A stretch of DNA of 62,129 bases, the filler included, from Nemertoderma westbladi (lineage: Eukaryota > Animalia > Xenacoelomorpha), in the NCBI GenBank assembly GCA_032718475.1. It is 3 parts of 3 records of this genome, joined end to end, with 100 filler letters (N's around TTAATTAATTAA, not from the genome) between each part and the next. Parts side by side here need not be neighbours in the genome. Positions count along the whole stretch, not along the records: positions 18,797 to 43,043 come from JAUCBJ010004467.1; 2 more parts are not named here. One strand, given 5' to 3'. A program made the translations under genes and the position numbers. The notes beneath the pieces are model-generated. The model did not search any database. It was not told where the DNA came from and saw nothing but the letters and a program-made list of their open reading frames with translations. Shown piece by piece: positions 1-62,129 of the stretch; the stretch's first letter is position 1; each line of letters begins with the position of its first letter.

Positions 1-189
1 ATAGTATTATTTTATATGTAACCTAGTAAATTATCTACATTTTTTCGCTGCAGCTTTAAAAGTGTACATTGATTTAATATTATTTCAATACCCATAATCT
101 ACATCGGCATACGATGCGTTGGCGTTGAATCACACATCTCCACATAGATGTATCAGCAGTTACTCGCACAGTTTCGAAACTTCGCATAG

Positions 190-720
190 TTATAACTGTA
201 TAAAGATCGTCAGTCTTGGTTTAGGAAAAATATTTTAATGCAAAACAGGACGAGCGACGAGCGCAACGAGGCATAAATGAAGACGAGTACTGTATAGACT
301 ATATTCCTATTAACCATACCTGGCTTCGCATATTGAAGGCATCAGTAGTTATAAAGATCGTCCGTCAGTCTGCGTTTAGGAAATATGTTTAAATATAATA
401 CAGGACGAGCACAACGACGTTTATAATAATGAAGACGAGTACTGCCTACTGCGTTGATTATATTCCTATAAACCATACCTGGCTTCGCCTATTGAAGGCA
501 TCGGTAGTTATAAAGTATTGGTGGGTGGGACTGGGAAGGGTGGGGGGGGGGGGGGGGGTGCAGATTAAAAGGGGTGAACACGTACTGTCCCCCTTTCTTT
601 GATGGATTGATGGTGTGGGTAAATTTCTCAAAACCTGATTTTGTGATACAGTCGCTCAATTTTAATCTGTATCTGATAACTGAGCCTCGTCCTGCGCGAA
701 GGCCCCACGAACGTGTTATA
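190..720. repeat. Dispersed repeat with an internal ~160-bp tandem duplication; inverted copy at ~50545-50940, partial copy at ~11725-11805
   Basis: The block gttataaagatcgt...gaagacgagtactg...ccatacctggcttcgc occurs twice (190-350, 350-515). gtgcagattaaaaggggtgaacacgtactgtccccctttcttt appears reverse-complemented at ~50660-50705. Confidence 0.75.
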
Positions 721-1479
721 ATAGCCAACCACTCTAATCAAAGGGGTAACGGCTTAGGTTATATTGAACCTAAGTAAATCTATCCAATCAGGAATTACAA
801 CATTTTAGTTGCCCAGCTAACAGGTTGCTTATCATTATTATTATTTAGTAGGTTGATATTGTTTAGTGGGCCTGGTCAAGGTATTTTACTAGCTATCACC
901 TATACCGGTACTACTATTTAAAACATTAAATAGTACAATAATGCTGCCTTAAATATACAATAATGTAATACAATATTAACTATATGATGACGATCAATAA
1001 AGTACGGTTTTATTTTACGGTGAACGAGTTACAGTATTTTACATTCTAAGTGAAACGAGGAATATAAAAATACAATACAAATATTAAAACATTAAATACA
1101 ATATTTTTGGGATTTTATTCAGTTATTATTATTGTTGGAGTACACAAGGTGAAATAGTTGACTCTCATCAATTGTTAACATGTCCGGCTGTTGAATGTTA
1201 TGCAGGGAAACCACGAAATTGGATGTATCCTGCTGGAGATCATTATAATTAACTGCTGCGTCAGACATTGAGGAATTCTGGGGTGGTGGAATCGGTATGT
1301 TCACCAAACGTAGTTTTTCTTTGGTCTTAATTGTCTGAAGATATATTAAGTACCGATTTTCTCGTATCATTTCGAGCTGTTGCCGCTGTAAACTCAGCCC
1401 AAGCGGTTCCTGTGTGGAATCTAGACAGCTACGCTTGGTGTTTGGCACAATGCTGGCACCATTACTCAATCCTGTGCCA

Positions 1480-2500
1480 TTTTCCACAGAACAGACACAG
1501 AACCATTGAAGTGTTATGGGGCGTCCTCCAAGGAGAGACACTTGCACCATTCTTGTTCATTATTGTGGTTGACTATGTTCTACGCATGTCCTTAGATCAT
1601 CATAATGATGATGGGGTGATGATGATAACTCCACCTACTGGCTCCAGAAGTCGAGGAAATCCTGCCAAGTACCTAACTGATCTAGACTTTACTGATGACT
1701 TAGGAGTACTCTCAGAATCATTAGAGGGAACCCAAAGGCTCCTCAGCTCATTAGAAGATGCTGCTTCTAGTGTTGGTCTTTTTATTAACTCCAGAAAGCC
1801 CACAATTTTGACAGTTAACTTTGAAAGTCCTCAGCAAGTCTCTGATCGGATGAGCATAAGCTCAAAGGATGGTATGCTTGAGCATGTGGACGACTTCTGT
1901 TACCTGGGATCATGGATCTGGAAGTCAAGTGAGTACCTTCGAATACGTAAGGGAAAGGCATGGGCAGCCTTGAATAGGCTTTCCAGGATTTGGAAGTCAC
2001 CGAGAATTAATCGGAAACTTAAGGTCCGATTATTTAGAGCAGCAGTAGTTCCAGTACTCCTCTACGGGAGTCCATGCTGGGCTCTAACTGCTGAGGACAC
2101 CAAATCTCTGGATGTCACATTCACAAGAATGCTACGCCGGGTTCATTGTGTCAAGTACAATGCACACATCTCCAACCAGACACTATATAACATTGGAGGT
2201 GTCTCATTGGTACCCCCAAGCTTGACACTAGAACAAATTCGCCTCCGCTTTGCAGGACATTGCTTTCGCCGTGAGGACCAGCCAGTGCATAATCTTGTAC
2301 TTTGGCAGCCTCATGGAGTGAATAAGCATGGTGGACAGCCCATGACTTTCTTGAGACGCATCTTAAAGGACACTGGCCTTGAAGATGCAGATGTCATGGG
2401 TGATAGTCATAGGCAATTTTGTTGACAAGCCGGCACAGCATTCTTAAAAATGCAGCTGCAATGCAGCATGCCGATCCTAGTTGTAGTAGGTGTAGTAGTA
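1480..2500 (+). mobile_element. 5'-truncated RTE-like non-LTR retrotransposon (RT C-terminal half plus (TAG)n tail)
   Basis: ORF 1331-2425 contains GVLQGETLAPFLF, LDFTDD and YLGS RT motifs. It ends in a tagtag-type tail. A near-identical copy lies at 41421-42293. Confidence 0.9.
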
Positions 2501-3325
2501 GTGCAGTGAAACGTATGCTCACCATCTGCAATCGCGCCTGATTCCTACTTCGCACCAGATATATTCACCTAACTGTGTATGTACTCCACTGTGATATCTT
2601 GTTCGTGGGATCAATGTTAGTTCGTCGCCCCATACTGTCTTCATGACTAATAATATATATAAGTTAAGGTAATAATCACCCGCGATACAGAACTCAACTT
2701 ACTGACTATAACTAACAGTGTAAGCTTTCATTATAAGGCTTTTATAACCTAATAGGATGTGAATATCTTCCTAATATTATTAATATATTATATTATTACC
2801 TTTGGTTTTTATTTTGCAGTTTATATACAGGCAGTACGCAACTTTACACCAAATTAGTATATTAGTAAAATTAAATTATAAATATATATACATTTAAAAT
2901 TAGACTCCTGAAACAATAATACTAGGGGTGTTGTAATATAAGCTTGCTCCTAACTCCCCTAGTATTATACATTATAGTATACATTAAAATCAAATTATAT
3001 TACTGTTAAATCCATGTAACATGAGACTATAACATAAACTACGATTAATTAATTTAAAGTAATTAATCAGACAAATATTACGACAGTATAAAATAATGAT
3101 TTAAGTGATTTAAGTGAAGCAACTAATCTGTAACTAATGAAGTAAATGAAGCAATAATGATGGATCCAAAAACGAGTTTAAAGTGAACAGGTAGAAAGTG
3201 GGAACGTGCAATAACATATCAAAAGAAAGAACAAAATATAAGTTACGTAAAAGGGGGCTTTAATGGTCAAGCCAACATATAATTCAACCTTATTGTTTAT
3301 TTTTAATTAACTTTTACCGGCTTAA

Positions 3326-4468
3326 GGGGGGTGGGGGTAGCGCATTTTCTGACCAAAAAGTCGAATTTTTGAAACATATCCTATCTGATGCAGAATTTCA
3401 TGCTGAATCCAAATATGGAAACCGTTTTCCCATATGTTGCTTAGTTTTCGAGATATCTGGGATAGAAGATACTGGCTCCGATACATCGCGATATCAGTAA
3501 AGGAGATGAAGTTTGGGGTTTGCATTCAATTTCTGCAAATTTCTGTGCTCAGTGGTGCTAATTGGATGCCTCCACGAGAAAGAGCATAAAATTTTAATTG
3601 AGAAGGTATTTTTTTATGATTATTGGACCTACTGATCAGTTTATAAGACAATTTCAAGTCTCCGGAATGAAGACGGGACTCGAATAAGCGACTCTGCGGT
3701 CTTTGCGGGATTACACGGAATAGACTTATCAGTCATCGGAGATCTTCAAAATGTATAATCTCCAGTTCTAGTGGTCGTACGAAGTACGACGTTTAGGCTC
3801 ATTCGAAAGCTCTTTTCTTAGAGAACAAAGTTACCATTTGATTTAAGACAAAATGGTTCTAAAGCAACATAACATGAATTTTGGTAAAATATGCCTTGCA
3901 AATTTTGTTCAAGTTATGATTGCTCAGGCAGCTTTCAAGAGTTTGCCAAACCAAATGGTAACTTTGTTCTCTAAGAAAAGAGCTTTCGAATGAGCCTAAA
4001 ACGAACTTCGTACGACCACTAGAACTGGAGATTATACATTTTGAAGATCTCCGATGACCGATAAGTCTATTCCGTGTAATCCCGCAAAGACCGCGAGTCG
4101 CTTATTCGAGTCCAATCTTCATTCCGGAGACTTGAAGTTGTCTTATATACTGACAAGTAGGTCCAATAATCATAAAAAAATACCTTCTCAACTAAAATTT
4201 TGTGCTCTTTCTCGTGGAGACATCCAATTGGCGCCAATGAGCACAGAAATTTGCAGAAATTGAATGCAAACCCAAACTTCATCCCCTTTACCGATATCGC
4301 AATATATCGGAGCCAGTATCTTCTATCCATGATAACTCGAAAACTAAGCAAGATATGGGAAAACGGTTTCCATATTTGGATTCAGCATAAAATTCTGCAT
4401 CAGATAGGATATGTTTCAAAAATTCGTCTTTTTGGTCAGAAAATGCGATACCCCCCCCCCCCCCCCCC
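3326..4468. mobile_element. Foldback/MITE with ~520-bp inverted arms and TTAA target site (Kolobok-like, GG termini)
   Basis: TTAA at 3322-3325 and 4469-4472. 3326-3840 is the reverse complement of 3952-4468, which is why the ORF track shows mirror ORFs. Confidence 0.9.
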
Positions 4469-4499
4469 TTAATATCAAAAATAGTTTACCTGTATCAAA

Positions 4500-4895
4500 T
4501 TCTAGGGGAGATTAAGAGAGAGAAGATCCAGGTGTGTTGGAATCCAAATGCACCACGACTGTTCACGACCAGCACGGGGAGGAACCCAGGTTGTTAGCAA
4601 AGGAGAAGGGAGCTTCAGCATGGGGGGCGCTTCCAATAGCTAAGCTCAGATCGGACTGTCTCTACACAAAGTCGCTTTCAGGGACTGTCTGTGCCTATAC
4701 TTTGGTAGAGCCCCACCGCGCCTGTCAGCAACCTGTGTTTCTGGGTCCTCTTTTATCATGTCACATTCGCATCACTGTCCAGGAGTGGGATGCTTTCCAA
4801 TACTTCGGCATAACGATGTCCGGGACCTCCTTAGCGATTTACAAACGGATCTCTTTCATGATGTCCAAATCGAGCCACTCCTTCAGCTGTGGAGG
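4500..4895 (+). mobile_element. Fragment of an RLE-type (CRE-like) non-LTR retrotransposon, C-terminal region
   Basis: Frameshifted peptides EKGASAW..ALP and SHSHHC..G.FPILRHNDVRDLL..L....HDVQIEPLLQ resemble the CCHC/RHN region that precedes the restriction-like endonuclease. Confidence 0.65.
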
Positions 4896-5049
4896 CTGCA
4901 ATTTAATTTTATGATTTTTTTTCTCTCAATATTGGCTGCAATTTAATTTTATGATTTTTTTTCTCTCAATATTTTAGTGTTGTGGCGAATTAATCTTTTG
5001 CGAATGGGATATGACTAGCTATTTTATCTTACTTTGTTATCTGCCTTAA

Positions 5050-6303
5050 TCCTATTACCACTGGGGTGTTTTGTTTAGAACATTAGCAGCACTAGTATGG
5101 GGTCGATTCGGCCTCCCCCACCCCCCCCCCCCCCCCCCCCCCTGTATTTTTGTAACCATCCAATAAAATCCTACGAAATTTTTAGGCTGTAGGTGAAAAG
5201 ATTATCGAAGAACATTTTCAAATCCAAAAAAAAAAAATTTCATAAGGTGGGTATAATAATTTTCATGAAAAATAGAAGTAGTCCCAGGACAAAATATACA
5301 TTTTTTTGATTTTCTAAAAACTGATAGTGTGGCATTGTTGACTAGCATTAGTAGATTTTTCACTACGCTGAATCGATTGTGATTATATTCCATTTCCGAA
5401 AATTGAACTGGATGCTATTTTTCGTGCACCTAAGAAGTGTGCGTGGCACTTCAAATTTTGAAAAATATGATATTCGGAATATACCCCTACCCCCCCCCCC
5501 CCCCGCCCCATCTTTTGATTTCAACGCGTTTTTATAGGTTTTTTGAACCACTGAATCGATTGAAAATATTATCGAAGCCTGAAAACTTAGTGGAACGTCC
5601 TTTTTGGAGCACCAAAATTAGGGTGTGGCACTTCAAATATTGAAAAATATGAGATTTGGAAAATAAACCAAAGTGGAAATTTCAACGCACATTTATAGGT
5701 TTTCTCGACCGCTGAATTGAAAGTATTATAGAAGCCTGAATGAAGACTTAGTGGTTCATCATTTTTGGTGCACCAAAATTAGGGAGTGGCACTTATTCAA
5801 ATTTTGAAAAAAAAGTATCACGCCCTAATTGTGGTGTACAAGTAATGACGTACCACTAAGACTTGAAGCTTCAATATTACTTTCAATCGATTCAGCGGTC
5901 CAGATAACCTATAAAAATGGATTGAAATGAAAACCTTGTGGTATTTTCTGAATATCGTAATTTTGAAAAATTTTGAAAAGTGCCACGCCCTAATTTTAGT
6001 GCACCAAAAATGGCGTACCACTTCCCTTACATACTTATATCGAGTAGTAGAGTGCTCCATACGAATCAGAATCAATAAAAAAAAGCCCCAACATAAAGAA
6101 TTACTAAATCACAAATGACCTTGTGAAATTCGAAAATTTCAAAACAATTTCTGCTGGAAACCAAATTTTGAGGTGGCACCCACATCGAAAAGTTAAATCG
6201 TAAAAAATTGGGCTGGTACATAATGTGGTTACATAGATACAGCAATTAAAAAATAGGAAGGGGCCGATTCCCCCCCCTCCCCCCCCCCCCAGTGGTAATA
6301 GGG
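5050..6303. mobile_element. piggyBac-like non-autonomous element (TTAA TSD)
   Basis: TTAA|tcctattaccactgggg on the left and ccccagtggtaataggg|TTAA on the right. Internal direct and inverted subrepeats (gcaccaaaattagggtgtggcactt). Confidence 0.8.
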
Positions 6304-6802
6304 TTAACAATCAGTGTTTCAATCAATATACCCCAATTGTAGGCCTGCACTTAATTATCTACTGGTATATATATATAATTACTATAAAAAAAACAATCAG
6401 TTATCACAATTAATTAGTTACAGTAATGTTTACAGTTATTATTAATTATGACTATTATTTATTTTTTTTTTAATTATATTTCATTAATTTCACATTATTA
6501 ACGTATAACAAAAATGCACAAATTATAATATAATCATGTCGCATGATATTAATGAATACAGTCGAATGGGGTGTTAACTAGGGTTAGAGCCAGAAATAAC
6601 AGATAACTTAAATCTACTAGATACTAGATTTGGGACGAATCCCCCATCACCGATCTAGAGACAACGCCAGCGGGTTTGAACAGATCTAAAGCAAGTGCAG
6701 GTGCGTGGTGCAGAGAGTGGCAAAAGAGAGAAATCACAGACATTAGGAGCTGCAACATTATGATTTTTATTATTATCATGCAATTGGCTTTATACAAATT
6801 CA

Positions 6803-6927
6803 CTAATGAAACTTGGTGGAAAGTCTATGAAATAGTTTATGCAGCAGCCTCACTACGCACTCGACAAACTCGCACATTGTAAGAATACTCGCCCCCAAGT
6901 AAAGTCCTAGAGTTCCTCCAATTTCAG
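6803..6927 (-). CDS. DEG/ENaC last exon (TM2 with GAS selectivity filter)
   Basis: ttcag acceptor; EIGGTLGLYLGASILTMCEFVECVVRLLHKLFHRLSTKFH*. Confidence 0.92.
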
Positions 6928-9900
6928 CTGAAATGTAATTAAAATAGAAAATGTTTTTAAATATTTTAATAAATATTTTATCCGAAAATTGTTCGCATTC
7001 TGAAATAGTGTGAAGGACACATCGGAGTCTACTACGGGGCACGGGAAAGCTCGGGAAGGTGCCCTTAAGTTGTCTCGAATTAAACAGATGTAACAGATAC
7101 TATATAATAGGAAGAAGACATCAGTGTTTACTATGAAAGATATTCAAAACTACTTAAACGTATAGCATAATAAAATCAACATTGTAAAATAATTGTTCCA
7201 TCATCAAAGAAAATAACATACCGGTACTCAAAGTCATGATCTAGCGGCATTATAAGATTATATATACAGTTCTCCTCGAGTATATATACTCCTCGAGTGT
7301 AATCCTATAAAGTGGTTCATTTCAAAACTTTGAGACACAACTGATATTTATGACAGTGCATCAACGATAATGATCTATTTAGTACAAATTAGTGAGCAGA
7401 TATTTACTAACGAAACATCTCCAGACATCCATCGTAGACCAATTTCTCAGTGACCTCAGTATAATCGTTATAATCCATATATATATGTACCAGAATAACG
7501 TTGTTGTTCATTGCTTTTCTAAATACAAAAATTTATAAATAAATTATATTAACTATTTTGGCAAAAAGTAACCTTTAACATTCTTTGTTTTACGAACGAT
7601 GGAACGAACTTTTAGTGAGTGCAACTAAAAAAAAATTCAGTAGAACTATTAACTTTCTGGTGACTTTTCCATATGAATTAATACTATGTAAGACAGCTAA
7701 ACAATATTCAAATGACACTTTTTGAATTTCCTAAAGAATTTCATGGTGCTGAAATGACAGACAAATATGTATATGTAGTACTGTGTAGTTATATAATGAT
7801 TTTAACTTATTTGATTCATTGATTTCTTTAATGACGAAATCGGATTGATATATAGTATAGTACAAGTATACACATAATAAAAAGCACTTCGAAACTATAA
7901 ATGTGCACACAGTCGTGCTAATTAAGCACCACAAAGTAAAAACTGATGACAAACTATTCCAAAGAGTAATTCAGCAAACACTAAAAAGATTGTGAGGTAT
8001 GCAGATCGACAATCTTGGAATAAATATTGATGAGCCACTTCCATGAGCCACTTTCATTGATTCCTTTTAAATATGTTTCTGCTACTTATTGGGGACAATC
8101 CGCGAATTGTTTTGACCATTTCAACTAGATCGGTTCGTAAACACCGAGCTTCAAATCATTTCCATTTTAGCTTTTTCATTCTCCCGGTGTAACTAAGCCC
8201 ACTCATGCCAGGTTCCCAGGTAAGTAGCATACAATGTCTCTGCATTCGTCCTAGAATGTTTATGTATTTTTCTAAATACGGGCACCAGATTGTTGTATAG
8301 AGAAAAAACTGGAATGAATCTTCATGATGACCATAAGAATGGGGAATATGTCCAAATACATTTTTCCCTTGGATACAATAATGTGCAACAGGGTCGCTAA
8401 ATACTGGGTTAAGTATGCCGAAATCACGAGCTATGAATTCCATTTGCCAAGATTGTGCCGATTCGAGAATGGTGTTATTGGTGATAATTCATCTGCGGGC
8501 GAATAAACAGGCTGATATAATTTAATTTTTCTTTCACTTAAAATATTATTCCCAATATCATTTATAAACAATATGAAGAAAAGTGGAGCATTGACACTAC
8601 TGGACTGGTGACCAGTATAGGGCTTGAAAATAACCTTTTATGACAGTGGGTTGATGGTGATTGCTGAGAAAGGCACTTTACCATTTCAGTAGAGTTCCTT
8701 CAATACCAAGAGATTGCAATTTAAATATAAGTTTCTGGTGTGAATCATTATCAATATATATCTTATATATTATATATCTTATTATTTATTATATATAATA
8801 TCTTATGATTAAGATATTATCTATATAGACAATGTCGACAGGGATTCCCACATTTCTGTAGTTACCCACCCAAGCTAAAGAGCTCTAAAGGATCTGGGTA
8901 ACTTTCTCACTCCGTATAAACCTATTTATTATTTATTTATTCTTTAAACCGCACCGGGGAGGCACATAACTACTGTACAAATAACAACAAAAGGAAACCT
9001 CGGTAGAGCACAATATTACATACAAAAAAAGGAAAACTAGAAATTATAAAAAGTAGATTTCAACAAAAAAATTACAAAAAGCATCACAGCACAAAAAATC
9101 GGGAAATTGGTCTGCAGACAGTGTAAACAGCTTGCATCAAATTATTACTACTGAGCTTAATATGTTGGTGTAAAGAAATAACGTTGTTTAGGACTGAGTA
9201 TGATGTCAACAAGTCTCTGATAATGGTTTCCTTCTCTTTACATAGATGTTGGCGATACTGGACGGCAATTGTCAGGGTCTGCCTTTGATCCTTTGTTCTT
9301 ATAGATAGGGACAATGTGAGCCAAATGCATTTCACTAAGTACATAATAATCATTGTCAAAAAATGCTGGAATAATATTTGTAATAGATCAGCCACCAGAG
9401 ACTGAGTTATGCAGTGGTTATTATTTGCAGGTTTTTGTTGGAATCTTGTCTGGACCGGGTGACTTGTTTACATTGAATGCATAAGAATTCGAAGGTGGCT
9501 GAGGTATGATGCCGTTATCCACAGTGAAGGCATATTTGAATTTTTCATACTATCAACCAACAACAGTATCACCATTTCAATTTATCATAGTAGGAAATTA
9601 ATTCTTTCTGAAAAGATTAGATCCGGTGTATGCGCCAGAATTTCTTTTAATTCATGCGTAGTATTCTATTTTTTCTTATTCATTGGTCATGGATGCACAT
9701 TGGATGCGTTACATTATTATGCAGCATTGAGGAACTGATTGTATAGCCACCACCACCTTTGCATTCTCACGTATTAGAACTAGCTCTCATAGCCTAGCCA
9801 TAGAACAAGGACGATACAACCGCACTCCAAGAGAAGAACGGCTTTGCAAGAGTGGTTCGGTCAAGGATGAATCACACTTCGCTCTTAAATGTCCAAACTA

Positions 9901-12900
9901 TTCCGATTATCACTGTAGCTTCTTCAGTTTTGATAATCTAGAGTAACTTTATCTGATATTATGGACAAGCCAGGATTACCAACTTTTATATCCAGCCTTC
10001 TTAAACAAGTTAAAGTTAAAACAAGTTAAAAAGTACATTCGTATACCAGCTTGCTAACCCCCATTACCTGAACTTCCTGTCTGCTTGTAATTTATGTTTG
10101 TTTGTCCTTTCGTTGTAAAATATAGTACATTTGTTTGACTGGCTTGCTAACCCCCACACCGCCATCTGTTCTGTTTCTGTAATTCGTTTTTCTAATGTTT
10201 GTAATATGTTTGTTGACGTTTTTGTCTGTATGTATGATGTGGATATGGCTCCTGAACTGCTTACACAATAGTGTTTGGTGGCGCAGGTTCGAATCCGACT
10301 AAAGGCTGTAGAAATTTCGCACTGTTGTGTCCCTAGGCAAGACACTTTAGACATTAGTGCCTACGTCAACCCAGCGGTATAATGGGAACCTGGCTTTGCT
10401 GGGGTAATGATAATAAAAGCGCTTTGAGTATGCCGAGCATAATAAAGCGCTATATAAATAACCAATATTATTATTATTATTATTATTATGTTTGTGCATA
10501 ATCGACTTTTGATTCTGTTCTATGTTTAGACATTTATTTTTGTTAAATTGTATTGACAAATAGTATGGACATCAGTCTTCACTCGCTTATTGCCCACATC
10601 CTGTGTTAGTTATTACAGTACAATCATCACGTTTTGTTTTCCATTTATCCATTTGTTTTCCTACATATCGTATTGTGGGACGAACGATGAAAGTAAGCGA
10701 GCTTAGCATACGGGTACCACTAACTCAATCGGTGTGTCTGTTGATCTGTGGTTCTGTTGATCTGTTGTGTCCAATTTTAAACGTTAATAACTCAGCCAAA
10801 TCTCGATAAAATATATCCAAACTTGGTACATATGTAGTCTGGCAAAAGTTAGAAATTTTCCAAGTTGAATTTGCGTGGGGTCTTCGTACAGCATCTGTGT
10901 AACTGTCTTGCAGTTATAATACATTTATTTACCCAAAAATTATTAGGCTTGGCATCAGCTGGTTGCCAGGAGACTGCAGGATATATCAGGTGGGTTTGAA
11001 ATTCAGCAATACTGGTACAATGCAGCAATAATGTGGCCTTGGCTACTTGGGAGGTGTGGTAGGCCTATTTCACTTTCTTCAGCCATTCCAGAATTTCCAG
11101 ATGGCAGAGTTCAGAGTATTCAGTTATTCGCGACTATTCAGCCATATCATGTACCAGTACGGTACCTTAATTTTATTAAACATATGTTTTACAGTACAGT
11201 ACCGGTACTGTTACAGTGGTACTGGCACAGAGTTACCGGTACCATATTCAGGTCTTTGGCGCCACCCACCAATCGGCTCAGCAAAGGCAACCATGCAGCC
11301 ACGGAAGTTTTGAAATTATGCGAACTTAACTCTGAGTGACATATTATTGTCAGGTTGTACCAGCTGACCTTTATTCCATGTTCTGTTATCCACTACTGCA
11401 CTAGGTACCCCAACAGCCCAGTACTGCAATACCCAGCCATTTTGGAATTGTACCGGTACTCAAACAACTTGCCATCAAGGCCACTGCCTCTGTCTGTCGT
11501 AGTGTCGCTGGCGACCTCGACTTTTGGTATCGCTACTGTGCTAGCGCTACTGGCAAACTGGACTAACCGATGAGTGAGACCCGAGGACTGAGAATGCATT
11601 GAATTTTTTGAGTAGTTTGACAGTGGACTTATATGACATCGATGCCAAGCTGCCAATGCAAAAGTTTTTTTTTAAGTAAATGTGGTTAAATTTTCTTAAT
11701 TATTTATTTAAATTTCTTAAGTACCGATTTTGGGATAGAATTGCTCAATTTTAATCTGTATCTAATAACTGAGCCTCATCCTGCGTGATGGCCCCATGAA
11801 CGTGTTTTGTTGATTCGACCATTATTGCACATCTCACTGTCTTCTTTTTTCTGCTGTTGACATCTCTTCCATTTCATTAGTTATACTGCTGTTTTTTTTT
11901 GCTATTCGTATTTCTTGTGTATCGCTATTGTGTTTTCTTTTTGATGTTCATATATCATATCTTATTTATAATACCATGTATCAACCCTGTCCCATTTCCA
12001 CTCTATCTATGTTCAGAAATTTTGTGTCGTTAGTCTTTGGTCATGCTTGCCTTATATTGTCTAACTTATAGTCATGTTTCTTGTCAAGTACTGTTCGTAG
12101 GACCTCGTTTAGTTACGTTTTGTTTGTATGTTTTGTTAAACTTGTTCTTATTTTTAGGTCAATAAACACTTACATACATACATATATGTGGATGTTCTTA
12201 ATTTACTTTCAGTGTGATGAATTTTTCTAAGCAATTTCTTTATCATAGGATACTCTTTGTCCTTGGTCAGGCGGTTTATAGGAACACATATTTTATGATG
12301 GAATTCAGGACCAGTCAATACATTGAGAATTAATTCTCCAGTTAAAATAACCGGGCATTCAAATTCAATAGGGAAATAATAGTTTCATGAAACAGCTGAA
12401 ATGATCACTCCTTATGTAAGACAGATAAACAGTTTCAATTCTTACGTATTTTATAAGCAAATAGATCCACCCAAATACTTTCACCATTCGGTTTATAATT
12501 TACATCCACCTGAACTGCTTTTAGATCCTGGGATATTAGGAGTGCGACACCATCACCTCTGTTGAAACCAGATCTGGTACATCTAAAAAATATCAAAACT
12601 CTGCACCTGCAAAAATGTGAACAGAATCACCATTAAGTACATTAGTTTTGGATAAACAATAACTAAGTGTGCGAAGGATTGATAAAAGAGAAATCATAGA
12701 GCCTTTATGTGAGTTTGTCAAGATCAATGGATTTAATTGGTCAGTATTACCTGAACTTCCAGGGAAATGTCCTTGGTTTGTCGGCACAAGTATTCCATTC
12801 GAGACTGCAGATTAGTTAAATCTCGCGAAACAAACACCTTTGAGTGATTCAATGATTTTTGAAGTTTATTCTTAGATTTGAGAATCGCATCTTTACATTA

Positions 12901-15900
12901 AGTAGCTTTCAGTTTAACAATATACATCGTAGGTTTGTCGTTTTTGACTGGACATCGATACTTTGTCAACAGGATTCGAGTTTTCACTATCAAGTTTAAG
13001 CTCACTCCTCAGAAAATCGTAAATTGAGTTTACTGGCATTAGTCTGAAGGGGGAGACCAAAGATAAAAATATTATGTTCTCGCGTCTGTTGTTCAGATAT
13101 TTCTCCGCTGATATCATCCATTGATAAGTATTAATTTACATATTTGTTCAGCCACCCGGACCCACTAAAATCCACAGTTATTTTTTCATGGATGGGGCTG
13201 GGTCTGTGAAACATCGGGATTCGAGAACAGAGAGTCGTTCTCCAAACAAGCTTTGGTTACAATTGATGCCATTGTACTGATTTCACTCTTTAGAGTCGAT
13301 ATAGATTCCACAAACTTTGAAGAATCCGATTTTCCAATCTCTGGCATTCCTTTGGATTAGCATTGTTTTCTTGCATTTAGCAAGGATTTTTATTTCGGAC
13401 GTCGACAGGTTTAAACATGCTGCGTGGATCCGGGACCCATGGATATCACAACGGTGACATCCTGTGCCGGCAATCGCTTTGTAGCAATGAGGACAGATAT
13501 TGCCTTGCTGTATTCCGAACAACGATCGTCATAAGTATCCTTCTCGATGAACAGGGTGGAACAGAAGTTACAAGTATACAGTTTAGACATTTCCAGTTTG
13601 TTTGTCAGACTTTTTGTCGTCTGTTTCGATTTTCTCCAATCAGCAATTTCGTATTTTTGCTTGAAATCGACAATATACAATATATTAATAAAATAATTAT
13701 AATCGGTTAACACAGTTTACAAGCAGGATTTAGTTAGGTTGTTGTATGTATGTATGTATGTTTATTAATGACTTAGATTGTACAGAGTAACATTGAAAAT
13801 ATATATACTAAATGTTGCACTAGTCCAAGGAAAATATAGCATTAACTAAAGCTAAAGAGAATATAATTATAACACGAGAAAAATGTGAAAAATGTAGTTA
13901 TATTTATTGTCGTTCGAATGTTGCACATAAGTAATCGGAAAAATAACTAAATATGGATAGATTAGTATTACAGTAAAATTCAAAACGATACAAGATACAA
14001 CGGATGCAATACGGGGTTAGTTTGTCATGAGCATATATGGCGCAAAAACACAAGAAAGTAAATAAATAAATAAATAATTAGGCTTAACTAAAATAAATAA
14101 TTGTGCAACTTGATAAATTAATAGTTGACTAGGTAATTAAATTTAAGTTTATCAAGGAACAGTTATAATGAAAAATAATTAATAATATCAATATAATATG
14201 TAACCAATAGTACATATATATTTACCAATATATATGTACATTACAGTACACAAAATATATAACAACTAATTCAAACTATCTACTTAAATGATTATATTGT
14301 GGTGGCAATAGTTTTTATAATGAATATTTTTTGATGTTATCTAAGGTACCACTGTGGTTATTGGGTATAACATGGGCGGTGTCAAGCAAATCCTAGGTAT
14401 ATGTATAACAATTACTTTATTATGTAATCCAATAAATAAAAATAATTATATACCTGGCGCACAACATCCATGTATCATTGTTAATTAAACCGGGGCACAA
14501 CTTTGACACCATTTCATTGAGGGTGGGATATTTGTTGATGTCCGCCAAGATTCCTAACCGATTTAGTACCGGTAAGTCCGTTTTGGTCTCCACATTCAGA
14601 TAATACTTCAAATCATCGCAGGGTAGGCGGCATTTCTTATTGCAGCTCTGCTTTGCTTCATAATACTTTATTTTATAAATCATTTCTAACAAATAAAATA
14701 TCGTTTTAATTACTGATATGAAGCTATTTTATGTTTTAAGTAATTCAACATCTGGCCAACTTCATGGTTTAACTATATTAAAAATAATAATGGTTTAAAG
14801 ATTATTTGTATATTGTTTTGTAGAGTAGTCAGGGTAGCTCAGTTGGTTGATGATCACCAGTGAAACAGGCGGTATAACTCCCCACCAAATATGACTCCCC
14901 AGTCTTCTCAGCCTAGGCGTAGAACACTCCCCAGTTTTCTCCCTAGATTTCTTAATTAACGGAAAGGAGCAGGTTACAGTGGCGGGCTTTTCTAACCAAA
15001 ACAAAAAACGATATCTCAATAGCATAGGTTACAGTTTAATTTTTGCAATATACGCAAATAACACAGGTACGGATATGAATTATAACTCAATTAGGGGGGT
15101 CATCTCAGCCTAAGGGGAGTCATCTCAGCCTAAGGGGAGTGTTCTCAGCCTAGGCTGAGATAACTGGGGAGTCATTTCAAGAGGGAGTTATCTCAGCGAT
15201 GTACACCGGTCCTCCAATCTATTGGCTTTAGGTTAAGCCCCATCTGGGTCCACTTAGCCTTTTTTTATCTAGGGACGATAAATTTACTACCAGTTAAAAA
15301 TTACAGGAAGCAACAAATTGGATATGAGTAACGCCCACTGCTACCTTCAGTTAGCAGGTATCGAGAGCATTAGGGTCGCCTCTGGATTCGGTCGAATGTG
15401 TTTATTGTTGTTTAGTTTGACTCTGAAAGTGAATTGAGCTACGTGTTGCTTACTGCCCCTTGATTTTAAAGACCCAGAACTCAGTCGCATCTCCATATAA
15501 GAAAACAAATCCTTATCAAGATCCACCGGGAGTTTCGTCAACTGGCTCCCGTCACAATTATTTTATGGCAACTGGTTTGTCAGATGATTGGTGGGGTGGG
15601 GGTTATACCAGCTACAAAGGGGTTGGTGTCAACCATTGACGTTTTGAAAACATTGCCCTCCCTTGAATATGAATATACATCGCCAACTGCAGGGATGTTT
15701 GTCTTACAAAAATAAAAATTAGATACATTACACTATTTACATCATCATTTTCAGCGTTATGACCAGTAAGCTGAGCTAATAAGTTGACATATAGTAACAA
15801 AAAAATAAACTCACTTGTTTTTAGTACACAATTGACATATTTGTCTGGATCGCATATTTCAACACCTGTCATGTTTCCTCCAAGTATTTCTTCTGCACAT

Positions 15901-18369
15901 TGACATGTTGCAAAAATATAATCTGAAACACACTCGATGACACAGGCTGATTGAGAGTAATTGGCATAGTATTTGAGTCTACTTTCGGGGGAGTTATTGT
16001 AAACACACTTATTCCTTGATGTGTACTGGCGGTGAATCTGGAGGATAATAAAGGATTAAAGGATTTAAATACACTGGAAGAGAAGGGTAATAATACTCAA
16101 TAAGGCAAATTATAATTGTTGTCATATTTATATTGCAACATTTTTAATTGCGCCTAGTAATAAAAGTTTAATTGGCTCAGTAGCATTTACATTAACCATT
16201 AAGTCAAATAATCATAAACTTAAGATTAATAGGTACTCATAATTATCTATCACCTTAGTCAGTGATACACCAATATTTGTTTTCGTTCCCGCGTAGAGTT
16301 CCAACGTGGTTGAAGATAAAAGATTTGGAATGTTATTCAATGGATGCAATGCCAACAGTAAGTTGGGTTTATTCCAACTAGTTAATTCTTCATTTAAAAA
16401 ATCAGTGAATTCATACTCCTCAAGGTTCATCATCAATGTAATTTCTGAGAGCTTCCCTAAAAAAATCAGTTTAAATATAATATAATGATTTAATAATTGC
16501 CTAAAATTAACTTGACTGAAAGACATAAACGGATACGTTGCAGGATCTTACAGTAGCAAATTAATACAACTCTAGTGATTCATAATTATGACTTTGATCC
16601 AGGTTGAAGTGGATTGCTTTTTTAAAGGTGAAATAAATACCCTGTCCAATTATCAGGGTCACAATTCAGACGATGTCTTTGGGGGGGAAGGGGGGGGGGG
16701 GGGGGGGGGGGGGGGGGCTGGTGTAGATTTCGCACAGTTGAAGATTAAAACCATGTCGTGTAATTAAACACATGTTATTACGCCTCTGGTAAATAAACAG
16801 ATCAAAATTTTTAGAATTCTGAAAATACCCACAGAAGCATTTAAACATTCGTGCACCATATTTCTGTATTTTTGAATTAATATAAGTACGTACGTATGAC
16901 ACAATTTTGTTTTAATATTTACAGCAGTTTCCACAATATGTGCTTTATTATTTAAACATTTCGGAAATATATTTATATTTCTCCAATATATTACTCAGTA
17001 TAATATGCTATATACTATCTAATAGTTATCATTCGCTAATAAACATATTTTTTTTACCTGTGTGAGTTTTATTTCGGCCGGGTAGTGTATAACACGTTCC
17101 ATCTTCATCGCTATAAATTTGATAAAAATCATTTGCGCTACAATTAGTATTCAGATCCATATCTATGCAGCTGTAAGAATAACAAAATGCCCTTCAAATA
17201 GTTGCATTGTGGTCGTAAAATAAAATGTTTTACATCTTCATAAATATATACATTTTTACCAGTTCTTATTTTATCTTCAATATACATTCAAATATATTCT
17301 TTGATACGTCAGATGATTTCTGGGTTTCTAAACATAAATTATTTGCAATAATTACTTGCTGTGTTTATATATATACTAGGCCTACTACTAAGTTTCATAC
17401 CTCAATATTGTATCGTTGATTCGATGAGTTGCCTCTTTTCTCGATTTCTTCTCGGAGTTTAGATCAAGTTTTCTGAATATGTCATCTTTTAATTCCTGGC
17501 TAATTTCCCGTGAGTCGAGACTATCGATTACGTCCTTGTCACCGGTGAACCGCTCATATAGAAAACTCAATCTACAGTAGGTAGATAAATAAATTTATTG
17601 TTTGGTGCATTGTTTTCGTATACATTTACATACGTTCTCCCTAGTTGTCGCAATTTCATTTATCTCAAGTCCAATATCCTTTTCAAGTTCGAAAAATATA
17701 TTTTATATCCTTGAAATACGAATTTATTATCTTCGATAAAAAATCAGTATTTTATTGAGGATAAATATTGCCGATAAATTAATCTATTTAAGAATTTACA
17801 ATCTATTTATCGATTTACTAGATTACTATTTATAGATATACGATGTGTAAACTTTAGATATTGTTAAATGAGATTGGGTTAAGTTAATCATCAATAAGTT
17901 AAGCCCCAGATTTATAGCTGAAGGTATTCTATATTTCAACAATTATTGAATTCACCTGATCTGATTTCTATAACAAATGGTTAAACTAGGTGCCGGTATT
18001 CCTGTGTCATTGTCCAATACTTTGGTTACAATAAGAGAAGAAGTTTCTTCATTTAAATATACGTGGGAGACCGAATCTATTTGAATGCAACACATAGTGA
18101 AGCAGCCCAGAAACATAGCGACCCACAAAAACCTAAAATATTAAATTATTTTTGTGTATTATAATAGCACAGTCGGTAATCGGGACCGATCTTGGTACAA
18201 ACTGGATCTCATATGGACCGATCCGAGATACAATCTGGTATCTCGCAGTCATCTATCGACAACCCAACTGATCTTATACTACTTATTTGGCACTACGAAT
18301 AAGCGCCGGTAAATATATATTTACACTGCACTGCTCCTGTCTGCAGTTGGTGTTAGTGGCTGTTGGGAA

Positions 18370-18414
<45 letters not shown>

Positions 18415-18613
18415 CTCTTTTTTCTTTTCTCAATCACACTATCAGATCTACCCAAAGACGTGTTTATGTGTACCGGCACAACCGGCCTAACTGCTATACT
18501 GTGCTATATTATTATAGAAGTTAACTGAATTCCCACATTTTATACAACCTTCGCAGCCTACACAGTTGTAGAATATTTTTATTTACTTTTTGAAATATTT
18601 TCAATAATTCCAT
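6803..18613 (-). CDS. DEG/ENaC (ASIC/pickpocket-like) sodium channel subunit, 9 exons, ~471 aa
   Basis: Exons 18613-18549 (tentative), 18132-17956, 17571-17401, 17170-17058, 16456-16254, 16037-15815, 14685-14454, 7518-7412, 6927-6803. All introns are GT-AG, phases match, total 1416 nt. Motifs: TM1 FLWVAMFLGCF, PSLTIC, GTCYT, thumb YSQSACVIEC...CQC and C..C..PC..Y, TM2 EIGGTLGLYLGASILTMCE. Confidence 0.92.
7412..7518 (-). CDS. DEG/ENaC exon 8 (pre-TM2 beta strands)
   Basis: KAMNNNVILVHIYMDYNDYTEVTEKLVYD; phase 2 start matches the upstream exon; the 3' boundary is slightly uncertain. Confidence 0.8.
8160..9560 (-). mobile_element. Decayed CR1/L2-group LINE RT fragments within the DEG/ENaC intron
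   Basis: Remnants such as WCPYLEKYINILGRMQR, PGPDKIP and KGSKADPDNCRPVS, with many stops and frameshifts. Confidence 0.7.
9740..9960 (+). mobile_element. LINE ORF2 C-terminal fragment (zinc-knuckle region)
   Basis: RIRTSSHSLAIEQGRYNRTPREERLCKSGSVKDESHFALKCPNY. Confidence 0.7.
10272..10487 (+). mobile_element. tRNA-derived SINE with an L2-like 3' tail
   Basis: B-box GGTTCGAATCC, core gtgtccctaggcaagacactt, 3' aagcgctttgag...aagcgctatataaat, then (ATT)n. Confidence 0.75.
10690..10895. repeat. Dispersed repeat; inverted copy at ~57015-57240
   Basis: ttttaaacgttaataactc...tatccaaacttggtaca...ggcaaaagtt...gtgggg is reverse-complementary to 57017-57135. Confidence 0.65.
12250..13600 (-). mobile_element. 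Decayed L2/CR1-type LINE 5' part (PHD-finger ORF1 and APE endonuclease remnants)
   Basis: CPHC...CHRCDIH..RIHAACLNLS is PHD-like; remnants such as RGDGVALLI lie near 12530-12570. Confidence 0.6.
14454..14685 (-). CDS. DEG/ENaC exon 7
   Basis: CNKKCRLPCDDLKY thumb motif; tag acceptor and gtat donor. Confidence 0.88.
14860..15210. mobile_element. Small MITE-like inverted-repeat element
   Basis: atgactccccagt..tctcagcctaggc..agaacactcccc is mirrored by ggggagtgttctcagcctaggctgagataactggggagtcat. It contains the aaaggagcaggttacag motif shared with ~45100-45310, 52930-53230 and 54680. Confidence 0.6.
15815..16037 (-). CDS. DEG/ENaC exon 6 (Cys-rich thumb)
   Basis: LKYYANYSQSACVIECVSDYIFATCQC...ICDPDKYVNCV; cag acceptor and gtgagt donor. 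Confidence 0.9.
16254..16456 (-). CDS. DEG/ENaC exon 5
   Basis: LSEITLMMNLEEYEF...LLALH...ELYAGTKTNIGVS; phases consistent with both neighbours. Confidence 0.88.
17058..17170 (-). CDS. DEG/ENaC exon 4
   Basis: CIDMDLNTNCSANDFYQIYSDEDGTCYTL, matching the C..DF....T..G.CYTF motif. Confidence 0.88.
17401..17571 (-). CDS. DEG/ENaC exon 3
   Basis: LSFLYERFT...HRINDTIL(S); phase 2 at both ends, fitting the neighbours. Confidence 0.82.
17956..18132 (-). CDS. DEG/ENaC exon 2 (TM1 and PxxTIC motif)
   Basis: FLWVAMFLGCFTMCCIQI...GIPAPSLTICYRNQIR. Confidence 0.9.
18549..18613 (-). CDS. Candidate first exon of the DEG/ENaC gene
   Basis: MELLKIFQKVNKNILQLCRLR(R) ends in phase 2 at ag|gttgta. It has no HG motif, and the true first exon could lie beyond the gap. 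Confidence 0.4.
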
Positions 18614-18696
18614 TTTCGAATAAAAATTCAATTTTTAATCTAACATTTAAATTAAAACCACTTAGAGTACCATAACCAAGTAAACGCATTAAAAAT

Positions 18697-18796
18697 NNNN
18701 NNNNNNNNNNNNNNNNNNNNNNNNNNNNNNNNNNNNNNNNTTAATTAATTAANNNNNNNNNNNNNNNNNNNNNNNNNNNNNNNNNNNNNNNNNNNN
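18697..18796. other. Artificial assembly gap linker (N44-TTAATTAATTAA-N44)
   Basis: Symmetric N runs around a 12-mer with stops in all six frames; an identical linker lies at 43044-43143. Confidence 0.97.
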
Positions 18797-18877
18797 CTGA
18801 CCAATCTGAAAGCAAGAAATATCCGTTGGTGCATACAGACACCCAGGACAGCGGATTGGGCGCCTCATTGTCCACAG
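18797..18877 (+). CDS. Possible partial exon of an unknown gene at the contig start
   Basis: GC-richer open segment DQSESKKYPLVHTDTQDSGLGASLST ending at a strong cag|gtaag donor. Confidence 0.3.
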
Positions 18878-19715
18878 GTAAGACATATTATATTATGTTT
18901 GTATATGTTTGTTTATATTGAATATCGTAGCTTAAGTGTCATAAGGATAAGGCCCTAAGTCAAAGAGCCTACAAAAGATATCGAAAGATATGATGGCCTT
19001 TCTGCAGGAAGATATTGCCCAATAGAAATGTCGGATTTCACTTTACCACGTAATAATCATCACTTCCCATTGGATAAAATATTCAAAACTTCACCAGCTA
19101 ATACAGCATGTCTTAAAGCAACGATATATATATATGAATTAGATGGTGTTTCTTTTTATTCGAAGTTTTTTTAACATGTAAAACATACAATATTGGTATA
19201 AATATATATAAAAAATATCCCCCACCAAACAGTTAGACTATCACCAGCTGATAGGTTGGTTGCTAGGCTACCAACCAAACATACACACATAAATAGCATT
19301 TTTTTCCAAAATTGTAACATTACTCAACGTCATTAGCATTAACAGTGAGTTGTTATTTAGCACTTAACAACTTTAGATGACATTACAGCATTGTATTGGC
19401 CTGTAGTACATTTAGTATTGTATTGGTATTGTAATGTCCCTTGTTTATGTATAACCAATGACGGCGAGATGTAAAGTTACGGCGCCACTGGTTACCATGT
19501 AAACAATAGGTGGCATTTACAATTAATTGCCTGACAGCCAGATAGGCCTACTTTTTTTTATATCATAAAACACCCGGACGAGCCGGTATTATATTAGATA
19601 AAATATATATATACGGAATACATATACATATATAAGTGGGTACGCATGGTTTATCATTGGCAATAGGATAAAGATAACATAGGTAAATAAAGTGCACATA
19701 TATTTGGGCAAAACG

Positions 19716-20246
19716 TGTGACGGGATCCAGGAGGGATCCCGATTTATCCGGTATTTAGTTCACGCGTCCCCGCCGTGTATAAAGAGTGAATGAAAGTAAA
19801 ATGAGTTCTGAAGTTCGGTGTATAATAATAAAGGTATAAGATATAGATATATTGTATAGTATATGGAAGGCGGGATACGGTAACTAAAAGTCCCGTGCTC
19901 CCCTATCTAAACTAACTAACCTATGCTAGCACTACTGCACTGAGATAACTGAATTACTGATATTGGGTTACTGGTTATATTGCACGGTTGGCCTAATTAC
20001 TACCTAATCGATGCCTTGCCCCCCTCTGATTGGTTGATACCCTTGTTGGCACCCTGTGGAGTGTTCCCGTTCACTCCACCTGTTCTCTCTGGGTTAGGGG
20101 TTTGGCCCCTGACCCTTATTGTGTGGTTCTCCTTCCCACTCTCATTGGGATGGCACGAGTTGGTTAATTACCCAATCTCGTGGCTCCCAATATTGCTTAT
20201 CGGCTTATAACATTATGGGGCGTTAGCGGGATTGAATAAGCTAACA
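19716..20246 (-). repeat. 3' LTR of element A
   Basis: Plus strand tgtgacgggatcc...aataagctaaca; direct repeat of 32783-33313. Confidence 0.95.
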
Positions 20247-20559
20247 CTCCCCCCCCATGCTATCTTCCCGGTAAGAAGATAGCATCAACCAAAAAAGTGC
20301 GCTACAATCCCGCTGGATCCCGATCTTGTATCGGGTGTGGGGTGGAATTCTTTTCTCTCGGAGTCGGCTTTCCAGGCCGCCCCCTATGGGTATGATAACG
20401 CTACCCATGTGTGCCTGGCGTCTCATGTCGGGCCGATCGCGCTCACCTCTCACGCAACTTTTGTTTCCCCAACACTTTCGCCCTGACTCTACTCTTCCTC
20501 TCCTCCCCCCCCACGCTTGAATTGCGCCCACACTCTCTCCACACTATCTCCATACCACC

Positions 20560-21800
20560 TCTCGCTATCTCTCTTGCCCTCCCTAAGGCCCTAATCTCTA
20601 ATGCTACCCCTGTGCTATCATACCATCTACCTACTGCTTACTAACTCTAACTATCTAACTCTACTAACTACTAACTCTACTCTACTAACTCAACTACCTG
20701 GCACCCTATGTGCCCGTCTCTACTACTCTACTACCTCTAGCTCTCTAACTCTACTACCTGGCACCCTATGTGCCCTCTCTACTATTCTACTCTCTGGCAC
20801 CCTATGTGCCTTCTCTACTAATCTACTCTCTGGCACCCTATGTGCCCTCTCTACTACCTCTAACACTCTACTCTACTACCTGGCACCCTATGTGCCCTCT
20901 CTACTACTCTACTCTATCTCTAACTTTACTCTCTGGCACCCTATGTGCCTTCTCTACTAATCTACTCTCTGGCACCCTATGTGCCCTCTCTACTACCTCT
21001 AACACTCTACTCTACTACCTGGCACCCTATGTGCCCTCTCTGCTACTCTACTCTATCTCTAACTTACCTCCTTTGCATCTACTCCCTTTACGTCTACTCG
21101 CCTACACGTGACGCTCTGAATGCCGGCAGAGTGGGTACGTTAATCATGTGAACTACTACTAACTCTTACTAACTCTACTAACTCTCTACTAACTCTTACT
21201 AACTCTTTTTGTGCCCGGCACCTCTTGTGCCCGGCACCTTCTAACTCTACTAACTCCTTTTGTGCCCGGCACCTCTTGTGCCCGGCACCTTCTAATTAGC
21301 ATACCCTGCTCTTACATCAAACACATCATCACGCCCATGCCCCACTAAGTTCAGCGCATTCCCTACTAACTCTAACTAGGTGGCGCTTACGGTGCCCACA
21401 ACCTCTACTGCTACTTCCATCTACGTGGCGCTTATGGTGCCCACAACCCTCTACTGCTCTACTAACACTCCTAACCAGCGGTACTACGTACCCTCTTACT
21501 ACTCTAGCTCTCTCTACTAGCTAGCGGTACAACGTACCCTCCTACTACTCTAGCTCTCTCTACTAGCTAGCGGTACTACGTACCCTCTAACTCTCCTCTA
21601 ACTAACGGTACTACGTACCCTCTAACTCTCTAACTAACTAGCGGTACTACGTACCCTCTAACTCTAACTAACTAGCGGTACTTACGTACCCTCTAACTCT
21701 CTAACTAACTAGCGGTACTTACGTACCCTCTAACCCTCTAACTAACTATCGGTACTACGTACCACCCTTTAACTAACTAATTCTTACTACCTAACTTCTA
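20560..21800 (-). repeat. Hairpin-unit repeat array in the 3' UTR of element A
   Basis: 8x GGCACcctatGTGCC, 4x GTGCCcGGCAC, 2x gtggcgctta.ggtgcccac and 8x GGTACtacGTACC, separated by CTA/CTCT-rich linkers. Confidence 0.85.
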
Positions 21801-21856
21801 CCTACTCTATTATTTAATTATTTTCATTAATTTTAATTAAATAATTATTTTATATT

Positions 21857-24778
21857 TTATGCGTGGGAAGGGCGTCTCGCCCTCATTCCCACCCCCTCAG
21901 TCCAAAACTTTGGACGACTAAAAACTCTCACGTGCCCCTTCTTCCAGTAGGCACTCTCCTGCTGCCCTCCTATATGTCCTCTAATTCTTCGCCACACTCT
22001 CTTCGGTGCCACCTTTGCTGGCCTCCCCCTTCGTATGTGCGCTGGCATTAGAGCCCTCGACGACCCCCGCTCGTCCCTCGGTATACGCGGTGTCTGCCCA
22101 TATAATGCCCCCTCGCACTGTGTCAGCCTTGCGTGTGTATGCAACACGCCTCCTTCTACTTTCCCGACTCCTTTGCTCATGGACTTCTCTACCCCTGGTT
22201 TAGTCCTTTCACATCTTCTCCCTTTCCAACACTCTCCGGATCTGTGTCCTTTTACCACACATCTATGACATAGTCCGTTTGCGTCTGTGTAGGCTACACG
22301 ATCTCGTTTGGGCAACGCTTGCCAGTACTTGCAACTCCTGGTCTTATGGGTTCCGTCCCGATGTAATTGACATTGGAATCCTGTATTATAGCGTTTCCTG
22401 TATAGTCCTTCACGTATCGCGCTTAGGTTTATATGTACCGATTTAATGTTTTGGTTGTCTAGACTCGGCCTACTGGGTATATTGGGATTGTGTTTATTTT
22501 TGGTGTTATTTTCTTCCTGTCCCCGCCACGGTGTGGCCCTGCTACCTGCTAACTGTGGACTAGCAGTCCCCTGTACGGCCGCGTGTGGTGGTGACTGTCC
22601 GCACGACCTGTTCTCGTCCAGGGAGTTCGATGTTCTTGCTCCTATCGGGGTATATTGTCGATATTGTGATGGGGGAATGTCACCCTGTCCCCCCCCCAGC
22701 CGGTATGTTTGGTACTGGGGTTGATGTTAATACATTGGGGCCCATACGTCTATCTCCAATAACTCCCCCCTCCCCTGGATATATGTTATGTCCCTGTGTA
22801 TTATAGTCATGCTGCTGTACCGATATAGGCCTACCTACCTCTCGCCTACCTACCGGTATGTACTCCACGACTTCCGGGTTTAATCCCGTCGTTCGCGCTA
22901 CCCCATCGCCTACTCTATCTCTCCCAGCATGGCCTATAATAGTATGTGCAGTAAGGCCTACAGTATGTCCTGCAGTCTGCATGTGCCCTTCCGAACCGAA
23001 GTTTATTCTTCGCGAATCTCGAATCTCCCCGCGACTACCGCACTCTCGATCGGCAGCTATATCCCGTCGGGAAGCTTTTCTTCGATCCCCTCTCCTGTTC
23101 TCGACTTTGTAGTGGTACCTCCTGTACCCCTCTCTTGGCGTGCGGTGCGTTTCTCCGGGGCGACGGCAATCTCCCGAAGTTCGACCCCACTGGCTCCCTG
23201 ACTCCATCTCTACTGTCGACGGTCCGTTATCCATCCTCGCACTGCTATCGTTCGTGGCGACACTTCTTCTACTATCTTCTCTTCTTCTCTTTTCTGTGTA
23301 GTATTCCGGCTCGTGAGGTCTCTCGTCGACCTCCCGGTTAAACTCCATTGTTCTTCTTCCCTCTTCTAATCGGGCTCGACGCTTCGTCTGCCCTCTCGCG
23401 ACGTCAACCTGCCTCTCTCTGCTCGATCGCACGCCGCTGGGGATACTCGCAATCCCCCTATTACTCTCCATCGCCGGGTGTTGCGGTTTACCTGATTCGG
23501 CCCGCGCATTATCCGCTGACGGCTGTGGGACACTCTCTGCCCCCCCTCTCTCTCTACTAATCCCTCGCGGTGGGGTGCCCGTAGCCCCCCCCCACCCGCT
23601 ACTTCTAACTTCACTATATCTTACTACACTTCTGCGTCCCTCTTGTCGGACACTCTCTACCCCCTTTCTCTCGCCACTAATCTTCTGTGGTGGGGCGCCC
23701 GTAGCCCCCCCCCACCCGCCACTTCTAACTTCACTACCTCCTACTACACTTCTACACCCCTCTTGTGGGGCATTCTCTGCCCCCCCTCTCTCGCCGCTAA
23801 TCTCATGTGGTGGGGCGCCCGTGGCCCCCCCCCCACCCGCCACATCTAACTTCACTATCTCTTACTTCGTCTCTACACCCCTCTCTAGTCGACGCACTGT
23901 CTCTACTGCGGCCGGGTCTATTCACCCCCGCCTCTCTCTCTGCTACTGCGTGGCCCACCAGGCCCACTTCGGGTTGGCTCAACCCCGCTACCTCCTGCCT
24001 ACCATCTACATGGCCTACCAGGCCGCCGTCGGGTTGGCTCAGCCCCGCCACCTCCTGCCTACTAACTGCGTGGCCTACCAGGCAGCCGCCTGCCGGGCTA
24101 TACACGTCTGGCACGCTCATATTAATAGCACCATTCCCAATATTATTTGTTAAATCAATTAAATTATTAGAATTTGAAACGGGATTATTATTTAAATTAT
24201 TTAAATTAGAATTGTTATTATTTTCAAAATTTAAATTATTATTCGAATTATTTGAATTATTCTGGATATTTGAATTAATATTATTATTTGAATTTAAATT
24301 TAAATTACTACTACCAGGTAAAATATTTCCTGTAATAAAGGGATTAGGGTTATCTACTACGGTACTATTAATATTAACTATTTCTAACGTACTACTACTA
24401 CCCCCCCCCCCCCCCCCCCCCCCCCCCCCGCCCGTACGGCTACACCAGTTCTGGTTCTCTCGCCCGGTGTATGTAAGTGGGGTCTCACTCTCTGATAGTT
24501 CCAACCGCGCCAGTTCTAGTCGGCGCTGATTCAGTTTGGCTTGATATTGCGTAAGCCACTCTAGTCGGGCACGCAAATCACCCTGCACGCGCTTACTCTC
24601 CATCTCTCTCTCCTGATCTCTACACTCCTCGGCTCTCTCTCTATCCTCCCTTTCCCACTCTCTAACACCCTGGGCTAGCTCCGCAATTTCTAAATCATAC
24701 GCCAGATTTATCTCCCGCACCCTTCTTTCTTTTGCGGAGGACGTAGCAGACTTATCGGTTGCGACGGACTCCCACCGC
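21857..24778 (-). pseudogene. Gag remnant of element A (central capsid region deleted, frameshifted), 3' part
   Basis: ORFs 23803-24720, 22680-23855 and 21857-22315 are homologous to element B gag. About 800 bp of the DUF1759-like core is missing at ~22600. GLCHRCVVKGHRSGEC is retained. Confidence 0.85.
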
Positions 24779-25320
24779 TGTGACGGGATCCAGGAGGGAT
24801 CCCGGTTTATCCGGTGTTTAGTTCACGCGTCCCCGCCGTGTGTGAAGAGTAAAATGAGTTCGTGATCGTTCGGTGTATATAATGATCAGGCATAAAGATA
24901 TAGATATGGATATAGGTTGTTGTACACGGAAGGCGGGATACGGTAACTAAAGTCCCGGTCCTTCCCTAGCTAAACTATCTAACCTAACTAGCACCAATAT
25001 GATACTGGGATAACTGAACTGGTATGATTACTGGTTACTGGTTATATTGCACGGTGGCCTTATTGCTGTACCTCAATCGATGCCTTTCCCCCCTCTGATT
25101 GGCTGATACCCCTGTTGGCGCCCTTTGGAGTGTTCCCGTTCACTCCACCTGTTCTCTTTGGGTTAGGGGTTTGGCCCCTGACCTCCATTGTGTGTTTCTC
25201 CTTCCCTTCCCACTTTATTGGGGTGACACGAGGTTGATATTGGTAATCAACCTCGTGCTCCCAATATTGCTTTATGGCTCACTTTATGGGGTTTGGTGAG
25301 GCGGAATTGATTCGCTAACA
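24779..25320 (-). repeat. 3' LTR of element B
   Basis: tgtgacgggatcc...ttcgctaaca, followed on plus by ctcccccccc (PPT on minus). Confidence 0.95.
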
Positions 25321-25699
25321 CTCCCCCCCATGCTATCTTCCCGGTGAGAAGATAGCATCAACCTCTAAGTGCGCTTCAATTCCGCTGGAACTCGATCTAT
25401 TATCGGGTGTGGGGTGGAGTTATTTTCTTGGAGTCGGCTTTCCAGGCCGCTCCCTATGGGTATGATCTCACTACCCTCTGGCGTCTCGTGTCGGGCCGAT
25501 CGTGCGCTTCTCTCACACAATTTTTGTTTCCCCAACACTCTCACCACTCTAACTCCGCTCTCTGACTCAACTCGCTCTTACCCTCTCCCCACACCTGAAT
25601 CGCACTCTTCTCTCTCGCCAACAGTTCCTCTCACTATCTCCTCTCTACTCTCTGCCACTCTCTAAGGCCCTAATCTCTAATGCTATCCCTGTGCTATCA

Positions 25700-26740
25700 T
25701 ACTATCTACCTTATCTAACTTACTAACTCTAACTATCTAACTCTACTAACTACTAACTCTCTGCTAAGTCTACTAACTCTTACCAACTCTTCTACTACGT
25801 GGCGCTTAGGGTGCCCACAACCCTCTGCTACTACCTCCATCTACGTGGCGCTTGCGGTGCCCACAACCACTCTACTACTAACTCTAACTAAAACCCTCTA
25901 TCTACGTGGCGCTTGTGGTGCCCACAACCATTCTACTACTACTTCTACTCTGCTACTATCTTTCTAACTCTACTACCTGGCACCCTATGTGCCCGTCTAC
26001 CCTACTACTCTACTCTCTGGCACCCTATGTGCCCTCTCTACTACCTCCAACACTCTAACTCTACTACTTGGCACCCTATGTGCCCTCTCTACTACTCTAC
26101 TACCTGGCACCCTATGTGCCCTCTCTACTACTCTACTCTCTGGCACCCTATGTGCCCTCTCTACTACCTCTAACACTCTAACTCTACTACCTGGCACCCT
26201 ATGTGCCCTCTCTACTACTCTACTCTCTGGCACCCTATGTGCCCTCTCTACTACTCTACTCTCTGGCACCCTATGTGCCCTCTCTACTACCTCTAACACT
26301 CTAACTCTACTACCTGGCACCCTATGTGCCCTCTCTACTACTCTACTCTCTGGCACCCTATGTGCCCGTCTCTACTACTCTACTCTATCTACATCTCCAC
26401 CTCAACTAATACCTCTATCTACGTGGCGCTTGCGGTGCCCACAACCACTCTCTGCTACTACTTTCTATGTGGCGCTTCCGGTGCCCACAACCCCCCTACT
26501 ACTACTCCTTTCTACGTGGCGCTTCCGGTGCCCACGACCCCCCTACTACTCGTGGCATGACAATATGCCACACTCCCTTACCCCGCCGCCTTCTAACCTA
26601 CTCTCCTTCTATGTGGCGCTTACGGTGCCCACAACCCCCCTACTACTACTCGTGGCATGACAATATGCCACACTCCCTTACCCCGCCGCCTTCTAACTCT
26701 CTACTTACTATCCTTTACTACTTCTAACTTCTACTAACTA
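25700..26740 (-). repeat. Hairpin-unit repeat array in the 3' UTR of element B
   Basis: 10x GGCACcctatGTGCC at mostly 36- and 51-bp spacing, about 7x gtggcgctt..ggtgcccac, and 2x GTGGCATgacaatATGCCAC. Confidence 0.85.
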
Positions 26741-26862
26741 TTACTTTCTTATTTTATTATTTAATTATTTTATTTAATTAATTAAATAATTATTTGTGTG
26801 GGAAGGGCGTCTCGCCCTCATTCCCACCCCCCTCAGTCCAAAATATTGGACGACTAAACCTC

Positions 26863-29800
26863 CTAACTAGGGCGATTCTTCCAACAGGCACTCTCCCACT
26901 GCTGCTCTTGTAGGTCCTGTAGGATTCGCCGCACTCTCTTCGCCAATTCCATCTCACCAGGAATTGGTTCTCCCTCTTCTGCCACCCTAAGGTTGGGTCT
27001 CTCCACCGTCTTCTTAACTGGTTCCTCTCCTGGCATCAAAATGCCACCTCCCTCCTTGTTGTCTCCCGCCGGCAGAATGAATAACAAGTGAAAGAACAGG
27101 CAGAACAGAAGGTACAATAGTAGTCCTATCCCTTTCCATCCTGCCTTCCTTCTCGACTTCCCCCTTGTCGGTATGCCTCCAAACCGGACCAGCGTCTCTT
27201 CCGGACACTCCTCTAGACACTCCTTCCGACACTCCTCCGGGCACTCCCCCGGAGTGTTGTCCTCCGGACACCTCGCCGTCCGCTCCGCTCCATCTCCATA
27301 CCGATGCTTGCTGGGAAACCTACTCTCCTCTGCCCACTTTCTTACTGTCACCTCCTCACTATGCTTATCTACCCTCTTCGGTTTCTTATATTCGTCCTCT
27401 GTGTCTGCGGTGCCTGGCATCATGCACCCATGGTAACATGTTGTTACTGATCGACCGCCCTCTCCTGATATCTTCACTGGCACTACCCCGAGTAGTACTT
27501 TTCTCTTCTTCTCTTCTGTCGTGCTTGTAGCTGCTGTATCTCTACACTCTCCGGATCTGTGTCCTTCTACCACACATCGATGACATAGTCCGTTTGCGTC
27601 TGTGTAGGCTATACGATCTTGTTTGGGCAACGCTTGCCAGTGCTTACAACTCCTGGTCTTATGTGTTCCGTCCCGATGTAATTGACATTCGAATCCTGGA
27701 TTATAGCGTTCCCTGTATAGTCCCTCACGTATCGCGCGTAGGTTTATATGTACCGATTTAGTGTTTTGGTTGTCTGTATTCGGCCTACTGGGTACATTGG
27801 GATTATGTTTATTTATGGTGTTATTTTCTTTCTGTCCCTGCCATGGTGTGGCCCTGCTACCAGCTAACTGTGGACTAGCAGTCCCCTGTGTGGCCGCATG
27901 TGGTAGTGATTGTCCTACTCTCGGGAGTGGATCTGCAGGATCGTGTTCGGGTTTATGGCTTGTCCCCAAACTATCCTCGCTATAGACTGGGTCTGTTATT
28001 AATTCGGCTTCATAGTTGAGGAAGCTCGACATTTCTTCTAGGCCTGGTTCCGCACCTTTCTTCTCACGTGTGGAGAAAGCGATTTTCCTCCACTTCCTTC
28101 GTAACCAGACCGGCAGTGCCTGCGCTATCGTGGTGATGTTGTTAGACGCGTTGAGTTCGTATGGTGCGTCTAGCGTCTTTAACACGATTAACGCCTTCTC
28201 GACCTTGTTTGCAAAGGTCCTTATGCTAACGGGATTGTCCTGTAGGCCATCCGATGTTATGCCTCTCAGGGTTTGCCGGATGATCTTGGCCGGGTGCCCG
28301 TATTCCCTATCTAGCGCCCGCCATGCTGTCGTGAAGCCGCCCTCGATGCCCTGGTATTGCCTCACGATGTCGTATGCTGGGCCTCCTGTATATACTTGCA
28401 GATATTTTAGGCACTCCGCCTGCGTCAAGTTCTTACTTAATATTTCGTTACTATACATGCGCCGAAACTGTAGATATTCTTCCGGCCTACTCCCATCGAA
28501 TTTAAATGGTTCCACAGGTGGTAACTCGATCCTAGTTTTTAATGCATCGATTAATGTGGCCATTCCCATCGCTTGCGCTTCTAATGGGTTCGATGGATGT
28601 TGTATAGTTTCTCTTGCTGGGTACGGTCCGTTCGTCCTATCTGCTGTTGACTTTGCTTGTTGCGTCGGGTATATCATTGGGGGTAACGGCCCCCTCCATA
28701 TTTCCGTGTCGCACGATCTGCTCTCGTCCAAGGGGTTCGATGTTCTCGCTCCTATTGGGGTATATTGTTGATATTGTGATGGGGGAATGTCACCCTGTCC
28801 CCCTCCCACCGGTATGTTTGGTACTGGGGTTGATGTTAATATATTGGGGCCCATACATCTATCTACAATAACTCTCCCCTCCCCTGGATATATGTTGTGT
28901 CCCTGGAAATTATAGTCATGCTGCTGTACCGGTACCGATATAGGCCTATTCACTTCTTGCCTACCTACCGGTATGTACTCCGCGACTTCCGGGTTTAATC
29001 CCGTCGTCCGCGCTACCCTATCGCCTACTCTATCTCTCCCAGCATGGCCTATAATAGTATGTGCAGTAAGGCCTACAGTATGTCCTGCAGTCTGCATGTG
29101 CCCTTCCGAACCGAAGTTTATTCTTCTCGAATCTCGAATCTCCCCGCGACTACCGTACTCTCGATCGGCAGCTACATCCCGTCGGGAAGCTTCTCTTCGA
29201 TCCCCTATCCTGCTCTCGTCTTCATATCGGTACATCCTGTACCCCTCTCTTAGCGTGTGGTGCGTTTCTCCGGGGCACGGCAATCTCCCGAAGTCCGACT
29301 CCACTGACTCCCTAATTCCCTCTCTACTATCGACGGCTCGCTATCCGTCCTCGCTCTCCGGTTGCTCCTAGCAACGACTCTTATATTATCTTCCTTTCTT
29401 CTCTCTTCGACCTCTCGGTTAAACTCTGCTAATCTTCTTCTATCTCCGACCTCTCTATTATACTCTACTAATCTTCTCCTATCTTCGACCTCTCTATTAA
29501 ACTCTACTAATCTTCTCTCTTCTAACTGGGCTCGACGTTCCGTCGCCCGCCCTCTCGCGACGTCAACCTTTCTCTCTCTGCTCGATCGCACGCCGCTGGG
29601 GATACTCGCAATCCCCCTATTATTCTCCATCGCCGGGTGTTGCGGTTTACCTAATTCGGCCCGCGCATTATCCGCCGACGCCTGTGGGACACTGCCTGCC
29701 CCCCCTCTCTCGCTACTAATCCCTCGCGGTGGGGTGCCCGTAGCCCCCCCCCCACCCGCTACTTCTAACTTCACTATCTCTTACTACACTTCTACACCCC

Positions 29801-31367
29801 TCTTGTGGGGCATTCTCTGCCCCCTCTCTCTCGCCGCTAATCTCATGTGGTGGGGCGCCCGTAGCCCCCCCCCACCCGCCACATCTAACTTCAATATCTC
29901 TTACTTCGTCTCTACACCCCTCTCTAGTCGACACACTGTCTCTACTGCGGCCGGGTCTATTCACCCCGGCCTCTCTCTCTACTACTGCGTGGCCTACCAG
30001 GCCCACCTCGGGTTGGCTCAACCGCGCCACTTCCTGCCTACTAACTACGTGGCCTACCAGGCCGCCGTCTGCCGGGCTATACACGTCTGACGCGTTCACA
30101 TTAATAGCACCATTCCCAATATTATTTGTTAAATCAATTAAATTATTAGAATTTGAAACGGGATTATTATTTAAATTATTTAAGTTAGAATTATTATTAT
30201 TTTCAAAATTTAAATTGCTATTCGAATTATTTGAATTATTTTGATTATTCTGAATATTTGAATTAATATTATTATTTGAATTTAAACTTAAATTACTACT
30301 ACCGGGTAAAATATTTCCTGTAATAAAGGGATTAGGGTTATTTACTACGGTACTATTAATACCAATATTTCCCAACGCACTACTACTACCCCCCTCGCCC
30401 GTACGGTTGCTGTACGTACTGTACGTGTACCGCACGCTCTGTTCTCTTGCCTCACGCTCTTCGCGTTCACTCTCTCGCTCCTTCCTTCCCTTCAGTCGCC
30501 ACTCTAATTCTTCAATTTTTAATTTATATGCAGCCAGATTTATCTCCTGCACCCTTCTTTCTTTTGCGGAGGATGTAGCAGACTTATCGGTTGCGACGGA
30601 CTCCCGCCGCCCCTCCGTCCTACTAACTTTCCCCGCTTTCCGGGGTTCTCGCTGACCGACGAGACCGAATCCTCGGAGCTAACCTCGGATTCGCCCTCGT
30701 GCAGTCCCGCCCAACCCACTAACTTAACTTCCCTGGCATCGACTAAGTATGGCCCTATGTACACTACACCAGGCCCCATACCCCTACGTTCCCATAGCCC
30801 AAACAGTTCGAAGGCAACCCCTCTCGCTCTCTCCTCGGCCAGTTCTCCCTGCCCAGAACGCACTAGGTAATCAAAGTATCTGTTCGACTCACCTAGTCGT
30901 CTCCTCAACTTCACCTGGCCTATCTCAGCCCCTCCTCTAGCTTCCTTCAGTTGTTCCCGGGTCGCGGCGTAGGCTCGTCGAAGTCGATCAGAAACCCCGA
31001 CATCCTCGTCGCCGACCTCCCCTCCATCTCTCCGGGTCCGACGTCGTACCGGCGGCCCCACCGTCGCCGTTCCGGTGGGCCGTCCGTCGCCCTCGGTCTG
31101 TGGCTGACCGGTGACATCGGTACGTCGACCCTCGCTCCGCGTCGACTCGTCTTCCTCTTCTCCTCCCGACTCGATTTCTCTTTGTAGACGACCCCCCACA
31201 TCTTGGTTCGCCGGGTCGCTCGTTATCGACGTGGCGTCAACGTACGTCGACGTGGTCGGCGTAGCATCGACTGGCGTCGTGGGTTCGTATCGTCTCGCCG
31301 TGGCCTCGCGGATCGTTAGATCGTCGTCCGGGGTCCGCGGCGGCGTCGTTCCTTTCTCTCGACTCAT
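26863..31367 (-). CDS. BEL/Pao Gag of element B (~1500 aa if frameshifts are repaired), truncated at the protease
   Basis: ORFs 30540-31367, 29716-30552, 29250-29774 and 26863-29304. LPPVEPFKFDG..EYLQF...LKYLQVYTGGPA...AWRALDREYG is DUF1759-like. CQLH..H..RSC and CHRC...GH...C knuckles; VLLGVVPVKI marks the protease start. No RT, RNase H or integrase motifs were seen. Confidence 0.88.
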
Positions 31368-31427
31368 CTTGCTGGTGATTGGTGGCTGATGGTTTGGCTA
31401 GCTAGGGCAGCGGTTGGTTTTAGTTAC

Positions 31428-31959
31428 TGTGACGGGATCCAGGAGGGATCCCGATTTATCCGATGTTTAGTTCACGCTTTCCCTCCGTGTGTAAAGAGTA
31501 AAATGAGTTCTGATGTTCGGTGTATATAATGATCAGTCTAATAAGATATAGATATAGGTTGTTGTACACGGAAGGCGGGATACGGTAATTAAAGTCCCGG
31601 TCCTTCCCTAGCTAAACTATCTAACCTAACTAGCACCAATATGATACTGGGATAACTGAACTGATATGATTACAGGTTACTGGTTATATTGCACGGTGGC
31701 CTTATTGCTACTCAATCGATGCCTTTCCCCCCTCTGATTGGCTAATACCCCTGTTGGCACCCTTTGGAGTGTTCCCGTTCACTCCACCTGTTCTCTTTGG
31801 GTTAGGGGTTTGGCCCCTGACCTCCATTGTGTGTTTCTCCTTCCCTTCCCACTTTATTGGGGTGACACGAGGTTGATATTGGTAATCAACCTCGTGCTCC
31901 CAATATTGCTTTATGGCTCACTTTATGGGGTTTGGTGAGGCGGAATTGATTCGCTAACA
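31428..31959 (-). repeat. 5' LTR of element B
   Basis: Direct repeat of 24779-25320, with roughly 15-20 differences by eye. Confidence 0.95.
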
Positions 31960-32725
31960 GCCGCCCCTCCGTCCTACTAACTTTCCCCCGCCTCCCGGAA
32001 CTTCCTCCAACCGACGAGACCGAATCCTCGGAGTTAACCTCGGATTCGCCCTCCTCAGGTCTCTTCCAACCCACTAATTTTACTCCCCGGGCATCGACTA
32101 AGTATGGCCCTACGTACACTACGCTAGGTTCCATACCCCCACATTCCCATAGTTCAATCAGTTCGTTGGCAACTCCCCTCGCCCTCTCCTCGGCTAGTTC
32201 TCCCTGCCCAGAACGCACTAGGTAATCAAAGTATCTGTTCGACTCACCTAGTCGTCTCCTCAACTTCACCTGGTCTATCTCAGCCCCTCCTCTAGCTTCC
32301 TTCAGTTGCTCCCGGGTCGCGGCGTAGGCCCGTCGAAGTCGATCAGAAACCCCGACGTCCTCGTCGCCGACCTCTCCTCCATCTCTCCGGGTTCGACGTC
32401 GTACCGACGGGCCCACCGTCGCCGTTCCGGTGGACCGTTCGTCGTCCTCGGCCTGTGGCTGGCCGGCGACATCGGTACGTCGACCTTCACTCCGCGTCGA
32501 CTCGTCTTTCTCCCTTTCGACTCCCGACTCGTCCTCTCTTTGTAGACGACCCCCCACATCTTGGTTCGCCGGGTTGCTCGTTATCGACGTGGCGTCAACG
32601 TGCGTCGACGTGGTCAGCGTAGCATCGACCGGCGTCGTGGATTCGTATCGTCTCGCCGTGGCATCGCGGATCGTTAGATCGTCGTCCGGGGTCCGCGGCG
32701 GTGTCGTTCCTTTCTCTCGACTCAT
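31960..32725 (-). pseudogene. 5' part of the element A gag, interrupted by element B
   Basis: MSREKGTTPPRTPDDDLTIR... is nearly identical to ORF 30540-31367. Confidence 0.88.
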
Positions 32726-32782
32726 CTTTGTCTTTGGTAGCTGATGGTTTGGCTAGCTAGGGCAGCGTTTGGTTTTAGTTAC

Positions 32783-33313
32783 TGTGACGGGATCCAGGAG
32801 GGATCCCGATTTATCCGGTATTTAGTTCACGCGTCCCCGCCGTGTATAAAGAGTGAATGAAAGTAAAATGAGTTCTGAAGTTCGGTGTATAATAATAAAG
32901 GTATAAGATATAGATATATTGTATAGTATATGGAAGGCGGGATACGGTAACTAAAAGTCCCGTGCTCCCCTATCTAAACTAACTAACCTATGCTAGCACT
33001 ACTGCACTGAGATAACTGAATTACTGATATTGGGTTACTGGTTATATTGCACGGTTGGCCTAATTACTACCTAATCGATGCCTTGCCCCCCTCTGATTGG
33101 TTGATACCCTTGTTGGCACCCCGTGGAGTGTTCCCGTTCACTCCACCTGTTCTCTCTGGGTTAGGGGTTTGGCCCCTGACCCTTATTGTGTGGTTCTCCT
33201 TCCCACTCTCATTGGGATGGCACGAGTTGGTTAATTACCCAATCTCGTGGCTCCCAATATTGCTTATCGGCTTATAACTTTATGGGGCGTTAGCGGGATT
33301 GAATAAGCTAACA
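32783..33313 (-). repeat. 5' LTR of element A
   Basis: Direct repeat of 19716-20246. Confidence 0.95.
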
Positions 33314-33318
33314 AAACG

Positions 33319-34900
33319 CATCAGACAAAGATAACATATGTAGGTAAATAAAATGCACATACAACATGTTTGAGCAAAACGCATCAGGTCATTGTAAAAA
33401 AATAAGAAAACTTGGTGCAGATGTAATGAGAAGCATGTCATAAGGTTTTCTATCTCGAAGGGTGGACCACATAACCATATTAACAGTATGTGAAGAGGGG
33501 GGTGGGTGGGGGGGGGGGGGGGGATTGCAGAGTTCAGGTAGAAGTGATTATGATAGGAGTTTGCGCTGCAAATATAGTTGGATATCAGATTAGGAAACGC
33601 CATAATATGAGAGTATTCTGGCTCTTTTCTCTTCAATGCTGATTGTTTTGAGTGTGAGTGTAGTTCTAATGAAATTTGAGCTGATCAGTTCACGATATGT
33701 CGGCTTGGCAAGGGAAATACGCGACACCAGCTCACTTTTGGAATATGAAAAGTTGAGTGCAGAAAGCAGGTCAGGTAAGGCGTAGGATGAGCGCGCGATG
33801 CTGTAGCCACAAGAAATGCGGCGATACGACGCCAGGGGGCGCACATTGCTGAACATTGCAATCCGACAACTCAGTTGTAGAAAGCGACTAGGACAGTTCA
33901 ATATGCGCAGGATGGTACCGACACACAACCGAAGTGCAGCAATCGAGATTGGCACAAGATTGGCGACGTGGTAAAGAGTGCAATTCCCAACATATGGGCC
34001 AAGGTTTAGTAAACCTATTAACGATTTGCGGTAGAATACATCAAGAGCGTCACGATCAGTGGAGGTAAGAGAACCTATATTGAATTTTAATCCATATGTG
34101 GTAGCTGGTACAGCGAGGGAGTCCCATAGTCGGAAGACCACCTTAGGAGGAAGCCAGCGCGTTGTCCAGCCTCTAGTGTGAAATGTTTGAGAGTAGTAAG
34201 CTATCAACCTGATAGAATCATTAAGGATTACTTTGGAGTTTGATGAACTTTTAAGGTTGTATCCTAAGAAGGTAAGGGCAGAACTTCTTGCAACAAAAGA
34301 TCCACATATGTTGATAAAGCAGGGTTTATGACATGGATTTTGGATGCTTTCGACTACAATCCATGAGGTTTTAGTGGGTTCAAAGCTAAGACAGACCTCG
34401 TCTGCTTTGTCACTTACAATCATTGCCATTCGTTCGAGATCAGTAGCCAAGGTGCTAAGAAGGAGGAAGTCATCGGCGTATACTATGGCGCCTAACCACA
34501 CAGGGCTGACACGACAACCTAAGTTGGAACTCTCTAGAGCCGCAGTTATATCAGCTGTGTATAAGTTAAAAATAGTTGGTGATAGTAGAGAACCTTGCTT
34601 TAAACCTTGGGCTACATGTATGCCGTTACAATAGAAACTACCATCATTAAATTTGAGAAAAACTATACCACAAGTGTAATATGACTAGACCGTAGCTGCG
34701 ATGTGAGGGTTGACTCCATGGTCCAGCAGCTTTCGAATGAGTGTGCAGTACTCAACATTGTCGAAGGCCGATTCTATATCTAGCTGAAGCAGGCACACTG
34801 CGGAGCTTTTGGATCTATAATGCTCAATACGTTCCAGCAATGTGGCGATTACCCCTGACGATGTAACCACCTCAGTTTCCAATGCGGGTACTTTTGGATC
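33319..34900 (-). mobile_element. Non-LTR retrotransposon RT and C-terminus; its 3' tail is the insertion site of element A
   Basis: LDIESAFDNV, GLKQGSLLSP.IFNLY, YADD and FLG motifs. The tail repeat aagataacata...gcaaaacg continues on the other side at 19670-19715. Confidence 0.88.
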
Positions 34901-34996
34901 TATAATGCTCAATACATTCCAGCAATGTGGCGATTACCCCTGACGATGTAACCACCTCAGTTTCCAATTCGGGTACTTTTAACTGTAAAATAGGTC

Positions 34997-37900
34997 ATCT
35001 CGCAACATTTATCATTTTACAAAAATTTAGCTGTATTTTTAATGAACCTAAACCACGCCACACTTTCGACTATTCAAAACTTGACGAATCTTCTTTCCTT
35101 CGTGACATTAATAAACCCTCCAACTGGTCCTACACCGATAAATCAATACCCATCACCTCAAAGTTCGACTGTTTTTACGATAATCTCACCAACATTTGCT
35201 CCTCTCATATCCCTTCAAAATCATATACACACAAAACTCGGCCCCTCAAAGCATGGATCACTGAAAGTCTACTCAAATCAATCAGAACTAAAGACAAATT
35301 ATACAGGAACTATTTAAAAAACCGAACTGAAACCAACAGTAAATGTTTTACCGACTATCGTAATCATCTCACAAAAACCTTAAAAAATTGCCGAAAAAAA
35401 ATATTATTCGCAACAATTTGATAACAACATTACAAATTCCCTCAAAACTTGGTCGATAATTAATACTGTACTCCACAAAACAACTTCTAAATCATCACCC
35501 AAAAAACTTATTATAAAAATGAATACCTCCGCACAAATTGTATCAGACCCAACTCAAATTACAGAAATATTCAACGAACACTTTTCAACCATTGGAACTA
35601 AACTCCAAAGTACCTTACCGACTTGCACACCCCGATCCCCCCGACACCATCTTTCAAATACTAGAGTGAACTCTTTTACATTAACAAAAACATCTGCAAT
35701 AGAATTATAATACCGAATCGACCCCCACATGCGTCTGCCGTCTCTGCGACGACCAGGCGACGGACAAGGACCACGGCCTCAGTTGCACTGGCGTCCCGAC
35801 TCTACTAACAACAGTAAAACGCTCACTGTTCCTGTACGCCGTGAAATGATCTATTCTAATTTTTACACGATCTATTTTAAAACTTCCCCCAGCCACGCTA
35901 TAACCAAACATTGAATTGTACAATATTTCAACCGTGCAACGACATTTTATTATATTATATATATTTTTACTATTTTTATTATATTATATATTCATTTTAT
36001 TATATCCCCATCCCCAAATAACCTATAAATAATGTGTATCCCATTTTCCATTATCTGTCATACAATACAGTATTATATGGTCACATAACAACTTTCATAT
36101 TTTACAGTAGGCCTACCTACCTTTATGTGCATGTTTATTTTATTTACACCATATGTTGGTATTAAAGCTTTCGTTTCATAATACCGAATCCTCAACCTCA
36201 AATTAAACTGCAGTTCTAACGATCCGTTCCCCACCAAACTACTCCGACTTGCTGCCAAACCATTTTCCCAACACCTGTGCTACTTATTCAACCTTTCAAT
36301 AAAGTACGGATTTTTTCCCGATTCATTAAAAATTGCTAAAGTTATACCACTATTCAAATCATTTAATTTTTTTGTTGTTTACATTTAATATCTATTAGGA
36401 CCCCATGCACCCTCACATGGAGAAACGTTTTTTCTGCTACTTGTTTTTCAAAAAAATTGCTCCGTGTAAGGTGGTCAGTAATTAAGTTACTAGAAACACT
36501 CAAAAACATTTCGCAACAAAAGTTTGTGTTATTTTTTTCCCTAGGGAAAAAGTACTTATTTTTCTCTCTATACGTACGTATTATTCACATAAAATCTTAA
36601 TATTTGTAATAAGAAATGGGTGAATTTGTTAGTATTAACTAATAGTGGTTTGGTCATATTAGTAATATGGGAAAATCTAGAAACACTCAAAAACATTTCG
36701 CAACAAAAGTTTGTGTTATTTTTTTCCCTAGGGAAAAAGTACTTATTTTTCTCTCTATACGTACGTATTATTCACATAAAATCTTAATATTTGTAATAAG
36801 AAATGGGTGAATTTGTTAGTATTAACTGTGGTTTGGTCATATTAGTAATATGGGAATAGAATGTTATAGAATAACGAAAAAAAAAATGAAGAGAGCTGCT
36901 GAGCTGAAGATTTAAGAAGACGGTTGAACCGAGCCCGAATATCACGTCAGGCAAACGAGACTTACCGCTGCGCCGGTACTTCACTTTTCGTTCACTAGTA
37001 CCCAAGGTATTGTTCGTGGTAATTTCCTGCACATTTAAGGCCTGGGTTCTTACCTTGAATCAATCCTCGCGCCCACGCGCTCAGGCCCTTCGCGATTTCA
37101 GGTACGGCCCGCCCCCCCTACTCCACTCTGCTCGCTTCCTCTCCACTCCGATTTTCGCGTTTTTAGAATATTCGGTGACGGTTCTATTTAAACACTATTC
37201 TGTGAACACTGTAGATATTTCTTTTTTATATTTTAATATTTTTCATTTATTTAACAATTAAATTAAATTCACCTTAGTAAATTAAGACGTAAACAAACAA
37301 TTGCTATTTTCACTTAATTGACAGCTTTAATTTCTTTGTATTGTAGTTATAATTTTAACAGCTATGAGTTCTTTGGTTGTTATTGTGTCAGGTGAGTCGA
37401 TGATATTGAGTTTCTTGATGTAGCTCTCTTTGCCAATGTCAATGCCCAGTCGTTCTTGCTGATCCTCGCTTAGATGCTTGGTGGGAATTGGATGTCGGCT
37501 GCTGAAATCGATAATTCAGATCACCACGCAACATTTATCATTTTACAAAAATTTAGCTGTATTTTCAATGAACCTAAACCACGCCACACTTTCGACTATT
37601 CAAAACTTGACGAATCTTCTTTCTTTCGTGACATTAATAAACCCTCCAACTGGTCCTACACCGATAAATCAATAGCCATCATCTCAAAGTTCGACTGTTT
37701 TTACGATAATCTCACCAACATTTGCTCCTCTCATATCCCTTCAAAATCATTTACACACAAAACTCGGCCCCTCAAAGCATGGATCACTGAAAGTCTACTC
37801 AAATCAATCAGAACTAAAGACAAATTATACAGGAACTATTTAAAAAACCGAACAGAAACCAACCGTAAATGTTTTACCGACTATCGTAATCATCTCACAA

Positions 37901-39938
37901 AAACCTTAAAAATTGCCGAAAAAAAATATTATTCGCAACAATTTGATAACAACATTACAAATTCCCGCAAAACTTGGTCGATAATTAATACTGTACTCCA
38001 CAAAACAACTTCTAAATCATCACCCAAAAAACTTATTATAAAAATGAATACCTCCGCACAAATTGTATCAGACCCAACTCAAATTACAGAAATATTCAAC
38101 GAACACTTTTCAACCATTGGAACTAAACTCCAAAGTACCTTTCCGACTTGCACACCCCGACTCCCCCCGACGCCATATTTCAAATACTAGAGTGAACTCT
38201 TTTACATTAACAAAAACATCTCCAATAGAATTATAATACCGAATCCTCAACCTCAAATTAAACTGCAGTTCTAACGATCCGTTCCCCACCAGACTACTCC
38301 GACTTGCTGCCAAACCACTTTCCCAACACCTGTGCTACTTATTCAACCTTTCAATAAAGTACGGCTTTTTTCCCGATTCATTAAAAATTGCTAAAGTTAT
38401 ACCACTATTCAAATCAGACGATCCTACAGACCCGAATAATTACCGTCCTATATCATTACTACCAGTACTAAGCAAAATTCTAGAACAATTAATTAATGAA
38501 CAATTACAATCCTACTTAAACAAATACTCCATGTAATTACAGAATCCCAATACGGCTTTGGACCAAAAACAACCACCTCTCACGCACTACTATCTATAAC
38601 GGAAAAAATTAACTCTGTTTGATTGCCATCATTCAACATGCACCTTATACATTGACCTTAAAAAGGCCTTTGATACCATAGACCACAAAATCCTTATTAA
38701 TAAGCTTGAGACCTATGGTATCAGAGGCCTACCCCTTCAACTTATTTCGAGTTTCCTCTATAATCGCAAACAATTTGTCTCCATTGACGGCATTAATTCA
38801 ACTTTATTACCTATCATTTGTGGTGTCCCCCAGGGATCGGTCCTCTCTCCCATACTATTTCTCATTTTTATTAATGACTTACCCAAAGCAACAAACTTAC
38901 TTAGTACACTTTTCGCTGACGACACAACTCTACTCAACTGAACATTCAATTTTTATTTAATTTAATTTCATTTCATTTCATTTTTTTGTTGTTTACATTT
39001 AATATCTATTAGGACCCCATGCACCCTCACATGGAGAAACGTTTTTTCTGCTACTTTTTTTTCAAAAAAAGTTGCTCCGTGTAAGGTGGTCAGTAATTAA
39101 GTTACTAGAAACACTCAAAAACATTTCGCAACAAAAGTTTGTGTTATTTTTTTCCCTAGGGAAAAAGTACTTATTTTTCTCTCTATACGTACGTATTATT
39201 CACATAAAATCTTAATATTTGTAATAAGAAATGGGTGAATTTATTAGTATTAACTGTGGTTTGGTACATATTAGTAATATGGGAATAGAATGTTATAGAA
39301 TAACGAAAAAAAAAATGAAGAGAGCTGCTGAGCTGAAGATTTAAGAAGACGGTTGAACCGAGCCCGAATATCACGTCAGGCAAACGAGACTTACCGCTGC
39401 GCCGGTACTTCACTTTCCGTTCACTAGTACCCAAGGTATTGTTCGTGGTAATTTCCTGCACATTTAAGGCCCGGGTTCTTACCTTGAATCAATCCTCGCG
39501 CCCACGCGCTCTGGCCCTTCGCGATTTCAGGTACGGCCCGCCCCCCCCTACTCCACTCTGCTCGCTTCCTCTCCACTCCGATTTTCGCGTTTTTAGAATA
39601 TTCGGTGACGGTTCTATTTAAAGACTATTCAGTGAACACTGTAGATATTTCTTTTTTATATTTTAATATTTTTCATTTATTTATCAAGTAAATTAAATTC
39701 ACCTTTGTAAATTAAGACGTAAACAAACAATTGCTATTTTCACTTAATTGACAGCTTTAATTTCTTTGTATTGTAGTTATAATTTTAACAGCTATGAGTT
39801 CTTTGGTTGTTATTGTGTCAGGTGAGTCGATGATATTAAGTTTCTTGATGTAGCTCTCTTTGCCAATGTCAATGCCCGTCGTTCTTGCTGATCCTCGCTT
39901 AGATGCTTGGTGGGAATTGGATGTCGGCTGCTGAAATC
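34997..39938 (+). repeat. ~2.4-kb tandem segmental duplication of a composite of L2/Crack-like LINE, unknown repeat and Gypsy fragment
   Basis: Copy 1 ~34997-37510, copy 2 ~37525-39938. KAWITESLLKSIRTKDKLY occurs in both; NYRPISLLP, DLKKAFDTIDH, GVPQGS and FADD occur in copy 2. Confidence 0.88.
35720..36177 (+). mobile_element. 5'-truncated LINE insertion with a 13-bp TSD ATAATACCGAATC
   Basis: TSD at 35707-35719 and 36178-36190; empty site in the duplicate at ~38233. Encodes a CRLC..DKDHGLSC zinc-knuckle remnant. Confidence 0.8.
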
Positions 39939-40085
39939 ACAGGGCATTTCCTTTCCAGGAAGATGTTTCATTTTGAAGTTGAGGTCTTGTATCTGATCGG
40001 TCAGGGTGGATCAAAGATCGATCGGTCTGGTGTTTGGAGATTCGCTTGGAGGTTGCTTTTTGGGAGTTGAATAGTGGTATCAGTG
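39790..40085 (-). mobile_element. Gypsy pol RNase H C-terminal fragment (partial duplicate at ~37360-37510)
   Basis: QIQDLNFKMKHLPGKEMPCDFSSRHP matches the LQ.Y.F.I.Y.PGK.N.AD.LSR motif. Confidence 0.65.
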
Positions 40086-40195
40086 GTTCGAATAAAGTTT
40101 ATATTTTTTTACTATTAATTATTATTAAATAATTGATTATTATTAATTTTAAAATTAATAATTATTAATAAATCAATTACTGAAACTAATTTCAG

Positions 40196-40322
40196 GTTGA
40201 GTCTTGTAATCGGATGTTTTCTAGATGGGAAAATCTTAAGATTCATTTACGGAACCACACTGGAGAAAGGCCCTGCCCATGCACAATCCCAATGTGTTAC
40301 AAAGCGTTCAGTAACAGCTCTG
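40196..40322 (+). CDS. GLI/GLIS-family C2H2 zinc-finger exon (finger 3 into finger 4)
   Basis: ttcag|[42 protein letters not shown]|gtacgt, closely matching the GLIS1/3 pattern [19 protein letters not shown]...CxKAFSNSSD. Confidence 0.85.
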
Positions 40323-40627
40323 GTACGTAAAATAGTAAATTAATAGGATAATTTTTTAGTTTATTTAAACTCCGTTCACTGTGTTATCTTCCACTATCTG
40401 TTTTCCAAGTCGCCTTGGTTTCCATTTAACGACCAGTTAAGGATGAAAGCCAGGGTGGTGGTGCTATCACCAGCTGATAGGTTGGTTGCTAGGCTACCAA
40501 CCAAACATACACACATAAACAGCATTGTTTCCAAAATTGTAACATTACTCAAAGTCATTAGTAATAACAGTGAGTTGTTATTCAGCACTTTACAACCTTT
40601 GATGACATTACAGCATATAGTATCCTG

Positions 40628-41005
40628 TAGATTAACAGAGTACTGCCTGTTCAGGGACCTAGATGCAGCCTTAACTGCATTCTTGGCCGCTGTAGTCTGT
40701 TTGAGTCGGGACTCTTTCTGCGCCTTATATAGGTCATTTCGGCCCTTCTGGATTTTGTTGTCAGTCCGGGGGGCCCTTTTCCTGTTTCGAGGGTATACAG
40801 GAACTGTTTCTGCAGCTGCTAACTTAACTGCTTGTGTGAAGGCAGTCTTGCTCAGCTGTAGTGTGAAGCTGGATCTCACACTTGGGTGTTGCAACAGAGA
40901 GGACCAGTCATGCCGCGGCAAGGCAGATTTCGTTGTTCTGCTAGCACGCAGACTAAGTCTTACCTTGGCCACAATAAGGCGGTGATCACTGGAGAAGGGT
41001 CGAAG
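40628..41005 (-). mobile_element. RTE-like LINE fragment (end of APE endonuclease and linker)
   Basis: SSDHRLIVAKVRLSLR...DWSSL motif in ORF 40394-41089. Confidence 0.7.
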
Positions 41006-41174
41006 TGTAAAAGCATTACTATGGTCATAGTCTGAAATAATAGCATTGTCGTACAATAACACACAACAGAGCAATACATTCGAATACAAGAAATTATAAT
41101 TTAATTTATTAATTCAATGGGGGGGGGGGGGGGGGAGTCATCAGGGCGTGCCAGGGGAGAAATTTGTATGGAAA

Positions 41175-41395
41175 CCTCCATGAACGGAACCATGGACCCT
41201 AACTTCTCTGAATGCCGCCATCCCAGAACCATGGACCCCACCTTGTCTGACAGCCTCCATCCCCGGAACCATGGACCCCGCCCAGTCTGACAGCCTCCAT
41301 CCGCAGAACATGGACCCCGAGGACCATGGACCAACTTGTCTGAAAGTCTCCAACATTGGAACCATGGACCCCCTACTTCTACAAAATATGACAAA
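41175..41395. repeat. Minisatellite, ~40-bp unit
   Basis: Repeated gaaccatggacccc...tctgacagcctccatcc. Confidence 0.8.
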
Positions 41396-41420
41396 ATGTT
41401 TTTGTCAAACCCGGCATAGC

Positions 41421-42293
41421 ACTGGCTCCAGAAGTCGAGGAAATCCTGCCAAGTACCTAACTGATCTAGACTTTGCTGATGACTTAGGAGTACTCTCAGA
41501 ATCATTAGAGGGAGCCCAGCGGCTCCTCAGCTCATTAGACCATGCTGCTTCTAGTGTTGGTCTTTTTATTAACTCCAGAAAGACCAAAATTCTGACAGTT
41601 AACTTTGAAAGTCCTCAGCAAGTCTCTGATCGGATGAGCATAAGCTCAAAGGATGGTATGCTTGAGCATGTGGACGACTTCTGTTACCTGGGATCATGGA
41701 TCCGGAAGTCAGGTGAGGACCTTCGAATACGTAAGGGAAAGGTATGGGCAGCCTTGAATAGGCTTTCCAGGATTTGGAAGTCACCGAGAATTAATCGGAA
41801 ACTTAAGGTCCGATTATTTAGAGCAGCACGTAGTTCCAGTACTCCCTCTATGGGAGTCCATGCTGGGCTCTAACTGCTGAGGACACCAAATCTCTGGATG
41901 GCACATTCACAAGAATGCTACGCCGGGTACATTGTGTCAAGTACAATGCACACATCTCCAACCAGACACTATATAACATTGGAGGTGTCTCATTGGTTCC
42001 CCCAAGCTTGACACTAGAACAAAATCGCCTCCGCTTTGCAGGACATTGCTTTCGCCGTGAGGACCAGCCAGTGCATAATCTTGTACTTTGGCAGCCTCAT
42101 GGAGTGAATAAGCATGGTGGACAGCCCATGACTTTCTTGAGACGCATCTTAAAGGACACTGGCCTTGAAGATGCGGATGATCTAGCAAATGTCATGGGTG
42201 ATAGGGAGTTGTGGCGGTGCAATTTTGTTGACAAGCCGGCACAGCATTCTTAAAAATGCAGCTGCAATGCAGCATGCCGATCCTAGTAGTAGT
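41421..42293 (+). mobile_element. 5'-truncated RTE-like LINE (same family as 1480-2500)
   Basis: LDFADD motif, a frameshift near 41830, and a tagtagtag tail. Confidence 0.9.
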
Positions 42294-42794
42294 ATAGCAT
42301 CTCAATGTGCAGTTTCAATGCTGTAGGCCGACTATAGTAGTTGTAGTTATTGGTTCGACCCATTAAACCTAATCCATCATGTCTGTCCCCTTCCATACTA
42401 TTACACTTGTACAGATAGTCTAATATTTATTGCTGAAGACTTACAACACATCGTACGCAACCATCTCTACTCATTTTTCCATCTGGCCCGGCACTGTGGC
42501 AACTCAAACCGTAGCCAACTGCCACAAGTGATGTAAGAATCAATAAGTGTTTCATAATTATTGAAAGGAATTTATACTAAAGAGATTGTAAATGTTTAAT
42601 ATAATATATGAACAAAATAAATAATATTATTTCAAATAATAATAACAATGCTATAATAAATCAAAAGCAAACGCACAAATGGAACAAGTTTTCCACGAAA
42701 TCTGGGGTTGTACGAGAGAGATAAGTAAACTTTGGCTGCATACATTAGGCAGCTGTAAACGGGGTGTGGGGCTGAACCTGCGAAATCATTTAAT

Positions 42795-43020
42795 CAAGGT
42801 AACTCCTTTTGTAGTTGGCCGACTCGCTGTGATATGAATGTCTGACAGGCTGGCTGAGATCCTATTACAGATCCAAGTACCCGGTGTCCATAGGGAAGTT
42901 GGATGCCGGTTCCTGCTATAATCGCCTCTGCCTGAGCTCTGTGCTCTTCCTTTACGATAAAGTAGATTTCATATGATATGGGAAATACCCATATCCTGGC
43001 CCTATTGAGTTCACCACCTC
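42795..43020 (-). mobile_element. CRE-like non-LTR RT fragment
   Basis: IVKEEHRAQAEAIIAGTGIQL..GHRVLGSVIGS resembles the post-YxDD region of CRE-type RTs. Confidence 0.55.
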
Positions 43021-43043
43021 CCAATAATCTCTTAACTATTTAG

Positions 43044-43143
43044 NNNNNNNNNNNNNNNNNNNNNNNNNNNNNNNNNNNNNNNNNNNNTTAATTAATTAAN
43101 NNNNNNNNNNNNNNNNNNNNNNNNNNNNNNNNNNNNNNNNNNN
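43044..43143. other. Artificial assembly gap linker
   Basis: N44-TTAATTAATTAA-N44. Confidence 0.97.
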
Positions 43144-43610
43144 TGGTACTCCAAATAGATGGGCCTTGAAAACACATGGATTTTTGGGAAGAGGTTAGAC
43201 GAAATAGCGGTAAACAAAAGTTTCCTAAAGATGAAAAGCGGGTGGCGTAATTGTGTATAGATGAAGTTTTAGTAAATAAAGAACCGAGTTCAGAGGTGGG
43301 GCTTATAATGTGGTGGTGGATATCATGCATGAAAAGGCCAGCCTGGTGTTTATACAGTAAGTTTAAAGGTAGGATTCGTAGTGATTTGTATAGAGGCGCA
43401 GAGGACGATTGTGAGTGACTGAAAGTAATGCATCTGATAATTTTGTTTATTTTAACTCTAAGTGGATGAAGGGTGGTGGAATGAGTACTTCCTCAAAGTA
43501 GAATACCGTACTGTGTATGTAAGGGTGAATTAGGGTGAAATAAAGTTGACGTAGAATATTTAGAGGGAAGATATAGCGCAATTTGTAGAAAATTCCAGAG
43601 ATTTTAGATA
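43144..43610 (-). mobile_element. L2/Crack-like LINE ORF2 3' fragment
   Basis: KIIRCITFS...SAPLYKSLRILPL...HNYATR...QGPSIW. Confidence 0.7.
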
Positions 43611-43881
43611 TTTTTTTAATATATTTTTTAAATTTTTAATTTATGTAAAATTATGTAGTTTTCTTTAGTATCAGATCACAATTCGCGCACAGAGGCAGTG
43701 TGGTTCATTTGTGGGTCTAATCAAATATCCTTCTTCAGAAACTCACCCCCGTAGTTTACCAGCAACAATGCGCGCACATATTGTAATGTAACAAAAATAA
43801 CCTGCATTACATCGAATAAATCAATCAATAATATAAACAGATATCAAATACCAACTTTAGTAAATGGGTTGTTATTATTAC

Positions 43882-46800
43882 CTCGTGATCGAATAAGGAG
43901 TAGGCCTTGGATATCCGGTAGAGTTGGGCCTGTCCGGGTCCGGACGCGTCCCGGAAGTACTCGTGAGCCGGAAAGGTCCGGTCGATATCCCGTCGGATAA
44001 CCCCGTCCATCCCGGTGTCCCTCCGGATGAGTATCCGGTAGCGCTCGGTGAGCTCGTCCTTTCGAGCCGAGTCGCACCCTGCGAGCCGTTGCCAGACCTC
44101 GCCTCGCAACGCCTCCGGGACACCCTCCGCACGCACCAACCGCACTATATCCTTAGGCCGGGGAGCGACCGTTCCCTCGTTCCGCCCCGTTCCCCCGCTC
44201 TCGTTCCACGCACGCAACCCTCTCGCCCACGAGATCATTAAACTATCGCTACACTCCCGAGTAACCGAACCGCAACCGGACAGCATCGGCTCGTCGTCCT
44301 CCTCCGATTGGTTGCTATCTGGCAGGCTCCCGCCACTCCCCCCAACCGCCCCGCTGGCCTCAACCTCGGCGCCGCTCACCACGCTGACGACGCTGTACTT
44401 GCGGTCCCCCTCGTCCCGTAGCTTAGCAACGTAGTCTTCGTGCTGGAGTTTGCGACCCCCGTGGTACCAGAACCGCTCGTTGCTAGGGAACACTTTGAGT
44501 CGCAACTCCATTATGAACCGAACCGGTTCGGTGACCCCCACGATGACCAGGTCGACCGCTAGTTTGGCGGTGATTCTGTCACCATGGAGATTGGCGGTAG
44601 ACGAGTCTGGGTCCCACAGACCCGAGACCTGTTAATCAAGTAGACGATAAAATATTGCGAAAAACTATATTTTAAAACGGAGGAGAAAAAGGACACGATT
44701 CTAAAAAAATGAATTTATATTTCTGCAATAAGATGCCAACCCACTCTGACCCCAAATACTACCAGGTTTCTCTTAAATATATATTTATTATTTATTAACC
44801 GCAACATTCTAAAGCAAAATCAAAAGGTCACCCGAGGCCGGAGGCGAGCCGAAGGCTCCTCTTTCGATAGCTGCTACCCGAGGGTAGCGGTGGCTTTACA
44901 TCAAAAAATATGAGACCCTTTTTTTAAACGAAAAATAAATTAGGCCCTACCCCAATCATGATGAACTAGTTGCTGCACTACAGACAGACATCATCTTCTG
45001 GGGGTGAGTAGCCTACAAAACAGAGACCCAATTAAGTAACCTGCATAATCTTGTAACATGTGATAACTTTCGTTTATTGTTTTGGTTCCCCCAACACGCC
45101 TCTGTAACCTGCTCCTTTACTAACCTGATCCTTTAAATGGCAATGTGACTTAACGCTCTTTGGGACCTAACGCGCTTGGGACCTAACACGACTTTACCTC
45201 TTTGTTTTGTACAGGTCGCAAAGAACGTTAGGTCGCATTGCTATTTAAAGGAACAAGTTAGTAAAGGAGCAGGTTACAGAGGCGTGTTGGGGGAACCAAA
45301 ACAATAAACGAAAGTTAACACGTGTGATTTGCATAGGTCTTTGATCTTTGTTTTGTACTCACCCAAAAAGTGTGTATACATTTTGAGGTAGGCTCTATTT
45401 AAATTTAATTTCACAAATTTTCTAAAAAAATTCCGGTATAACTTTCGGTTAATATCCACCCCCTTTAGAACACAGAACTTTGGATTGATACAGAAATATA
45501 TTACAATATAACCGAATGACCTGGTAGGAATGTTCATCCCCGGTGGTTCCCATGGATTCGATCTCCAACAACTGGAAGGTCTGCTGACCCTCATCGGTAG
45601 ACAGCAGCAGACCGAAACACCGCTCTATCGGTAGGAATATATTGGAGACCTGAGTTACAGTGAGAAGGAAGGACTTACGGAGATTTTGTCGGACTTTAAA
45701 GAAACCTCGATCCAGGGTAACGGAACTCCTGGGGTGAAAGCAATAAAAGGAAACGTGAATAGAACACCGGTATTTAGAATAAGAATATTTAATATATTAT
45801 ATACTAATAAAATGATCTCCGGTATTAGAGAGTCGAGATTTTAGAATCATGGCTCTGCCGCAAAGAAATCAATAATTCCTAGTTCTAACTTTGAATATTT
45901 TTAGCTACAATCGTTTTAAAAGACGTTGCACCGCAGTAATTACATTTTATATTCTATTATAGTATTTTTGATACCAACGGAAAGCCGAGCAGGGATTCCA
46001 AATTTAATGTAATAAATACTGATGTTCGTTGAGAAATAGCTGAGGCTCTGCAATTAATGGAAAAGTTGTTGAAGAGTTGGAAGAAGAGAGCTTTGAGCTT
46101 GTCAGTTGTCGGCGTAGGAATTTTATACGCCCAACTGCTAAACCGCCCAAACTGCCAAAGGAGAATATAAAATAAGGGATGGTATTTTCGTTCGCATTTC
46201 ATATTTTAGATACTGTGCAATACAGCCATACCGGTAGGTTTGATCTCAATTTTACCTGTTCCCTTTGAGGTCCTCCTCCTTTAACTCGAGACTCATATCG
46301 AAGTGGAACACGTGTTCCCCGTCCGATAACTCCGCTGGGCCGCAAGGGGGCGCTGTCTGTTTGAACTCGCCCCGCTTAGCTACCAGATGTAGGCTGGTGT
46401 ACAGACGAGCCACTGCGTCCACCAGCTGACATCGGAACACATGGCACATAAACGTTTTCGAATCTGGATCGTGGACAGACAGACACAGACAATCCTTGTA
46501 CCGCTGGGAAGAAGGCTCCCCTCGGTAGAAATATATAATGTTTTCCAGGGATATTATTTTTATTACTTTATAATCTGTTGGGTCGATGATTTTAATCGTC
46601 TCTTCAGGAACAACAGGAATCGCCAAAACTATAGGTATAAAAGAATTCTCTTGGATTAAACAATCCATAAGAGCGGTAACTTCGTTGGAATTGCATGGTT
46701 TGGAAATAGTAGACGAACCCAAATAAGCAATCCCATTGTAGTCTGTAGTTTGATTACTCGAGTTACTCCCGGTACTATGGTTACCAGACATAGCTTCCTT

Positions 46801-46971
46801 CATTGATTCCTCGAATTTCGATGTATCGCATACATTGAGTCCGAGGGCCGAACCATTGTCGACGTCGTGAGGGTCGTTAACCAATTCCTTGGAATGACCC
46901 ACTCCTAATACAACGTAATCTTCAGAGGTCGATGATATAGAACTGTAGCTAATAGCTTCCTCAATCGACAT
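43882..46971 (-). CDS. RABGAP1: Rab GTPase-activating protein 1-like (PTB/PID, DUF3694-like and start of TBC domain); 3' part missing
   Basis: Exons 46971-46256, 45728-45521 and 44628-43882, phases consistent. YLGSS...CHVFRC (PID), ERCFGLLLS, DDEPMLSGCG, GVPEALRGEVWQRLAG, IRRDIDRTFPAHEYF, KAYSLFDHE. Confidence 0.9.
45057..45323. mobile_element. Palindromic MITE in a RABGAP1 intron
   Basis: taactttcgtttattgttt..ggttcccccaacacgcctctgtaacctgctcctttactaac is mirrored at 45255-45320. Confidence 0.8.
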
Positions 46972-47059
46972 CGATCACGACATATAGTCCAGTAGTCTGA
47001 CATATAATACTGTAGTACTAGTCTGCTAGTAGGCCTACTGCTGTGCTGTACTCTGTACT

Positions 47060-48060
47060 CAGGGTTCAACCGAATATTCGGATTCGGACGAGTACGGTCC
47101 GACGAATCTGTACAAAAAAGTTCAAAATAGTACAATATAGTACAAAAGAGTACAATAAAGCGCAAAAATAGTACAAAAGAGTGCAAAAATAGTACAAAAG
47201 AGTACAAACGAGTGAGAAACGCATACAAAACGTGTATACCAGTGTAGTCTACACTACACTACACTTGTATATAAATATAATTAATTGTAAGCAAATGCAA
47301 CGGGACCGAAATATGCGCCGCTACAGTCTGACAGTGTCAATCACTAGCGGCCTTGGTTCTGTGATCATTATGAAATGATTGACAGAACTTTGATTCTTGT
47401 AGATTTTGACTGGCTTACAAGTAGAAATAGGCTACAGTTCGTATAATACAGTATAATGCCATAATGCAATACTATGCTATGCAGTGGGTAGATAAAACTC
47501 CTATAACTGTATAACTGAGACTCAAAATATAGGTCATAGTCTTAAAGTAGCCCATATACTGAAGGATAGTCTGTATGCTACTGTACATTATGTAGGCTAT
47601 GTATGTCTGTATGTACGCCTCTATCTGCAACTTTATTGAGTTCTCCCTCCAGCCCTCTGCAATTTTGCGGGCTTGGGACCGTGTTTTGTGTTTTTTGAAC
47701 ACAAAGGGCTGCATTAAAACTCATAAGATTGTATTGTAATAGGGGCCTACTCTCTGACTGCTAGACAGCTAGATCAGCCCCCGCTCAATGCATGGGTCGC
47801 CCCACAATCAGACAATGCTTTGTTTTATTTTGCACATCATGTGCGCCCCTCTAAACGATTTGAACTACACTTGACACGTTTTGCAAGCGTTTCTCACTCG
47901 TTTGTACTATTTTTGCACTCTTTTGTACTATTTTTGCACTTTATTGTATTCTTTTGTACTATATTGTACTATTTTGTATTTTTTTGTACTTTTTTGTACA
48001 AATTCGTCGGACCCGACGAGTACGGTACTTTCGGCTCCGATTCGGATCCGGCAAAAAATT
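47060..48060. mobile_element. MITE-like element with ~150-bp inverted arms built from 10-11-bp subrepeats
   Basis: (tagtacaaaaga)-type arrays at 47100-47235 are mirrored at 47872-48012. Confidence 0.7.
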
Positions 48061-48781
48061 TGTCGAATTTTTACCGAATGCTTTTGTTGTTTTTCTGTAT
48101 TTCAATTCAAAATTTTCATAATTATTACTGCTAGAACTGTAGAAGTATAAATTAATGTTTTTTAGTTCAAATTATTAAATATATTATTTACAATAACTAT
48201 TTCACACAGTCATATGACTGTATGAGTAGCCTACCGGTATAGGCCTACCAAATTTAGCCTTTTGTACAAGCGCATGATTTAGTAGAATTTCAATTTCAAA
48301 CGGGTTCCAATGATACTATTTTATTAATTACTGGAGTAGGTTTGGAAATACAAGTTGGAATCCTGGAATCTATTACTGGAATTACATTAGGTGTAGCGCT
48401 ACTGACCTGACCTAGACCTACTCCTACTGCCTACAGTATTTTAACATGAAAATGCGAGCGCAACGAGCCAGACAATTTTGCAGAAATGTAGTAGGCCTAA
48501 ATACAGTAGGGGTAATATTCAGATAGTACTGTAGTAGGCTGGTAGGTCAACCGACTTTTTTTAAATACAGATGTGATTAAATTGCGAGCGCAGCGAGCAA
48601 AAAATTTTAATATTTTTGGTAGGTCAACCGATTGTTTTTTACTTACAGACATGATAGATGTGATTATGAATTAAATCTGAGTGTAGCGAGCACGGGAAAT
48701 CTGCTGAATCGTGGTTTTAGGCTATATTGGTGTGAACAATTGAAAAACCTTTCAAACAACTCATTATTAAACGTTGATTAT

Positions 48782-49859
48782 CCCTCCCCCGGTATGGTAA
48801 AAAATTATCCTTCACCGGTAACATGGGGTATTTTTATACCCCAAATTGATAAGACATTTTAAGTAACATTAAACAGAAAAACACTTGCAATCCCCCTCCC
48901 AGAATTTGCCAAATGGTGAAAAAATAAGTTGTGAATTTTTTTTTTCAATTTGGTTGAAGTCTACCCAACGCTCAATGCTACAAAAGTTATCCCACTACAA
49001 TCGCGATCATCGTTAACGTCGCGATGGGGCGTTTTGGAACAAGATACTATCATAGCGAAGCATTAGCTGTGAGAGTGTTTCTCATTTTAGGTTTTTTAGT
49101 GGTGTTATGGCCGGGTCAAGTACACCCTGAAGTATACCATTGCATTTCCAATAAGCATAAAATGAGTCAAATACCACCACTAAAAGTCAACAAAGTGATA
49201 TATATATATACAGATATATCACCTCGCAATAGCACAAGATCTTGAATTGTAATATGAAATATACACCATGCTGCCATGCATGACTGCAAAAGTACTGATG
49301 ATTTGGTCATAAAATGTGATTATTGTGCAACTAAATTATACATTGCAGTTTCAATGAACCCAAAATGAGACCCAAAAGGCCAGAACACCTCTAAGAAAGC
49401 CTACAATAAGAATTATTCACATATACTTAGCAATCTATCACATCGCGATTAGGACGAAGTCTTGGCTTGTGAAATACAGGCCATACACAATACAGTAGCA
49501 TCATAATACTGATAATTTGGTCTTAAAACTGTAAAAGTCAAAGTTAAAACATGCCTCTAGCTGTCTAGTACAACTAAATCGACAATTGTGGTTCCAATGA
49601 AACCAAAATGAGTCACAAAGCACCATAACGTTATGGGGTATTTTTATACCCCATCTTACCTAACTAAGTTGTTTTCAAATTAAGGGCCCATAACATTTTT
49701 CATAAACAAAATTTTATGGGTTTGACCCACACAATCGTTAGATTACAAGTTTTTTGGAAGATACTATGAAGTTGGACATACATAATATGAAAGATTGTCG
49801 AAAAATATCAAAAGTAATCCCCTTGGGGTATTATTTTACCCCACGTTACCGGGGGAGGG
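48782..49859. mobile_element. piggyBac-like MITE with TTAT target duplication
   Basis: TTAT|ccctcccccggta ... taccgggggaggg|TTAT; internal ggggtattttttatacccc palindromes. Confidence 0.75.
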
Positions 49860-50939
49860 TTATTAAACACATTAAAACTTTGGCCTGATATTGTGTATTG
49901 GCCATGATAATTAAAGTGGATTGGATACGGTACCTTCAATGCCTGAATGCTCAATCTATCGGTTTGTCCATAATGTGGGTGATAAAATATCACTGTCTGA
50001 CTGTAGTCAAATATCCCTATTATTACTGCAGACTGCAGTACTGTATTACAGTTATTCTGTTATTTGAATGATAAATAAGAGTAGGGCGTTATGCAATAGC
50101 TGAATAGGCATAATAGGCCTACACAAACGCGAGCGAAGTGAGCGAAAATTTTTAAGGCCTAGGCCTAAATCTTTTTAAAAATAGGCTGATAGGCTCTACT
50201 GGCAGACTGGGTGTGGGTGACTGGTAGAATTTCAAGTACAGAAGTAGAGTCAGAGAGTGACAGGATAGGCTATGTTGCCAGTGCATTTTGCTACTGTACA
50301 TGACATCCATTTCCGCGCCAGGATCCTCAATGCGCGCCACACGCCCCTGTTCTGCTGTTCCTTCGCACCAGGCAGCCAGGACCCTAAATTCGCGCCACAC
50401 ATGTTGAGCAAACTCTACCGGTACATAAATTGAAATTCCAACCTGGATACATGTTAAAGTCTGAAAGTACCAAGTACAACTGTCAGACTGTACCGTACTG
50501 TTTGCTAGGCATACTGCCAGATATAGGCCTATAGCTGTATAGTACACGTTCGTGGGGCCTTCGCGCAGCACGAGGCCCAGTTATGAGATACAAATTAAAA
50601 TTGTGCGACTGTATCACAAAATCAGGTTATGAGAGATTAACCCACACCACCAATTAATCAAAGAAAGGGGGACAGTACGTGTTCACCCCTTTTAATCTGC
50701 ACCCCCCCCCCCCCCTCCCCCACCCACCAATACATAACCGCGACATCTACCACCCACGGAAGGGTAGCACAAACTTATTTTCAAACGCACGTTCAATATG
50801 CAAAGCCAGGTGGTTTATAGGAATATAATCAATGCAGTACTCGTCTTCATTATAAGCCTCTTTGCGTTCGACCTGTTTTATATTAAAATATATTTATTAA
50901 ACGCAGGCTGACGCTCTTTATAATAATAATACCTAGGGA

Positions 50940-51306
50940 TGCCAGCTTCCAGACTTTCAATCTTTACTTCCACGCAAACCCCGCAGAGGAAGTTTTGGTT
51001 TGAGAGATCAAGCCCATCGGCAATTGGTGTTTCAATTTCGGTCCAGGAACTCTGACAATGGGAGCATTCAATCTTAGCTGTGGTCCATTCCCGTGGTTTC
51101 GGCTTCCTTTTCTTCGTCCCAATGACAGATTCTTCTGAAGACGTTCGATTTGCTTTCAGTTTATTGTTGGCGTTTGTGTTTTGAAGTTGTATTCGAGTGG
51201 ACAGTCGCGCCGGTTTGGAGGTAACCATACCGACCTGTGATAAGCGTTGGTTTTGTTGAGTGCCGGTATTCATCTTCTTTCCCCTCTTCAATGTCAGATG
51301 TTGCAA
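50940..51306 (-). mobile_element. Probable LINE ORF1 N-terminal fragment with a PHD-like finger
   Basis: IECSHCQSSW...FLCGVC preceded by a basic low-complexity segment. Confidence 0.45.
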
Positions 51307-51734
51307 ATACTGATAACACGAATAACGGTATATATTTAAATACTTGTCAATAGTAATATATATAATTTAGATAACTATTTTATATCTGTACTGTTGAGCA
51401 AACTCTACATAAATTTCAACCTGTGTATCGCCGGTAGTGCTGTTGCTGTGCAAGTGCTGAAGTGCTAGTTGCCACCGGTCACGCGGTCAGCCGGTACCGG
51501 TAGTAGGGTGGTACCATGGCCTACTACACACAGGCCATGACAAGGACTTGCCGTGAAATTAGCGTAGGCTGACTGATGAATTATCAAATATTATATTTTC
51601 CACGAATGCAGGGTCCATATTTAAAAGAAGATGACTAGATTTTCGTAAAGAATTTAATTGAAACAGTATTTAATAATTAATAAATTAATTATCGCTCGAG
51701 TTCCTGCAGCTTTTATTCGTTTGTGGCTGCCTCT

Positions 51735-52511
51735 TAGGGCTCGATCGGAGCTCCGGCCTCCGGCTCCGGCTCCGGCCATTTTGGCACCTCCGGCTCCTGC
51801 TCCGGCTCCGGTGAAAATATTGCCGGAGTTAATTTTTTAATAAAGTATTATATTTTGTGCATATTCTAATCTGAACAATTATTTACACTATAAGTAAAAG
51901 TAAGTACCGGTACTGTAGTACAGCTTCAATATCAAGCACAATACTTGTATTTGCTTAAAGACAATGACTGACTGACTGTACTGCAGTACTGGTACTGGCC
52001 AGCTGGCTGACTACAGGACTAGCAGACTATTACATATAGGCCCTACTGTAAAAAATTGTAAATGCTATGATTGTATACTGTAGCTGTACCACTGCAGCCA
52101 TTTACTGCTGTCATGCCAGCATACTGTCAGACTGTACTGCAGTACTGGTACACGTACGGTAGGCTACCTACTGTACACACTTCTACCACAGTTGCAGTTA
52201 GACAGTTAGTGAGTTAGGTACTGTAGGTAATTTTTAGCCGTCAGCGTCAGGCCGTCTGTCCGTGATAAATTAATTACTTAAATTTTAAATTGAAAATTCG
52301 TAAATCTATAAATTATGAAATTAATTAGACCTACAGTATGATTGATTATGAGCGATTGGCGAACGATAACCATACTTTATTTTTTTTTAAATAAATATTT
52401 AAATTTTCAAAATTTTTGAAAAACTCCGGCTCCTGCTCCGGCTCCGGCCAAATTGTTCAACTCCGGCTCCTGCTCCGGCTCCGGCCAAATCCCAACTCCG
52501 ATCGAGCCCTA
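51735..52511. mobile_element. hAT-type MITE, 8-bp TSD CTGCCTCT
   Basis: TIR TAGGGCTCGATCGGAG / CTCCGATCGAGCCCTA; TSD at 51727-51734 and 52512-52519; subterminal (CTCCGG)n. Confidence 0.9.
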
Positions 52512-52816
52512 CTGCCTCTGGCTATGTTTGTGGCAGGAATGTTTGAACGCTAATAAGTCGGTCAATAATTATAATAAGTCGGCTGTAATTATAGAACCAA
52601 CGATCAGATTCATCTGAAATTTAGTAGTAGTTACCTAAGAGCATTGCTTAATTAGAAATTCTACAGAGACTTTTACAGTTCCTGTCTGCCGCTAGTGGGG
52701 AATTGTTAGAGCTCCAGTTCAACGTGCTTAGCACGGTTTAATAAACAATCAATTAATTTATTTATTCAATACAGTAATTATAACAGTAAAATGCAATGTA
52801 TTCTATTTTTTAGTGA

Positions 52817-53343
52817 AATCAAGAGATAGGAGGGGGGGGGGGGGGGGGGGAGACTGGACGCAAATCCCATCTTGGCGAATTAATATCCCGCCTCAAGGTT
52901 ATCGTTCATATGCGTACCTCTGGCAAAAGAAGCAGGTTACAGTGGTGGTATTTTCTAACCAAAACAATAAACTAATCTCCATTACTTAATTAACGGAAAG
53001 GAGCAGGTTACAGTGGTGGGCTTTTCTAACCAAAACAATAAACAATATCTCAATAACATAGGGTATTTCATACTTATAGTCTTATTTTTGCAATACGAAA
53101 ATACCAGAGGTACGCATATGAACTATAACTCGCCTCAATATTAATTTCTCAATTTTGGGAAAGGAGCAGGTTACAGTGGCACGTTATTTTAACCAAAACA
53201 ATAAAGTAAACACAATAGAACAGGTTACAGTTTTATTTTTGAGAGTAATCAGCTGTTGTTATTTGCGTCCAATTTCCCCTGGAGAGGGATGAATTTTTAT
53301 TGCGTCCAGCCCCCCCCCCCCCCCCCCCCCCCTATCTTGAAAT
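52817..53343. mobile_element. MITE with poly-G/C-containing TIRs and internal tandem aggagcaggttacag units
   Basis: tcaagagatagg(G)n..ctggacgcaa versus ttgcgtccag(C)n tatcttga. Confidence 0.65.
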
Positions 53344-53459
53344 CAAATACCAAAAATAAATTTATTATATGAACAATCTATTTGGAAATTGTAAGTACGG
53401 CCTATATCTTTACCATAAGCTCAGTATCTTTATCTGGTGTGTTTTTATTATTTTACCAA

Positions 53460-56400
53460 TTATTTAATATGTTTGATAGAATTGAACAACACCGCCCAAC
53501 ACAACCAACTCTCTATCCGCCTCGAGCATCGAGAATACGAGAAACTCGATCGAAATACCTGCTTATCCCAGTAGTATCCGTCCGTAGTCAACGGACCGCT
53601 GCGGTTTACTCCCGTAGAACAGTAGAATTCCCGCAGCTTCCGACCCAATTCGACAACGAATTCGCTTCACACTTTCGCGTCACAGAGAACGTAATCCAGT
53701 GCGATAACGTCTGCCCAACGTTCAACCATTTCCCCCAGGCGATCCCAGGATCCGGGCCGCCGCTAAACCCAGATCGCAATCCTCGTCGATTCGTCCAGTC
53801 GTCGACGTATGTCAGTAAGTGGGACTCTTCCCACCGCACTCCAAGGTGGGTGACCGGAGTGAGGCATGAGGAACTTGGCAGTGGCCCGCATTACGATCTG
53901 ACAGTCAGGGAGATCATCAAATTTGAGAATACCTCAAATTTCAAATTATAGACCCAATTTTGGAATTACCTCAATTTTAATACAAGGTTAGGTTAATTCT
54001 CTAAATTTGAGTTATACCCCAAATTTGAATTTCATAGCAGCATAGTCAGATACAGACAGAAGTCATAGTTGCCCTAGTTCAGTAGTTGTTAGCTTGTTAC
54101 TGTATTGCAAAGGTAAAAAAATAAACTGATGTAGGCCTAGGGTAGTGTCTGAGTGTTGTGAAATTTAATATTTAAAATTAAAACATATTCAGTATTAGTT
54201 TAAAAAGGCTTATACATAAAAAGGCTACTGGTAGGGGTGCAGTGGGGTGGCTGATTAGATGGTAGACATATAAAACGAAGTACAGAGCTTAAAGAACTTA
54301 TATTTTTATATTGTTACTTTTTTTGCTTGAATATGCCCTAAAATCGGGAGAAAAAGTAGTAGGCCTACTTTTTTTCCCCACTAGTAGGGAAAAAGTTGTC
54401 CCCGTAATATCTGAATATTGTAACTTTTTGTTGGGCACAGCTTTTGCAAAGTCGGCAACACAGCAACCTGCAATAATATTGAATAATATTGCCACATAAT
54501 AATGCACCACAGAGCCATAATTTTGCATTGATTTTACTTTTTCTCCCGGTAAAAAAAGTAAAATAAAACATTGGCACTTGTGTCAAATAGGGCTGTAGGA
54601 GACCCTCCTAGCTCCTATTCTGCTAATCCTGAAATCACCAAAACTAAAGTCACTTTCACTGGTGTCCGGTTACAGGGTTAGCAAAGGAGCAGGTTACAGA
54701 GGTGAGTTGAAAGTAACCAAAAAACAATAAACAAGAGTAAGGAATATTGATATCACCTGCACTAAATTTCAGCATTAGCTGGTGATTTCAGGATTAGCAG
54801 ATTAGGAGGGTCACCTATTTGATTTGACACAAGTGCCAAAATATTTTTGGTGGAATTTCTAAAATTTCATTGAAAGTGTTGATCAAAATTTTTGATCGAA
54901 ATGTATATGTACAATCATTTCGTAATGTTAAAATTTTGGAATAAAAAGCAAAATCCATCCCTACACACTATCGACTATTGCAATGCAACTTTAGTGCCTG
55001 CAAGGTTTACTCCAGAAATGAGATAAAGCCTCGAGAATAGGTTGGTGAAAAAGGTTATACTTTTTGCCCAAGTTATAAATGATTCTGGTTCCTCATAAGG
55101 TCAATTTATAAGGATTTATGTATGTATAGTAGGCCTATAAACAAACAGTCACTTAGATTTCTAAAACATTTCAGATGTCTTGATAAGAAAGCAGAGTCTA
55201 AAGACTGTTTAAAAGACTAGCGATTAGTGATGAGATGATGATGTTTCTACTGTGTTCCAGGTCCAGCATGTTCCATATGTTAATGACCCTGATAAAGAAG
55301 AGGTGATGTATGGAAAAAGCAGACCCAGACATGGCAGCATGGGCAGATGGGCGGGGCTTGGCCTTTGCTTCATAATTTTATATATATGGCCAGGTCATGA
55401 TTGCATTGGATGTCTGGGTGGGATATTATGTTGCACATTGTTGTAATGGAGGATCAGGTTTAGATCTTTACATATAAGTTTAAAGCACATTATCAAATTG
55501 AACTTTAATTGATGTATTATTGTATACTGCAGTAGGTGGTGGTTCCAACTTTAGAGTCTCCAGTTGCCAGTCATATAGAATAACTAACAAAAGAATCAAG
55601 TCCACATATATTGTATAAACCACGTCAACCTGTCAACCTTTGCGGCAACATTTGTCTGTGCTCCAAACTGATGGTACAGTATTCCAATTGACAGATAGAG
55701 CTAGGACAGGCGAATATTACATAAGTCTTCAGGCTATCAGGAGAGGAATGGCTTCATTTGATATACAAAGTGTTAAAGAGGACATCAACAACCAGAAAAC
55801 ATATTTTTTTCCGAAGATGTGTGATATGAATGATGAACAGAACAGATGAGTGCCAGAATATGTAAACTTCCAAATTCTGGAATTGATTCAACATCCACAA
55901 GATATAGTAGGTCTTCCTGAGTCTGTGACTGTGCAGCTGTGTGAGCTTGAATCTCGCAACAGTGAGGATTTGGTCTACTGTTCTTCTTACCAACAGTAAG
56001 GCTGTAAGGATAGAGTCTCTAGTCTTCTGCATTTTTCTCACCAATCACTAACGGAGTTAACAATCATTAAAGTTATTGACTGTAAGTTACTGTGCTGTAA
56101 GGTTAAGCCTACCCTGCATACATGTCATGTCACAGGTTACACTGGTCACCCATTCTCACCAAGCTCTATAAGCACTAAGCAGCAAAGCCTACTGCTACAC
56201 CCTACTGCTGACAGGCTGGTGATGTTGTAAAGGCTGGCGAAATTTGAGGTTTTGTCTCAAATTTGAGGTTTAACCTCAAATTTCAATTTTCGCCCCCAAT
56301 AAAAGCATGTTTGCATCGGTGAAATATTTTATTGCATCGATAAAAGTTCTTATTTTACATTATATTTTAACATATTAAAAGTAGAAGTTGCTCCAATAGT

Positions 56401-56730
56401 TTCCCTAAGTCGCAGCAACACTCGATATTATGAGCCTAAAAATACCTCAAATTTGAACAAAAAACCCCAATTTTCGACAGTCTATTACCAGAATTCGAAA
56501 TTTGGGGTAACCCCAAAATTGATGATCTCCCTGACTGTCTGACTGACCGCCGTATTCCCAGTGTCTGAGTGTAGTAAATACCCAAATAGAATCGTACTGA
56601 CAAACAAGCAATTCCGTAGTATTCCCCCGTTAATCACCTCTTGAAGCAACTCGGCTGCTCGGGTCCAGATACATCGGACTGTCGGGGGCGTTTCAGACAG
56701 TAATGGAGCGGCATTTGCGAATATTTCCAA
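53460..56730 (-). pseudogene. Unidentified coding sequence split by a TIR transposon, with two nonsense codons
   Basis: Removing 53902-56537 and one TSD joins ...NTAVSQ to IVMRATAKFLMPHSGHPPW... in frame. Both flanks are GC-richer than their surroundings. Confidence 0.5.
53902..56537. mobile_element. 2.6-kb TIR DNA transposon with a 5-bp TSD TCTGA
   Basis: TIR CAGTCAGGGAGATCATCAA at both ends; TCTGA at 53897-53901 and 56538-56542; subterminal cctcaaattt repeats; nested inverted-repeat MITE at ~54570-54840. Confidence 0.85.
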
Positions 56731-59091
56731 TGGTTTTATAATAAATAAGGGGATTCAACAGTTCAATGCTAAAACAAATGGATTATTCCTAACCCCACCC
56801 CAATACAGCAATATACCTAACAGTATATAGCTTTGCAGGATTCTCGATTCAGGGATTGAGTACAGCCTGACAGTACCGGTACACATGGTAGGCCTACATG
56901 CAGAATTGCAAAATTTGTCAGAAAACCCAGCTGATTTATCCTACAGTAATAATAATTTAACGCATTTTAAATTTGGATAAACAAATGTATTATAACTGCA
57001 ATAACAGTTACACTGATGCTGCACGAAGGCCCCACTCAAATTCTACTTGGAAAATTTTCAAACTTTTGCCAAACAACATGTGTACCAAGTTTGGATAGAT
57101 TTCATCAAGGATTGGCCGAGTTATTAACGTTTAAAATAAAATACTGAAAAAAAACGCGACAGAACGACAGAACGACAGAACGACAGGTTGATTAATGGTA
57201 CCACTACGCTAAGGCTCACTCACTTCGTGGCTCGCCCCACAGATATTAGAACATCAGCCGGTCAGCCATAGGCAGATAGGGTAAATTTGATCAGCCTGAC
57301 AAATACTGAAGTCAGGAAGTATGACAATCAGACAAAGATACAGTGCAGCAGTGTACATGACTGCATTACACAGGACAGTGACACATGATACAGTGTAGTA
57401 TATAGTAGGCCATGGTCTGATGGTTGTACACTGAAAGTGATCAGCCAACTGCCTACATCAGTACATAATATGCAGTAATTTATAAACTTTCAGTTTTAGG
57501 GGTGATTGTTAGTTTGATTTGCATTACTGTATTAAGAGGCCGATGCATACATACACCATGTCCTGGAAAACCAAATTCACTTACTTTTACATTTTTAGAA
57601 GAATCCTTGCACGGCCAGCTTTTCACTGCAACAAACAAATCACTACAGTATAAGGTCTAAAAAATAACCGAAAGACGAAAGTGCGAGTGGTGCAATTTCG
57701 ACTGAATTACCTTTTTCAAACGCTAGTAGCTAAATAATGAAAGCACAAATAAATATTGTGGCTCAGCCGCCACCTAGAAGTTGTTAGATGAAACTTTCTC
57801 TATTTATAATTTCATGAAATGTAATTATGATTTGTAGAAATATTTGGGTGGGTCCATGTACCAGAATAACAACACGACTACAACCCAGGACATGGATATT
57901 TCCCGTATATTCGATTCTAAAACTTTTTGCGCAGCTGGGGTACGGGTAAGACTTACATGCGCAGAGTTATGCTGTACAATTTTTACTATTTATTAAAATA
58001 ATAAATCAAGTAGTTTGTAATTAGGTTCGTTGCTCGAACCACACCTACAGTACTGCCGTTTTGTTTCCACATCCATGCGTTTAACAATATACTGTAATTA
58101 CAGATGTTCATCTTAGAAGTTTCGACTCAATGAGCCTCGTACAGACAAAACGAGAGGTACTAACTGTAGAGGACTTATATGTACGGTATGACTTTTATGT
58201 ACAGTAGAGGGCAGTGAGGTTCCTTAAATCCTCTATCAATACATCAATCGCATACAAAACACGAGCGTGGGAAACGCCGTAAATACGAGGTGATGATAAC
58301 CGATATAGTATATCATTCGGGGGATGGAATTTATAGGCCATCTAATTAATTGTTTAAAGATTAGCAAACAATACAATGTAATTGCATTGATAAAATCCAT
58401 AAATAAAACTTGGATACAAAATGTAAATAATGCAAAGATATTATTGTGCAACCAATAATTTACTCGTTTAGACGAATTTGTGCGTTTTTTTTGCCCGAAC
58501 TAACAAATTTTGGCGACGTTCTGTGTGAGATTGGCGATATTCGAAAAAGATTCTGAGGCTAAAATATGTGGTTCATATGACTGAATATCCCAAATAAAAA
58601 AGTTGGTGCATACTCGACGAGTTTAAATCGGTGAAATTCGACTTTAAATTTTCAAAACCGCTATTTTTCTGTGACCCCTTGGTCGAAACACCACAAAAAA
58701 TATAGACTTTTGCGCATACAAAATTCATATAGAGTTTGCTTTTCAGATTTTTGCGTACCAGCTTGAGTTTTTGAGATATTGAATGGTATACATAATGTAC
58801 ATACTGTACATATACGTACATACATAACCAACCACATCGTGTTTTTGAACGGCTCAACTCTTGACAAGTACCCTGGCCTATTAATAGGCAGGTTTGAAAT
58901 AAATCCAACATTGGGTTAATGTTAGAATAACATTAGAAGGTTAAGGGTGGGAAATTCACTAACTATTAGATTTCCAATGTTAAAATAACACTGATTAATA
59001 TTTGTTACCGAATACTGCCGAAAGTGCACTTTTAATATTTTATTATATAAATAAAGATGTTAAAAAACATTTTTTTAATGTTGCTATGGTT

Positions 59092-60965
59092 TGCAGGGGG
59101 TGGAGGGAATGCTGGCGCGTAAGTTGTAAACCTAAGGTTTCCAATCTTACATGATAACGAAGCTGAAGGCTACCATGGCAACATACCAAGGCAACCCCCA
59201 CCTACACGTTTGAGCCAAGGCCAAACTGGCCCCCCACGTATTTTCCTGAAAGGGTAATTTGTTTTGGGCCCCGCTCGCATCTATTTATTTCATTCTATCA
59301 TTACCTTCTACTGTATGACAAAAATAATACAAATGTACTGTATATTGTATTTTTTCGATAATTGCGTTAATTGCACTTTTATTAAGCTACATATATTCCT
59401 GCTGTTGATACCGCTACAAATTGGTGACCCGGACGACTACTGAACACAACGAAACCGACGCAAGTAATATATTACAACAAGAACTTAGCAACATGTCCGA
59501 CAATGAAACTCCAACACCAGCAGTTAACGCCGTAAGTATTAAAATTCCACCCTTTTGGAGTGACGATCCTGAACTTTGGTTCCTTCAAGTGGAGGCACAA
59601 TTTCGAGAAAGACAAGTAACAGTCCAACAAACGCGATTTGACCACATCGTCGCTGCATTATCTCCCGATGTAGCGCGGTACATCAGAGATGTTATTAAAA
59701 ATCCACCGAAACCGAATCCATATGAAGGTTTGAAAACCGCATTAATTGAAAGGTTCGCCCCAACACGCCACCATAAGAGCTTCAAAAACTGCTTTCAGCA
59801 GAGCACCTTGGTGACAGAAAACCGTCGCAGATGCTACGTGATATGGAAAAGCAACTAGGCGACACAACCTCTGATGAACTATTACGTGAGCTCTTTCTCA
59901 ATCGACTACCGAAAGATATGCGATTAGTATTATTGGCCTCTAAAATGCCCCTTGGCGAACTTGCCTTAATAGCTGACGATATTATTGATGGGTGCACTGT
60001 GTCAAACCCCCATCAAGATTCAGTCTCCTCAACCGACTACGACATTGGCAGAAACGAACAAGCGACCACAAATTTAAACGCCACGTTTAGTAGACCAACT
60101 TCATGGACTGGGCCACCTGGACAGAAACCAAGGATGTTCACAAGGACCAATAATAACGCGCGTCAACCAGAATATTGTTGGTATCATCAGCGCTTTGGGA
60201 AAAACGCCAAAAACTGCACACCTCCATGCGCTGCGGCACTCCCGAATACACAGGGAAACGCGAGGGCCAGCAGCAAATAAATGCGGCAACGTCTGCTGGC
60301 CGATGCAGCCGCTTGTTCTACGTAATAGATAAGCGATCAGGATACCGGTTTCTTGTAGACTCTGGTTCGGCCGTTAGTGTCCTACCTGCAAAATATGCCG
60401 ATAAACTACTCACCAAAGAGGATACCTCTACACCACAACTTGTTGCTGCTAATGGAACAACCATTGATACATATGGCAACAAAACCCTAACACTCAATTT
60501 AGGGTTACCGCAACGATTAACTTGGAAATTTGTTATCGCCAATGTGTCACAACCAATATTGGGCGCAGATTTTTTTAGTAATTTCGGACTGCTCATCGAT
60601 TTGAGACATTCTAGCCTCATAGATGCAAAGACTTACACCCACGTTCCCGGTAAAATATCGCATTCGATAAAGGCACCTGGGTTAAGCTTCATCTGCGATT
60701 CTAATGAATTCAATGAATTACTCTTAGAATTCCCTTCATTAACAGAAATGACATTTCGTGAATCAAAGCTAAGACATGACGTTGAACACCACATAGAGAC
60801 TGTAGGAGCACCCATTCACAGCAAACCAAGACGCCTATCACCAGAGAAACTTTCAGTCGCCAAGGAAGAATTCCAACAGATGTGTAATCTAGGCATTATA
60901 CGCCCTTCATCTAGTCAATGGTCATCACCGTTGCACATGACCCCCAAACAAAAACCTGGTGAATG
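59092..60965 (+). mobile_element. Ty3/Gypsy LTR retrotransposon 5' part (LTR, PBS, gag, protease, RT start), truncated
   Basis: The LTR ends ...ccgctaCA at 59418 (start uncertain). PBS TGGTGACCCGGACG (tRNA-Trp-like). Gag KIPPFWSDDPELWFLQVEAQF and CWYHQRFG..A..C..PC, protease FLVDSGSAVS, RT start SSQWSSPLHM. Confidence 0.92.
60253..60312 (+). promoter_or_regulatory. -1 programmed ribosomal frameshift signal (gag-pol)
   Basis: G GGA AAC heptamer in the gag frame, 5-nt spacer, 9-bp stem GGCCAGCAG/CTGCTGGCC; loop GCGGC can pair with downstream GCCGC; pol is in the -1 frame. Confidence 0.8.
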
Positions 60966-62017
60966 GCTACTCGTCATTTGGACTGTGATACCGTCGGATT
61001 TCTTTGGCGCATGAAAGGAGTACCATCCATCACCCACTCAGTTCGGTTCTTGGCGGGATCACTTAGTAAAGTCGAAAGCCGCAAATTAGAGATTGAGTAT
61101 CGGAAGGCCCTTCGGAGTCTCTTACTGGTCGGCCCCTACGTTAACAACCAGATCATTTACAATCTACTTGGATGCCGCCCTCTACACAATGAGGTATACA
61201 AACAGTGCATAGGTACCATACTAAAGAGTCGCTAGCTGCCCAGTCCCATTCTTACAATCACTTATCAAATCAGCCTCGCGGTTCAATAGCTGCTCGAACA
61301 CAAACTATGTAGGCTTGACTTCTGCATACGCGAAATGCAGAAGCAATTACCCAATGCCCAGTCTGCACAGTCTACTCACCTATACCTACTGTAAACGTTC
61401 CCTCTTTAACCGTGCTAAGACTGAACCACTAACAATCAGTGAAACTGTTGGGATGAACTTCATTAAAAACTGCTACAGCAACAGTAACTGCGGAAGTTTC
61501 ATATCTAAGCATAAACGTATCCTGTCTTATTTTAATGTCGTTTGAACATCTGTCCGATGCCTGTTTGCGTGTTGTGCTGCAAATATATTTTATTGATTCA
61601 ATCATCCCGAGACCGTCAATGATTATTACGGACCATATTATTTACCTTATATTACCCATATTGATCTGATTTTATTCGTGCTGTGCACATTTTATCTTCT
61701 TATAACAATGTGTGTGTACCCGTACCGGTATACTAACTGCCTCAGTTTTCACCAAAAACACAACTTGATCCTAAGATACTTTGATACTTTAACATTGCAG
61801 AATAGATCATATTATGGTGCATTTTAATTTATATAAATTTTTACTATAGTGCTGTGCTGTGCACATTTTATTTAATGGGCTACTTTCTGTGTAGATAATC
61901 TGTGTAGATATACTTTCTGTGTCGATATCTGTCATTTGTGTTTGCGCCATATTTTTAAACTTTTATTGTCGGCAAGTCCGAATTTAAATAAATAATAATA
62001 AATAAATAAATAAATAA
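60966..62017 (+). mobile_element. 5'-truncated LINE (relative of the 33319-34900 family) abutting the truncated Gypsy pol
   Basis: YRKALRSLLLVGPYVNN...CIGTIL and KRILSYF align with ORF 33590-34501; an (AAAT)n tail lies at ~61985-62017. Confidence 0.75.
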
Positions 62018-62129
62018 TTGTACTACGGTTCCTATTGTATTGTATATTTTATCTACTGTACCTACTGTAGTACTATCTATCCATCGCGCGTCCCCTATCT
62101 GATGATTTGTGTCAAATTAAATTGCCTTT

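Follow-up and report, generated by a model that had tools for sequence, protein, structure and literature searches.

Two nested BEL/Pao-related elements

The window, by which we mean the whole stretch of 62,129 nucleotides of Nemertoderma westbladi DNA analysed here, carries two LTR elements on its minus strand, with element B (31959-24779) nested inside element A (33313-19716). The 5' LTR of A (32783-33313) is 531 bp long, has TG...CA termini and agrees at 529 of 531 positions with the 3' LTR (19716-20246), which is preceded by a polypurine tract; a 5-bp target duplication, CGTTT, is intact on both flanks. A short tandem repeat of some 62 nt surrounds A (33385-33314 and 19715-19660), and its preceding unit corresponds to the empty site. 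The LTRs of B (5', 31428-31959; 3', 24779-25320) are about 81% identical to those of A and differ from one another at 21 of 532 positions, with three gaps in addition. The insertion of B, marked by the target duplication GCGGC/GCGGT, splits the first reading frame of A (31960-32725, minus strand), and a matching empty site is present in the interior of B itself. This frame, together with the leader, lies upstream of gag and is 91% identical between A (32725-31960) and B (31367-30606, both minus strand), with no Pfam match. The 3' non-coding parts of both elements (20639-21760 and 25700-26700) are filled with long purine-rich tandem repeats, with units of 36-51 nt among others.

The nested element has more diverged LTRs than the outer one (p 6e-5), and the differences between its LTRs are concentrated from the primer motif described below to the LTR end (16/167 positions against 5/365 elsewhere, p 2e-5). 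This may reflect a recent move of the whole 13.6-kb composite of A and B, or else conversion or recombination of LTRs.

Within B, a frame of 825 codons (26863-29340, minus strand) encodes the BEL/Pao gag domain DUF1759 (E 4.7e-11). No similarity to RT, RNase H or integrase was found in A or B, which retain only gag-side BEL/Pao remnants, and both are therefore non-autonomous. The gag gave no match in two word-indexed protein searches; a full HMMER search returned relatives that are 23-36% identical, the long ones being complete BEL/Pao polyproteins and the named ones coming from a nemertean and a limpet. Full-length relatives contain Pao RNase H/peptidase A17, RT and integrase domains; among those of more than 1,600 aa that were scanned, Peptidase_A17 occurs in 17/17 and the integrase zinc-binding domain in 16/17. 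In a gag tree the gag of A/B forms a long branch of no supported placement (24-30% identity to the closest loci), and so the evidence from relatives presented below carries over to A and B by analogy within BEL/Pao. The ICTV profile of the Belpaoviridae, which calls BEL/Pao replication poorly understood, describes tRNA priming from an 18-nt primer-binding site (PBS) for tRNA-Arg or tRNA-Gly (PMC8742986). The two elements resemble that family in their DUF1759 gag, TG...CA LTRs, short target duplication and polypurine tract, but have neither the 18-nt PBS nor pol; as there is no TGG behind either 5' LTR, we file them only as a gag-related BEL/Pao derivative.

Elsewhere in the window, three exons of a RABGAP1-like gene (46797-43879, minus strand) encode PTB, DUF3694 and TBC domains; the RABGAP1 exon is about 62% identical to vertebrate and molluscan sequences alike, in keeping with a host animal that lacks close relatives among the proteins searched. 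Other retroelements are represented by two RT fragments, apparently of non-LTR type, and by the frame of an aspartyl protease (33590-34684, minus; 1331-2425, plus; 60157-61014, plus).

The post-LTR site and its recurrence among relatives

The 5' LTR of A ends in GTCACA and is followed directly, in the position of a PBS and at offset 0, by the 10-mer GTAACTAAAA (32782-32773, minus strand); TGG is absent from the 30 nt behind the 5' LTR of A and of B. The exact complement of this 10-mer, TTTTAGTTAC, lies inside the LTR of A at 32956-32947 (minus strand), 164 nt from the LTR end, and is the candidate self-primer. Element B has the identical 10-mer behind its 5' LTR (31427-31418), matched over 9 nt in its 3' LTR (the complement ending at 24943) and at all but one internal position in its 5' LTR. 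An 8-bp hairpin at 32808-32788 (minus strand), which ends 5 nt before the LTR end, is unchanged in all four LTRs. This anatomy was described in the initial annotation and is confirmed throughout. Given the near-identical LTRs and intact target duplication of A, the element was likely copied recently without a tRNA site.

The match in A is exactly 10 nt long; dinucleotide shuffling of the LTR equalled it in 29 of 20,000 trials, and in 62 of 20,000 when offsets of 0-3 were permitted. The LTR of A reaches at best 7 nt against 24 foreign post-LTR sites. No tRNA gene was found in the window or in the 30 of 80 relative loci that were scanned for one.

These relatives were obtained with an alignment of the 17 full-length sequences, which was used to scan 14 of 64 parts of a set of metagenome contigs. 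Of 570 confirmed stretches the best 80 were taken, and 55 of these loci were kept, the other 25 starting downstream of gag or having almost no upstream DNA; viral contigs were also scanned and gave no locus. Two LTR copies can be compared in ten loci, of which seven have an own-LTR complement of 10-15 nt, two are of TGG type and one (L020) is undecided. The complement is contiguous and 11 nt long in L012 and L058; in L005 (with its LTR end set by comparing the two copies), L059, L061 and L066 it attains 11-15 nt only if the LTR is spliced at a GT-AG joint, and in L044, where the second LTR copy ends at the contig end, 10 nt across such a joint. The two TGG-type loci, L007 and L028, have this site 5 nt behind the LTR and an own-LTR complement of only 4-5 nt; we take their site to be of the tRNA type.

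All 22 non-TGG loci, representing 21 families, have an own-LTR complement of 10-15 nt that starts 0-5 nt behind the LTR end and is different in every family. Foreign pairs of LTR and PBS, with spliced joints allowed, reach at least 11 nt in only 4 of 644 cases and 10 nt in 14 of 644, and consequently no single host RNA explains the pairings. Covariation between the LTR motif and the post-LTR sequence, proposed in the initial annotation as a check on self-priming, is thereby found across 21 distantly related families with different letters. Since 15 of the 24 LTR ends in this own-versus-foreign matrix had been chosen by eye while the pairing was visible, which is circular, a blind scan was run behind ACA/ATA ends; it returned an 11-nt match in 24/55 loci, against 1-8 in ten shuffles, and a 10-nt match in 37/55, against 4-18 in ten shuffles, and most of the 31/55 loci lacking an 11-nt match were not resolved. 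The primer in the 22 relatives is mostly 11 nt long, equal to that of Tf1, and ends in AC (17), AT (3) or ACT (2). It lies 46-193 nt from the LTR end in 21/22, and the 164-nt distance, zero offset and AC end in A all fall within the range of the relatives.

Only five of the 22 complements are contiguous as in A, the other 17 being formed only across a predicted LTR intron, mostly of 71-193 nt and beginning with GTAAG in 14 cases. One further locus (L023:40-140) fits the spliced type, in that 5 nt able to pair with the post-LTR sequence come after an acceptor-like site; it was not counted, its upstream exon lying off the contig. Loci L014 and L019 share the same PBS and 90% identity over 7.1 kb; a 171-nt predicted intron splits the primer in L014, whereas in L019 it has been precisely removed and the primer is contiguous, which shows that this stretch of the LTR passes through RNA. 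The five contiguous loci do not group together in a quick RT tree but are spread among the spliced ones, a distribution that suggests repeated intron loss. A and B are of the contiguous type: a splice-built primer was sought in their LTRs and ruled out, no GT/GC-AG joint giving at least 9 nt. A 37-nt stretch of the form AG/GT...TTTTAG, with donor- and acceptor-like ends (32988-32952, minus strand; same length in B), does end inside the primer motif, but we reject it as an intron because splicing would cut the match to 7-8 nt; it is also probably too short, the gaps in the host gene being about 550 and 900 nt.

Two incidental features of the relatives may be recorded. L051 and L052, on one contig, are BEL/Pao copies in head-to-tail tandem with 100% identity in the repeated parts, and in L010 (260-420) TTAGGG-like repeats lie immediately upstream of the BEL/Pao reading frame.

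Transcript start, predicted folds and a model of priming

Two candidate transcription starts are visible in the LTR of A, both recognised in the initial annotation. One is the primer motif itself, in which the A of an initiator-like TTAGTT is preceded, 26 nt upstream, by the start of a TATA-like TTTAGATA. The other is a probable promoter, by motif match, at 33012-33100 (minus strand), comprising CCAAT (33100), TATAA (33046) and an initiator-like TCAGTT (A at 33017), the last two 29 nt apart and the start 61 nt upstream of the primer motif. The CCAAT/TATAA/TCAGTT set is kept with correct spacing in all four LTRs, whereas TTTAGATA reads TTTAGCTA in B, and on these motif matches the upstream promoter appears to fit better, a start at the motif being doubtful. 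The primer would then be internal to the transcript, unlike that of Tf1. A search of sequencing runs listed no RNA run with this sequence; pieces from one run (share 0.04, contigs only) cover 32987-33313, outside the motif and the PBS, and so speak in neither direction.

The region between the two candidate starts is also predicted to pair. For the 45 nt upstream of the motif and the 45 nt that follow the PBS, the predicted pairing energy is -28 kcal/mol in A (z -3.2; 0/300 base shuffles) and -29.5 kcal/mol in B (p 0.023), the predicted partners in A being 32988-32964 and the leader segment 32766-32751 (minus strand). Such pairing makes sense only if the upstream segment is transcribed; it is not general, reaching p<0.05 in 3/22 relatives. 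A start far from the motif, which the initial annotation regarded as grounds for refuting self-priming, is by virtue of this pairing compatible with it.

When the RNA of A is folded from the motif, the predicted minimum-energy state (z -2.85) is a junction of the primer:PBS duplex, a stem directly after the primer (32946-32936 with 32841-32832, minus strand) and the terminal hairpin. Folded from 33016, it has two predicted states within 0.1 kcal/mol, with the primer either on the PBS or on a PBS look-alike, GTGAACTAAA, inside the LTR (32830-32821, minus strand). The 3' LTR copies are not followed by a PBS, and there the folding predicts that the look-alike holds the primer copy. For A, whose primer:PBS duplex is only 10 nt long and A/U-rich, the predicted pairing probability is about 0.27 when folding begins at the upstream start and 0.3-0.6 when it begins at the motif, as compared with at least 0.90 in 19/22 relatives; the low value weakens the priming model and at the same time hints at a switch. 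Relative to the Tf1 'pretzel', in which both stretches next to the PBS pair downstream of the primer, the post-primer stem and a 4-bp pairing at the LTR end are predicted and the leader pairs upstream; the three-duplex form as such was not recovered in the fold of A, pseudoknots being outside the folding model. No Rfam family was found in 19000-35000.

We consider it moderately probable, by analogy with Tf1, that A and B as non-autonomous BEL/Pao-type elements dispense with a tRNA and prime minus-strand DNA from an internal stretch of the element's own transcript. That transcript would probably start near 33017; the 10-mer, lying some 60 nt further on, would base-pair with its complement immediately behind the LTR, and flanking stems would assist. 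Cleavage at the end of the duplex, behind 32947, would fall to the RT/RNase H that an intact relative supplies in trans, and this enzyme would then extend the new 3' end through U5 and R. What lies upstream of the cut would be recovered from the copy in the 3' LTR, and this would also account for the persistence of LTR introns in relatives. Counting against the model are the short duplex of A with its low predicted pairing probability, the mismatch in the motif of the 5' LTR of B, the 31/55 loci that lack an 11-nt match, and the rarity of the upstream pairing among relatives. Self-priming in either form, from an internal primer or from a Tf1-like 5' end, we regard as likely; the tRNA-independent self-priming put forward in the initial annotation thus gains strong comparative support from covariation in 21 families, although its Tf1-like start at the motif is not supported.

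That start would imply self-priming exactly as in Tf1, with transcription beginning at or next to the 10-mer and the RNA 5' end as primer. The initiator-like TTAGTT behind TTTAGATA speaks for it, as does the fold from the motif, which favours primer:PBS pairing most. We nevertheless think it unlikely in view of the altered box in B, the conservation of the upstream promoter motifs, and the pairing of the upstream segment with the leader in both elements. The relatives divide in the same sense: among six with a TATA-like match inside the LTR (a seventh, outside the repeat, was dropped, and all are motif matches and not mapped starts), the box lies 124-167 nt before the primer in five and 31 nt before it in one, L061.

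The complementarity might alternatively be real but serve in gating packaging, dimerisation or translation, or in masking the site, while synthesis starts from another primer such as a tRNA fragment, a small RNA or a protein. Two near-equal folds suggest a switch, a host tRNA primer is conceivable as host tRNAs lie outside the searched sequence, and priming by tRNA halves has been reported for Copia lineages (PMC6317226). Yet the paired stretch keeps its place and length just behind the LTR end while differing in every family, such that a host primer would have to change family by family, and the pairing is absent in the two TGG-type loci; we judge a structural role with another primer improbable. 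Chance is a far poorer explanation still. The LTR of A is rich in TAGTT-like words, the match is only 10 nt long, and foreign pairs with spliced joints allowed do occasionally attain that length; but its rarity among shuffles, the failure of the same LTR to exceed 7 nt at foreign sites, and an offset, end and distance all typical of the relatives make a fortuitous match highly improbable.

Relation to known priming systems

In Tf1, as described in PMC7175516, the first 11 bases prime and RNase H cuts between bases 11 and 12, and the primer is set in a three-duplex structure (PMC10085805). Self-priming is described for Tf1/sushi elements and predicted for Tcn1 and TAR in PMC6317226, PMC4600332, PMC5341516 and PMC5006619. 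A shares with Tf1/Tf2 of S. pombe, Tj1, Tosmo and the Tf1/sushi group of Ty3/gypsy chromoviruses the absence of a tRNA site and an LTR segment complementary to a short PBS right behind the 5' LTR, of about 11 nt in those elements and with flanking stems. It is not a member of that group, however, which is defined by Ty3/gypsy chromovirus proteins, whereas the gag here is of the BEL/Pao type and places A and B in a different superfamily. Other differences from Tf1 are that the primer of A probably lies about 60 nt inside the transcript, that the leader sequence following its PBS has a predicted partner upstream and not downstream of the primer, that a PBS look-alike would compete for the primer within the LTR, and that in most BEL/Pao relatives the primer is put together across a predicted intron.

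A parallel in the type of evidence is the TAR lineage of plant Ty1/copia elements (Houba, Osr-1) and the Tcn1 clade, for which self-priming was likewise predicted from complementarity of LTR and PBS beyond the Tf1 host range; these are Copia or Gypsy elements, in plants, and theirs too is prediction only (PMC6317226). The Copia elements Osser, Bryco and Bianca are of the tRNA-half primed kind, with a PBS complementary to an internal tRNA fragment. For BEL/Pao, no title or abstract opening in the literature searched reports self-priming (subscription journals, Repbase Reports and supplements lying outside its scope), and no passage on priming occurs in the available portions of PMC3118150, PMC554778, PMC6238403, PMC2774666, PMC8220671, PMC3286476 (by term search in the text) and PMC3601003.

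More tentatively, it is possible that tRNA priming has been replaced by an internal self-primer in a large branch of BEL/Pao. The primer would mostly be built by host splicing of an LTR intron, such that only the spliced 5' copy can prime, and intron-less families such as the one described here would arise repeatedly; in this one an RNA switch between the true PBS and its look-alike in the LTR would take over the gating. If self-priming is correct, BEL/Pao would be a third superfamily to have reached the solution of Tf1/sushi and, by prediction, of TAR, with a primer that is internal and often splice-built. It would explain why annotation based on the PBS misses or mislabels such elements, would make priming in BEL/Pao directly testable by sequencing of 5' ends and strong-stop DNA, and would tie the initiation of reverse transcription to splicing by the host.
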